A stretch of 52,608 nt of DNA from an uncultured Bacteroidia bacterium (GTDB lineage Bacteria; Bacteroidota; Bacteroidia; Bacteroidales; UBA932). Within the stretch, counting starts at the first letter, position 1; each line of letters opens with the position of its first letter. The notes under the pieces are model-generated. The model saw only the letters and a program-made list of their open reading frames with translations, had not been told where the DNA came from and did not search any database. Positions 1 to 52,608 of the stretch are shown one piece after another. The stretch is from assembly GCA_902797115.1 (NCBI GenBank), contig CADBRQ010000115.1:1-52608 (forward strand), read 5' to 3'. The position numbers and the translations under genes are program-made.

Positions 1-262
1 CTTTATTTATACGAAACTTTTTTTTTTTTTTTACATAGAACTCTTCTTCATCAAGTTTTGAATATTTGATAAATCTGTCTTCAATTTTTAACAACTCTTT
101 GTTATTGGCAACAAAAAGTTTTACCCAGGAGAGTTTGTAGAAAAAGCTACGATGCGTTGAATAGAACAAAGATTTTATACTCTCCCTACTTTTGAAGAGA
201 TATGAAAACGATTGGAGGGCAAACTTTAATGTTGCTATTAAACCAGATAATGCCGATATCAT
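1..262 (-). CDS. hypothetical protein, N-terminal part only (frame runs off the left edge)
   Basis: ATG at 262-260 (minus) opens a frame that stays open to position 1 (87 codons: MISALSGLIATLKFALQSFSYLF...LDEEEFYVKKKKKFRINK). It is absent from the ORF track because there is no stop inside the window. It contains the A15 run at 18-32. No family recognised. Confidence 0.3.
   Translation of the reverse strand, partial: MISALSGLIATLKFALQSFSYLFKSRESIKSLFYSTHRSFFYKLSWVKLFVANNKELLKIEDRFIKYSKLDEEEFYVKKKKKFRINK
18..32. repeat. homopolymer T15 (A15 on the coding minus strand)
   Basis: Fifteen consecutive T read directly at 18-32. It lies inside the edge ORF, where it encodes KKKKK. Confidence 0.95.
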
Positions 263-299
263 ATTAATAATCGATGATTTATAAACAGTTTAAGTCTTA

Positions 300-328
300 C
301 ATAACCTATTTTATGTCCAGTAGAAAAC
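300..328 (-). repeat. cassette-boundary repeat, short form, copy B
   Basis: Plus strand CATAACCTATTTTATGTCCAGTAGAAAAC, 26/29 identical to copy A at 680-708. The minus-strand reading starts GTTTTCTA, like the plus-strand copies C/D/E. Confidence 0.8.
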
Positions 329-358
329 TCTACGATTTTGTAGGTTTGTTAAATTTCT

Positions 359-428
359 GAGATTTTTGAAATGAGATTTTTGAAACGAGATTTTCATTTC
401 CAATTTTTCAAATCAAATTTTCTATTTC
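359..428. repeat. five degenerate 14-bp tandem repeats
   Basis: GAGATTTTTGAAAT / GAGATTTTTGAAAC / GAGATTTTCATTTC / CAATTTTTCAAATC / AAATTTTCTATTTC, head to tail from 359 to 428. The last unit overlaps the stop of the frameshifted small ORF. Confidence 0.8.
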
Positions 429-654
429 CGCATTTGCTCCTCAATATATTGTTTAGCTTTAGCGACTCCCCGCGCCTCTTTGCGCAACCACTCCACAAAT
501 TTATCTTTTGAAATATCAAAACCTCCGTTATAATCAAAAGCCTCATCTCTACCACCAAATCTTAATCTTCCACTCACATCCGTTTTTAGTATCGACACTT
601 TCTGCCCATCAAAGGTATAAAAAATAATAACAATGTAAATAAAATCTTTTTCAT
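422..654 (-). pseudogene. small ORF (~77 aa) disrupted by a 1-nt frameshift in a homopolymer
   Basis: ATG 654-652 gives only MKKILFTLLLFFIPLMGRKCRY*. The +2 frame stays open from just upstream of that ATG to TAG 424-422 but has no start codon (..EKDFIYIVIIFYTFDGQKVSILKTDVSGRLRFGGRDEAFDYNGGFDISKDKFVEWLRKEARGVAKAKQYIEEQMRK). One extra base in the A5 run right after the ATG, or in the T6 run, would fuse start and body. The total span is 233 nt, one short of 78 codons. Confidence 0.45.
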
Positions 655-679
655 AATATTAAATTTTGATTACCTTTTT

Positions 680-708
680 CACAACCTATTTTATGTCAAA
701 TAGAAAAC
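680..708 (-). repeat. cassette-boundary repeat, short form, copy A
   Basis: Plus strand CACAACCTATTTTATGTCAAATAGAAAAC. It overlaps the last six codons and the stop of the 51-aa ORF. It is an inverted match (21/29) to 1487-1515. Confidence 0.8.
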
Positions 709-846
709 AAAAAACTCATCATCCGGATTGCGCCTACGTAACTCGTCAACAAGGCCATCATATTCGACATCCGTAACCAAAGGCTCCCCCTTACGGTATG
801 CCTCATTATAGGCGATAAGTTGTCGCCTTAATTCAGGTATGGTCAT
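691..846 (-). CDS. 51-aa protein resembling NAD-dependent DNA ligase (LigA) N-terminal domain Ia
   Basis: Start taken at ATG 846-844, 7 nt after the stop of the 209-aa ORF. MTIPELRRQLIAYNEAYRKGEPLVTDVEYDGLVDELRRRNPDDEFF follows the LigA N-terminal pattern (ELR..L..h...Y....P.isD.EYD.L..EL..L....P). The upstream part of the 95-aa track ORF overlaps the previous gene and was discarded. Confidence 0.55.
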   Translation of the reverse strand: MTIPELRRQLIAYNEAYRKGEPLVTDVEYDGLVDELRRRNPDDEFFVFYLT

Positions 847-853
847 AATCTTT

Positions 854-1483
854 TTATTTGGATTTATTTTGCGCCCTACGGGCTGCGTGCATTTCTTTAA
901 CCTCAATCCAATAAGGAATAAGCGGTTCAATAACCTCGCCAAAAAGCTCCTCCTGAATAGCAATAAAATGCTCATCATCCTTTATACCTGTTGGCTTACC
1001 ATCCATTGCCCAATCACGCCACGCAATTTGTCTTTGGGCTTCCTCATCTGTCTCTGTACCATACACACTACCAAAATCACGATAATCGTTGTACTTTTGG
1101 GCAATGTACTTACCTAATAAACTAAGAATACTAACACCCAGATCAAACCCATTTACACGGGTGTAATAAACACTATCAAGCGGTTCGTCTTTGTTAACTT
1201 TGTATTTCCCCACCTGCACATACTGCGAGGATTTCATAACCGAATCTTTTTGTTTTGTGTTCATAAATTTATAGAATTTATTGATTAAGTTTTCAGCTTC
1301 TAATTCTTCCTTACTATTACGGCAATTTTCCTGTGCCTTATTTATATAACGTTCAAATTTCTCTTTGTCACGAATAGGGGTGTCACGAACTGAATCAAAA
1401 ATTATAATAGGTGGCTTCCCCTGCTTAACATTGTTATCGTACACACGTATTGGCACCTTTGCTTTAAGCACTTCGGGTTCCAA
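854..1483 (-). CDS. hypothetical protein (209 aa), orphan
   Basis: Uninterrupted 209-codon frame. The only start candidates near the 5' end are TTG 1483-1481 or GTG 1468-1466; the first ATG is codon 74. The frame opens directly after a TAG (1498-1496) that lies inside repeat C. No family recognised. Confidence 0.55.
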   Translation of the reverse strand: MEPEVLKAKVPIRVYDNNVKQGKPPIIIFDSVRDTPIRDKEKFERYINKAQENCRNSKEELEAENLINKFYKFMNTKQKDSVMKSSQYVQVGKYKVNKDEPLDSVYYTRVNGFDLGVSILSLLGKYIAQKYNDYRDFGSVYGTETDEEAQRQIAWRDWAMDGKPTGIKDDEHFIAIQEELFGEVIEPLIPYWIEVKEMHAARRAQNKSK

Positions 1484-1521
1484 TAAGTTTTCTATCTAGC
1501 AAAAAATAATTTATATAAAAC
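1480..1521 (+). repeat. cassette-boundary repeat, full palindromic form, copy C
   Basis: CCAATAA-GTTTTCTATCTAGCAAAAAATAATTTATATAAAAC. The 35-nt core is identical to copy D. The arms GTTTTCTAT / ATATAAAAC are an imperfect inverted repeat. Confidence 0.9.
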
Positions 1522-1583
1522 GGAATAAGAATAATGTAGAGGTTGTACATTGGCATTCTTTGAGAAAAGAAGCATTGGAAACA

Positions 1584-1724
1584 TTAAAAAGACAAGCTAT
1601 TAGTGAGGGCGGCCACATCCTCATACTGCCTTCCGTTATTTCGGAAGAGGCTGGCGGCCTTTCCAGCCATACTAACAGTTTGCTTTCTGACGACAAAGGT
1701 AATACAAAATTAACCAAAAACCAA
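1584..1724 (-). pseudogene. short head-phased frame with one internal TAA (decayed cassette ORF)
   Basis: It starts from TTG 1724-1722, in the same position and phase relative to repeat D as the 209-aa ORF start has relative to repeat C. Translation: L-V-F-G-TAA(1712-1710)-FCITFVVRKQTVSMAGKAASLFRNNGRQYEDVAALTNSLSF-TAA(1586-1584). Confidence 0.35.
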
Positions 1725-2028
1725 ATAGTTTTCTATCTAGCAAAAAATAATTTATATAAAACTGGAAGCGGATAGAAGAATTTTCGCTTGGAAGTTTTGG
1801 ATTTTCAAAAATTTCCGTTAAACTTGTAACGGAATCCAAGTCCAAATATTTAACCTCAGCGAGAGTCATTCGCTGTTTAGATATGAGGTCTTGGATTTTT
1901 CCTTTATCTAAATAGAGCAATTTGCCTTGTGCTACCTAATTTAGCCATTCAGCATTATCCTTCGGATATAATCCTCGTATATCAGAAACTATCAAACCCC
2001 TTCTTGTTTGATTGAAATGTATTCCCAC
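1672..2028 (-). pseudogene. head-phased frame with one internal TAG (decayed cassette ORF or gene remnant)
   Basis: It starts from GTG 2028-2026, in the same phase relative to repeat E. Translation: VGIHFNQTRRGLIVSDIRGLYPKDNAEWLN-TAG(1938-1936)-VAQGKLLYLDKGKIQDLISKQRMTLAEVKYLDLDSVTSLTEIFENPKLPSENSS..., reading on through repeat D to the stop at 1674-1672. The track lists only the distal 82 aa. Confidence 0.35.
1721..1762 (+). repeat. cassette-boundary repeat, full palindromic form, copy D
   Basis: CCAAATA-GTTTTCTATCTAGCAAAAAATAATTTATATAAAAC; core 35/35 identical to copy C, 241 bp downstream of it. Confidence 0.9.
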
Positions 2029-2069
2029 AATAAAGTTTTCTAGCTAACAAAAAACATTTTATATAAAAC
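2028..2069 (+). repeat. cassette-boundary repeat, full palindromic form, copy E
   Basis: CAATAAA-GTTTTCTAGCTAACAAAAAACATTTTATATAAAAC; core 31/35 identical to C/D, 307 bp downstream of D. Confidence 0.85.
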
Positions 2070-2125
2070 TTAAGGACTTTAAGTTGGTGAACTAAATGTA
2101 CACTTTTCGTTTTTCCGATTATAAC

Positions 2126-2614
2126 TCAATCTAAATCATTAATGAGAATCCAGAGAATAATCCCTGCTATTATCGCAATAAGTATAGCATTAGACCAGTT
2201 AATACACCGCTTCTTCTTTCCACTATCGTATTTGAAATAATGTCCTAACAACGTACTGTGATTAGTATTCGTGTTTGACATTGTTTCATTGTCTTCAATA
2301 ATATGATATTTGCTCTTTACCGCTTTTATCAGTAGTTTGGCCTGTTCTATCAGGCTATCGCACTCAACAATTTCATCTTCCAACTCTGCGCTATCCTCAA
2401 ATTCAGCAGGATATTGATGCTCTCGTTCTTCCTCATCGTCAATTGCTTCATAAGGCAGATTGGATTTCAGTCTATATATATCGGTTTGTATTACGGTAAG
2501 TTTGTTTTTCAAGTCTGACAGGTCGAATGACGGGTCTGATCGATAATCCTTCTGCATAAGTGCAGACAAGAATTCAATACCGTACTTAACAGCAGCCGAT
2601 TCGTTCTCAAACAT
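2126..2614 (-). CDS. hypothetical tail-anchored membrane protein with acidic central region
   Basis: 162-aa ORF with ATG 2614-2612, 5 nt after the stop of the glycosylase gene. It has an acidic stretch (AIDDEEEREHQYPAEFEDSAELEDEIVECD) and a single C-terminal hydrophobic helix (AILIAIIAGIILWILI). No family recognised. Confidence 0.6.
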   Translation of the reverse strand: MFENESAAVKYGIEFLSALMQKDYRSDPSFDLSDLKNKLTVIQTDIYRLKSNLPYEAIDDEEEREHQYPAEFEDSAELEDEIVECDSLIEQAKLLIKAVKSKYHIIEDNETMSNTNTNHSTLLGHYFKYDSGKKKRCINWSNAILIAIIAGIILWILINDLD

Positions 2615-2619
2615 AATGC

Positions 2620-3138
2620 TTACTCAAATATTCTGTTCCAGTCGTTTGCGAGGAAATTCAAATCACCCCATCCATGATTGGTATTCACACCACTTGTTTC
2701 AGGCATTCTTAATACACGAATTCGACGATTCGGAAATACTTTATTCAACTCTTTCTGTATCTTCTTTCCGAACTTCTTATACTTTCCGAAGCCATTGATT
2801 GCGATTGTCTCTATTGTAGGATTGCTTGACAGAAAACCACAAATATCAACTGGTCTTGCATCACGAATCTTATTGTCACTGCTACCTACACGAATAGCAG
2901 ATTCGTAATAATCCCACAACGCGATATGATACTTTGCCAACAACTGCTTTTTTTCATCGTAGTTGTTCGGTATCGGTTCGTTTTTCAGCAGACACAACAC
3001 CTTCCAAATCCTGTTTGAATTGGAATAGTAGTATTGCTGATGCTGGAGAGATTCTTCACCTGGTAATGTTCCAAGAATAACTATTCTCGGTTCATCACAC
3101 ATAAGAGGTTCAAATCCGTATGTCCGTTCTTCTATCAT
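2620..3138 (-). CDS. DNA-deoxyinosine (hypoxanthine) glycosylase-like, UDG superfamily
   Basis: 172 aa. RIVILGTLPGEESLQHQQYYYSNSNRIWKVL and HIALWDYYESAIRVGSSDNKI follow the ILGS.PG..SL....YY.h..N.FW and W D....R.GS.D..I patterns I associate with the family-6 UDG / deoxyinosine glycosylase group. Confidence 0.7.
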   Translation of the reverse strand: MIEERTYGFEPLMCDEPRIVILGTLPGEESLQHQQYYYSNSNRIWKVLCLLKNEPIPNNYDEKKQLLAKYHIALWDYYESAIRVGSSDNKIRDARPVDICGFLSSNPTIETIAINGFGKYKKFGKKIQKELNKVFPNRRIRVLRMPETSGVNTNHGWGDLNFLANDWNRIFE

Positions 3139-3357
3139 TTTTCAAAGATAGCAAAAAGGATTGATATGATAGACTGTATTGAGTTGATATCTGATTCTTC
3201 ATTGTCGTGAATGAAACGAAATGTAAGTTGAGGACAAAATATTCAAAAATATTATTTATGATTTTCCGATATCCAATGGCAAAAGCAGTTCCAAAACGCT
3301 TCTTTGTATAGAAAGTAAATAAACCCTCAAAAATACTGTTGGTAGTAGTTTATTTTG

Positions 3358-3365
3358 TATATTTG
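3358..3365 (+). promoter_or_regulatory. candidate Bacteroidota -7 box (TATATTTG) upstream of nqrA
   Basis: Matches TAnnTTTG, 52 nt upstream of the nqrA ATG. No clean TTTG -33 element at the expected 19-21 nt spacing. Confidence 0.3.
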
Positions 3366-3417
3366 TCTGATTAAATTAGTAATTTATATTTAAAAAATAA
3401 TTAACAGAAAATAAACT

Positions 3418-4797
3418 ATGGAGACCATTAGACTTCGCAAAGGGCTTGACCTAAAACTCAAGGGCGAGCCTCAAAAGAAAGTCCTAAAGACCATCACTCC
3501 AGAAGTTGTTGCGGTATTACCATCTGATTTTAAGGGCGTTACGCCTCGTCTTCTTGTTAAAGAGGGTGATACTGTAAAAGCGGGTCAATTTGTTTTTGCA
3601 GATAAAAAATGCGAGCAAATTGGCTTTTCTTCCCCTGTAAGCGGCACAGTAAAAGCTATTGTCAGGGGAGAGAAGCGCAAACTTCTGTCTGTTGATATTA
3701 CTCCCGATGCGACTACGCAATACGCTCAGTTTGAGCCTATCGCCGAAGTAAGCAAAGCAACAAGAGAAGATATTCAGCAGCGCCTTTTAGAGAGCGGACT
3801 TTGGGCAAACATTATTCAAAGACCATACGGCACAATTGCAAAACCAACAGACACTCCTAAAGCAATTGTTATATCTGCCTTTAACTCAGCGCCTTTGGCA
3901 GCCGACATCAATTTTGCAATAAAAGACGATGTAGATGCTATACAGATTGCTGTCAACGCATTGGCAAAATTTACAACCGGAAAAGTTTATGTAAACGTTA
4001 ATGCAGAGGGAAATGCTTCTCCGCTCACCCGTTTACAGAACGTGCAACTCACTGCATTTAAAGGTCCTCACCCTGCAGGCAACGTAGGTGTTCAGATTGC
4101 CCACCTCTGCCCTATAGGGAAAGGCGATATTGTGTGGACTATTAAACCACAGGCACTTACAGCAATCGGAAAACTCTTGTCCAAAGGTATTTACGATGTT
4201 CAGAGAGTTATTGCAATATCCGGCAACCGTGCAAAAGAGCAATGTTATGTTAAATGCCTGCCAGGAACACCTGTTAAGGATATCGTTGCAGCAGTGGGAG
4301 TTAAGGAAGAGGTTAAAGTTTACGGAGAAAAAATAGGAGTCAGATACATCAGCGGTAATCCATTGTGCGGAGAGAATGTTGGAGAGAATGGTTTCTTGGG
4401 GTTCTATGACGACACCGTTACCCTGATATCTGAAGGTAACTACAGAGAACTTTTCGGATGGGCCAAACTTATCCGCACCAAAAAGTATTCATTCTCAAAG
4501 AGTTACTTCTCTTGGCTTACTCCTAAAAAGAGATACAATGCAGATTCAAATACCAACGGAGGTGTAAGACCATTCGTGGTAAGTGGTCTGTATGAGAAAG
4601 TTCTGCCAATGGATATCTACCCTGTATATCTTCTCAAAGCAATTATAACAGAAGATATAGAGAAGATGGAACAATTCGGAATTTACGAAGTTCTTCCGGA
4701 AGATCTTGCTCTATGTGAGTACGTTTGCCCATCTAAACAAGATGTGTGCAAAATTGTTCAGGATGGTATAGATTTAATGTTAAAGGAGATGGCTTAG
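3418..4797 (+). CDS. nqrA: Na+-translocating NADH:quinone oxidoreductase subunit A
   Basis: 459 aa. The N-terminus (KGLDLKLKGEP...SPVSGTVKAIVRGEKRKLLSV) matches the NqrA pattern. First gene of a six-gene cluster in nqrABCDEF order. Confidence 0.92.
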   Translation: METIRLRKGLDLKLKGEPQKKVLKTITPEVVAVLPSDFKGVTPRLLVKEGDTVKAGQFVFADKKCEQIGFSSPVSGTVKAIVRGEKRKLLSVDITPDATTQYAQFEPIAEVSKATREDIQQRLLESGLWANIIQRPYGTIAKPTDTPKAIVISAFNSAPLAADINFAIKDDVDAIQIAVNALAKFTTGKVYVNVNAEGNASPLTRLQNVQLTAFKGPHPAGNVGVQIAHLCPIGKGDIVWTIKPQALTAIGKLLSKGIYDVQRVIAISGNRAKEQCYVKCLPGTPVKDIVAAVGVKEEVKVYGEKIGVRYISGNPLCGENVGENGFLGFYDDTVTLISEGNYRELFGWAKLIRTKKYSFSKSYFSWLTPKKRYNADSNTNGGVRPFVVSGLYEKVLPMDIYPVYLLKAIITEDIEKMEQFGIYEVLPEDLALCEYVCPSKQDVCKIVQDGIDLMLKEMA

Positions 4798-4799
4798 TT

Positions 4800-5939
4800 A
4801 TGGGAAACTTCATTTTAAAAACAATAGACAAACTTAAGCCGACCTTCTCTAAAGGTGGAAAGCTTGGGTGGCTTCACTCAACTTTCGAGGCGTTTGAAAC
4901 CTTTGCGGCAGTACCGGCTACTACCACAAAAGGTAAGATTCACATAAAGGATTGTGTTGATCTCAAGAGAGTTATGAGTACTGTAATCTTCGCTCTCATA
5001 CCTCCGTTCCTATTTGGAATGTGGAACACAGGATATCAGCACTCACTCGCATTCGGTTTAGATTGGGGCCTTTTGCAGAATGTATGGTTTGGATTCTACA
5101 AAGTGCTACCGCTTCTAATTGTCTCATACGTAGTAGGATTGGGAATTGAGTTTGCAGTTGCACAAGCAAGAGGAGAAGAGGTAAACGAGGGCTTCTTGGT
5201 TACCGGTTTCATTATCCCGATGATAATGCCTATAGACATTCCACTCTGGGTTCTTGCTCTCTCAGTAGCATTTGCCGTAATCTTTGGTAAAGAGATATTT
5301 GGAGGGACCGGAATGAATATCTGGAACCCTGCCCTACTGGCTCGTGCTTTCGTATTCTTTGCATATCCATCTGTTATCTCAGGCGATACAATCTGGATTG
5401 AAGGGCTTACAAAAGCTGCCGCACCGGTGGTGGATGGTTTCTCGGGAGCAACACCTTTGGCAACACTCGCGGAGACAGGAGTTGCAGGACATAGCTTCCT
5501 CGATATGTTTATCGGTTGGATACCCGGCTCTTTCGGTGAGACATCAGCCCTTGCCATCTTAATTGGAGCTGCAATTCTGTTGTTCTCAGGTGTAGCAAGT
5601 TGGAAGATAATGTTAAGCTGCCTTGCCGGTGCTGTGGGAATGGCTTTTGTTGCAGACAGTGCAAATGTTTGGAACCACTTGGTAATGGGAGGATTTGCCT
5701 TTGGTGCAGTCTATATGGCAACAGACCCTGTTTCAAGTTCACAAACAGAGGTAGGAAAATGGATTTACGGATTCTTAATCGGAGTCCTCTGCATTATTCT
5801 AAGACTCTTCAACCCTGGTTACAGAGAGGGTATGATGCTCGCAATACTTCTTATGAACACTATGGCTCCTCTGATAGACTGGTGCGTAGTCAGACCAAGC
5901 ATCAGAAGAAGAGAGAAAAGAGCAGCCGTAACTAATTAA
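4800..5939 (+). CDS. nqrB: Na+-NQR subunit B
   Basis: Start moved to ATG 4800, 2 nt after the nqrA stop. Polytopic membrane protein with GGTGMNIWNPALLARAF and the flavin-attachment motif DGFSGATPLA. Confidence 0.92.
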   Translation: MGNFILKTIDKLKPTFSKGGKLGWLHSTFEAFETFAAVPATTTKGKIHIKDCVDLKRVMSTVIFALIPPFLFGMWNTGYQHSLAFGLDWGLLQNVWFGFYKVLPLLIVSYVVGLGIEFAVAQARGEEVNEGFLVTGFIIPMIMPIDIPLWVLALSVAFAVIFGKEIFGGTGMNIWNPALLARAFVFFAYPSVISGDTIWIEGLTKAAAPVVDGFSGATPLATLAETGVAGHSFLDMFIGWIPGSFGETSALAILIGAAILLFSGVASWKIMLSCLAGAVGMAFVADSANVWNHLVMGGFAFGAVYMATDPVSSSQTEVGKWIYGFLIGVLCIILRLFNPGYREGMMLAILLMNTMAPLIDWCVVRPSIRRREKRAAVTN

Positions 5940-5950
5940 TTGCTAAGAAT

Positions 5951-6715
5951 ATGGATACAAATAAAAATACATACACAATTATATATGCAACCATCTTGGT
6001 AGTTATAGTTGCAGCATTGCTTGCCATCGTATCGCTGAGCTTAAAAGGGGTGCAGGATACAAATGTGGAAGTAGAGAAACAAATGCAAATACTTGGTAGC
6101 GCGGCACTTGCAAAAGATGCTAAAAGTGCTCCAAGCAAAAACAAATATGTTCAAGATGAGTTTGCCAAATACATTACCAAAGCATTCATAGTAGATGCTC
6201 AAGGGAATGTTGTAGAAGAATTCAACTCAGATATCGTTAAGACAGAACCATTTAAGATTTCTCCTAAAGAGCAGTATGAAATTATGAAGAAAATAGAAGG
6301 TGGAGATGAGAGTGCAAAAGCACAGTTAAAACTTCCTGTCTATATCTGTACCACTCCCGATGCGACTAAAGTTATCCTCTCTTGCTATGGCCAGGGACTC
6401 TGGGGTCCAATTTGGGGATATATGAGTTTAAGTGAAGACCTTACAACCATAGAGGGAATTTTGTTCGACCACGAAAGTGAAACTCCCGGGCTTGGAGCAG
6501 AGATTGCAACGGAGAAATTCCAAAGCCAGTTCAATGGTAAAACAATACTCAAAGATGGAGTTGTCTCTCCTGTAAAAATTGTAAAGGGAGGGGTCAAGAA
6601 TCCTGAAAATGAGGTAGATGCTGTCAGCGGTGCTACCGTTACAAGTACTAAAGTAGAAGATATGATCACTATGTGGCTCAAATATTATCAACCATATATC
6701 AACGCTAAAAAATAG
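5951..6715 (+). CDS. nqrC: Na+-NQR subunit C
   Basis: 254 aa with one N-terminal TM helix and the FMN-binding motif [11 protein letters not shown] near the C-terminus. Confidence 0.9.
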
Positions 6716-6723
6716 TTACCAAA

Positions 6724-7332
6724 ATGGATAAGAATATTTTTAAAACACCAATAATAAAGGGCAACCCTATCACGGTGCTGGTATTGGGTATTTGCTCGGC
6801 TCTTGCGGTAACTGTTAAATTAGAACCGGCTTTGGTCATGGCAATTGCAGTTACAATCGTAACCGGTCTTTCAAGCTTTTTGGTTTCTCTTATAAGAAAA
6901 ACCATTCCTAACAGAATCAGAATTATTGTTCAGCTGGTAGTTGTCGCAATGTTCGTAATTCTCGTTCAACAGATTTTGAAAGCGTACGCATACGATGTTA
7001 GCAAGCAACTATCTGTATATGTTGGACTTATAATAACCAACTGTATTATTATGGGACGTATTGAGGCCTTTGGATTAAGCGAAAAACCTCTCCCTTCATT
7101 GGTTGATGGTCTTGCAAACGGTCTGGGTTACGGTCTCGTACTTGTTATCGTTGCATTTTTCCGCGAACTTTTTGGAAGCGGAACTCTATTCGGAATGCAG
7201 GTTATCCCTCAAAGTTTTTACGATGCAGGGTATATGAACAACGGTTTGTTCATCATGCCTCCTATGGCCCTCATACTGATAGGATGCTTAATTTGGATTC
7301 AGAGAAGTTTCACAAAAGAAGATACTAAATAA
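6724..7332 (+). CDS. nqrD: Na+-NQR subunit D
   Basis: 202-aa six-TM RnfE/NqrD-like protein in the expected operon position. Confidence 0.9.
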
Positions 7333-7341
7333 CACATTACT

Positions 7342-7956
7342 ATGGAATCGTTGAATTTATTTGTAAAATCGATCTTTGTAGATAACATGATTTTCGCATA
7401 CTTCCTGGGAATGTGTTCGTTCCTTGCGGTATCGAAAAATGTTAAGACATCTGCAGGTCTGGGAATTGCAGTAATTTTCGTATTGGGCATTACCCTTCCT
7501 ATCAACTACCTGCTAAACAAATACTTGCTAACTCCGGGGGCGCTTGCTTGGGTTTCCCCTTCGCTCGCCGATGTAGATTTAAGTTTTTTAAGTTTTATCA
7601 TATTTATTGCAGTTATTGCATCGTTTGTTCAGCTTGTGGAGATGATTGTTGAGAAGTTCTCGCCATCATTATACTCATCGTTGGGAATCTTCCTTCCGCT
7701 GATTGCTGTAAACTGTGCAATTTTGGGAGCATCGTTATTTATGCAGCAGAGAGCTTTCCCTACCCTTGGTCAAGCAACCGTTTACGGACTTGGAAGCGGT
7801 GTGGGCTGGTTCCTTGCAATTGTCTCTATTGCAGCAATAAGGGAGAAGATAACTTATTCAAATGTTCCAAAACCTCTCCAGGGTTTGGGAATTACATTTA
7901 TAGTTGCGGGGCTTATGGCTATCGCATTCATGAGTTTTATGGGAATTGAATTATAG
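7342..7956 (+). CDS. nqrE: Na+-NQR subunit E
   Basis: 204-aa RnfA/NqrE-like polytopic protein in the expected operon position. Confidence 0.9.
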
Positions 7957-7968
7957 GAGGATAGGATT

Positions 7969-9213
7969 ATGTTTTTAAGCAGTATAATTTCCGGAATTAT
8001 TGTCTTTCTCGTACTTGTACTCATTTTGGTGGCAGTACTGTTGTATGCAAAGGCAAAACTCATTCCAAGCGGTAATGTAACTATAGATATAAACAACGGT
8101 GAGAAGAGTCTTGAGGTTGCCACCGGCGGAACACTTCTTACAGCTCTTGCAGACAACAAGATTTTCCTCCCTTCTGCATGTGGTGGAAAAGGTAACTGCG
8201 GTATGTGTAAATGTCAGGTAATCAGCGGAGGAGGAACAATCCTTCCAACAGAGACCGGCTTCTTCACCCGTAAAGAACAACTCTCAAATTGGCGTTTGGG
8301 ATGCCAAGTTAAAGTAAAAGAGAATCTCGGCATTCTTCTTCCTCAAGATGTGTTGGGAGTTAAGAAATGGGAGTGCGAAGTTGTGAGCAATCACAATGTT
8401 GCAACATTTATCAAAGAGTTTAAAGTTAAACTTCCGGAGGGAGAGAATGTGAACTTCAGAAGCGGCGGCTACATTCAGATAGATGTTCCTGCATGCGAAG
8501 TAGATTTCAAGACTATAGATGTAGAAGATGAGTACAGAGGAGATTGGGATAAGATGAAAATCTTTGACCTTAAAATGGTTAACCCTACCCCAACCTTCAG
8601 AGCGTACTCAATGGCAAATCACCCTGCAGAGGGAAATATCATTATGCTTAATGTGCGTATTGCAACCCCTCCGTTCGACAGGGCAAAAGGTGGCTTTGCA
8701 GATGTAAATCCAGGTATCTGTTCATCTTACATTTATTCTCTCAAACCTGGAGATAAGATTACAATCTCCGGTCCTTACGGTGAGTTCTTCCTGAAAGATA
8801 CTCAAAACGAGATAGTATTTATTGGCGGTGGAGCAGGAATGGCACCTATGCGTTCGCATATTTTCCACTTGTTCAAGACATTACATACTAAGAGAAAAGT
8901 GAGCTTCTGGTATGGAGCACGCTCTCTGAGAGAGATGTTCTATGTAGAAGACTTTGAAGAGATTCAGAGAGAGAATCCAAACTTCTCTTATCATGTAGCC
9001 CTTTCAGATGCACTTCCGGAAGATAATTGGACCGGTCCTACAGGTTTCATCCATCAAGTTTTATTTGACAACTATCTAAAGAATCACGATGCGCCTGAGG
9101 ATGTTGAGTACTACCTCTGCGGACCTCCGATGATGACCTCTGCCGTTGTCAATATGCTCGACAATTTAGGTGTACAACCTGAAAATATTATGTACGATAA
9201 CTTTGGTGCTTAG
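7969..9213 (+). CDS. nqrF: Na+-NQR subunit F
   Basis: N-terminal TM helix, 2Fe-2S cysteine pattern [15 protein letters not shown] motif RAYSMA and NAD motif GGGAGMAPM. Confidence 0.93.
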
Positions 9214-9247
9214 TACCAAAGTTATCTTTTAAAGATATCAAGAATAT

Positions 9248-10753
9248 ATGAACAATGTAATTAGTATGAATCCAAATGCGCTGGTGGCGTATTTGCAAAA
9301 AAGACCTTGCGACTTTACAAAGCAAGATATTATTAAGTACATAAAGGAGAATGAGATACAGATGGTAAACTTTATGTACCCTGCAGGAGATGGAAGGTTA
9401 AAAACTCTCAATTTTGTCATCAGCGATGAAGAATATCTCAATACTATTTTAAGCTGCGGAGAGAGAGTTGACGGCTCAAGTCTTTTCACTTTTATAGAGG
9501 CAAGCAGTTCAGACCTTTATGTTCTTCCGCGATTCAGGACAGCATTTTTAGACCCATTTGCAGAGATACCTACAGTAACCATGCTCTGTTCATTTTTCAA
9601 TAAAGACGGAGAGCCGCTTGAATCATCGCCAGAATATACTTTGAAAAAAGCTTGCCAAGTCTTTAAAGAGAAGACCGGAGGATTGCAATTTGAAGCAATG
9701 GGAGAGCTTGAATATTATGTTATTGCAGAAGAAGATTCTCTATTTGCCGCAACTGACCAAAGAGGATACCACGAGAGCGGGCCTTTTGCAAAATTCAATC
9801 AGTTCAGGACTCTGTGCATGAACTATATAGCCCAAGCAGGGGGACAAATTAAGTATGGTCACTCAGAGGTTGGAAACTTTACATTAGGAGGAAAAATTTA
9901 CGAGCAAAACGAGATAGAGTTCCTCCCTACAAATGCAGAAGATGCCGCAGACCAACTCACTGTTGCAAAATGGATTATACGAAATCTCGGTCACAGTTTG
10001 GGATTCAATGTAACCTTTGCGCCAAAGATCACATCTGGAAAAGCAGGAAGTGGATTACATGTTCACATGAGAATTACCAAAGATGGCAAGAATCAGATGG
10101 TAGAAAACGGAACGCTCTCTGCTACAGCAAGAAAAGCAATTGCCGGAATGATGGTTCTCGCACCAAGCATAACCGCCTTTGGCAACAAAGTTCCTACGTC
10201 TTATTTCAGATTGGTTCCTCACCAAGAAGCCCCTACTAATGTTTGCTGGGGAGACAGAAACCGTTCGGTATTGGTCAGAGTTCCGCTCGGATGGACTGCC
10301 GGTCACGATATGTGTAAAACTGCAAACCCTCTTGAAAAAGAGAGTGGTATAGATACTACACAGAAACAGACAGTAGAGATGCGCTCTCCGGATGGAAGTG
10401 CAGATGTTTATCAACTGATTGCAGCATTGTGTGTTGCCTGCAGAACCGGTCTGGAGATGGAGAACGCCTTAGAAGTGGCAGAAGATAAATATGTTAATGT
10501 CAATATTCACGATGCGCAGAATGCAGACAAATTGGCAAAACTCGACCAACTTCCAGACAGCTGCGTTGCTTCTGCAAAATGTTTGGAATCTCAAAGAGCA
10601 TATTATGAGTCTGAAGGAGTCTTCAGCAAGAATATGATCGATGGAATTATCAAACAATTAGAGAGTTACAGAGACAGCTCACTCAGAAAAGAGGTAGAGA
10701 GCAAACCACAGGAGATGCTTCAGATTGTGAATAAATATTTCCATTGCGGCTAA
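9248..10753 (+). CDS. glnA: glutamine synthetase family protein (~500-aa form)
   Basis: 501 aa. GKAGSGLHVHMR and NRSVLVRVP resemble the GS ATP-binding and catalytic-region signatures; EIEF.. sits upstream of them. Confidence 0.75.
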   Translation: MNNVISMNPNALVAYLQKRPCDFTKQDIIKYIKENEIQMVNFMYPAGDGRLKTLNFVISDEEYLNTILSCGERVDGSSLFTFIEASSSDLYVLPRFRTAFLDPFAEIPTVTMLCSFFNKDGEPLESSPEYTLKKACQVFKEKTGGLQFEAMGELEYYVIAEEDSLFAATDQRGYHESGPFAKFNQFRTLCMNYIAQAGGQIKYGHSEVGNFTLGGKIYEQNEIEFLPTNAEDAADQLTVAKWIIRNLGHSLGFNVTFAPKITSGKAGSGLHVHMRITKDGKNQMVENGTLSATARKAIAGMMVLAPSITAFGNKVPTSYFRLVPHQEAPTNVCWGDRNRSVLVRVPLGWTAGHDMCKTANPLEKESGIDTTQKQTVEMRSPDGSADVYQLIAALCVACRTGLEMENALEVAEDKYVNVNIHDAQNADKLAKLDQLPDSCVASAKCLESQRAYYESEGVFSKNMIDGIIKQLESYRDSSLRKEVESKPQEMLQIVNKYFHCG

Positions 10754-10818
10754 AGTTAAACTAACTACGACTAAACGAATAAAACGCATCGCGACAGGAA
10801 AAATAAAATCATACAGAT

Positions 10819-12225
10819 ATGAAAAAAGTATTATTAATTGCCTGTGCATTAGTTGTAAGTATATCTGCAACGGCACAAACAATTGGAGAACAAGAACTTA
10901 AAGAGATTCAAACAGGATTTGACTCAAATGCCAAAGAGACACAAAAGAGAGTGATAGAGAATCGTACTCTTAAAACCCTCTCTTACAATGCCGAAGCGGC
11001 AAAGGCCAATGACAATTTCTTTAAATACAGAGTTAATGTTAAAGGAATTACAAATCAGAAAAGCAGCGGAAGATGCTGGATGTATACCTCAATGAACAAC
11101 CTCCGCCCGCTTGTTATGCAAAAATTCAACTTGAATGAGTTTGATTTCTCACACAATTTCAACTATTTCTACGATTTATTGGAGAAGTCTAACTTATTCT
11201 TGGAGAACATTATAGCTACTGCACACCAACCTATGGATGAACGAGCTGTAGTAAATCTGTTCAAATCTCCTGTTAATGACGGAGGGGTATGGAATCTCTT
11301 CTACAATATTGCAGGAAAATATGGTGTAGTTCCAGATGTTGTAATGCCGGAGACCGAACACTCAAACAGTACAGGACAACTCGTTTCTGTTCTTAATGAG
11401 AGACTTAGAAAAGGTGGTTGGGATATCAGAACTATCTACGAAAAAGGTCTTATGGTTCAGTCCAGCGGTTTAGAGGGAAGTTTTCCGTATCAGGCAAGAA
11501 AAGAGAAGATTAAAATTCTCACAGATGTTTATCGTCTTCTATGTCTCTGCCTTGGGGAACCACCTACAGAGTTTACATGGAAATATGTAGATAAAGATGG
11601 TAACAACAAGGAGCTTAAAACAACTCCTAAAGAGTTCTACAACTCTATCCTTCCACAAAACTACAATCCGGAAAACCTCGTCATGATTATGAACGACCCT
11701 ACCAGAGAGTATTATAAAATCTATGAAATAGACAATTATAGAAATACTTACGAAGGAATCAACTGGGTTTATCTCAATCTCCCTAACGAAGATATTAAGG
11801 AGGCTGCTGTTAAATCTATCAAAGACGGCGTAACTCTTTATGCCTCTTGCGACGTTGGAAAACAATCGAATACAAAGAACGGTGTGGGCTTTATGGACGA
11901 TGGTCTCTACGACTACGGTGCAAATCTTGGGATAGACCTTAAAATGGATAAAAAAGCGAGAATCTTAACCCGTCAGAGTGGCTCTTCACACGCTATGCTA
12001 ATTGTTGCGGTAGATACAGATGCCAACGACAAACCAACCAAGTGGCTATTTGAAAATAGTTGGGGACCAGACTCTGGAAACAAGGGTTACTTAACCTTCA
12101 CAGACAAATGGTTCGATGAGTATATGTTCCGTATAGTCATTAACAAGAAGTATTTGGGAACCAAAGCATTAAAAGCGTTAGGACAAAAACCTGTCATGCT
12201 TCCTGCTTGGGACTATATGTTCTAA
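10819..12225 (+). CDS. pepC: aminopeptidase C / bleomycin-hydrolase-like C1 cysteine peptidase
   Basis: Signal peptide, then QKSSGRCWMY (catalytic Cys context) and GSSHAMLIVAVD (His context), with the WFDEY..R tail typical of PepC. Confidence 0.85.
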   Translation: MKKVLLIACALVVSISATAQTIGEQELKEIQTGFDSNAKETQKRVIENRTLKTLSYNAEAAKANDNFFKYRVNVKGITNQKSSGRCWMYTSMNNLRPLVMQKFNLNEFDFSHNFNYFYDLLEKSNLFLENIIATAHQPMDERAVVNLFKSPVNDGGVWNLFYNIAGKYGVVPDVVMPETEHSNSTGQLVSVLNERLRKGGWDIRTIYEKGLMVQSSGLEGSFPYQARKEKIKILTDVYRLLCLCLGEPPTEFTWKYVDKDGNNKELKTTPKEFYNSILPQNYNPENLVMIMNDPTREYYKIYEIDNYRNTYEGINWVYLNLPNEDIKEAAVKSIKDGVTLYASCDVGKQSNTKNGVGFMDDGLYDYGANLGIDLKMDKKARILTRQSGSSHAMLIVAVDTDANDKPTKWLFENSWGPDSGNKGYLTFTDKWFDEYMFRIVINKKYLGTKALKALGQKPVMLPAWDYMF

Positions 12226-12233
12226 AAAGGTTC

Positions 12234-13772
12234 TCAATTCTGATTTAGAATCCTACGATTATTGGGCAGCAGATTATTTATTCTGTTGCCCAAATTTTTT
12301 ATAAAGCCCAAAGGCAAGTGCTTATATGTAAGCAATATATACCCTCTATGCAACGAATCGGGATTAAAGTTGGAAGAGAAGGACGGAAGAATTTCCAAAG
12401 GAGAGAGCGGCTCTTTTCTCAGATATTTAAGAGCTGTCTCTTTTTTAATCTCTGCAATCATAAACCTCAGCGATAGGCACTTTCTGCTATTTCTTCCACT
12501 CTCCTCTATCAACTCTCCCGTAACACTGTCTATATAAAGTTCAACCTCACTTCTCCCTCTGTTTTTCTCTATAATACTCAACATTTTATTAGAAAGGGCA
12601 AAAGAGTGGCTCGGTACAACATCTTTCCCTTTAATAACAGCCACAATCTCATCGTTGAGAACTCTCAAGGAATTTTTAATTATCTGCTTCTCATTTAATC
12701 GTCTCGATGGTTTAGAGGATTGGTTCGATGGCTCTCCCCCCTTTTTAAGCAGAGAGAAAAACTGTCCCTCCCCATTTACAACTCCGGCAACAAACTGAAA
12801 GCCAAGTATATGTTGCGGATTATCTTTTGAAAAAACCGGAATTGCACCTGCAGCAACTGCACTCTCTTTTATTAATTCATTAAGGTTTTCTGCTCCTATT
12901 TCAAATTCCATAAATTCAATGTTATCACCATTTTCAAAGTGATTATATGTGCAGGTTGAATAGATGAACAATCCCCCATTTTTAAGCAGAGGCCAAATAT
13001 CCTGCAATATCTCTTTTTGAACCTGAGCGCATCGGCGAACATTCTCAACACTCCAACCTTGCTGTGCCTCAACGCTTTTCCTGAACATCCCCTCCCCAGA
13101 ACAAGGGACATCTGTCAAAATAATATCGAACAGAGGAAAATGATTTGCTGCAAGCCGCTGAAACTCTTTAGGATAGTTAGACGTTACCAAGACATTTTCA
13201 TACCCCCATTTCTCCACATTCTCCAAAAGAGCCCCCACCCTTTTTGTAATCGGCTCATTACAAACGAATAACCGCTTTATATCTCCTGTTTTATTGCAAA
13301 TTTCATTTATAGCAGAGAGCAAATGGGTAGATTTTCCCCCTGGGGCAGCACACAAGTCGAGTACATTAAAAGAGGCAGCCGAAGAGTCTGCACATCTGCT
13401 TTTTATCTGTTCCTCAAGAAGTTGCAAGAACATACTCGAGGAATCCTGAACATAGTAGGCGCCGTTGCGAAAAAGTGGAGAGAGGGTAAAATTTATTTTC
13501 TCTTTAAGATAATATCCCCCTTTACACCACTTTATAGGAGAAATTGGAGGAAGCTCCAGAAGAGTCTCTAAAACCTCTTCAAAAGATTTTGCAGAGAAAT
13601 CTTCGTCGGAAAAAGATAAGAGATGGCGAAATTTCTCCTCGTTAATTCTCACAGAGACAGAGGCAGATTCAACCGAATCGCCGAAGAAATCTTCAATTGA
13701 ACAACCGAGAGAATCTCTCCCTAAAGAGCTGAAAAACAGCTCCTTAAACTCCTCTTTAAACTTAAACGACAT
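12234..13772 (-). CDS. NOL1/NOP2/Sun-family RNA m5C methyltransferase (RsmB/RsmF-like)
   Basis: SAM motif VLDLCAAPGGKSTHL, catalytic motifs DVPCSGEGMFRK and YSTCT. Confidence 0.85.
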   Translation of the reverse strand: MSFKFKEEFKELFFSSLGRDSLGCSIEDFFGDSVESASVSVRINEEKFRHLLSFSDEDFSAKSFEEVLETLLELPPISPIKWCKGGYYLKEKINFTLSPLFRNGAYYVQDSSSMFLQLLEEQIKSRCADSSAASFNVLDLCAAPGGKSTHLLSAINEICNKTGDIKRLFVCNEPITKRVGALLENVEKWGYENVLVTSNYPKEFQRLAANHFPLFDIILTDVPCSGEGMFRKSVEAQQGWSVENVRRCAQVQKEILQDIWPLLKNGGLFIYSTCTYNHFENGDNIEFMEFEIGAENLNELIKESAVAAGAIPVFSKDNPQHILGFQFVAGVVNGEGQFFSLLKKGGEPSNQSSKPSRRLNEKQIIKNSLRVLNDEIVAVIKGKDVVPSHSFALSNKMLSIIEKNRGRSEVELYIDSVTGELIEESGRNSRKCLSLRFMIAEIKKETALKYLRKEPLSPLEILPSFSSNFNPDSLHRGYILLTYKHLPLGFIKNLGNRINNLLPNNRRILNQN

Positions 13773-14238
13773 CTTTTAAATTGCCGTTAATTGCATCTTT
13801 TAAGCCCTCATTAAAGGAACCCTCTCCAAACGATTGATTTGCAATGCCTTTAGCTATCTGATCAGATATTTTATCTACAATTTGCTGAATTTTACCTCCA
13901 AACATCGCTCTTGTCAGGAAATTCATATTGGTCTCTACAGAAATCTTGACTGCTGTCTGCGATATATTAACATCCTTCAGGTCAAATACCAAGGAGAAAT
14001 CTATAGGAAAACCGGCCTGAGGTTTCATTATAACCTTAGAATTAGGAATCCGCTCGATCACCTCCAACCCCATGTTCATTCCGTTAATATCTCCGCTTAC
14101 CGAATCTTTTGTTACAGTTACCTTCTCTCTGTATTCTGCCGGTATTCTCTCTGAAAAAAGGGTTAAATCGGAAAAAGAAGTGAATAAAACGCTCGATGGA
14201 GAGTTTATGATTATCTCCTTGCCTTCGTATTTGTCCAT
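13762..14238 (-). CDS. hypothetical protein, possibly SRPBCC/CoxG-like
   Basis: 158-aa ORF tightly packed between pyrE and the methyltransferase (11-nt overlap). The fold guess rests only on size and beta-rich pattern. Confidence 0.5.
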   Translation of the reverse strand: MDKYEGKEIIINSPSSVLFTSFSDLTLFSERIPAEYREKVTVTKDSVSGDINGMNMGLEVIERIPNSKVIMKPQAGFPIDFSLVFDLKDVNISQTAVKISVETNMNFLTRAMFGGKIQQIVDKISDQIAKGIANQSFGEGSFNEGLKDAINGNLKDVV

Positions 14239-14264
14239 AATATTAAAAACTTGTTAAAGTGGTG

Positions 14265-14912
14265 CTATTCTTCTGGTTTAATGCCAACCCAAGTTGTAGG
14301 ATTTATGCTCCACTCCTTCAAAATCTCTAAATCCTTATCCTGTAAAATTCCCTGTGCCACTGCCTCTTCCAATAACTGCTCATAGTTGCAAAGGGTATGA
14401 AGTTCCATATTGGCATTCTCAAATTCTCTGCGGCTGCGGGTAAAGTTATAAGAGAAGATTGCAACCATTCCCATAACAATAGCTCCTGCTGCATGCAAAG
14501 CATCTGCTGTAAGTAAACTGCTTTTTCCCGATGAGATTAAGTCCTCAATTATCACAACTTTTTGCCCTTTTTGCACAAGTCCCTCAACCTTTGGTTCTCT
14601 CGCTGCAGCGGTTCCATTAGGACGGACATAAACAAAAGTCTTCTCTAACTCATGAGCAACCAAAGAGCCCCAAGGAATTGCCCCTGTAGCCACACCGGCT
14701 ATAATATCAACATCTGCAAAACTCTCATTGATATCATCTATAATGGCCTGCGTAATCAGCTTTCTGACTGCAGGGTAAGCAAGTAATTTTTTGTTATCGG
14801 TATATATTGGAGATTTTAATCCCGATGGGAGTGTATAAGGGTGCTCAAAATTAAATTCGGCACTCTTTTTTTCTAACATAATTTGTGCGATTTTCTTTTC
14901 TATATCTTTCAT
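14265..14912 (-). CDS. pyrE: orotate phosphoribosyltransferase
   Basis: 215 aa with the PRPP-binding motif KVVIIEDLISSGKSS. Confidence 0.88.
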   Translation of the reverse strand: MKDIEKKIAQIMLEKKSAEFNFEHPYTLPSGLKSPIYTDNKKLLAYPAVRKLITQAIIDDINESFADVDIIAGVATGAIPWGSLVAHELEKTFVYVRPNGTAAAREPKVEGLVQKGQKVVIIEDLISSGKSSLLTADALHAAGAIVMGMVAIFSYNFTRSRREFENANMELHTLCNYEQLLEEAVAQGILQDKDLEILKEWSINPTTWVGIKPEE

Positions 14913-15002
14913 AACTCACTATAAATAAATTATATTGAAATACAAAAATAGTAAAAAATAGTTAATGTTGCAGTTTTGTGCCTTAATGGCTAAATTTGAG
15001 GT

Positions 15003-15623
15003 ATGAAAAGAATCTATTTCAGAAACCGGGAACTTACAATTTGTTCCAAAGATAATTCTCTCCTGCAGAACAATGAGGCAGTAATTCTGTCTCCGTCAAA
15101 CGATTTTGAATTAGCAAACATTCCACAAATGATGGAGATGAATACCAATCTTAATCATCTGATTGTTTGTGAAAATAATCTCTATTCTCAGGAAGATATT
15201 TACAGGAAAATCACCTCTAACTTGCACATTATAAATGCCGGCGGAGGGCTAATTTCCAATTCAGATGGAAAATTCCTGATGATTTATCGCAGAGGAGTTT
15301 GGGACCTTCCTAAAGGTAAACAGGAAGAGGGAGAAGATATCAAAGATACAGCTATAAGAGAGACAGCAGAAGAGGTTGGTTTGGAGTGTGATTTAGGAGA
15401 TTTAATCTGTGTGACCGAACATATTTACCGTATCGAGAAGAGTTTAATATTGAAAAAAACTTACTGGTTCTCCATGTATTACAGTGGAGAGAAAATTCCT
15501 GTGCCACAAACTGTAGAACAGATAGAAAAATGTGTATGGTGCACACCGGAGGAGGCCGCTTTTAACCTGCGCAACTCATACTCCGCTGTTCAGCAAGTCT
15601 TTATGTGCGCTAATGTCATATAG
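15003..15623 (+). CDS. NUDIX hydrolase
   Basis: Nudix box GKQEEGEDIKDTAIRETAEEVGL (G-x5-E-x7-REuxEExGu). Confidence 0.85.
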   Translation: MKRIYFRNRELTICSKDNSLLQNNEAVILSPSNDFELANIPQMMEMNTNLNHLIVCENNLYSQEDIYRKITSNLHIINAGGGLISNSDGKFLMIYRRGVWDLPKGKQEEGEDIKDTAIRETAEEVGLECDLGDLICVTEHIYRIEKSLILKKTYWFSMYYSGEKIPVPQTVEQIEKCVWCTPEEAAFNLRNSYSAVQQVFMCANVI

Positions 15624-15630
15624 AGAAATA

Positions 15631-16344
15631 TTATCTCAAGTCGTTGATTTTAACCCCTTTACGAGCAGATACATCAATTTTGTAGCCGGCTGCTCTCTCC
15701 GGAGAGAGTTTAGAAGAGAATGAGGTAACGGTGATTTCGCATTTGCCCCCTTTGGTTTTTGGAATAATATCTAACCTGATAAGTTGAGGAACAGACAAAT
15801 CCTCCTTTAAGTAAATTTTTGCACTCTTGAAATTTGCTTTTCCCTTTGGAGTTAGGGTGAGTACCTTAACTCTTTTTCCATCAAGTACTTCTAAAGAGGG
15901 GTCAGAAACTGAAACTCCATCGCGAGTATTAAATACACCAAAAGGATTCTCAAATACATTGGCAGAACCGGCTTTTCTTTTTTGAATAGTAAGCTCATTA
16001 GTGGCTATATTGTAGAAAAAGATATTTTCCTTATCGTACTGATACTCAGAAATACCTGTTAATGAGAGGTAACCACTCTCTTTTGCCGCAAAGAAAAGAC
16101 CATCGTTCAGAGTTGTCTCATTTGCAATTGTGAACCTCGCATTAAACTTAACCTCCCTGCTGTCAAAAAGATTATCGGAAAGCTTTCTCAATACCTCTGC
16201 ACCACTCTCTTTATTAGACGCTTGAGTATCCTGAACTTTTTTGACACTCTGGGTAGTCTGAGCTAAAACAGGAGTTGCAGCAAAAGCCAGAAACACAATC
16301 AGAAAGCCTATTGAGAACCAATTATTTTTTCTTATTCTATTCAT
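15631..16344 (-). CDS. lolA: LolA-like outer-membrane lipoprotein carrier protein
   Basis: Start taken at ATG 16344 (MNRIRKNNWFSIGFLIVFLAFAATPVLAQ signal peptide); the track start at 16362 overlaps ftsK. The position directly after ftsK is the usual Bacteroidota arrangement. Confidence 0.65.
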   Translation of the reverse strand: MNRIRKNNWFSIGFLIVFLAFAATPVLAQTTQSVKKVQDTQASNKESGAEVLRKLSDNLFDSREVKFNARFTIANETTLNDGLFFAAKESGYLSLTGISEYQYDKENIFFYNIATNELTIQKRKAGSANVFENPFGVFNTRDGVSVSDPSLEVLDGKRVKVLTLTPKGKANFKSAKIYLKEDLSVPQLIRLDIIPKTKGGKCEITVTSFSSKLSPERAAGYKIDVSARKGVKINDLR

Positions 16345-16351
16345 CGATACG

Positions 16352-18853
16352 CTATGCACCATAAGTATTTTTAATCTCTTCCAGTTTTTCTGAGAGAGAT
16401 ATCAAATCTGGTACCAAAGCTGCACGCGGCTTGCTTCCATCTGCAGGACCAATGATTCCTGCCCTCTCCAACTGCTCTATCAGTCTAGAAGAGCGATTAT
16501 ATCCCAAATTAAGCTTTCTTTGTAGGAAAGAGGCAGAGCCTGAGCCATTTACAACAATAAGATGAGCCGCATCGTCGAACATCTCATCTCTGCGGGAAAG
16601 ATCTGCTTCACCAATCACTCGTCCTTCAGAAATATCTCCTCCTCCTTCTTCATCTTTAACCTCCGGAAGAACCATAGCGCCGCCGTAACCTTGCTGATGC
16701 GAGATATAATCTACCACCCTCTCAACCTCCTCTGTATCTATTAAAGCACATTGAATTCGCTCCAGATCGCTGCCATTTGAGAATAACATATCTCCCCTTC
16801 CTATCAGCTGATTTGCTCCGCTCTCATCCAAAATAGCACGGGAGTCTATACTTGAACGAACCATAAAAGCAATTCTTGCAGGAAAATTCGCTTTAATATT
16901 ACCTGTAATCACATTTGCAGTAGGACGCTGAGTTGCAATCACAAGATGTATTCCAACTGCACGGGCAAGCTGAGCAAGACGGGTTAAAGGAATCTCCACA
17001 TCCTTGCCGGCACGAATAATCAAATCTGAATATTCATCTATAACTACCACTATATAAGGCATAAAACGATGCCCTTTACGTGGAGAGAGTATCCTCTGCA
17101 AGAACCTGCTGTTATACTCTTTTATATTTCTCACCCCCGCCTCTTTCAAAAGGGCATACCTGTCGTCCATTTCAACGCACAAAGAGCGCAATGTAGTTAC
17201 AACTTGGTCTGTTTCAGTAATAACCGGCTCCGATGCAACAGGACTCATTGCCAGAAAATGGTTCTCTAATTTTGAATAAAGACTCAGCTCCACCTTCTTA
17301 GGATCTACGATAACTATCTTCAGCTCAGAAGGGTGCTTGGTATATAAAAGCGATGTTATAATAGCATTCAAACCTACAGACTTTCCTTGACCTGTTGCAC
17401 CGGCAACCAACAAATGCGGCATCCTCGCAAGATCAAAGGTAAATATCTCATTTTTAATAGTTTTACCTATCGCGATAGGTAATTCATATTTAGACTCCTT
17501 AGCCCCATCCTCTTTCATCTTGGTTTGAAGGTACTCCAAACAAGAGAGCATTGAGACAACACTCGACTTTTCATTTGCCACCTCAATACCAATTGCATTT
17601 GTCCCTGGAAGCGTCACAACCCTCACACCCTTAGCACTTAATGAAAGTTGAATATCCTCCTCCAAACGCTTGATCTGAGAGACTCTCACCCCCGGAGCAG
17701 GGACAACTTCATACAGAGTTACAGTAGGACCTATTCGTGCAGAGACCTTAGAAACCCCTATCTTATAGTTAGAGAGAGTATTAACTATTTTGTTCTTGTT
17801 CCTCTCCAACTCATCGGCAGAGACTTTATACCATTTATTGCTGTAAGATTCCAAAAGATCTAATGTAGGAGCTTGATAAGAAGAGAGTTCCAAACGAGGA
17901 TCGAAAGTTCTCTGAAGTTCCTCCTCTGTGTATTCTCCAAGGAGAGAATTTCCATCCTCAGAGTTTTCTCCTTTAACTACAACCTTAATATCTTCATTTT
18001 CAGAGGATTGTTTATTTTCATATGCAGAATTATTCTCTGACTCATCCAGATCAAACTCTACCTGATTATCATTCTCAACACCTGGAACAACTTCAAATGA
18101 TTTATCCTCCGGAAGATCTTCTACCTCTGAAAGATCCTCTACCTCTGAAAGATTACTATCCTCTTGATTCTCTTCACCTTCCCTGTTTTCATCAATATCG
18201 GAGCCATCTTCGACATCTTCTCCGCTATCGGATGAAACCGGAGAAAAAGCTCTGCTGAACTTCTGAACTAAATTCTTATTAATTATTATAAGCCAGACAA
18301 TCAGAGAGATAAACAAGATTGCTCCGGTCCCGATCGGACCTATCATGCTCTTCAACCACTTTGTAATATAGTATCCGTAAGACCCTCCTGCACTTGTTCC
18401 AAAAAGGGTATCTAATTTTGTAAAGGAGAAAATAAATGAGAATAAGACCGATATTAAAATACAACCGAAAACAGTAATCAAAAAGAGTCTTAATAAATGT
18501 ATCTTTTTAATCTTTAAACAAAAGAGAGCAACGCCCAAGAAAAAGAAAGGAATAATGAAGGCTCCTATGCCAAATAATTTGGAAACCAAGAAATTGGCCC
18601 ACACCCAACCTATCTTTCCGCCACTATTCTCAACACCTTGCAAAGAGGAGAATAAATCGTTGTCCGACAGGGCGCTTTGGTCTTGAGCCCAAGTAAAAAG
18701 GTACGAAATCAGAGATACGAGAGTATAAACTGCAATTGCACCCGCTACCAAACCACATATAAGATAAAGGGCATCTTTACGGACAGGTGCCTGCATCTCC
18801 CTCTCCATTTGGTCCTTTCTTTCCAATTCCTTCTGTTTCTTAGTCTTAGCCAT
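16352..18853 (-). CDS. ftsK: DNA translocase FtsK/SpoIIIE
   Basis: 833 aa: N-terminal TM helices, an acidic low-complexity linker, Walker A LVAGATGQGKSV, and a C-terminal gamma-domain-like region (SASFLQRKLNLGYNRSSRLIEQLE). Confidence 0.93.
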   Translation of the reverse strand: MAKTKKQKELERKDQMEREMQAPVRKDALYLICGLVAGAIAVYTLVSLISYLFTWAQDQSALSDNDLFSSLQGVENSGGKIGWVWANFLVSKLFGIGAFIIPFFFLGVALFCLKIKKIHLLRLFLITVFGCILISVLFSFIFSFTKLDTLFGTSAGGSYGYYITKWLKSMIGPIGTGAILFISLIVWLIIINKNLVQKFSRAFSPVSSDSGEDVEDGSDIDENREGEENQEDSNLSEVEDLSEVEDLPEDKSFEVVPGVENDNQVEFDLDESENNSAYENKQSSENEDIKVVVKGENSEDGNSLLGEYTEEELQRTFDPRLELSSYQAPTLDLLESYSNKWYKVSADELERNKNKIVNTLSNYKIGVSKVSARIGPTVTLYEVVPAPGVRVSQIKRLEEDIQLSLSAKGVRVVTLPGTNAIGIEVANEKSSVVSMLSCLEYLQTKMKEDGAKESKYELPIAIGKTIKNEIFTFDLARMPHLLVAGATGQGKSVGLNAIITSLLYTKHPSELKIVIVDPKKVELSLYSKLENHFLAMSPVASEPVITETDQVVTTLRSLCVEMDDRYALLKEAGVRNIKEYNSRFLQRILSPRKGHRFMPYIVVVIDEYSDLIIRAGKDVEIPLTRLAQLARAVGIHLVIATQRPTANVITGNIKANFPARIAFMVRSSIDSRAILDESGANQLIGRGDMLFSNGSDLERIQCALIDTEEVERVVDYISHQQGYGGAMVLPEVKDEEGGGDISEGRVIGEADLSRRDEMFDDAAHLIVVNGSGSASFLQRKLNLGYNRSSRLIEQLERAGIIGPADGSKPRAALVPDLISLSEKLEEIKNTYGA

Positions 18854-19474
18854 CTATTTCTTATTCTTTTTTACAGCTTTCTTATTCTTGTTTTTATTCT
18901 TATTCGATTTTTGCTGAACAGCAACTCCACTCCCGATATGCACATCTTCCGGAACAATCACTTTCCCTCCGCTCAGCAATTTAATATCTTCAAATATCGT
19001 CTCCTCAGCCACTGAATCTTTATTCCAGATAAGGTATTGCTGTTTCATATACGATGCAATCACCTTTATCATATATTTTTTCACCTCATCGTCCTCTCTT
19101 TGAGCAATTAAGTCTATCATATTCTGAATGTTACGACCGTAGCAAGCTAATCTGATACGCTCTTGCTCAAGAGGAATTTTATTTGGTGGAGCCTGAATTG
19201 TCTCCTTTGTCGGGAGGGGATATGGAGAGTCTATATCTATTTTGAAATCAGATATTATCTGTACATGGTCCCACAATTTATGACGAAAGTCGGGTGTATC
19301 TCTCAACTGCGGATTAAGAGTACCCATAACGGCTATAACAGCCCTTACCTGCTCATTTCTTTTCTCTTTATCCGGAATTGAAGCTACATAGTTTATCATA
19401 TCTTGAACATGACGTCCATACTCGGGAAGGATTAATTTCTCCCTTTGAGTGTTGTAATTCTTGTTATCCTCCAT
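18854..19474 (-). CDS. DUF4290-like protein
   Basis: 206 aa. LPEYGRHVQDMINY and a second YGRNIQNMIDL repeat fit the DUF4290 pattern as I remember it. Lys/Asn-rich tail. The stop abuts the ftsK ATG. Confidence 0.6.
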   Translation of the reverse strand: MEDNKNYNTQREKLILPEYGRHVQDMINYVASIPDKEKRNEQVRAVIAVMGTLNPQLRDTPDFRHKLWDHVQIISDFKIDIDSPYPLPTKETIQAPPNKIPLEQERIRLACYGRNIQNMIDLIAQREDDEVKKYMIKVIASYMKQQYLIWNKDSVAEETIFEDIKLLSGGKVIVPEDVHIGSGVAVQQKSNKNKNKNKKAVKKNKK

Positions 19475-19523
19475 AATAGTGCGAAGTTACAAAATTAAGT
19501 GATATGAAACTCTCAAAAAGGGT

Positions 19524-19552
19524 AAAAAAAAGAGCGGGGAATTAACCCGCTC
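19524..19552 (-). terminator. rho-independent terminator after the OmpA-like gene
   Basis: Minus strand: GAGCGGG-TTAATTC-CCCGCTC followed by T8 (plus-strand A run 19524-19531). Confidence 0.75.
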
Positions 19553-19576
19553 CTTTTTCTCTTTAAAATTTATCTA

Positions 19577-20947
19577 TTAAAGGCTCTCGAAAGCTTTAAG
19601 AGCTGCATTTGCTTTAGAAACAGTGCTCTTAGCTTTGTTGAAGTAATCCTTAGCAGCAGCGTAGTTTCCGCTGAGAGTCTCAAGGATACCTTTAGCGTAA
19701 GCTGCCTCGTTAGAGTTACCGGCTTTGTTAAGATAATTTCTTGCTGCAACCAAGTCACCTACGCTCAAAGCTGCGTTAGCTGCGTTAAGATTAGCAACCT
19801 CGCTATCTGGATAGAATTTGAGAGCTGTGTTGATAATCTGGTTGAACTCAGATGAACCAGGTTTGTATTGATTAGCTGCAGTGAAGAACTCGTTGAGAGA
19901 AAGTTTCTCAGGTTGAGTCTTAACATACTCAAGTATCTTAGCAACGTCTGTGAAGTTCTCTACCTCATAGTCTACGCAGTAGTCTGCTCTACGAAGAGTA
20001 GGATAGCACTCGTTAAGGATTGTTGCATAATCTTGAGGGAATTGAGCTTTGATAGCTTTCTCTTTAGCATCAACATCAAGATCACCATTGATAATATCAA
20101 GGATAGCAGCTTTGTTATCAAGGTTAGAGTTCTCTACCCAAGCTGCAAAGCCATCCCAATCCTCAGCCTCGAAAGAAGTCTCGATCTCAACACCACCAAG
20201 TTGTTTAGAGATGTATTTGGTCAAAGTCTCTGTACGACCTTTAGCAAGTTTAGCATTGTGGCTCATTGAACCCTCTGGAGAAGCGTAACCTTTAATAGAG
20301 ATGTTCTTAACTTTGTTATCAGCATCGTTCTTAACACTCTCGATAAGAGCTACGATATTGTCTAACTCAGCTTTGTTGTTTCTGAAGTTAGGAAGAAGGT
20401 TAGTTTGGTTAACTTTATACTCTACTTTAGCGCAACCTTTCTCTGTACGCTCTTTTGCAATCTCAGCTTTAGGTTGAACATAAAGGAAATCAGGAGTATA
20501 AGTGAACTCTTTCTTCTTGAATTGACCAAGAGTAGCAAGATCTGTGCTTGTAAGCTCACCGCAGCAAGCATAGCATTTTTTCTCAACTACAAGGTTAGCA
20601 CCGTTCATCCAATCCTCGTAAGGAATAGAAGTGTTAACATTGTAAGTAGAAGGAGCATCTGATACTTTGTATGCGTTTTGTCCAAGAAGACCGTTACGAA
20701 GTGCATAGTAGTAGTTGTTGCGACCAAGAATTGAAATCTCACCAAGTTCTTTAGACTTGTTACCGTTAACTAATTTAGGAACCAAAGTAACAGCACGTCT
20801 TGAAGCAACTGAAAGATCTGAAAGATCTGTATTGAAAGCAACGTTAAGAGCGTTTCCAACTTTCTCTAAATTAACGTTATTGTAAGTTTGAGCATTTGCA
20901 CAAGCAAATCCAAAAACTAAAGCTGCAAGTAATATATATTTTCTCAT
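19577..20947 (-). CDS. OmpA-like outer-membrane protein with C-terminal TPR-like repeats
   Basis: Signal peptide. OmpA-C-like segment IKGYASPEGSMSHNAKLAKGRTETLTKYI. Ala-rich helical repeats at the C-terminus. Paired with the upstream DUF3575 gene. Confidence 0.7.
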   Translation of the reverse strand: MRKYILLAALVFGFACANAQTYNNVNLEKVGNALNVAFNTDLSDLSVASRRAVTLVPKLVNGNKSKELGEISILGRNNYYYALRNGLLGQNAYKVSDAPSTYNVNTSIPYEDWMNGANLVVEKKCYACCGELTSTDLATLGQFKKKEFTYTPDFLYVQPKAEIAKERTEKGCAKVEYKVNQTNLLPNFRNNKAELDNIVALIESVKNDADNKVKNISIKGYASPEGSMSHNAKLAKGRTETLTKYISKQLGGVEIETSFEAEDWDGFAAWVENSNLDNKAAILDIINGDLDVDAKEKAIKAQFPQDYATILNECYPTLRRADYCVDYEVENFTDVAKILEYVKTQPEKLSLNEFFTAANQYKPGSSEFNQIINTALKFYPDSEVANLNAANAALSVGDLVAARNYLNKAGNSNEAAYAKGILETLSGNYAAAKDYFNKAKSTVSKANAALKAFESL

Positions 20948-20985
20948 AATTTCTTAAACTTCTAAATTATTGTATAATCCGTTAA

Positions 20986-21636
20986 TTAAAATACATAAAC
21001 TAATGATATAGCAGCTTTTGTAGGACCTGCATACCACTCAACTACATGACTATCGGTTGCAGGGAATTTTTTATGATCAGGCTCTCTCTTGTAAAGCTCA
21101 TACTCTGGCTCACCGAAACGTGTAGGTTTTGCTATGTATCTGTCATAGTAGTTTCTCATAACACCTAAAGCAAGCTCAAACTCTAAATTCCAATGTTTAG
21201 AAAGTACCCAGCTATAACCATAACCAAGACCTACTCCCCAAGACCAACCTTTAGCTCTACCCTCTTTTAGTGTTTTCCACTCGTGCTCCCACATTTTCTT
21301 TCCATCGAAAAGTTTAATGTTACTGAAGTCTGCATCGAGAACGTATGTTCCTTGAAGTGCAAAGAAGTGACCTGCAAAACGGTTACAAGTCCAATAACGA
21401 AGCTCAGGTTGAACACCTGCTATTTTCCATCTTTTACCATCTTTCCAAGTGAATGGGTTGTACATTCCCTCAATGTTTAAAGTCCATTTAGGTGCCAAAC
21501 CAAACTCAATACCAAGATTGATGGTTCCTGTTGCATCATAGAGCAAGTTGTTCTTGATAGCAACTTTCTGACCTTGTGCGTTGTTTGCAAATGCTAATCC
21601 TATGAAGAGGATTGCGACAAAAAGAAATTTTTTCAT
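20986..21636 (-). CDS. DUF3575-like outer-membrane beta-barrel protein
   Basis: Signal peptide, then KNNLLYDATGTINLGIEFGL, the characteristic DUF3575 opening, and an aromatic C-terminal residue. Confidence 0.7.
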   Translation of the reverse strand: MKKFLFVAILFIGLAFANNAQGQKVAIKNNLLYDATGTINLGIEFGLAPKWTLNIEGMYNPFTWKDGKRWKIAGVQPELRYWTCNRFAGHFFALQGTYVLDADFSNIKLFDGKKMWEHEWKTLKEGRAKGWSWGVGLGYGYSWVLSKHWNLEFELALGVMRNYYDRYIAKPTRFGEPEYELYKREPDHKKFPATDSHVVEWYAGPTKAAISLVYVF

Positions 21637-21686
21637 TTAATTAAATGTAAATTAAGTTAATAATTAATTAGTTCATTTTTAAGTAG

Positions 21687-21759
<73 letters not shown>

Positions 21760-21790
21760 TTAAAAACGGCACAAATATAGTTATTATTCT

Positions 21791-23167
21791 TTAATTGCCA
21801 AAAAAATTGAGCATTTTTTCTGCTAAATTTTTAACATTTACTCTCTCTTGCATACCTGTTTCCAAATTCTTAATATTCAGATACCCCCCATTAACCTCCT
21901 CTTCTCCTACAATTGCAAGAAATTTAACCCCATTTTTCTCTGCATATTCAAATTGTTTTTTTAGTTTGGTTGTTTGCGGATAGAGCTCACAGCTTATTCC
22001 GGCTTTTCTAAGCAACTGAATCTGGGTCAGAGAGAAATTTATAACAGATTCATCCATGTTGGAGAAGAGTATCTGTGTTGTTTCAGAGCATTTTGCAGGA
22101 AATTTATCGAGACCTAAAAGGACATCATAAATTCTGTCTGCTCCAAAAGATATTCCCACACCCGAGACATCCGGCAATCCGAAAATACCGGTCAGATTAT
22201 CATAACGCCCTCCTCCACAAATACTTCCAATCTCAAAATCCAGCGCCTTTACTTCAAAAATAGCACCTGTATAGTAGTTGAGTCCACGAGCCAAAGAGAG
22301 GTCCAACTCTACTAAATTATTGAGAGACAGCCCTTTAATTATATCGAGAATAAACTCAACCTCTTGAATACCCTTGAGACCTATCTCTGAATTACTTACA
22401 ACTTCTTTGAGCAGAGAGAGTTTCTCAGATGAAGAACCTTGTGCTAAAAGGAGCGGCTCCAGAATATTAATAGCTTTCTCCTCAATTCCGGAACCTCTCA
22501 ACTCCTCTTTTACACTCTCAAGCCCTATCTTCTCTATTTTATCTATCGCGATGGTTATCTCAACTAATTTTTCCGGACATCCCATCACATCTGCAAGCGC
22601 CTGTAAAATCTTTCTGTTGTTAATTTTGATGAGGACTCTTATACCAAACTTTGTAAATACTTCATCTACAATCTGTATCAGCTCTACCTCATTAAGGAGT
22701 GATGTACTCCCCACAACATCTACATCGCACTGATAGAACTCTCTGTAACGCCCTTTCTGGGGACGGTCTGCTCTCCAGACAGGCTGAATCTGAAACCGTT
22801 TAAAAGGGAATGTTAATTCATTTCTGTGCAAAACCACATAGCGGGCAAAAGGAACTGTCAGGTCATATCTGAGCCCCTTTTCGCAAACTTTAAGAGAGAG
22901 AGCATTACTGTTCTCAAGTTCTTCTGGCAGCACCCCCTCAAAAGCATTGCCGCTATTCAAAACCTTAAATAGGAGCTTATCCCCCTCTGTACCATATTTT
23001 CCAAGCAGAGTTGTCAGATTTTCCAATGAAGGAGTCTGTATCTCCTTGTACCCGCATTTTCTGAACACACTCTTGACTACATCAAAAATGTAGTTCCTTC
23101 TCCCCATTTCTATAGGGGAAAAGTCTCGCATACCTTTAGGAATTGATGGTTTCTGTGCACTCCCCAT
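21791..23167 (-). CDS. hisS: histidine--tRNA ligase
   Basis: 458 aa with [36 protein letters not shown] and GGGRYD motifs. Confidence 0.93.
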
Positions 23168-23168
23168 T

Positions 23169-24572
23169 TTATAATCCCTTTATATATTTATCTATTTGTG
23201 CAGCTGCATGCCTCCCTTCTCCCATAGCGAGGATTACTGTTGCAGCACCGGTAACAACATCGCCGCCTGCAAAAACTCCAGGACGAGAAGAGGCAGTTTC
23301 ATTAGTTACAATTCTTCCCTTTCTATCGGTTTCCAAACCAGGTGTGGTAGAAGCAATTAAAGTATTGATTTTTGTACCTAAAGCAACTATCACGGCATCT
23401 GTTTCTATCTCAAATTCAGAGCCTTGTATAGGTTCAGGACGGCGTCTGCCGCTCTCATCCGGCTCACCCAGCTCCATTCTTACACACTTTATACTCTTAA
23501 CCCAACCATTCTCATCGCCGATCACTTCGGTAGGATTTGTCAAAAATTCGAACTCTATCCCCTCCTCCATTGCATGGTGTATCTCCTCTCTTCTGGCAGG
23601 AAGTTCCTGCTCTCCTCGGCGATAAACTACTGTAACCTTTGAACCGCATCTGAGAGCTGTTCTGGCAGCATCCATTGCAACATTTCCTCCACCAACCACG
23701 CATACTCTCTCTCCTATGAAAATAGGTGTGGTAGAGCCCTTTTCAAACGCCCTCATAAGATTGCTTCTTGTAAGATATTCGTTTGCAGAAAATACTCCGT
23801 TCAAATTCTCGCCTTCTACCCCAAGGAACATAGGAAGTCCTGCCCCGGAACCTACAAAAACAGCTTTAAATCCTTCTTTATCAAGAAGTTGATCTATAGT
23901 AACCGTTCTCCCCACAAGTACATCTGTCTCAATCTTAATACCCATATCAACAAGTTTTCCAATCTCCTTCTCAACTACATCCTTTTTAGGGAGACGGAAC
24001 TCAGGAATACCATAAGTGAGAACACCGCCAGGGGTGTGGAGCGATTCAAAAATTGTTACTGCATAACCCATATTTGCTAGGTCGTATGCGCAAGCCAAAC
24101 CGGCAGGACCGCTCCCCACAACAGCTACTTTAATTTTATTATCTGATTGATTGTCTGTCGCTTTCTTCTCTTTACAGCTACACTCTTTTTTCTTCGATTG
24201 AGTGTAATCTGCCACAAAGCGCTCGAGTTTTCCTATTGCAACCGGCTGCCCCTTGACTCCAAGAATACAAGAGCCCTCACACTGAGTCTCCTGAGGACAA
24301 ACTCTCCCGCAAATTGCTGCAAGAGAGCTATCTTTAGATATGATATCCATAGCCCCTTCAAAATCTTCAGCCGCCACAGCTGAAATAAATTGTGGAATCT
24401 GTATGTTTACAGGACAAGCGGCCACGCACCTTGGTACTTTACAATTAAGACATCTGGATGCCTCAAGGGTTGCTTCAGCAGCGTTATAACCATAACAAAC
24501 CTCATTAAAATTAGTAGCTCTAACTTTAGGGTCCTGCTCTCTGACCGGTACTCTATCTATTTTATTTGCCAT
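23169..24572 (-). CDS. NADPH-dependent glutamate-synthase small-chain-like oxidoreductase (NfnB-type)
   Basis: 467 aa with N-terminal Cys clusters ([25 protein letters not shown]) and two Rossmann motifs ([24 protein letters not shown]). Confidence 0.85.
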
Positions 24573-24639
24573 TACTATCTGTTTTTAGGTTTTTACACTA
24601 TATTTAATCTCTCTACAAATTAATTTGCCTTGTCCAAAC

Positions 24640-25500
24640 TTATCTTACTAAAAGATGTTCTATCTGCAAATCCTTATTTGCCTGAGTCTCAAAGCTCTTA
24701 TACAATCTCTGACGACGCATTGCCTCATCATAATCTACAAGATATCCGTCAAATTCAGGCCCATCTACACAGGCAAATTTTGTCTCTCCTCCTACACTCA
24801 CTCTGCAAGCTCCGCACATTCCTGTTCCATCTACCATTATAGAGTTGAGACTCACGGTTATAGGGAGGGCAAGCTTTTTAGCTGTCAAACTTGCAAATTT
24901 CATCATAATCATAGGACCTATGGCAATACTCATGTCATATTTATTCCCCTCAGCAACAAGGCGTTCCATAACTAATGTAACAACTCCCTTCTCCCCTTTT
25001 GAACCATCATCTGTACAAACATATAAGTTTGAGCAAACCTCTTTAAGTTTATCCTCTAATATTATGAGGTCTTTATTTCTTGCACCCAAAATCACATCTA
25101 CATCTACACCTTTTTCGTGCAAATACTTAACCTGAGGATAGATAGGAGCAGCTCCAACTCCACCTGCAATAAAGAGGTATTTTTTATTCTTTAACTCTTC
25201 TGATGTAAACTCCACAAATTCAGAAGGTTTTCCAAGCGGACCTAAAACATTTTCCATAAAATCTCCCTCTTTAAGAGAACATATTTTATAAGAAGATGCT
25301 CCAACTATCTGAACCACAATGGCTACCATTCCTGTTTGAGGGTTGTAATCACAGATGGTAAGAGGGATTCTTTCCCCTTTTTGAGTATCTCTAACTATCA
25401 GAAACTGACCGGGAAGAGCACTCTTTGCAAGTCTTGGGGCCTCAAGCTCTATATAGTGAATTAGAGGTGTAAGAGGCTCGTTCTTAATTATTTTGTACAT
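24640..25500 (-). CDS. sulfide/dihydroorotate-dehydrogenase-like FAD/NAD-binding subunit (PyrK/NfnA-type)
   Basis: 286 aa with a ferredoxin-reductase-type fold pattern (RIPLTI, IAGGVGAAP) and a C-terminal 2Fe-2S Cys cluster (DGTGMCGACRV...FACVDGP). Confidence 0.85.
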   Translation of the reverse strand: MYKIIKNEPLTPLIHYIELEAPRLAKSALPGQFLIVRDTQKGERIPLTICDYNPQTGMVAIVVQIVGASSYKICSLKEGDFMENVLGPLGKPSEFVEFTSEELKNKKYLFIAGGVGAAPIYPQVKYLHEKGVDVDVILGARNKDLIILEDKLKEVCSNLYVCTDDGSKGEKGVVTLVMERLVAEGNKYDMSIAIGPMIMMKFASLTAKKLALPITVSLNSIMVDGTGMCGACRVSVGGETKFACVDGPEFDGYLVDYDEAMRRQRLYKSFETQANKDLQIEHLLVR

Positions 25501-28123
25501 CTTTAAAACTTTTAAAATTGTAACCTTTATTTTGCAAATATAATATAATCTCTTTCAACTTGTTGTAAAGTCGTTCATCTTCCGGGCGAGTTTCCTCAAT
25601 TCCCGGGTGAATCAGGATAATTGCCCCATTCAGGCGATTAGCTTTTTCGTAGGCATATAGCTTCTCAATGAGTTCTTTTGCCCTTTTGTAGCCACTGCCC
25701 ATACTTGGAATAGTATAATCGGCAGGAGTGGCCGTGCCAGGTGTATAGTTTATAACTTTATAACCTGCTCTTTCCAAAAGATTTACAGCTGCTTTATTAT
25801 AGTGTTCATAAGGAGGGAGAAACCATCGCGATACAGATGGCTCTACTCCAAATTTTCTAAGTTCTGCACTGTTTGCCTCCAAATCTGCAAGTAAAGAATC
25901 GGGAGTAATAAGCAAACTGTCTCTCGATACAGCTCCCCACGGAGCATAGAGCAAATGTTTGTCTGAATGGCCGGATACATAGTGCCCGTGCTCTATTATC
26001 CTCTTTATCAGATCATTGTGTTCAGGCATCCTCAATGCATTTCCGGTAAAGAAGAAAGAGCCTTTTACCCCTAAATCTGTAAGGGTTTTAAGAACGCGCT
26101 CTCCACCGTTAAACATAGAATCTGCGCTGAAAATCAGGTAGATATCTTTGCTTGTATTATCTACAACACGAATTGCACCATAACTATCTTTCACACTGTT
26201 GGCAAGATGCAAAGTATCTGAGATTTTCTGGCGGTTGCCCTCCGCCTCAAGAGTTGCAAAATAGTAACTCAGACTTGCTGTTCCATCCATGGTCGGCTCA
26301 TTGGTGGAGTAATCTCCTATATCGTTGTGATAGACTGCAATACCTTTGTTCAAAAATGGAGTTTCATCCCCTTTTCTCAAAGATTGTCCGGCACGGGATG
26401 CAAAGATGAAGTTATAGACAGGACCATCTATCAGCCCTCCTGTTACCTCTCTCTTTAAACCTGTAAATACAACATGAGGGTCTGTCGGAAGCACTGCTCC
26501 TTTAGGATAACCTATAATCATCGATACGCCCCATGGGTTACACCCTAATAACCAATCTCTTAGAGCCGCCTCCATTTCGTAGAAGGTGGTATCTCCCGTT
26601 GTTTGCCTATATAGTTGCGCCTGAGTTACAGCTGCACTTGTGAGATTGTTAGAGCACCATAAATATGGAATTCCGTGAAAGAAAGGATCATCTTTACCCC
26701 TTTGAGCAATATCATAAAGTCCCTCTTTCATAAGGGCAGAGAATTTCTCACGCATATTCTCATCTCCCTCAGACGCAAGAAGATAGTGTCCTAAATTGAT
26801 AAACGGATAGAACTGGTAATGACGACCGCGACCGAGCTCCATCCAAGGAGAAACCGGCTCTTGCTCCCCATAGTAGTCTGCCTCTGTCAGATACTCTTTT
26901 TTAGAAGTTGCGCCATAGAGCGATGCTGCTGCCAACTCCATATCGTCCACCCAATTGTCCTCCTCATAAAAATAGCGTGAAACATAACAAGCAGTCTGTG
27001 TGTTACCTGGAAACTCCTTGCCAAATTCATACGCTTGTGTTGCCTTCTTAATTAAGGTTTTAGCAAATTTGCTCTCTTTGTTAAAAACCTGAGAACCAAG
27101 GGCGAAAGAACTTGCAAACTTGGCGGCAGAAGAGGCAACCCCTGTAGTTCTGTTTTTACCGAATTTCCCCATCCCCTGAGGTTTTCCAGTAATGAAATAT
27201 ACCGGACGCCCATTCCCCGGTCCCCAGCCATAGTCCGCTGTATCGTACTGAGGAGGTTTAAAGCCAATATGATCCCTGTCATCCGCTATCTGATTATACA
27301 TTACCTTATTGGAAGGATTCATCTTTAACATCCAATCCAACCCCCAGCGTGCCTGATCTAGAATATCTGGAATTCCGTTTGCTCCGGGGCGCCCCTGCGC
27401 ATCAAATTTATCTTTGAATACACTCTTGTCGGGAGCCTGAGTGTAAGCGAACATTAAATGGTAAGTTGCTGTGGCAGAAGTAGGAAGATATTGCAAGAAA
27501 TCCGATGCATCGTGCCAGCCTCCCTTTACATCTATCTTTGTTCCGTTAAGAGAAGGGTGATCCACAATGTAACCATCGTGCTGATGGCAAAGAGTATCTG
27601 TAAATGGGTTATAACCACATTGTTGCTGACGCATATAGTAGAGCAGGATATCTGCCGCTCCATCATACACATCGGGAGAAATCTTAAAGAAAGGAGATTT
27701 AACCCCTTTAAACTCAATATAATATCCGCCGTTTGTATTAAGAGAAGAAAAGTCAAGACGATACGCCTCCTTCAGAGCCCATTTATCTGGAGAACATTTT
27801 TTTGCATCAGCCTCAAAAACAATTTTGTCTGAAATTGCCTCTTTTACAACAAACTTTTCAGAATCGGACGCATCGAGAGTAAAAGAAGATTCTGTATTCC
27901 AAGAAGTTACACTCTTCTTCCAAGCCAATTGAGCAGAAGGGGCAACACTATTGTCTCTAAAAGAAGAAGTTGGGTCCTGATTCTCCAAAATATAAACTGC
28001 CACCTTTTTAGATTGCGGCAAATATCCCACATAGTTTATACGAATATGCCCTTGCGAAAAACACAATGCAGAGATACAAATAAATAGCGCGGCGGTTAAC
28101 AACCTCTTGTAAAATATGTTCAT
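25484..28123 (-). CDS. glycoside hydrolase family 9 fused to a CE4 (NodB-type) polysaccharide deacetylase
   Basis: Start taken at ATG 28123 (signal peptide MNIFYKRLLTAALFICISALCFSQ). GH9 signatures DVKGGWHDASD, TGGLIDGPV and YSTNEPTMDG. C-terminal ~220 aa carry a deacetylase pattern (LIFSADS..., SGHSDKH = HSxxH). Confidence 0.8.
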   Translation of the reverse strand: MNIFYKRLLTAALFICISALCFSQGHIRINYVGYLPQSKKVAVYILENQDPTSSFRDNSVAPSAQLAWKKSVTSWNTESSFTLDASDSEKFVVKEAISDKIVFEADAKKCSPDKWALKEAYRLDFSSLNTNGGYYIEFKGVKSPFFKISPDVYDGAADILLYYMRQQQCGYNPFTDTLCHQHDGYIVDHPSLNGTKIDVKGGWHDASDFLQYLPTSATATYHLMFAYTQAPDKSVFKDKFDAQGRPGANGIPDILDQARWGLDWMLKMNPSNKVMYNQIADDRDHIGFKPPQYDTADYGWGPGNGRPVYFITGKPQGMGKFGKNRTTGVASSAAKFASSFALGSQVFNKESKFAKTLIKKATQAYEFGKEFPGNTQTACYVSRYFYEEDNWVDDMELAAASLYGATSKKEYLTEADYYGEQEPVSPWMELGRGRHYQFYPFINLGHYLLASEGDENMREKFSALMKEGLYDIAQRGKDDPFFHGIPYLWCSNNLTSAAVTQAQLYRQTTGDTTFYEMEAALRDWLLGCNPWGVSMIIGYPKGAVLPTDPHVVFTGLKREVTGGLIDGPVYNFIFASRAGQSLRKGDETPFLNKGIAVYHNDIGDYSTNEPTMDGTASLSYYFATLEAEGNRQKISDTLHLANSVKDSYGAIRVVDNTSKDIYLIFSADSMFNGGERVLKTLTDLGVKGSFFFTGNALRMPEHNDLIKRIIEHGHYVSGHSDKHLLYAPWGAVSRDSLLITPDSLLADLEANSAELRKFGVEPSVSRWFLPPYEHYNKAAVNLLERAGYKVINYTPGTATPADYTIPSMGSGYKRAKELIEKLYAYEKANRLNGAIILIHPGIEETRPEDERLYNKLKEIILYLQNKGYNFKSFKDVQNN

Positions 28124-28240
28124 ATTGTCTCCTCCAAACTCAAATGATTTATCACACAAATTTAACACTCATGAAGTTCAATTGCAATATTTTTGCTACT
28201 TTTGGTGTTATAAATTTGTCAGATTTTATTTTTTTGAACT

Positions 28241-30010
28241 ATGAATAATTTTTGGAAAACATTTTTTGCCGCATTGCTTGCTGTCATAGTAGGTTTTATT
28301 GTTCACTTTTTCTTGATTATATTTTTTATAGCAGCTTTGATAGGCTCTTCTTCAAGTAAAGAGGCAATCCCTGTTGTTAAGTCAAATTCTGTTTTAAAAA
28401 TAGATTTTACAGCAGATGCTTTGGGAGAAAGAACTTCCGATGTAATGGACAATTTCGCTTTAGAAGATTTGTATTTTGGTTTTTCCGGTTCTACCATAGG
28501 TATTTACGATGCCGTTAAGGCAGTTCGGGCAGCTGCTGCAGATCCAAAAATTAAGATGATATATATCTATACCGATTACCAGACATCCAGCGGAATATCT
28601 AATTTAGAAGAACTTAGAAACGCTCTGAAAGAGTTCAGAGATAGTGGAAAGCCAATAATTGCCTATGGAATGAACTATACCACAGGAAGTTACTATTTAG
28701 CAAGCGTTGCAGATAAAATCTATATGAACACAGACGGCAATGCAAGCATCATTGGTATAGGAGGTTATCTACTCTTCTTCAAAGATTTGGCAGACAATCT
28801 CGGACTCGATATCCAACTTATCCGCCACGGAAAATTTAAAGCTGCTGCAGAACAATATATTGCAAGCAACATAAGTAAAGAGAACAAAGAGCAAAACGAA
28901 GCACTCTACGGATCTATTTGGGAGAGTTGGGCAGAAGCAATTTGTGCAGAGAGAGTTATTACAAAAGAAGCTCTCGATTCGGCCATCAACAATCTCAAAT
29001 TAGAGGATTCTCAAAGTATGCTTGAGATGGGGCTTATAGACAGCATTTACACAGTTGATCAACTCTATAGTAAAGTTGCTGAGTTAATGGAAGTTAATTC
29101 CAAAGATGATTTAAACATCATATCACTCAAAAACTATTCTGAAACTATTCTGAACCGTACTAAATCTTCAGATAAAATTGCAGTGCTCTATGCGAACGGA
29201 GAGATTACTATGGATGGAACAAGCGGAATTGGAGCAACCCGCATGATTAAGGATATCAAAAAGATCAGAAAAGATAAAAATGTTAAAGCAGTTGTGTTCA
29301 GAGTAAATTCACCAGGAGGAGAGGCGCAAGCTGCAGAGGTGATAAGAAACGAACTTGCTCTGCTCAAGGAGGAAAAACCAATTGTTGTAAGTTATGGAGA
29401 CTATGCTGCAAGTGGAGGGTATTGGATTAGTGCCGAATGCGGTCCTATTTTCTCAAATAAAACAACCATTACCGGAAGCATAGGAGTCTTCTCGCTTGCA
29501 ATAAGTTACGGAAATGCACTCAAGAAACATTTAAAAATAAACAACGCAAAAATCGGAACCCATGCTCACGCAGGTATGGGAAGCGGAATTGCTCCTCTCG
29601 ATGCAGCTGAACTTGCTTATTATCAGTCATCTGTGGAACATGTTTATACCAAGTTTACCAATATCGTGGCAAACGGACGCAATCTCCCTGCCGATTATGT
29701 AGATTCTGTAGGACAAGGAAGAGTTTGGAGTGGTGCAGATGCCCTCAACAATAAATTGGTTGACCATATAGGCGGTTTGACCGATGCAATTGCCTATGCA
29801 TCAACCCTTATAGAGCAATCATCAGAACCAGCAGATTACAAGATAGTTGAATATCCTATTCTTAAATCTCAATGGGAAAGCATTTTAGAGAGCTTCTCTC
29901 CAACTGCTCAAGAAGATTTAATCAAGAGCAAACTTCAGGATATTGCATCTCAACTGCAAGGAGTTCATACATACGCACGCCTCCCTTACATCTATAGAAT
30001 AGATTACTAA
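28241..30010 (+). CDS. sppA: signal peptide peptidase SppA, 67K type
   Basis: 589 aa with an N-terminal TM helix and two S49 repeats; YAASGGYW gives the serine context. Confidence 0.85.
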   Translation: MNNFWKTFFAALLAVIVGFIVHFFLIIFFIAALIGSSSSKEAIPVVKSNSVLKIDFTADALGERTSDVMDNFALEDLYFGFSGSTIGIYDAVKAVRAAAADPKIKMIYIYTDYQTSSGISNLEELRNALKEFRDSGKPIIAYGMNYTTGSYYLASVADKIYMNTDGNASIIGIGGYLLFFKDLADNLGLDIQLIRHGKFKAAAEQYIASNISKENKEQNEALYGSIWESWAEAICAERVITKEALDSAINNLKLEDSQSMLEMGLIDSIYTVDQLYSKVAELMEVNSKDDLNIISLKNYSETILNRTKSSDKIAVLYANGEITMDGTSGIGATRMIKDIKKIRKDKNVKAVVFRVNSPGGEAQAAEVIRNELALLKEEKPIVVSYGDYAASGGYWISAECGPIFSNKTTITGSIGVFSLAISYGNALKKHLKINNAKIGTHAHAGMGSGIAPLDAAELAYYQSSVEHVYTKFTNIVANGRNLPADYVDSVGQGRVWSGADALNNKLVDHIGGLTDAIAYASTLIEQSSEPADYKIVEYPILKSQWESILESFSPTAQEDLIKSKLQDIASQLQGVHTYARLPYIYRIDY

Positions 30011-30016
30011 GGAGTT

Positions 30017-30400
30017 TTAATAATCAAAATCGGACATAAGCCGGTCTATCTCACGGCGTTCCTTTTTAGTGGGACGCCCCGCTCCTCTCTCACGCTTTAA
30101 GAAGATTGTCTCGTGAGGTGCTGAGAGTTTATCCAATTCACTTTGAGGTGTAATATTGGTTGCATACTGCGGTACGGCAGATGCTCCCTGTCTTTTATCT
30201 ACTACAGCCACAACAAGATATTTATAATGTATTGCCCCTTTTCTTATCTCTATACGGTCTCCCTTTTTCACCTCTTTGCTCCCTTTGGCTATTGAGTCGT
30301 TAAGAGAGACTTTCCCTGTGCGACACGCCTCGGCAGCATCGCTTCTGGTTTTATATAATCTAATGGCCCACAGGTATTTATCTATGCGTATGCTATCCAT
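30017..30400 (-). CDS. hslR: S4-domain RNA-binding heat-shock protein 15-like
   Basis: Start taken at ATG 30400. MDSIRIDKYLWAIRLYKTRSDAAEACRTGKV is a classic S4 motif, followed by a basic C-terminal tail. Confidence 0.7.
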   Translation of the reverse strand: MDSIRIDKYLWAIRLYKTRSDAAEACRTGKVSLNDSIAKGSKEVKKGDRIEIRKGAIHYKYLVVAVVDKRQGASAVPQYATNITPQSELDKLSAPHETIFLKRERGAGRPTKKERREIDRLMSDFDY

Positions 30401-30414
30401 GCCTATACTATTTA

Positions 30415-31347
30415 TCAACACTCATGAAAATGACTATCTCCCTTACTACCCTCCTCTAAATCCTGAATACTCTCTTCGGATGAAAGAAGCTCCCCTTTCA
30501 GATGAACCCTAAGCAACCGGCATTGAGAAGATTGAGGGGTAATAGTAACATCTTCCATATCGTGAGGAAGAATAACCAGACTCTGTTTTTCCAACTCTAC
30601 AGGTGAAAATTTATCCGATGATATAGAGACTTTCCCCTCTATAACAAACAGAGAGACAAAGCTATCCAACTCGCTTGGAGAGAATATATTAGGTTTTGAG
30701 AGAATAATGGTATCCATAACAACGCTCTCCTCATCCGGAATTTCATAAACCGGAATATATTTAGAGAGATTTATAAAGTCCAACGCTTCTGCAAACTGCT
30801 CACTCTCTTCTATATTGAGAGTTACTTGTGAATTTTGAGAAATCTCCAATACCTCAACCCCTTTTCCAATGGCAAAAGGGGTCTTTGCCTTAACGTAATA
30901 AATCTCTCCCACCTCCGGAGAACACTCATTCATCTGACTCTTTATATCTCCCTTGAGCATAAGTTCATAGAGTTCTTGGGCACTCATATCTTTCTGAAAA
31001 CCAAGAAATAAAGATGCATCTTCAGAAGCTTTGAGAATATAAAAAATTCTATCCTTGCCCAAAGAGAGCCAACGCCCTACCGCCTCTTCATCTGAAGGAG
31101 ATACACTCACTTTGCCCACTTTATCAGAAGAGATCAGACGAACCTCATAAGGGAGCATCCCTTTAAAAAAACGGAAAACCTTATCTCCAAGCAAATTTCC
31201 CATGTAGGCCTCTGCAGCCTCATCGAACGAATTTCCCCTAAGGAAACCATTTGCAATTAATGAATTGTCTGTGAGAGTATTAGAATAACTCTTCTGTTCT
31301 ATTTTTTCTTTTGTATCTGCTAACAAAAGGGGATATAATTTACTCAT
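30415..31347 (-). CDS. class I mannose-6-phosphate-isomerase-like cupin protein, apparently lacking the metal ligands
   Basis: LYPL opening and LEISQNSQVTLNI (compare LEIQQNSD.TYR.YD) place it in the short type I PMI family. The positions I align to the Zn ligands read VSVSPSDEEA, GKDRIFYIL and KTPFAI. Confidence 0.6.
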   Translation of the reverse strand: MSKLYPLLLADTKEKIEQKSYSNTLTDNSLIANGFLRGNSFDEAAEAYMGNLLGDKVFRFFKGMLPYEVRLISSDKVGKVSVSPSDEEAVGRWLSLGKDRIFYILKASEDASLFLGFQKDMSAQELYELMLKGDIKSQMNECSPEVGEIYYVKAKTPFAIGKGVEVLEISQNSQVTLNIEESEQFAEALDFINLSKYIPVYEIPDEESVVMDTIILSKPNIFSPSELDSFVSLFVIEGKVSISSDKFSPVELEKQSLVILPHDMEDVTITPQSSQCRLLRVHLKGELLSSEESIQDLEEGSKGDSHFHEC

Positions 31348-32243
31348 ATAGATTTAAAAGAATTCTTTTTAGGGAGAAGTTTATATAGCAACCACACAGA
31401 AAGAATGGTGAGAATAACGCCACTTACAACAAGGAGGATATATGTGTTCGGATAATCTGCCAGAATCTCTTTCATATTCATCAGAGACATCTCTTTAGGC
31501 ATTAGAGAAACTGTCAGATAAGAGGTTCCGTTATTTACAAAATGGAGAAAAACCGCCACCCATAAAGAGTGGGTTTTGTAGTAGGCATAACCTATGAACA
31601 AACCTATCAAAAATGCTCCAACTCCTTGAACAAGATTGAGATGAATAACTCCGAACAGAATCGCAGAGATAAAGATTGCACTAATTGGAAGCTCTCTGTG
31701 ACAAAGGGCTCTCTGAATTGTCCCTCTGAAAATAAACTCCTCGCACAACGGAGCTAAAAAAACTACGGAGAGAAGATTATCTATATTAGACAACTCCATC
31801 TTCTCGTAAATCTTCTTTAGCGCATCGGGAAGCTCAAACTCACTCATTATAGGGTCTATAGCCATACCAATTGCTAACGTCCCGATAAATAAGATAATAC
31901 CTAATGTAAACCATGAGCACTTCCTTCCCTCTTCTCTTTTAACCGGAGCATTCAGCTTTATGAACGGTGCTTTCAAAGCAGCTGAAACTCCTTCTCCTTC
32001 TTTAAGACTTTCATAGAGCTGTGCATTTTTATGAGAAGTGTAACCCCTTAACAGAATGTATATTAAAACGGGAGCTATCGGGAGTAAATAGGAAAGAAGC
32101 ATATTTGAAAGGAGCACCTCTTTGCTCTGAGGAATCAGCACCAAAAGCGCCCCTACAAGCATTGCTCCAACAAAGAAAAAAATAAGCACCAGAAGCAAGC
32201 TTTCCCAAAAATTTGGGAGATAATATTTTAACCACTTATTCAC
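31344..32243 (-). CDS. CPBP-family intramembrane glutamic endopeptidase (CAAX protease-like)
   Basis: Polytopic membrane protein with motifs CEEFIFRG, FGVIHL and HFVNN. Confidence 0.8.
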   Translation of the reverse strand: MNKWLKYYLPNFWESLLLVLIFFFVGAMLVGALLVLIPQSKEVLLSNMLLSYLLPIAPVLIYILLRGYTSHKNAQLYESLKEGEGVSAALKAPFIKLNAPVKREEGRKCSWFTLGIILFIGTLAIGMAIDPIMSEFELPDALKKIYEKMELSNIDNLLSVVFLAPLCEEFIFRGTIQRALCHRELPISAIFISAILFGVIHLNLVQGVGAFLIGLFIGYAYYKTHSLWVAVFLHFVNNGTSYLTVSLMPKEMSLMNMKEILADYPNTYILLVVSGVILTILSVWLLYKLLPKKNSFKSI

Positions 32244-32248
32244 TCTGT

Positions 32249-33154
32249 TCAGAACAATTTTGCAGGATAGATTCCCTCATCACTCATTTGTTTTAACTTA
32301 GCAACAACAGCTTCTCTGTCTTCTTTATAAGTTACTCCAAACCAAGAACTTGAAGTTTTCAGAACCTCAACGGTAGCTGTTTTTTCCTGTATCATTTCTC
32401 CTACAATCGAAGGGACATAAAACTCTCTCTTTGGCTCATTGATATTCACTTTCAGAAACTCAATGAATTTTTCTTGACAAACTTCCAAGAAATCCGGAGT
32501 AAAGCCCCACATATTCATACTTGTAACTGCCTGAGAATCAAATTCTGCCACTTCTCCATCCAAAGTCTGGCCAACTATTTTGTCTCCCTCCTTCCTAATG
32601 TTTGTATGTTCTTGAATGGAGGTTAAAAATCCGCTTTCATTTTTCGCACACACTCCTCTCGATACGCTCCCGCTGTCACTGAGGGTTTTATCCAATTGGA
32701 AACCTACCATAGAGTAAACACCTTTGGAGTCTGACGGGAGAGCAGAGAGAAAATCTGCAAGCACTTTAAACGAATCGCGACCATAATAGTCATCTGCGTT
32801 AATTACAGCAAACGGATTCTCTATCACCCCTTTAGCTGAAAGGACTGCTTGCCCCGTTCCCCACGGTTTCTCCCTTGCCGGATTTAATGTGAAACCTTCC
32901 GGAAGATCGTCAAGTTCCTGTGTAAGAAGGGTTACTTTAACTTTACCCGAATACTTTGCAGCAACTTTCTCCTCAAATTCCTTCTTAAAACTCTCTCTGA
33001 CTATAAAAACTATATCGTTAAAGCCTGCATTTATTGCATCATAAACAGAGTAATCCATAATGGTCTCTCCCGATGGTCCGAGAGGATCTAATTGTTTGAG
33101 GCCGCCATATCTGCTTCCCATACCGGCCGCCATGATCAGTAGTGTAGGTTTCAT
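32249..33154 (-). CDS. sugar-phosphate nucleotidyltransferase family protein
   Basis: The N-terminal MAAGMGSRYGGLKQLD is the NTP-transferase G-rich loop; 301 aa. Confidence 0.75.
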   Translation of the reverse strand: MKPTLLIMAAGMGSRYGGLKQLDPLGPSGETIMDYSVYDAINAGFNDIVFIVRESFKKEFEEKVAAKYSGKVKVTLLTQELDDLPEGFTLNPAREKPWGTGQAVLSAKGVIENPFAVINADDYYGRDSFKVLADFLSALPSDSKGVYSMVGFQLDKTLSDSGSVSRGVCAKNESGFLTSIQEHTNIRKEGDKIVGQTLDGEVAEFDSQAVTSMNMWGFTPDFLEVCQEKFIEFLKVNINEPKREFYVPSIVGEMIQEKTATVEVLKTSSSWFGVTYKEDREAVVAKLKQMSDEGIYPAKLF

Positions 33155-33222
33155 TTATTTTTGTAAATTTGTATTGTTAAATCTGCTCCAAATTTAGTAA
33201 AAATTAACCAATAGTTTTCTGT

Positions 33223-33543
33223 ATGAGCAAATTTAGGGAGATTATAGATAAACCTGTAGTGAAAAAGATATTGAGAATTCTTAAAAACAAGTGGCTTATT
33301 GCCTCTGTAATCTTCTTGTTCATAGTGTTTTTTACAGAATCTAACAACCTCATAACCCTTATCAGAGGATACAAAGAGCTTGGTGCACAAGAGAGACAGA
33401 AACGCTACTACAAAAAGGCAATTAAAGTTACAGAAGAGAACCTTCAGGAGTTAACATCAAACAAAGACAGTTTAGAGAAATTTGCCCGTGAGCAATATCT
33501 TTTTCACGAAGCAGATGAAGATATCTTTGTTGTAGAGGAGTAG
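33223..33543 (+). CDS. ftsB: septum formation initiator (FtsB/DivIC family)
   Basis: 106 aa with one TM helix followed by a coiled coil (...ERQKRYYKKAIKVTEENLQELTSNKDSLEKFAREQY). Confidence 0.7.
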   Translation: MSKFREIIDKPVVKKILRILKNKWLIASVIFLFIVFFTESNNLITLIRGYKELGAQERQKRYYKKAIKVTEENLQELTSNKDSLEKFAREQYLFHEADEDIFVVEE

Positions 33544-33553
33544 CAACTTGAGA

Positions 33554-34135
33554 TTATTGTGCAGTTGGTGAAGTATTGCAAATATTCATTGCTCTGTCTG
33601 CACCCAGAAAAACAAAATCCTTAATGGCTTGAACTGCACGCTTTAGAATAGCGGGAAGTGCCGTTTGTTGCTCTGTTTCAAACACTCCCAACACATAATC
33701 TATCTGCTCTCCATGAGCAAAATCTTTCCCTATCCCCACCCTTAAACGGGAAAAGGAGAAGGTCTCAAGCATCTCCCCTATATTTGCCAAACCATTATGC
33801 CCTCCATCGCTTCCACGAGTTTTTAAACGAAGAGTTCCGAACGGAATTGCAATATCATCGCAAACAATAAGGAGGTTTTCTAAAGGAACTTTTTCTTTTT
33901 TAAGCCAATACGAGACTGCCTTGCCACTCAAATTCATATATGTAGAGGGTTTCAGAAGTATCATCTCCCTTCCCTTGTAACTCATTGTGGCAACAGAACC
34001 TAACCTGCCGGAAGAAAAAATGGTGTTGGCTCCCTGTACAAGGTCGTCCAACACCATAAATCCGACATTATGACGAGTTCCTGCATACTCCGGACCTATA
34101 TTGCCAAGTCCAACTATGAGGTATTTCCCCGCCAT
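33554..34135 (-). CDS. pth: peptidyl-tRNA hydrolase
   Basis: LIVGLGNIGPEYAGTRHNVGF and GGHNGL motifs. Confidence 0.93.
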   Translation of the reverse strand: MAGKYLIVGLGNIGPEYAGTRHNVGFMVLDDLVQGANTIFSSGRLGSVATMSYKGREMILLKPSTYMNLSGKAVSYWLKKEKVPLENLLIVCDDIAIPFGTLRLKTRGSDGGHNGLANIGEMLETFSFSRLRVGIGKDFAHGEQIDYVLGVFETEQQTALPAILKRAVQAIKDFVFLGADRAMNICNTSPTAQ

Positions 34136-34152
34136 GCTTCTCCCTCTCTAAA

Positions 34153-34776
34153 CTATTTAGATGCTTCAGCAGCAGGAGCAGCAGACTCCTGAGCAGCAGA
34201 CTCTTGAGCAGCCGCCTCTTGTGAAACAACGTTACGAGTCATCTTAACCTCGCAAACCATAAGTTTCTTAGGAGAAGAAATTTTGCAGCCGTCAACTGTA
34301 ATGTCACCTGCATAGATAGCTTTACCAACACCCAAAGAGGTAACATCTACCTCAATCTCATCTGGAAGTTTATCTAAAGGTGCATTAACTTTTATTTTTC
34401 TTACACCCACTCTCAATCTACCTCCTTGCTTAACACCCTCAGCATTTCCTGTAATTTTAATAGGAACTGCAATTTCCACAGGTTTTCCCTCAGCGATAGC
34501 TAAGAAATCTACATGGATAGGGAGGTCTGTGATAGGGTCGTACTGCGCATCGTGAAGAATACAAGGGATGATTGCACCCTCTAATTCAACATGAACAATG
34601 TAAGACTTTGGAGTGTCTGTAAGTTTTTGAACATCTGCAAGAGCAATAGCAATATCCTTATGCTCAGCACCGTTTCCATAAATGATGCAAGGAACATTCC
34701 CTGCTCTGCGAATTGCTTTTAAATCGCGTTTTGCCCCAATAACTCTTGTGGCAGCTTTTAATGTAATTGTTTGCAT
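34153..34776 (-). CDS. rplY: 50S ribosomal protein L25 / general stress protein Ctc
   Basis: 207 aa. The N-terminus (LKAATRVIGAKRDLKAIRRAGNVPCIIYG) has the L25 pattern, with a Ctc-type C-terminal extension. It lies directly upstream of pth, as usual. Confidence 0.9.
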   Translation of the reverse strand: MQTITLKAATRVIGAKRDLKAIRRAGNVPCIIYGNGAEHKDIAIALADVQKLTDTPKSYIVHVELEGAIIPCILHDAQYDPITDLPIHVDFLAIAEGKPVEIAVPIKITGNAEGVKQGGRLRVGVRKIKVNAPLDKLPDEIEVDVTSLGVGKAIYAGDITVDGCKISSPKKLMVCEVKMTRNVVSQEAAAQESAAQESAAPAAEASK

Positions 34777-34894
34777 AATACTAATTTTTAAGTGTTACTC
34801 AGCTTGGCTTTTCCAAGCCCCATTGCACTAAAACCCTCGGTCGCAGATCCATCGTATTATGGTTTTGCCGCAACACGAAGATTTTTTAGCGGCG

Positions 34895-34902
34895 CAAAGA
34901 TA
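34895..34902 (-). promoter_or_regulatory. candidate -7 box (TATCTTTG) for rplY-pth
   Basis: The minus-strand TATCTTTG matches TAnnTTTG, about 120 nt upstream of the rplY ATG. Confidence 0.35.
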
Positions 34903-34911
34903 TAAAAAATT

Positions 34912-35463
34912 TTACTTCTTGAAATATCTTTTGTAAAGTCCTTCAAAGCCCTTGCCGTGGCGCGCCTCATCCTTTGCCATCTCATGAACTGTATCGTGAA
35001 TAGCATCGTAATTGAGTTGCTTTGCCTTTGTTGCAATATCTTTCTTACCTGCACAAGCACCACGCTCTGCCTCAATACGTTTTTCAAGATTTGTTTTAGT
35101 ATCCCAAACCATCTCGCCCATTAACTCGCAGAATTTTGAAGCATGTTCTGCCTCTTCAATAGCGTATCTCTTGAATGCCTCAGCAATCTCAGGATAACCC
35201 TCTCTGTCTGCCTGACGGCTCATTGCAAGGTACATTCCCACCTCTGTACACTCGCCTATAAAGTTTGCATTAAGACCTTCCCAAATCTCAGGATCACAAC
35301 CTTTAGCTACGCCAATAACGTGCTCATCTGCATAAGGAGCTCCCTCTTCCTCAACAAGTTCTACAAACTTCTCTTTAGGTTGTTTACATTGTGGGCAAAA
35401 ATCTGGTGCCTCATTTCCTTCGTGGATATATCCACATACTGTACATCTAAATTTCTTTGTCAT
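34912..35463 (-). CDS. rbr: rubrerythrin, reverse domain order (N-terminal rubredoxin-like Cys4)
   Basis: CTVCGY...CPQC at the N-terminus, followed by a ferritin-like di-iron domain with E..H pairs ([21 protein letters not shown]). Confidence 0.88.
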
Positions 35464-35475
35464 AATTGATTAATT

Positions 35476-36420
35476 TTATTTCGTTAATAATTCTATTATA
35501 TCTTTCATGTCACATTTCATATCCTTGGAAACCACTTCCTTTGTTTTACCATCTATCAGATAGACAACAGGATAGGTGCTTAAATAATATAGTGGTCCCG
35601 ATCCGTTGGAGTGCTCATAGGTTCTCTCTGTAATGTAATGATGAATGTCAAAACCACTCAAAATTTGAGGTGGCAATTTAACCTTTTTCTTCCAAAACTC
35701 TAAATCCTGTGTAATCGTTATGTACAGGACTGCCATTTTTTTCTCATCGATAAGCTCCTTCACAAATCTCCTTTTTAAATCTCCCTTAAAATTTGTGCAC
35801 TCTTTACACCCTTCGCTGCCAAAGAGCAACAGAATATAGTCTGCTTCAATATCAAAGAGCCGATGAATTTCACCATCACTCCCCAGATACTCAAAATCGG
35901 AACTGCTCTCCCCTGCCATATTTTTAGAGACAATTCCAGACAAGTAGCCCGGGCGTATTTTATAAACATCCTCTAAATCTTCCTTTTGCATAACTTCATT
36001 CAATACCGCCACCAATGCCTGATCCCACTCAATTTCCCTATCTACATAAAAAAGATCTTCTGCAGCGGCGGCAAAATCGAGAGCTTTAGCTCCATCAACA
36101 GCTACACTTTTATAGTAATCTTCTACCTCGTTCACTCTGCTTTTTAAATGTTTGGAAATATTTTTCCTTCTCTCAATCTGGCTGTTATGCTCGCCGATAA
36201 GAGAATTATCTTGGAGAATACTCCTATAAATCTCTACAAGCTTTTCTCTAACAACCTTTTGGAAAGCCGCATCGGGAGTATACAGAAAAGATGTATCTGA
36301 AGCATTAGCATGTGACGGCAAGAAGGTACATGCCTTAACATCTTGTAAAACAACAGTCTGGCAGAGAACCAAACAGAGAACAGTAATTACTGAAGAAAAA
36401 ATATATCTCATGTTGTTCAT
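35476..36420 (-). CDS. secreted thioredoxin-fold protein (DUF5106/TlpA-like)
   Basis: Signal peptide. The C-terminal half has a thioredoxin-like CxxC context (ILLLFGSEGCKECTNF) and ends with a VVYLIDGKTKEVV strand. Confidence 0.6.
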   Translation of the reverse strand: MNNMRYIFSSVITVLCLVLCQTVVLQDVKACTFLPSHANASDTSFLYTPDAAFQKVVREKLVEIYRSILQDNSLIGEHNSQIERRKNISKHLKSRVNEVEDYYKSVAVDGAKALDFAAAAEDLFYVDREIEWDQALVAVLNEVMQKEDLEDVYKIRPGYLSGIVSKNMAGESSSDFEYLGSDGEIHRLFDIEADYILLLFGSEGCKECTNFKGDLKRRFVKELIDEKKMAVLYITITQDLEFWKKKVKLPPQILSGFDIHHYITERTYEHSNGSGPLYYLSTYPVVYLIDGKTKEVVSKDMKCDMKDIIELLTK

Positions 36421-36448
36421 TCTCCCTTAACTTAGTATCTCTATGTTA

Positions 36449-37807
36449 TTATACATCTGAGTCTGAACCGGAAGAACCCGGAGTACCTACCATGTTTGCA
36501 ACTTTCTCCCAAGCATAACCTTTGTAATAAGTATCCAACTCATCATCTATAGGAGAGTTAATGTAGCAACTGATTCCGCTGAAACGAGCAGGGTCTATAT
36601 CCAGATCTATCATCTGCCCCGTTGTATATTTACAAATGCAAATTGCTTTCAGTAAATTCTCAAATTCTGCAGATTCAGAAGCAGTTGCAAGATTCTTTAT
36701 AAAATCGTTCAGATCCCAGAACCAGTGCATATCGTAACGGAAATATGGCTGAATAAGATCGAGATCCAAAGTCTGAATCTCCGGACGGTGAATATCAAAA
36801 ATCTCTTTTGCTTTCTGCGCCACCGCCTCAACCCCATCTGTCTTAAAGAGGGAGATAGTTACAGATCTCTCAAGACCGCTCTTCTTGGCATAATAGTCGT
36901 AAATATCGTAAGTTGCTTTAGCATAATCCTTTTTAAAGAAATCCTCAATAACTTTAGAATAATCAAAACTATCTGTCAAAATTTCGGCAGGGCTGAAAAT
37001 CATATAGTTGCAAAAATCTTTCAGCTCATACAAAATCTCAATCCCCCCCATCAGACATGCATCAAAAGCTATAAAATCAAAGAACATTCCCTGCGGAACA
37101 GCATTTGCCAAATCAAAGATACCCAGCTCCGTATTTACCTCATATCCAAAAGATTTGACCATGTGTGCATAAGGATCCACACCCCCTGGAGGAGCTGGCC
37201 ATGTATGCTGGCGAGGGGTTATTCCCCTATACAATCTCTTTCTGTATATGTTTAAATTCTCAACCTCCTTCCTGAAATTTGCCTGTGAGCCAAATTGATT
37301 ATTTATGACAGAAGTGGGGATAGAGGTGCTGACTGTGTAAAGCGGAGGAAGCCAACCTGTTCCATGAGACCACAGTATAAGGCCATATTCCTTAGCCGGA
37401 AAGAGTGTTTTAGTAAGATTGAGTACCCTCGAGAGAGCTGTTTTGGTTGCAGAGTTCTGATATGGGAATCGGTATATCGTATCTACCTGAACATTATGGT
37501 TTTTATCATACCCCACCCTCACCAGCACCGGTAGAGTATCTTTTATAGTTCTGTTTTCTAAATCTAACGGTATGCTGTAAATCAGCAGATTATCCTCTTC
37601 CGGAATGTAACCGTCCAAGATTTTGGAGATATTGGTAGCCGCATCGGGATAAAGATTATTATAGGCAGCCATATAGAGAAGAATTGTCTTCTCCTTCTCC
37701 TCAATCACCGGTTGTTCTGGTGCCGTAACCTTTGAGCATGAAATTGCAAAAAGTGCCCCCAAAACATATAGTAATGCTCGTGTGTTCTTCATTAACTTAA
37801 ACTTCAT
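36449..37807 (-). CDS. clostripain-family (C11) cysteine peptidase-like lipoprotein
   Basis: Lipoprotein signal (ALFAISCSK). Catalytic dyad contexts LILWSHGTGW (His) and FIAFDACLMGGIE (Cys). Confidence 0.8.
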   Translation of the reverse strand: MKFKLMKNTRALLYVLGALFAISCSKVTAPEQPVIEEKEKTILLYMAAYNNLYPDAATNISKILDGYIPEEDNLLIYSIPLDLENRTIKDTLPVLVRVGYDKNHNVQVDTIYRFPYQNSATKTALSRVLNLTKTLFPAKEYGLILWSHGTGWLPPLYTVSTSIPTSVINNQFGSQANFRKEVENLNIYRKRLYRGITPRQHTWPAPPGGVDPYAHMVKSFGYEVNTELGIFDLANAVPQGMFFDFIAFDACLMGGIEILYELKDFCNYMIFSPAEILTDSFDYSKVIEDFFKKDYAKATYDIYDYYAKKSGLERSVTISLFKTDGVEAVAQKAKEIFDIHRPEIQTLDLDLIQPYFRYDMHWFWDLNDFIKNLATASESAEFENLLKAICICKYTTGQMIDLDIDPARFSGISCYINSPIDDELDTYYKGYAWEKVANMVGTPGSSGSDSDV

Positions 37808-37899
37808 AGAACAATCATTAAAATCAAAAGCCGTATTCGTACAAATTTATAAAGAATAATTATCTTTACAAAAAATTAACACTTCCAAAACTATCAAAA

Positions 37900-39921
37900 A
37901 TGATACTGAATATCAAAAAACTCATTTTATGTGTTGTTACAATGGCGGGAATTTTTACCCTCTCTTCATGCACACAAAACAAAGAAACTAACTCTCAAAA
38001 CTTTACATTTATTGTGGACGAATTTGCAGACCTTCAGATCTTAAAGTATCAGATTCCCGATTGGGACTCACTCACTTTCAATCAAAAAGCATTTTTATAT
38101 TACACCTCTGAGGCGGCAAAATGCGGGCGAGACATTATCTTCGACCAATTTGGAAAACATAACCTCCAGATTCGCAGAGTACTGGAAAATATTATCGAGA
38201 ACTATGACGGAGATAAAGAGTCTCAAGAATATTCTGCATTTATAGTTTATGCCAAAAGGGTTTTCTTCTCCAACGGCATTCATCATCACTACGGAGAGCA
38301 TAAATTTTTTCCTGAGTGTTCCAAAGAGTACTTCAAATCTCTGATGGAGCAGACGGGGCAATCGGAACTATGCGCAGAGCTTCTTCCAATCATCTATGAC
38401 CCAGAAATTTACCCATTCAGAAGAAGCAACGACACACAATCAGATATTGTTGCAACAAGCAGTGTGAACTTCTACGAAGGAGATCTTACACAAGAAGAGG
38501 TCAACTCTTTTTACTCAGCGATGGAAGATCCTTCCGATCCGCATCCAATCTCCTATGGTCTTAACAGTAAGCTTGTTAAGAAAGATGGAAAAATTTATGA
38601 AGAGGTGTGGAAGATTGGGGGACTCTATTCAAAGAGCATAGAAAAAATCATAGAAAATCTTCAAAAAGCGAGAGAATATGCAGAGACACAAGGACAGCAG
38701 AAGACAATAGATCTTCTTGTAAAGTATTATACTACAGGAGATTTAAGAGATTGGGATGCATATAATGTTCAATGGGTAGATGATGGTGCAAAGGTTTTAG
38801 ATTTCACAAACGGATTCATAGAAGATTATGACGACCCTCTAGGACGCAAAGCTACCTGGGAAGGAATTGCAGATTTTAAAGATTTAGCCGCAAGCCATCG
38901 TACAGAAGTGATAAGTGCTCAGGCACAATGGTTTGAGAACAACTCCCCTATAGATCCTCGCTTCAGAAAAGATAAAGTTACAGGAGTAAGTGCCAAAGTT
39001 ATTAATGTAACTGCTTTAGGTGGAGCATGTTACCCTGCAACCCCTATTGGCATTAACCTTCCGAATGCAGATTGGATCAGAAAAGAGCACGGTTCAAAAT
39101 CGGTTACAATTGCCAATATTACAGATGCTTACGACAAAGCAGCACAAGAGGCACCAAAGAGTGTACTTAAAGAGTTTGCTTTCAACCAAGAGGAGATAGA
39201 TCGTGCTAAAGAGTTTGGAACCCTCACAAGCAATCTCCACACAGATCTTCACGAATGTCTCGGACACGCATCGGGACAAATACTTAAAGGTGTAGGAGCC
39301 AATGCTTTAAAAGAGTTTACCTCTGCTTTGGAAGAGGCGCGTGCAGACCTTTTTGCCCTCTATTATATTGCAGATGAAAAACTTGTAGAATTAGGTATTC
39401 TTCCTCATCGCGATGCGTACAAGACAGAATACGACTCTTATATTCGTAATGGCATTTTCACTCAATTCACCCGTATAGAACTTGGCAAAAAGAATACTGA
39501 AGCACACATGCAGAACCGCAAACTCGTAGCAGAATGGGTTTACGAACAAGGTTTGAATGAGAATGTTATAGAGAAAAAGAAGATAGACGGCAAAACATAT
39601 TTTGTTATTAACGATTATGACAAACTCCGCACCCTGTTCGGAAAGCTCCTTGCCGAGATTCAGAGAATTAAGTCCGAAGGTGATTATGCTGCCGGCAAGA
39701 GACTGATAGAACAATATGCAGTTAATATAGATCCAGAACTTCATAAAGAGGTTTTGGAGAGATTTGCAGCATTAAACCTCAAACCGTACAAAGGGTTTGT
39801 GAATCCGAACATTGTACCGGTTGAGAAGAACGGAAAGATTGTAGATTTTGCCGTTGAGTATGTAGATGACTTCTTGGCTCAGCAGCTCGAATATGGGAAG
39901 AAATACTCCTTTGAAGATTAA
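37900..39921 (+). CDS. dipeptidyl-peptidase III (M49) lipoprotein
   Basis: Lipoprotein signal, with zinc motifs HECLGH and EEARAD. Confidence 0.88.
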   Translation: MILNIKKLILCVVTMAGIFTLSSCTQNKETNSQNFTFIVDEFADLQILKYQIPDWDSLTFNQKAFLYYTSEAAKCGRDIIFDQFGKHNLQIRRVLENIIENYDGDKESQEYSAFIVYAKRVFFSNGIHHHYGEHKFFPECSKEYFKSLMEQTGQSELCAELLPIIYDPEIYPFRRSNDTQSDIVATSSVNFYEGDLTQEEVNSFYSAMEDPSDPHPISYGLNSKLVKKDGKIYEEVWKIGGLYSKSIEKIIENLQKAREYAETQGQQKTIDLLVKYYTTGDLRDWDAYNVQWVDDGAKVLDFTNGFIEDYDDPLGRKATWEGIADFKDLAASHRTEVISAQAQWFENNSPIDPRFRKDKVTGVSAKVINVTALGGACYPATPIGINLPNADWIRKEHGSKSVTIANITDAYDKAAQEAPKSVLKEFAFNQEEIDRAKEFGTLTSNLHTDLHECLGHASGQILKGVGANALKEFTSALEEARADLFALYYIADEKLVELGILPHRDAYKTEYDSYIRNGIFTQFTRIELGKKNTEAHMQNRKLVAEWVYEQGLNENVIEKKKIDGKTYFVINDYDKLRTLFGKLLAEIQRIKSEGDYAAGKRLIEQYAVNIDPELHKEVLERFAALNLKPYKGFVNPNIVPVEKNGKIVDFAVEYVDDFLAQQLEYGKKYSFED

Positions 39922-41348
39922 TCTTTAGAGAGATCTGCGCGCAATGCTTTTGGACCGGTGATTATAGGAATAGGATCGTCCGATACTTTATCCAATTCAC
40001 CGCTCCATAAGTACTTGCGAGTTTCACTCACAATCACTCCGCTAAGCAGCAGGAGCGAGATAATGTTTGGCACAGCCATAAGAGCATTCATTATATCTGC
40101 CATATCCCAAACCAAAGTGAGATTGGCAACAGCCCCCACATAAGCTAAGACAACCCAAGCAATTCTGTAGAAGAAGATTACACGCCTGCCTGCCAAATAC
40201 TCAATAGAACGCTCTGCATAATAAGACCATCCCAAAATTGTAGAGAAAGCAAATGTAGCAAGACTGACTGTCAACACAATGGAACCTACATACGGAATCT
40301 GACCGAATGCGAGTTGAGTAAGCTTTGCTCCATCTTTATAATCTATTGAAGGATTGGCAATTATGCTGGTAACTAAAACTATTCCGGTTAAAGCACACAC
40401 AACAACTGTATCCCAAAATGTTCCTGTAGAAGAGACAAGAGCCTGGCGCACAGGATTTTTTGTCTGCGCAGCAGCTGCGGCTATAGGGGCGCTTCCCATT
40501 CCCGATTCGTTGGAGAAAAGTCCGCGAGATATTCCAAACCTCGCCGCCATCATGATAGAAGTGCCTGCTACTCCACCTAACCCCGCTTTTAAAGAGAAAG
40601 CACTCTCAAAAATCAACAACAGAGCACTCCCTAAAACAGACCAATTAATTAATATAATTATGACACAGCCCAACACATAAAAGATTGCCATAAACGGAAT
40701 TAAAAAGCCGCACACACGGGCAATTCCCTTAATCCCAAAGAATGTTACCAAAGTTACGAGAAAAACCAGAGACAATCCTGTAACCCATTCAGGAATACCG
40801 CCGAACGATGGAGAGAACAATCCCTCTTGAGCCAAAAGGGTAGATATAGCATTTGCCTGCACAGTATCTCCAATGCCAAAAGCGGTAAAAGCTGCAAAAA
40901 CAGAGAACAATACGGCGAGCCACTTACATTTCAGTCCACGCTCCAAAGCATACATCGGACCTCCGAGCATTGTTCCATTCTCCGTCTTAACCCTGTATTT
41001 TACAGCTAACAAACCTTCAGAGTATTTGGTTGCCATTCCTAAAAGTCCCGAAAGCCAACACCATAAGACTGCACCAGGACCTCCGAGAGATACAGCTGTT
41101 GCCACTCCTATAATATTTCCTGTACCGATAGTTGCAGCCAAAGAGGTCATAAGAGATCCAAACTGACTAACATCACCAGTACTCTCATTATCTCTTTTAA
41201 GCGAGATAGCAATAGCCTTAAAAACCTTTGCCTGAGGAAACCTCAAACGTATCGTGAGGTAAATATGAGTTCCAAAAAGAAGGATTATCAGAGGCCACCC
41301 CCAAATATAAGCACTGATTTGACTTAGAATACTCTCTATAAATTCCAT
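39918..41348 (-). CDS. alanine/glycine:cation symporter (AGCS family)
   Basis: Start taken at ATG 41348 (MEFIESILSQISAYIWGWPLIILLFGTHIYLTIRL). Polytopic; SNESGMGSAPIAAAAAQT is the AGCS signature region. Confidence 0.88.
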   Translation of the reverse strand: MEFIESILSQISAYIWGWPLIILLFGTHIYLTIRLRFPQAKVFKAIAISLKRDNESTGDVSQFGSLMTSLAATIGTGNIIGVATAVSLGGPGAVLWCWLSGLLGMATKYSEGLLAVKYRVKTENGTMLGGPMYALERGLKCKWLAVLFSVFAAFTAFGIGDTVQANAISTLLAQEGLFSPSFGGIPEWVTGLSLVFLVTLVTFFGIKGIARVCGFLIPFMAIFYVLGCVIIILINWSVLGSALLLIFESAFSLKAGLGGVAGTSIMMAARFGISRGLFSNESGMGSAPIAAAAAQTKNPVRQALVSSTGTFWDTVVVCALTGIVLVTSIIANPSIDYKDGAKLTQLAFGQIPYVGSIVLTVSLATFAFSTILGWSYYAERSIEYLAGRRVIFFYRIAWVVLAYVGAVANLTLVWDMADIMNALMAVPNIISLLLLSGVIVSETRKYLWSGELDKVSDDPIPIITGPKALRADLSKD

Positions 41349-41430
41349 ATTTATTCTGGTTTTTGATCTTTCAGATATGTCAAAGTTACTCTTTTTTCTT
41401 AAATTTGAAGACAAATTAAATGAGAGAGAG

Positions 41431-42813
41431 ATGAAATCGAAGTTATTTTGTATATCAGTAATTGCCTGCTTTGCAATAATCATTGGCTTTACAGGGTGTT
41501 CTAAAAGCGACTCTAAAGGGAATCATCGCGATGAGACAGAACTGATCAAAAAATTTGAAAAGGCCATGATGGAGCAATACTACTACTGGGCTTCTCAAAT
41601 GAGAGCTCCTCAGGATGCAAGCTCCTATACTCCATACACTTACTTTAACGCACTCAAAGTTTCTCAAGACAGATGGAGCTGGATGTGCGATGGAGATACC
41701 TACCAAGCGAGTCAGACCGGAGTTGCCACCTCCTTCGGATTCCATCTGAAACAACCTATCAATTACTATAAAGACTACGGGGTTTATATCTCTTATGTAG
41801 ATAAGAATTCTCCCCTTGCTAAAGCCGGAGTTACTCGAGGATGGCGTTTAGATAAAATTGACGGCTCGCCCGTAATGAATTATGTGAATAACAACACATT
41901 CGAACAAGAACTCGCTAAAAGCAACAACAACTTCACCTTTATTAATTTAGATGGAGATGAGGTTAGTCTCAGTTTAACTCAAGCCACATTTAAATCCAAC
42001 TCTGTAATCGCCACCCAAATCTTTGATCATTCAAATTATCCCCCTCTTCCATCATCAAAAAAAGTGGGATATATTAACTATATTACATTCAATGAGAACC
42101 TCTCAAGTGAAATTCTGGATGCACTTTCTCAAATGAAATCTGCAGGAATCAATGAACTTATTTTAGACCTCAGATACAATGGCGGTGGAGACCTTAATCT
42201 TTGTTCAGATATTGCAAGTTTGCTTGTACCCGGCTCTGCCCACGGCAAAACTTTTTTGCACATAGCCCACAACAACATGCAATCGTCTAACGACTTCTAC
42301 AAAAAATTTAATCATACATCCAACTCGTTAGATTTAAACAGATTATATGTTATTACAACAAAAAATACAGCAAGCGCCAGTGAAAGTATAATAAACGGAC
42401 TCTCACCTTTCTTAGAGGTAATAACAATAGGAGAGACATCGTACGGAAAGCCTAACGGAATGTATGTAATTCTCTATCCTAACAATGCCAAAACATATAG
42501 CGAAATAGATTACGCATTCTACCCTATTTGTTTCTATTGTTTAAATTCAGATGAAAAAGCAGATTTTGCAAACGGTATCAATCCAACTTATGAACGTGCA
42601 GACGATTTATATCACAACTTTGGTCCGGAAGAAGATCTGATTAACAGTGCTTTATACCATATCGCTACAAATTCTCTCCCCCCTGCGCCAATCATTCCAA
42701 CGAGTACCAAACAATACTCTCCATCTTATAAAAACATAATAATCAAAGGTGCGGAGGAGTGTGAAGGTTATGGAAAAGCAACTTTTAAAATGGGTTTAAA
42801 GGAATTTTTTTAG
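41431..42813 (+). CDS. S41-family peptidase lipoprotein
   Basis: Start taken at ATG 41431 (lipobox FTGCSKS). Motifs LILDLRYNGGGDL and TASASES. Confidence 0.8.
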   Translation: MKSKLFCISVIACFAIIIGFTGCSKSDSKGNHRDETELIKKFEKAMMEQYYYWASQMRAPQDASSYTPYTYFNALKVSQDRWSWMCDGDTYQASQTGVATSFGFHLKQPINYYKDYGVYISYVDKNSPLAKAGVTRGWRLDKIDGSPVMNYVNNNTFEQELAKSNNNFTFINLDGDEVSLSLTQATFKSNSVIATQIFDHSNYPPLPSSKKVGYINYITFNENLSSEILDALSQMKSAGINELILDLRYNGGGDLNLCSDIASLLVPGSAHGKTFLHIAHNNMQSSNDFYKKFNHTSNSLDLNRLYVITTKNTASASESIINGLSPFLEVITIGETSYGKPNGMYVILYPNNAKTYSEIDYAFYPICFYCLNSDEKADFANGINPTYERADDLYHNFGPEEDLINSALYHIATNSLPPAPIIPTSTKQYSPSYKNIIIKGAEECEGYGKATFKMGLKEFF

Positions 42814-42820
42814 CCATTTA

Positions 42821-42852
42821 TTTGGTAAAAACAATAAAAGATACTACATTTG
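42821..42852 (+). promoter_or_regulatory. Bacteroidota-type promoter (TTTG-N20-TACATTTG) for the histone-like gene
   Basis: TTTG at 42821-42824 and TACATTTG at 42845-42852, 20 nt apart (consensus spacing 19-21), 42 nt upstream of the ATG. Confidence 0.55.
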
Positions 42853-42894
42853 AACATATTAAAGATAGATATTAACCATTAATACAAACAAAAA

Positions 42895-43080
42895 ATGAAA
42901 GCATTACTTGCAAAAATTAACGCTCAGATTGAGGTGTTCTGCAAAGAGTCAGAGGCACAATTAGTAAAAGGTAACAAAGCTGCCGGCACACGCGCTAGAA
43001 AAGCTGCTTTGGAGATTGGCAAACTTATGAAAGATTTCAGAAAAGTTTCTGTTGACGCAGCTAAGACTGTAAAGAAATAA
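42895..43080 (+). CDS. histone H1-like Lys/Ala-rich DNA-binding protein
   Basis: 61 aa, Lys/Ala-rich (KGNKAAGTRARKAALEIGKLMKDFRK), with its own promoter and a strong terminator. Confidence 0.75.
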   Translation: MKALLAKINAQIEVFCKESEAQLVKGNKAAGTRARKAALEIGKLMKDFRKVSVDAAKTVKK

Positions 43081-43109
43081 GTTGCTCCTTTTTACTTAAA
43101 GTTCAAAAA

Positions 43110-43136
43110 GTTGCGGAGTACCGCAACTTTTTTTTT
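43110..43136 (+). terminator. rho-independent terminator
   Basis: GTTGCGG-AGTA-CCGCAAC followed by T9. Confidence 0.85.
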
Positions 43137-43185
43137 CAATAAAAATTTGGTAAATTGCACTCCCTAAATCAAACAGAAAGAAGTG

Positions 43186-44289
43186 ATGGAAAAGGAACAC
43201 TTTGCGCAAATGGAGATTCTCAAAAAGAATGTTGCGTATAACTATAAATACTTCAGGAGCAAACTAAAAAAGAGTACAAAACTCCTCATATTGGTTAAAG
43301 CCAATTCGTATGGTCATGGTGCCTACGAGTTTGCAAAACTTATGGAAGATTTAGGGGCAGATTATTTTGCCGTTGCCCACACCGTAAAAGGTATTGAACT
43401 GAGGGAAAAAGGAATACGCAAAACTCCAATTATGGTTCTCAGCAGTGGAGTTGACTCCTATTCAGAAATGATAAAATGGGGTTTGGAGCCGGGGATTCCT
43501 ACTCTCGATGCGCTTAAAAAATTCAGAGCCGCAATGAAAGAGATGGAAGTAGCATGCTATCCCGTTCACATCAAGTTAGATACCGGTATGCATCGGCTTG
43601 GATTTATGGAGAAAGAGATTCCGGCACTACTAAATTACCTCAAAAAACACCCTGAGATCAGAGTGCAAAGCATATATTCCCACCTCGCCGCATCGGATGA
43701 GAAAAAATGGGACAAGTTTACTCTCTCTCAAATTGCCCTGTTCGACCGAATCGCACCACAAATAGATGCAGTTGTGGGTTATCACCCTATGCACCACATT
43801 TTAAATTCTGCCGGAATAGAGCGGTTTAGCGAGCACCAGAAAGATATGGTAAGATTGGGTATTGGGATATATGGAATAAGTGCCGTAAATCCCAAAAATC
43901 TGAAACCTTCAGCAGAACTGAAGTGCCAAATAATACAGATTAAAGAGCTCCTCCCTTCCGATGGGACAGTTGGTTACGGCAGACACGGAAAAATAGAAGG
44001 TCCTATTAGAATCGCCACCCTTCCTATCGGATATGCAGATGGAATCAACCGTCATTTGGGAAGAGGCAAAGCAAAATTCTGCATCAATGGAAAATTAGTT
44101 CCAACCATCGGGAATATTTGTATGGATATGTGTATGATAGATGTGAGCGGCACCGATGCAAAAGTTGGAGATATTGTTACAATATTTGGAGAAAAACCGA
44201 CAGCAAGCGATATTGCTAAAATTTTGGAGACAATACCTTACGAGGTCTTTACCTCTGTGCACGAAAGAATAAGAAGGGTTATTAAATAG
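43186..44289 (+). CDS. alr: alanine racemase
   Basis: PLP-lysine context LVKANSYGHG and C-terminal CMDMCMIDV. ATG 43186 is preferred over the track GTG at 43183. Confidence 0.88.
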   Translation: MEKEHFAQMEILKKNVAYNYKYFRSKLKKSTKLLILVKANSYGHGAYEFAKLMEDLGADYFAVAHTVKGIELREKGIRKTPIMVLSSGVDSYSEMIKWGLEPGIPTLDALKKFRAAMKEMEVACYPVHIKLDTGMHRLGFMEKEIPALLNYLKKHPEIRVQSIYSHLAASDEKKWDKFTLSQIALFDRIAPQIDAVVGYHPMHHILNSAGIERFSEHQKDMVRLGIGIYGISAVNPKNLKPSAELKCQIIQIKELLPSDGTVGYGRHGKIEGPIRIATLPIGYADGINRHLGRGKAKFCINGKLVPTIGNICMDMCMIDVSGTDAKVGDIVTIFGEKPTASDIAKILETIPYEVFTSVHERIRRVIK

Positions 44290-44296
44290 AGATGAT

Positions 44297-45337
44297 ATGG
44301 CAAAAAAGCGTATAGATAAGGATGCATTTGTAAGTAAGTTTGAGCAAGCCGTAGAAGAGATAAAAAATGGGAAGTTCCAGCCCATCTATCTTTTATGCGG
44401 AGAAGAGCCATATTATTCCGATGTAATAATCAAGCTCTTGTCGGACAACGTTTTAACCGAACAAGAGAAGGACTTTAACTATACTGTAGTTTACGGCAAC
44501 GAAACCGATGCCCCTCAAATTATTTCCCTTTGCAGACGCTACCCTGTTTGGGCAAGCAAACAACTCATTATTGTAAAAGAGGCTCAACACATTAGCAACC
44601 TCGCACCTTTTCAATATTATTTAGACTCCATTGCTGCAGACACAGTTTTAGTACTCTCTTTTACAGGAAAAACCTTAGATAAGAGAACTGCTATATACAA
44701 AGAGTTTGAAAAGAAAGCCCTCATATTAGAGTCTTATCCATTAGATGAGTGGAAAGCTCCATCCTGGATAAAAAAATACGCTGCATCGTTAGGATATTCA
44801 ATTACCGATGGCGCTGCAGAATTGCTTTCACAAAGCACCGGAGTAGAATTGAGAAAAATTGTACTGGAAATAGATAAACTGACAAAAGGGGTTGCAAATA
44901 AAACAATTACAGAGAAAGATGTAGAAGATAATACAGGTATCAGCAGAGACTACAACCCTTTTGAACTATGCAAGGCAATAGTATATAAAGAAAGGGAGAA
45001 GAGTTTCTCAATTGCAAGAGTTTTTGCCAATAATTCAAAAAAATATCCATTAATAAAAACTCTTGGAGCGATGTTCTATTATTTCAATCAACTTCTTAAC
45101 ATAGAAGCACTTATGGAGAACAATAGGATTGCCTTTCCTGTAGCTGCAATGCAATCGGGAGTATTTGGAACCCGCCAGAAAGAGTTTGAGATTGCAGCCC
45201 GCAATTTTCCACTCTACAAAACAATGAGGGTTATCTCATATATGAGAGATTGCGACGCCAAAAGCAAAGGGAATGAAAGGGGAACCGCTTCAGAGGGAGA
45301 CCTGCTCAACGAATTGATAGCCAAGATACTCGTATAA
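44297..45337 (+). CDS. holA: DNA polymerase III delta subunit
   Basis: 346 aa. The N-terminal pattern (IKNGKFQPIYLLCGEEPYY) and overall size fit HolA. Confidence 0.8.
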   Translation: MAKKRIDKDAFVSKFEQAVEEIKNGKFQPIYLLCGEEPYYSDVIIKLLSDNVLTEQEKDFNYTVVYGNETDAPQIISLCRRYPVWASKQLIIVKEAQHISNLAPFQYYLDSIAADTVLVLSFTGKTLDKRTAIYKEFEKKALILESYPLDEWKAPSWIKKYAASLGYSITDGAAELLSQSTGVELRKIVLEIDKLTKGVANKTITEKDVEDNTGISRDYNPFELCKAIVYKEREKSFSIARVFANNSKKYPLIKTLGAMFYYFNQLLNIEALMENNRIAFPVAAMQSGVFGTRQKEFEIAARNFPLYKTMRVISYMRDCDAKSKGNERGTASEGDLLNELIAKILV

Positions 45338-45357
45338 ACCTATAAATCAAAAGTTAT

Positions 45358-45789
45358 ATGAGTGAACAAAATACAATATTTGACCCTCTGAGAAAAAAAA
45401 GAGTTGCAGCCACGCCGGAAGAACTGGTAAGGCAAAAGATGATTGAGCATCTGAGCGAAAAATGCGGTTGGCCCAAAACTCTGATGCTCAGTGAAGTTGA
45501 AATATCACTCTCTCACATGGGAGAGTCTTTGCAAATGCCAAAGTTCAGATGCGATATTGTATGCTACAACAAACAATCAGAGCCACAAGTAATTGTAGAG
45601 TGCAAAGCTCCACATGTTAAGATAACCACAAAAACATTTGAACAAATTGGGAGATATTGTCTGATACTTAATACACCGTGGTTTATTGTAACAAACGGAG
45701 AGAAAACTTATTGTGCAAATTGGAGTCAAACAGAGAATAAATATATTTTCACAAACGAGTTACCAAAATACAGAGGGAGAGAAAGATAA
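45358..45789 (+). CDS. HsdR-N-terminal-domain-like PD-(D/E)xK protein
   Basis: 143 aa. CDIVCY...VIVECKAP gives a D...E-x-K nuclease-fold motif. The position after holA is the usual one in Bacteroidota. Confidence 0.65.
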   Translation: MSEQNTIFDPLRKKRVAATPEELVRQKMIEHLSEKCGWPKTLMLSEVEISLSHMGESLQMPKFRCDIVCYNKQSEPQVIVECKAPHVKITTKTFEQIGRYCLILNTPWFIVTNGEKTYCANWSQTENKYIFTNELPKYRGRER

Positions 45790-45790
45790 G

Positions 45791-47197
45791 ATGAGCATAA
45801 ATTTTTTGGAACATAAAATATTCGACATTGTAAGTACCACTGCAAAGGAGAATGGTGTAAGAGCCTTTGTAATTGGTGGTTATGTAAGAGATTGTTTCTT
45901 GGCAAGACCTTGTACAGATATAGACATAGTGGTAGAAGGGAGCGGAATAGAGATTGCAAAAGCAGTTGGCAAAAAAGTAAAAAGCAATGTCAGCATCTTC
46001 AAAAATTTTGGAACCGCAATGTTAAAATACGATGGATTGGAGATTGAATTTGTTGGGGCAAGAAAAGAGTCCTATTCTCACAACTCGAGAAAACCGATTG
46101 TAGAAAATGGAACGCTCAAGGAGGATCAAGAGAGGAGAGATTTCACTATCAACGCATTAGCATTCTCCCTACAGGAAGAAGATTACGGTAATCTGATAGA
46201 TCCATTTGGAGGAGTTGCAGACCTACAGAATGGAATTATCCGCACCCCTTTAGATCCCGATATCACCTACAGCGACGATCCATTAAGGATGATTCGTGCA
46301 ATCAGATTTGCCGCTCAATTGGGCTTTTCTATTTCCGAAGAGTCTTTGAGAAGTATAAAAAGAAATAAAAATCGTTTGGAAATACTTAGCAGAGAGAGAA
46401 TTGCAGAAGAGATGAACAAAATCCTGATGAGTCCCAAACCATCGATAGGATTGCAGCTCTTGCAAGATTGCGAACTGTTAGAGCAATTTCTTCCACAGTT
46501 AAGCCGCTTGCAAGGCGTTGAAACTCAAGAAGGGAGAGGACATAAAGATAATTTTGCCCACACACTCCAAGTTGTAGATAACATAACTACACAAACAGAT
46601 AATCTTTGGTTAAGGTGGGCAGCGCTGCTTCACGATATAGGAAAACCTGCCTCAAAGCGATACGAGCCGGGGATAGGATGGACCTTCCACACTCACGAAT
46701 TCATTGGAGCCAAAATGATTCCGGGAGTATTCAAACAAATGAAGATGCCTCTGAACGAGAAGATGAAATATGTTCAGAAACTTGTGGCTCTGCACCTTAG
46801 ACCAACAGCTTTAGTAGAAGATTGCGTTACCGACTCTGCCATCCGCCGACTATTGTTCGATGCGGGAGACGATATCGATGACCTGATGATTCTGTGCAAC
46901 GCAGACATCACCTCTAAAAATGAAAACAAGGTGAGAAAGATAAAAGAGAATTTTGCTCTGGTCACCCGAAAACTTGTTGAAGTTGAGGCAAAAGATGCAA
47001 TCAGAAATTTCCAAAACCCAATTACGGGAGAGTTGATTATGGAATACTTCGGCATTGAGCCGAGCAGACCTATCGGGATAATAAAAGAGGCAATAAAAGA
47101 GGCAATTCTGGAGGGAGAAATAGAGAACAATTTTGAACAGGCATTTGCCCTGATGAAAATCAAAGGAGAAGAACTCGGACTGGTTCACAAAAAATAG
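45791..47197 (+). CDS. tRNA nucleotidyltransferase/poly(A) polymerase-family protein with HD domain (CCA-adding type)
   Basis: Start taken at ATG 45791, 1 nt after the previous stop. Motifs GGYVRDCFLARPCTDIDIVV, RRDFTINA and the HD region LHDIGKP. Confidence 0.85.
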   Translation: MSINFLEHKIFDIVSTTAKENGVRAFVIGGYVRDCFLARPCTDIDIVVEGSGIEIAKAVGKKVKSNVSIFKNFGTAMLKYDGLEIEFVGARKESYSHNSRKPIVENGTLKEDQERRDFTINALAFSLQEEDYGNLIDPFGGVADLQNGIIRTPLDPDITYSDDPLRMIRAIRFAAQLGFSISEESLRSIKRNKNRLEILSRERIAEEMNKILMSPKPSIGLQLLQDCELLEQFLPQLSRLQGVETQEGRGHKDNFAHTLQVVDNITTQTDNLWLRWAALLHDIGKPASKRYEPGIGWTFHTHEFIGAKMIPGVFKQMKMPLNEKMKYVQKLVALHLRPTALVEDCVTDSAIRRLLFDAGDDIDDLMILCNADITSKNENKVRKIKENFALVTRKLVEVEAKDAIRNFQNPITGELIMEYFGIEPSRPIGIIKEAIKEAILEGEIENNFEQAFALMKIKGEELGLVHKK

Positions 47198-47296
47198 AAT
47201 CTGTCCACCGCAAAAAATAAATTTGTACATTTGAGTTAATATAACACAATATAACAGATTAAAGAGCAAAAAAATAGTTTATTAGATAGAATTAAG

Positions 47297-47701
47297 ATGA
47301 AACTTTTAAGATACATTATTTACATATCTGTACTCTTGATAGGGTGTTCTGCTTTTGCTGCTCCTACACATACAACCGCCGCAGACACCATCGCTAACCT
47401 TCAAGATGAAAATGTTATTGCCAAAAAACTCACAGATTACGTTAATACTCAATTGGTTCTTACAGACAGACAATACAGGAGAGTTTACGAACTAATGTTT
47501 AAAGAGGCAGTTTTAATAAATCAGAATCTTCCCGATTCGGTCATCCAAGAAGTTAAGAAAGAGAGAGATGTAAAAATGAAACGGATACTCAAACAATACC
47601 AGTACAACCTCTATCTGAAAATCAGAAACTCGCTGTACGATATTTTAAAAGAGCCCGAAAAAAACGAAGAACCAAAGGATTCGGAATCAACCGAGAATTA
47701 A
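47297..47701 (+). CDS. secreted hypothetical protein (possible LTxxQ/Spy-like)
   Basis: Signal peptide, helical Lys-rich body and one LTDRQ motif. Function unknown. Confidence 0.5.
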   Translation: MKLLRYIIYISVLLIGCSAFAAPTHTTAADTIANLQDENVIAKKLTDYVNTQLVLTDRQYRRVYELMFKEAVLINQNLPDSVIQEVKKERDVKMKRILKQYQYNLYLKIRNSLYDILKEPEKNEEPKDSESTEN

Positions 47702-48178
47702 CTAAAAAGCATTTTTAGGGGAGAACTTTACCTCTTCTAATATATTTCCCTCCAGCACTTTATAAAACTTCTGGTTTGTCTTTGGAGAACGAAGTCCTCC
47801 TTTTTCTGCAATATATGGTCCTATTTTCACAAAATCAAAATTAGAGAGCCGGATTGATGTTGAAAGGTCAGAAGCACCTGAGTACCATGCAGTTTTAACC
47901 CCCTCAAAATTAGATTTGATGAACGCTGCGAGAGAATTCACCTGCTCCGGAGATTGATCTCCTCCCATAAAACAGACACAAGTAATATCTCCGTAGTACT
48001 TATCTACTAACAATTTAAGAAAATGCTCAGTAAGTTCTAAACCCTCATCTTCCCATAACCACTTACTATGACAATCAGGACACCTGTTAGGGCATCCCGA
48101 TATGTTCAAAGCCAAAGTTATCTCGTTTGGAATTTCCTGAGCAACAATGTCGTAGTTATAGCACTTTAGAAGCTTCAT
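47702..48178 (-). CDS. nrdG: anaerobic ribonucleoside-triphosphate reductase activating protein
   Basis: Radical-SAM cluster CPNRCPDC; 158 aa; overlaps the nrdD 3' end by 23 nt. Confidence 0.9.
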   Translation of the reverse strand: MKLLKCYNYDIVAQEIPNEITLALNISGCPNRCPDCHSKWLWEDEGLELTEHFLKLLVDKYYGDITCVCFMGGDQSPEQVNSLAAFIKSNFEGVKTAWYSGASDLSTSIRLSNFDFVKIGPYIAEKGGLRSPKTNQKFYKVLEGNILEEVKFSPKNAF

Positions 48179-50363
48179 TCACTTTTTGTCTACTCTTTTG
48201 AGTTGCCGCCTCTTTCTCTAATTTTTCAAGATCTGCAACTGTAAGAGCCACATTAGCGTTCGCAATCTCTCCATGATCTTTCGCATAGTAACGCTTTGCC
48301 GCCTCTTTCTGGCGTGCAGCAGAGAAGTTGCTCACTCTCTTCATGTAACCGATTATACGAGTCAGATAATCGAGATTCTTGCTGTGGCAATGAGGACACT
48401 CTTTCAGATAGCGTTTGTCTATATGGCCGCAATCGTTGCACACAGTATTAGGAATGTTGAATGTGAAGTAGTTACACCCCTCTTTAGATGCAACTCTCAG
48501 GAGCTGACGATATTGCTCTTTAGAAAGGTGCTCTTCCAGATTCATATGAAGTGCACTTCCTCCCGTCAAATGTTCAATGTATTTAGAACCGTGAAGTTTG
48601 AATTTATCTACAATATTCAGCGATTTGTTCTCAACTAAATAGAAGTAGCTGTTGTAGCAGTCGCGAGGAACAAAGTAACCATCCTCCTTATCCCATTTAG
48701 CATGCTTAACTCCCACATTCTCAGCAGGTATCATCTCACAGTTGAACATAGTGTCTGCCGTTCTGTATTTTTTATTGTACTGTTCTATCAGACCGAGCAC
48801 ATCTTGTACATACTTGGTATATTGAGGATTATCGGTTATTTCAAGTCCTAGGAATTCTGCTGCCTCAACCAAACCATTTATACCAACGGTTAAGTATTGA
48901 CGGGAAATATTTATAAAACCGGCATCAAAGAGAGGAAGCATTCCTTTGCTCTGAAGATCTTTAAGATTCTCGTTATATGCAAGCTGAACTTTGTGAACAA
49001 GGTCTATCACCTCACCCAAAAATGCGAGATAATCTACATTGTTCTTAACTGCATACTGAATACAACGGTTAAGGTTGATTGTGAGGACACTTTTACTTCC
49101 TGTAGAGACTCCTCCAGCACCTAAAGTATAACTGAAACCATTGTCTTGAATCTCATTTCTTAGTCTGCAACAACTACTTAAAGAATCTGCGTTGTCGGAG
49201 AGATAAGTGAAGAACGAATGTCCTTCGCTGTACATCTGAGCAGTAAAATCTCCCCACTCTTTATCTTTAACATCTCCATTTTCGCCAAGAAGCGCCATTG
49301 TTTCTACCGGAAAAGTTAAAGGTGTTTTCAAACGCTCTGCATTGAACCATTTCATAAATAGTTTTTGCAGCCACGAAAGTCCCTCCCAATGAGGTGCGCT
49401 CCCATCTGGGAAACGGAACTCACCAAACAAACTCTCAAAATAGTATTTGTCGTAATAAGCAACATTCCAGAACACTGCTTGGAAATTACGAGCTCCGGTA
49501 GGTTGATTAATACTATAGACAACTTGTTCAAAGCAATCTGTAATTACCTTTTTAATAGTGCGTTGCTTTAAAGAGAGATCTACAACCTCATCTCCTCTTT
49601 TATAGTAATCCTCACCATATTCCTTTTGGAGGAAATAGTTCATATACATCAAGAATTCAGGAGTGGCACAAGCACCGCTGAGCATACTCGATACGATGAA
49701 TACCAAATTCACAAAGCCCCCGCAGAAAGATTTTAGATTTGTCGGAGCTGTAGAATTTCCCCCTATCTCCTTTGTTCCATTAAGAAGCCATGGATACATC
49801 GTGATACTTGCACAATAATTGGCAAGAGAAGTCTCATCGTTCTTATAGATGAAATGCTCGTTCAAAAGCTTTAGATAGCGATTCGCAAAGTCTTTGCCGT
49901 ACATATTTTTCAACCTGTCTGTCAGGAGCTTACGGTTTAGTCTTATAAAACCTGCTTTTGGAATTTCTCCAATTAAAGTTGCAATATTCTTATTCTCTAC
50001 ATTTGCATTCGCATCGTATTTGCTAGAGGTGGCAGCATTGCTCTCTTTGCAATAATTAACAAAGAAATCCATACGCTCGCGCACATCTCTGTCATCTGTA
50101 TGCCTTTGACGGTAAAGCATGTATGATTTTGCAACAGCATAGTACTTCTCCCTCATCAGAGCAAGTTCAACTTGATTCTGAATCTCTTCTACATTCATTC
50201 CATTGGAGATGGAAACTCTCGATAAAATAATTGCAAGATCGTCATCCGCAGCAAAACTACCCACTGAGAGAAAGGCCTTTCTTATAGCACCTTTAATTTT
50301 TTCTACAGAAAAGTTCTCTTTAGAGCCGTCTCTCTTAATAATCTGAATTTGTACACCCGTCAT
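48156..50363 (-). CDS. nrdD: anaerobic ribonucleoside-triphosphate reductase
   Basis: 735 aa with an N-terminal ATP-cone, a Zn ribbon (CNDCGH...CPHCHS) and the glycyl-radical motif TRIIGYMKRV. Confidence 0.93.
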   Translation of the reverse strand: MTGVQIQIIKRDGSKENFSVEKIKGAIRKAFLSVGSFAADDDLAIILSRVSISNGMNVEEIQNQVELALMREKYYAVAKSYMLYRQRHTDDRDVRERMDFFVNYCKESNAATSSKYDANANVENKNIATLIGEIPKAGFIRLNRKLLTDRLKNMYGKDFANRYLKLLNEHFIYKNDETSLANYCASITMYPWLLNGTKEIGGNSTAPTNLKSFCGGFVNLVFIVSSMLSGACATPEFLMYMNYFLQKEYGEDYYKRGDEVVDLSLKQRTIKKVITDCFEQVVYSINQPTGARNFQAVFWNVAYYDKYYFESLFGEFRFPDGSAPHWEGLSWLQKLFMKWFNAERLKTPLTFPVETMALLGENGDVKDKEWGDFTAQMYSEGHSFFTYLSDNADSLSSCCRLRNEIQDNGFSYTLGAGGVSTGSKSVLTINLNRCIQYAVKNNVDYLAFLGEVIDLVHKVQLAYNENLKDLQSKGMLPLFDAGFINISRQYLTVGINGLVEAAEFLGLEITDNPQYTKYVQDVLGLIEQYNKKYRTADTMFNCEMIPAENVGVKHAKWDKEDGYFVPRDCYNSYFYLVENKSLNIVDKFKLHGSKYIEHLTGGSALHMNLEEHLSKEQYRQLLRVASKEGCNYFTFNIPNTVCNDCGHIDKRYLKECPHCHSKNLDYLTRIIGYMKRVSNFSAARQKEAAKRYYAKDHGEIANANVALTVADLEKLEKEAATQKSRQKVNEASKVL

Positions 50364-50394
50364 ATCTGTTTAAGTTTCAGTTTGTTAATTTAGT

Positions 50395-50428
50395 AATAAA
50401 AACAAGGTCCTACATGACAAAGACCTTG
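50395..50428 (-). promoter_or_regulatory. hairpin plus U-tract in the nrdD 5' leader
   Basis: Minus strand: CAAGGTC-N12-GACCTTG followed by TTTTTATT, ending 31 nt before the nrdD ATG. A TAATTTTG box (50445-50452, minus) lies just upstream. Confidence 0.4.
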
Positions 50429-50607
50429 CAGAAGGTTAGTGATACAAAATTAAAGATTAAATCTTGCGTTCTATTAGTGAACAATAATAAGTATTCCACA
50501 ACTTATCCACAATTTTAGGGGTGTCATAAAAAAGTTATCAACACAGGAAAAATTGTCATAAAAATTTCTTGGATTCAAAAGAAATTCTTTTATATTAGCA
50601 GATTGTT

Positions 50608-52113
50608 ATGATAACATTTTTTATATGTTTGGCATTACTTGTTACCGCCTACTTCACTTACGGACGGTATTTAGAGAGAGTTTGCGGCATTAAGAACAGT
50701 ACGAATGTCCCTGCCCTCACTATGCAGGACGGGGTTGACTATCTTCCGATGCCTCGTTGGAAAACCTTTCTGATTCAGCTCCTTAACATTGCCGGCTTAG
50801 GTCCTATATTTGGAGCGGTTTTAGGTGCAACTTATGGTCCTGTAGCTTTCCTGTGGATTACCCTTGGTGGAATATTCATGGGGGCAATGCACGATTTTAT
50901 ATCGGGAGTAATGAGTTTGAACAATAAAGGGGCGAGTCTTCCTGAGATAATTGGTAAATATTTGGGAGTCAGCGTTAAACAAGTGATGAGAATTTTTGCT
51001 GCACTTATGATGATACTTGTTGGTGCAGTCTTTATGCTTGGTCCGGCCGGACTCCTGAACGGAATGTTAAACAGCGGCGGAATTCCTGCAATCGGCCTTA
51101 GTGGGCTGAAAATGTGGATATTGATTGTCTTCGCATACTACATAATTGCAACACTTTTACCTATAGATAAAATAATCGGTAACATCTATCCAATTTTTGG
51201 TTTTGCCCTTATTTTCATGGCATTAGGTATTTTATATTTGATCTGCACAGGGAACTATAATATTCCGGAACTCACATCGCTGGAGAATATGAAATTCAAT
51301 GCAAAAGAGACTCCTATTATTCCAACACTCTTTATAACAATAGCTTGCGGAGCCATATCCGGATTCCATGCAACACAATCTCCACTGATGGCAAGGTGCC
51401 TGAAAAATAAAAAAGAGAGCAGAAGTGTCTTCTATGGAGCGATGATTTCCGAAAGCATTATTGCACTCATTTGGGCAGCAATCGCCATGGCTTTCTTTGC
51501 TCCAGAAGGTATTGGCAAAGAGGGAGTTACAGCATTAAATGCAACCCTTGCAGAACACAACGGCGATGCCAGTTGGGTGGTAAATCATATTGCCAATACA
51601 GGGTTAGGAAAACTTGGAGCAGTGCTTGCTTTACTCGGAGTTGTAGCAGCTCCAATTACCTCGGGCGATACGGCATTCAGAAGTGCCCGACTGATAATAG
51701 CAGACTTTCTGAGACTCAGTCAAAAGAGTTTGATTAAAAGGTTATATATCTGCATTCCGATGTTTGCAATAGGATATATCATCACCCTTCTCAATTACGA
51801 AGTGCTTTGGAGATATTTTGCATGGGCAAATCAAACTCTCAGCGTCTTTACTCTCTGGGCTATAACGGTTTATCTATACAGCAAAGATGAAGACAGCAGG
51901 CGTATCGAGAATAAGAAGAGTAAAAGTAACTACCACTATTTAATCTCATTCATCCCTGCTGTACTGATGACTTTTATCTGTTCAGATTTTATGTTTACAA
52001 GCAAACAAATATTTGGTATGGGACAGGAGTCGAGTCTCCTGCTTGCATGCATGCTGACAATATTAATAACTATTGCGGTCTCTATAAAAATGCGCAAGAC
52101 AAAAAGTTTATAA
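50608..52113 (+). CDS. cstA: carbon starvation protein A (short form)
   Basis: 501-aa polytopic protein. The N-terminal region (YGRYLERV...LLNIAGLGPIFGAVLGATYGP...GAMHDF) is the CstA signature. Confidence 0.88.
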   Translation: MITFFICLALLVTAYFTYGRYLERVCGIKNSTNVPALTMQDGVDYLPMPRWKTFLIQLLNIAGLGPIFGAVLGATYGPVAFLWITLGGIFMGAMHDFISGVMSLNNKGASLPEIIGKYLGVSVKQVMRIFAALMMILVGAVFMLGPAGLLNGMLNSGGIPAIGLSGLKMWILIVFAYYIIATLLPIDKIIGNIYPIFGFALIFMALGILYLICTGNYNIPELTSLENMKFNAKETPIIPTLFITIACGAISGFHATQSPLMARCLKNKKESRSVFYGAMISESIIALIWAAIAMAFFAPEGIGKEGVTALNATLAEHNGDASWVVNHIANTGLGKLGAVLALLGVVAAPITSGDTAFRSARLIIADFLRLSQKSLIKRLYICIPMFAIGYIITLLNYEVLWRYFAWANQTLSVFTLWAITVYLYSKDEDSRRIENKKSKSNYHYLISFIPAVLMTFICSDFMFTSKQIFGMGQESSLLLACMLTILITIAVSIKMRKTKSL

Positions 52114-52292
52114 AAGTTAGAAATGGGCAGAGTGCCAGCACAATAGAGAACTAACATATTAGTGAATAATAATATCATAGAAGAGAGGGTTGAGAGATTA
52201 AGGAGAGATTGAAGAGTTGAAGAATATAACTATAATGTTGTTAAGAAAACTGATTAAATTATTGTAAAAGAAATTAATAAATTAAAAGTAAG

Positions 52293-52608
52293 ATGAAAAA
52301 ACTATTATTGATTGCAGCTGCTTTAGTGATTGCCGGAGCAGTTTGTGCACAGACAAAAAGTGTTGTATTCAACATTGAGAACATTAGCTGCGGTAAGTGT
52401 GTGGCAAAAGTTACAGAGTTAATGAGCAGCGTTGACGGAGTATTAAAAGTAACAGTTGAACCAACAGCTAAAAAAGAGGTTACAGTAGAATTCGATCAAG
52501 AGAAAACAAAACCATGCAAAATTGTTGAATCGTTGAAAGACACTAAGTACAAAGTAGTTGGAGTGAACGGTAAAGCAATCGGACAAAAAGAAGAAAAACA
52601 CGAATGCA
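52293..52608 (+). CDS. secreted heavy-metal-associated (HMA) domain protein, 3' end outside window
   Basis: Signal peptide, then FNIENISCGKCVAKV (CxxC metal-binding loop of the HMA fold). The frame is still open at 52608. Confidence 0.7.
   Translation, partial: MKKLLLIAAALVIAGAVCAQTKSVVFNIENISCGKCVAKVTELMSSVDGVLKVTVEPTAKKEVTVEFDQEKTKPCKIVESLKDTKYKVVGVNGKAIGQKEEKHEC

Follow-up and report, generated by a model that had tools for sequence, protein, structure and literature searches.

A 35-bp two-armed site, possibly Xer/dif-like, at the joints of a low-GC module array in an uncultured Bacteroidales bacterium

A 6.8-kb, low-GC, foreign-looking mosaic of unrelated modules in a gut Bacteroidales chromosome carries repeated copies of a 35-bp site that sit exactly at the joints between the modules. 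The site, with two 11-bp arms, a 6-bp spacer, and a tail, is built like the core sites of tyrosine recombinases of the Xer/dif-like kind; the cargo is of the conflict type, and no recombinase is encoded nearby. The explanation that we tentatively put forward, with somewhat less than even confidence, is a decaying module array that was built and rearranged at these sites through the action of an enzyme whose gene lies elsewhere or has been lost. The locus bears on the question of how Bacteroidales build arrays of orphan toxin, immunity, and defense genes.

The window, i.e., the whole stretch of DNA analyzed, comprises 52,608 nt from an uncultured Bacteroidia bacterium (UBA932, Bacteroidales; GCA_902797115.1, contig CADBRQ010000115.1). 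Its first 3 kb have a GC content of 33 to 36%, versus approximately 40% for the rest, and the larger ORFs past 3.4 kb are all housekeeping, in agreement with a first-pass annotation that had placed the accessory DNA of the window in its repeat-bearing part only. The array itself is not limited to the window: contigs L001 and L002 carry further copies to the left of position 1 (F, a partial G, H, and fragments). Because these contigs add at least three copies plus fragments, the sites are clustered within 6.8 kb of low-GC DNA, with at least eight copies plus fragments in total and none in the other 50 kb.

The 35-bp site and its copies

A search with the core GTTTTCTATYTRRCAWAAAATA returned five matches with 0 to 2 mismatches each (307-328 and 687-708 on the minus strand; 1487-1508, 1728-1749, and 2035-2056 on the plus strand), against 0.04 expected from shuffles, and no sixth match in the 52,608 bases; the earlier count of five copies sharing one core is thereby confirmed. 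Likewise, the copies at 1487-1521 and 1728-1762 match without a single difference over 36 nt, 4 of the 35 positions are changed in the copy at 2035-2069, and the pair on the minus strand shows 26/29 identity. This pair had been described as shorter; once aligned with the others, both are 35 nt long, at 294-328 and 674-708. The element is a discrete 35 bp, made of an 11-bp arm, a 6-bp spacer, a second 11-bp arm, and the 7-bp tail AGAAAAC, with sharp edges on both sides and unrelated flanks. The sites of the window and a neighboring repeat are as follows.

294..328, plus strand: site A, type 2, GTCTTACATAA CCTATT TTATGTCCAGT AGAAAAC (core match; nhmmer, 31.9 bits)
674..708, plus strand: site B, type 2, CTTTTTCACAA CCTATT TTATGTCAAAT AGAAAAC
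1487..1521, minus strand: site C, type 1, GTTTTATATAA ATTATT TTTTGCTAGAT AGAAAAC
1728..1762, minus strand: site D, type 1, identical to C; tail adjoins the noncoding module X'
2035..2069, minus strand: site E, type 1 variant, GTTTTATATAA AATGTT TTTTGTTAGCT AGAAAAC; tail adjoins a MuF_C fragment
2094..2123, minus strand: left copy of a perfect 30-bp direct repeat, TATAATCGGAAAAACGAAAAGTGTACATTT (second copy, L001 13736-13765)

Two sequence types can be told apart. In type 1 (E, D, C, and the partial G), the left arm and the spacer are good and the right arm is degenerate; in type 2 (A, B, F, and H), the right arm is canonical and XerD-like and the left arm is weaker. The spacer is invariably CCTATT in type 2 and reads ATTATT in C, D, and G. 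All type 1 copies lie in one orientation and all type 2 copies in the opposite one, the order in gene direction being E>, D>, C>, <B, <A, <F, G>, <H. Start-to-start spacings of 241, 307, 380 nt and more, together with the mixed orientation, led us to reject a CRISPR array, which requires identical repeats at regular intervals with spacers of 25 to 50 nt. The pair of 30-bp direct repeats brackets a 3,345-bp segment containing sites E through A.

To the left of position 1, F, element X, and G form a unit of approximately 190 nt, the two sites pairing with each other on either side of an inner hairpin. The plus-strand fold has a z score of -1.6 (10 of 200 shuffles are as good) and the minus-strand fold one of -0.44, so that a folded attP like that of CTXphi, which we considered for this unit, is suggestive at best. 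F and H lie in convergent intergenic regions without a downstream gene, and H is solitary.

Outside this locus, a degenerate pattern matching every local copy was found in only 2 of 185,579 species genomes and in 12 metagenome contigs, none of them homologous to the locus, and four viral scans yielded chance matches only. Among these hits, one from the viral scans (L021) is the same contig as a metagenome match (L012), the L043 match lies within an 885-aa ORF, and L014 is nearly ORF-free. In another organism (L044), a solitary copy with 27/35 identity is located 9 nt upstream of a homologous but truncated uracil-DNA glycosylase-family (UDG) gene, between HipA and GmrSD genes, in a defense island. 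Comparative support for the family comes from this one foreign copy, the family being nearly absent from public collections. The element is absent from the other UDG relatives (L022-27 and L048-61), and permease orthologues of approximately 70% identity, used as synteny anchors, have other neighbors and unrelated downstream DNA.

The modules between the sites

The stretches between and beside the sites, all on the minus strand, are listed below.

1..262, minus strand: M5, 5' part of a 450-aa gene, complete in L001 12252-13604
329..673, minus strand: M4, frameshifted small gene with an ATG at 654, a signal-peptide-like start, and a 58-aa frame at 422-598
691..846, minus strand: 51-aa ORF, N-terminal fragment of an NAD-dependent DNA ligase, ending inside site B
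854..1264, minus strand: gene of approximately 136 aa, from a family of 120- to 146-aa proteins
1265..1483, minus strand: 73-codon in-frame leader or gene fragment, opening just after a TAG within site C
1522..1727, minus strand: M2 (X'), noncoding, a 73 to 78% copy of element X
1763..2034, minus strand: M1, gene fragment with one TAG (1936-1938), running from site E into site D
2126..2614, minus strand: 162-aa gene
2620..3138, minus strand: DNA-deoxyinosine glycosylase (UDG family) gene

Coding fragments stop precisely at the site tails: the MuF_C fragment directly follows E, and the tail of B cuts off the LigA-like 51-aa ORF. An overlap with the stop of this ORF had been noted before and stands, once the copy concerned is taken to be that at 680-708. 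With gene fragments cut off right at their edges, the sites have the look of recombination junctions; this part of the earlier reading holds, whereas no recombinase is encoded from -6.2 kb to +50 kb. Toward the genes, site A lies 31 nt upstream of the ATG of the 450-aa gene (262, minus strand), site B 19 nt before a start codon, and the tail of C adjoins the 73-codon leader and the 136-aa gene, with the distance from site to start codon varying from 0 to 31 nt. By inspection, no Bacteroidetes -33/-7 promoter motif was found within the sites.

The cargo is of the conflict type, including a polymorphic-toxin fragment and a small protein family that is also found fused to Zeta toxins. M1, which has neither a start nor a stop of its own, matches positions 54 to 102 of the 103 in Pfam MuF_C with its residues 1 to 48. 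What had been read as a 209-aa frame after copy C is really the gene of approximately 136 aa preceded by the in-frame leader; the leader has no family match, and the family of the 136-aa protein also occurs fused to the C terminus of Zeta_toxin proteins. Pfam, NCBIfam, PADLOC, and PHROG gave no match to an immunity family. The 51-aa ORF matches PHROG 3869 (E value, 1.5e-5), and a second search gave a weak match only. Distant homologues of the 450-aa protein are Bacteroidales proteins of approximately 400 aa, a few of them named NUDIX family by JGI; their contexts are housekeeping, and we discarded them as cassettes. A PDB sequence search with the 450-aa and 209-aa proteins gave no match.

M2 is a diverged duplicate of element X (L001 13830-13960), which lies downstream of an ArsP/HMA permease, and the two have in common a 22-bp hairpin with four compensatory pairs. 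A 14-nt tandem repeat is found at 358-385, in the M4 region. As stated before, M1 carries one in-frame TAG, the gene at 329-673 is frameshifted, and a T/A homopolymer run occupies 17-33. The fragments, pseudogenes, and small genes between the sites agree with the earlier description of the repeats as borders of orphan or decayed modules, in a part of the window that is alone in looking accessory. UDG, the 162-aa gene, M1, M3, M4, and the 450-aa gene form a co-oriented run whose 5' end adjoins the Nqr operon, and the pair of the 162-aa and UDG genes is itself accessory, with unrelated neighborhoods in relatives. Rfam searches of window positions 1-3500 and L001 13550-17400 returned only chance miRNA-like matches, on hairpins; BLAST of the 3.6-kb island against phages and plasmids and PADLOC at the locus gave no match.

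M1 is reminiscent of polymorphic-toxin loci (Zhang et al. 2012, PMC3482391; MuF toxins, PMC5576092): as in orphan toxin cassettes, its MuF_C pretoxin end is followed by an unrelated C-terminal stretch, and small companion genes occur. In such a locus, a full-length toxin gene precedes orphan C-terminal cassettes that have its pretoxin coding sequence in common, and each cassette comes with an immunity gene. Here, one orphan fragment with a MuF_C end is present, immunity genes are not recognizable, and no full-length MuF toxin or prophage is present in 58 kb. Nor do the repeats resemble the coding homology arms of toxin cassette switching, as they contain in-frame stop codons and cut a domain midway.

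Resemblance to Xer/dif sites

All copies fit an 11-6-11 register, with CAYAA-N6-TTAT in type 2 and TATAA-N6-TTTT in type 1, and show the defining features of a dif-type core (28 bp, two partly palindromic 11-bp arms, a 6-bp spacer, and inner ATAA/TTAT). Dyad symmetry amounts to 5 to 7 of 11 positions per copy, versus a background of 2.85 +/- 1.48. The nine-copy consensus, GTTTTACATAA nnTATT TTATGTCAAAT, is a near-perfect dyad whose arms agree at 9/11 positions. With a weight matrix trained solely on published Bacteroidetes dif predictions (training range, 20.6 to 37.8), this consensus scores 23.3, and a chimera of the type 1 left half and the type 2 right half scores 24.35, both inside the training range and above all shuffles (best, 18.5), although the consensus argument is post hoc. 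Single copies score 10.9 to 11.8 against a shuffle maximum of 12.9 +/- 2.4, which is not significant. Direct identity of single copies to dif was rejected as an argument, the best value (20/28, to the Bacteroides fragilis dif) being reached by 26% of shuffles. The canonical XerD-arm pattern, with which the right arm of site B is identical, is found at 6 places in 58.9 kb, where 1.8 would be expected, and the 6.8-kb stretch contains 4 of them. The locus contains no intact "parental" site joining a type 1 left half to a type 2 right half, and no intact canonical or bona fide dif was identified in it.

Among the closest known systems are some with dif-like or Xer-type sites. A precedent in the same bacterial order comes from the microvirus proviruses of Bacteroides and Prevotella, which lack an integrase and have dif-like sites at their borders (PMC3091885). 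Such elements integrating at dif (IMEX: CTXphi, VGJphi, and TLCphi in Vibrio; BMV1-7 in Bacteroides/Prevotella; PMC3091885) share with our locus the lack of an integrase and dif-like 11-6-11 flanks with one good and one degenerate half, and the inverted dif-like pair around about 130 nt in F-X-G recalls the attP of CTXphi and the Prevotella BMVs (PMC3091885). IMEX arrays are located at the replication terminus, have all sites in direct orientation, and carry one functional dif at the array edge. In contrast to IMEX, the locus has no phage genes, its sites are not all direct, no bona fide dif was identified in it, and the F-X-G fold is barely above shuffles. The pdif (Xer) modules of Acinetobacter plasmids (PMC7399989, PMC5790767) are likewise small and bounded by XerC/D-like sites and move, as ours may have done, without a dedicated local recombinase; toxin-antitoxin-type cargo is frequent in both. 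However, pdif sites strictly alternate and reside on plasmids (PMC7399989, PMC5790767), whereas our sites, which carry an extra conserved 7-nt tail, come as a group of three in one orientation followed by three or four in the opposite orientation, and the phylum is another one and the replicon a chromosome. On Xer or IMEX in Bacteroidales, we found nothing beyond the 2011 microvirus paper (PMC3091885).

These likenesses suggest that the sites are, or were, recombination substrates. Modules would have been brought in, deleted, and inverted through site-specific recombination between the 35-bp sites. The recombinase responsible, which is not encoded locally, might belong to the Xer system of the host, be an XerD-like enzyme of the rAID type with its gene at another place in the genome, or have been an integrase that has disappeared; the array would now be in decay.

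Recombinases, known arrays, and rival explanations

No recombinase or Phage_integrase domain was found among the window ORFs of at least 170 aa or in the 6.2 kb to the left, i.e., from -6.2 kb to +50 kb. The first-pass annotation was right that the window has none, and the 6.2 kb to the left of position 1, the side on which it said that one would have to lie, have none either. Because no recombinase lies within 6.2 kb on the left or 50 kb on the right, the proposed membership in rAID-1 or integrons fails. rAID-1 arrays, which contain an XerD-family recombinase and repetitive intergenic sequences (10.1101/471110), are defined by a tyrosine recombinase of the XerD-like kind at the 5' end, with an identity of over 44% to BF9343_RS08045, and at least two codirectional downstream genes with a GC content of at most 41% (10.1101/471110; PMC12247911). 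The minus-strand run, at 33 to 36% GC, has such genes, but no such recombinase precedes it. Further rAID-1 traits are intergenic sequence motifs conserved between clusters and homologues of T6SS or other immunity genes; our locus has intergenic repeats, one toxin fragment, and one small family known in fusion with Zeta toxins. An integron would show intI with attI and Pc and attC sites of 57 to 141 nt in one orientation; intI, attI, and Pc are all lacking, and the sites are 35 bp long in both orientations. Integron cassettes do resemble our units in having one border site each and in being promoterless and often orphan genes, and the structured X hairpin with compensatory changes next to type 1 sites adds to the likeness, but attC sites are hairpins with R''/L''/L'/R' boxes and RYYYAAC...GTTRRRY ends, whereas ours read GTTTT...AAAAC. 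The suggested shufflon, which would have inverted sfx repeats between alternative 3' ends of one gene, is not supported, given the lack of an Rci-type recombinase and of any set of alternative 3' gene ends, the modules being unrelated genes or fragments and not alternative C termini. A genome-wide REP/MITE family, also proposed, would have many copies dispersed among unrelated intergenic regions and, for a MITE, target-site duplications; it finds no support in the other 50 kb of the window, which has no copy, in the scarce and nonhomologous matches in public collections, or in the inverted pairs, which have no flanking duplications.

It is improbable, in our judgment, that the locus is nonetheless a genuine rAID-1 or integron-like acquired-defense array, with its XerD-like recombinase on another contig or recently deleted and the repeats corresponding to the rAID "conserved intergenic motifs." The short, co-oriented, low-GC genes separated by repeats, the toxin fragment, and the Zeta-toxin-associated small protein would all fit, the bacterial order is the same, and the rAID recombinase belongs to the XerD family (Ross et al.; 10.1101/471110; PMC12247911), so that Xer-like sites would be plausible for it. 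In a relative, moreover, a homologous pair of UDG and 159-aa genes is directly followed by a 198-aa Phage_integrase gene and a resolvase. However, that locus lacks the element, our run abuts the Nqr operon where the recombinase should be, no module matches a known immunity family, the sites have two orientations, and most units are fragments and not genes of 100 to 300 codons. Besides, rAID-1 arrays reach 16 kb and 31 genes (10.1101/471110; PMC12247911), versus approximately 2 to 7 kb here. An unlikely alternative, too, is that the sites are the terminal inverted repeats of a small nonautonomous transposable element (a MITE or an IS remnant), type 1 marking its left end, type 2 its right end, and the nesting of the pairs (C,B), (D,A), and (E,F) recording repeated insertion of such an element into another. 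The two types are indeed 71% alike when one is inverted, they stand on opposite sides so as to form nested inverted pairs, and F-X-G is a unit whose two sites pair (z = -1.6); yet none of the three pairs has target-site duplications, there is no transposase, no similarity extends inward from the ends, the other 50 kb of the window has no copy, the 185,579 species genomes gave only two pattern matches, both nonhomologous, and both H and the L044 copy stand alone.

Two further readings dispense with recombination between sites, and we give little credence to either. An operator or 5'-leader element with dyad symmetry, to which a regulator would bind in front of the individual small transcription units and which would have multiplied by local duplication, would account for the dyad, for the single site at the upstream edge of every module in gene direction, and for the proximity of A and B to start codons; the L044 copy lies between the ATG and a TTTG-N19-TATCTTTG motif that is promoter-like by comparison with the Bacteroides consensus. 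However, such an element leaves the severed coding sequences unexplained, F and H have no gene to control, the site lacks a conserved -33/-7 motif, and its distance to the start codon is not fixed. No more convincing is the reading that the sites are functionless debris, left when segments were locally duplicated, converted, or deleted within a horizontally acquired patch that is decaying. The identity of C and D including their flanks, the duplication of X into X', the perfect 30-bp direct repeat around 3.3 kb, and the mostly broken cargo speak for it, but duplication alone yields no sharp-edged 35-bp units in unrelated DNA, and it explains neither the foreign copy before a homologous gene, nor invariant spacers beside variable arms, nor the fact that the dyad is cleaner in the consensus than in each of the copies.

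If the sites are recombination sites, as in the explanation that we tentatively favor, the locus provides a concrete 35-bp candidate of defined architecture that lies at breakpoints inside recognizable genes and recurs before a homologous gene in a second organism; if they are substrates of Xer or an XerD-like enzyme, chromosome dimer resolution would be linked to conflict-gene shuffling in gut bacteria. Should the array be only a decayed relic, it would be a minor curiosity of a single uncultured lineage. More speculatively, and on balance rather unlikely, Bacteroidales chromosomes may carry "dif-module"-like cassettes, in which small toxin, immunity, and defense genes are bounded by 35-bp mimics of the dimer-resolution site and on which the housekeeping Xer recombinases, or an XerD-like paralogue, act in trans to move, delete, and invert them. 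Such cassettes would correspond to rAID and integrons while being recombinase-free and would account for the site preceding the glycosylase gene in the defense island of another species.

The lack of a nearby recombinase and the invariance of unit order between strains had been named as evidence against recombination. The former does count against that reading. The order is indeed the same in all four assemblies, with no structural variation seen, but these are at least 99.9% identical and effectively one clone. Over 58 kb, GC skew is dominated by gene strand.

The repeat family and its locus

The five repeats described in the first-pass annotation are real. Within the window, a 22-nt core expected 0.04 times by shuffles was matched five times with at most 2 mismatches (307-328 and 687-708 on the minus strand; 1487-1508, 1728-1749, and 2035-2056 on the plus strand), and no sixth match occurs in all 52,608 bases. 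The reported similarities were reproduced as well, with copies C and D 100% identical over 36 nt, 4 of 35 positions changed in copy E, and 26 of 29 the same in copies A and B. These last two had been taken for shorter copies, but joint alignment gives every copy a length of 35 nt. The GC content is 33 to 36% in the first 3 kb versus about 40% in the rest of the window, and the larger ORFs past 3.4 kb are all housekeeping genes (Nqr operon, glnA, FtsK, HisRS, L25, Pth, NrdD, and others).

The same locus is present on three metagenome contigs that extend past position 1. Their identity to the window is 99.9% or more, and contigs and window thus represent one clone. The left-extending contigs add further copies (F, partial G, and H), which brings the cluster of sites to a length of 6.8 kb. 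As had been noted, no recombinase gene lies anywhere in the window; the expectation that one would be found left of position 1 failed in the 6.2 kb of leftward sequence. Read in the gene direction (plus strand of contig L001), the locus is ordered as follows.

Order of features at the locus (window coordinates)
Nqr operon, first in order, opposite strand
UDG gene (DNA-deoxyinosine glycosylase), 2620-3138, minus strand, after the Nqr operon
162-aa partner gene, 2126-2614, minus strand, after the UDG gene
DR1, 30-bp repeat between the 162-aa gene and site E
Site E, 2035-2069, then module M1, 1763-2034
Site D, 1728-1762, then module M2 (= X'), 1522-1727
Site C, 1487-1521, then module M3
Site B, 674-708, then module M4, 329-673
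Site A, 294-328, then module M5 (450-aa gene)
DR2, 30-bp repeat after M5, within a terminator hairpin
Site F, after DR2, then noncoding element X
Partial site G, after X; it shares bases with the stop codon of the ArsP/HMA permease gene, which is convergent
100-aa gene, then PAP2 gene, past the permease gene
Intergenic region from the PAP2 gene to a 476-aa gene, with more fragments and full type-2 copy H

Every copy consists of an 11-bp arm, a 6-bp spacer, a second 11-bp arm, and a 7-nt tail, and two types can be distinguished.

Anatomy of the two site types
Type 1 (E, D, C): left arm GTTTTATATAA; spacer ATTATT; right arm TTTTGCTAGAT; tail AGAAAAC
Type 2 (A, B, F, H): left arm GTCTTTCACAA; spacer CCTATT; right arm TTATGTCAAAT; tail AGAAAAC

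The type-2 spacer is invariant, and partial site G retains the left arm, spacer, and TTTT alone. All type-1 copies point in the gene direction and all type-2 copies in the opposite one. The sites are imperfect palindromes, as first proposed: arm symmetry within a site is 5 to 7 of 11 positions versus a background of 2.85 ± 1.48, and in the nine-copy consensus, GTTTTACATAA nnTATT TTATGTCAAAT, the arms agree at 9 of 11.

The intergenic region between the PAP2 and 476-aa genes (L001 16790-17170) is crowded with site fragments beside copy H: an arm (ACTTAACATAA), a type-1-like fragment (TATAAATAATTTTTTG), a 13-nt type-1 arm, and CTCATT TTATGTTAAGT GAAAAAG. The perfect 30-bp direct repeat TATAATCGGAAAAACGAAAAGTGTACATTT (window 2094-2123 and L001 13736-13765), found in this clone's contigs only, encloses 3,345 bp in which all sites from E through A lie, together with the 450-aa gene. 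At the right copy the repeat serves as the left half of a terminator hairpin that is intact; at the left copy the other half is missing. The arrangement resembles an att-type duplication, or else the outcome of an insertion in the 162-aa gene's terminator.

Likeness to dif and excluded identities

The right arm of site B equals the XerD arm predicted for Capnocytophaga (Kono et al.) and is one base off the Escherichia coli arm. The dif prediction for Bacteroides fragilis is ATTTCGTATAA ATTAGT TTATGTCATAT; the best identity of a site to it, 20 of 28, is not significant, being equalled by 26% of shuffles. Likewise, with a weight matrix derived from 18 dif predictions published for Bacteroidetes (training range, 20.6 to 37.8), single copies are not significantly dif-like, scoring 10.9 to 11.8 versus the 12.9 ± 2.4 reached by shuffles. 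The consensus scores 23.3 and a chimera, its left half from type 1 and its right half from type 2, scores 24.35; the two values fall within the training range and exceed every shuffle (maximum, 18.5). In addition, an independently defined XerD-arm pattern is locally enriched, with 4 of 6 matches in 12% of the sequence. On a post hoc argument from these comparisons, we read the sites as a family descended from a Xer-type site, with one degenerate half in each type.

A pattern fitting all local copies occurred in 2 of 185,579 species genomes and on 12 metagenome contigs, none of them homologous, and scans of viral collections gave chance matches only. A genome-wide REP/MITE family is thus not supported as far as the data reach, namely, the collections and the window. 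Searches ruled out phage or plasmid DNA and known RNA families, a CRISPR array is ruled out by the spacings and mixed orientation, and a shufflon was also rejected.

Modules and the neighboring UDG pair

The sites are breakpoints of modules. Fragments adjoin their tail side, and downstream of E and C the frame has equal phase relative to the site. One frame spans the 272 nt of M1, interrupted by a single TAG, and it has neither a start nor a stop of its own. Its residues 1 to 48 align with positions 54 to 102 of the 103 in the Pfam model MuF_C, at a level better than the curated cutoff (E = 2.7e-7), and we take MuF_C to be the pre-toxin domain of the MuF system; the domain is cut in mid-course, exactly at the tail of E. 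MuF heads a polymorphic-toxin delivery system associated with phage (PMC3482391; PMC5576092).

Of the 209-aa frame after C, homologs (120 to 146 aa) match residues 74 to 188 only; the actual gene has 136 aa, and its family is also found fused to Zeta_toxin proteins. A 73-codon leader begins right after a TAG inside C. The 51-aa ORF (691-846, minus strand), which terminates inside B, corresponds to the N terminus of an NAD-dependent DNA ligase (PHROG 3869, E = 1.5e-5; weak NCBIfam support), and it could be debris or else a decoy or immunity-like peptide. It is a stand-alone Ia-like ligase segment directly after the small gene of the Zeta-toxin-fused family. The decay proposed for the units, with two nonsense codons, a frameshift, and an A15 run, was borne out: the TAG in M1, the frameshift in M4, and a homopolymer of about 15 nt in the 450-aa gene were recovered.

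That homopolymer (window 17-33; L001 12449-12508) falls where the window's contig ends and where contig L002 has a 42-nt gap. It is a weak point of the assemblies or else a tract prone to slippage that could switch the 450-aa gene on and off. The 450-aa protein has homologs (33 to 39% identity; L038 6001-7232 and L033 5883-7076) that are conserved in Bacteroidales and about 400 aa long, a few of them labelled NUDIX family by JGI; their genes either follow one for an ECF sigma factor or have lgt on one side and a convergent mutS on the other. A dif-like attachment site in Bacteroides was located beside mutS by Krupovic and Forterre. The 3' part of M4 contains, just before A, two perfect tandem copies of the 14-mer TGAGATTTTTGAAA (358-385).

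X' (1522-1727) and X (L001 13830-13960) are noncoding, 73 to 78% similar, and without an Rfam match. They have in common a 22-bp hairpin with four compensatory pairs and none broken, and the apical loop of X' has a 45-nt insertion flanked by GGCGGCC repeats. The left arm of a type-1 site adjoins each of the two elements, which may represent a small RNA or else act in recombination as folded DNA.

In another organism (contigs L044 to L047), HipA and GmrSD genes flank a truncated UDG homolog with 84% nucleotide identity. The site profile matches 9 nt upstream of this homolog's ATG at full length (positions 1-35, E = 6.4e-4); this copy shares 27 of 35 positions with B and is oriented to the gene as A and B are. 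The UDG homology stops directly past a native GTTTTCT heptamer (window 2830-2836; L044 10302-10308), the opening 7 nt of every type-2 site, and this border may reflect crossover at a secondary site or may have arisen by chance. The UDG gene and its 162-aa partner are themselves mobile: other relatives have the pair beside a tyrosine and a serine recombinase, beside HNH and DUF1653 genes, or within a series of genes of one orientation that includes Sel1 and PAD_porph, and the 35-bp element is absent from these loci. The pair (window 2126-3138, L022 to L027, and L044 to L061), in which the partner has 153 to 162 aa and a hydrophobic C terminus, may be an uncharacterized two-gene accessory or defense module.

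A recombination account and its rivals

The best-supported account, which we favor tentatively and at somewhat less than even chances, is a relic array of modules at the core sites of a tyrosine recombinase. Modules would be excised and inserted between direct repeats (E/D/C; B/A/F/H) and could be flipped between inverted pairs, C/B for example. If a site that was type 1 in its left half and type 2 in its right recombined with an inverted counterpart, the resulting inversion would give exactly the observed type-1/type-2 pair in opposite orientation. The enzyme would act in trans or would have been lost. The Bacteroidales offer two precedents: microvirus proviruses that lack an integrase and lie between dif-like sites, an additional inverted site being present in some (PMC3091885), and rAID-1 arrays with a XerD-family recombinase (10.1101/471110).

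Membership of the sites in rAID-1 or in integrons is not supported, because the defining recombinase is absent from the window and the 6.2 kb to its left; that they form a detached rAID array is unlikely, and we consider nested ends of MITEs equally improbable. An operator or leader element and neutral duplication debris appear less probable still, each at a long-odds level.

Xer at dif is activated by FtsK. The gene for this DNA translocase (16352-18853, minus strand) lies 14 kb from the array, a position that by itself carries no inference. Two metagenome contigs of 31% GC, nearly ORF-free by table 11, carry AAAGTCTATAA ATTATT TTATGTCAAAT TGAAAAC (L011 2660-2687 and L014 5803-5830), in which the spacer of type 1 meets the right arm of type 2 and the tail; its dif matrix score is 23.05.
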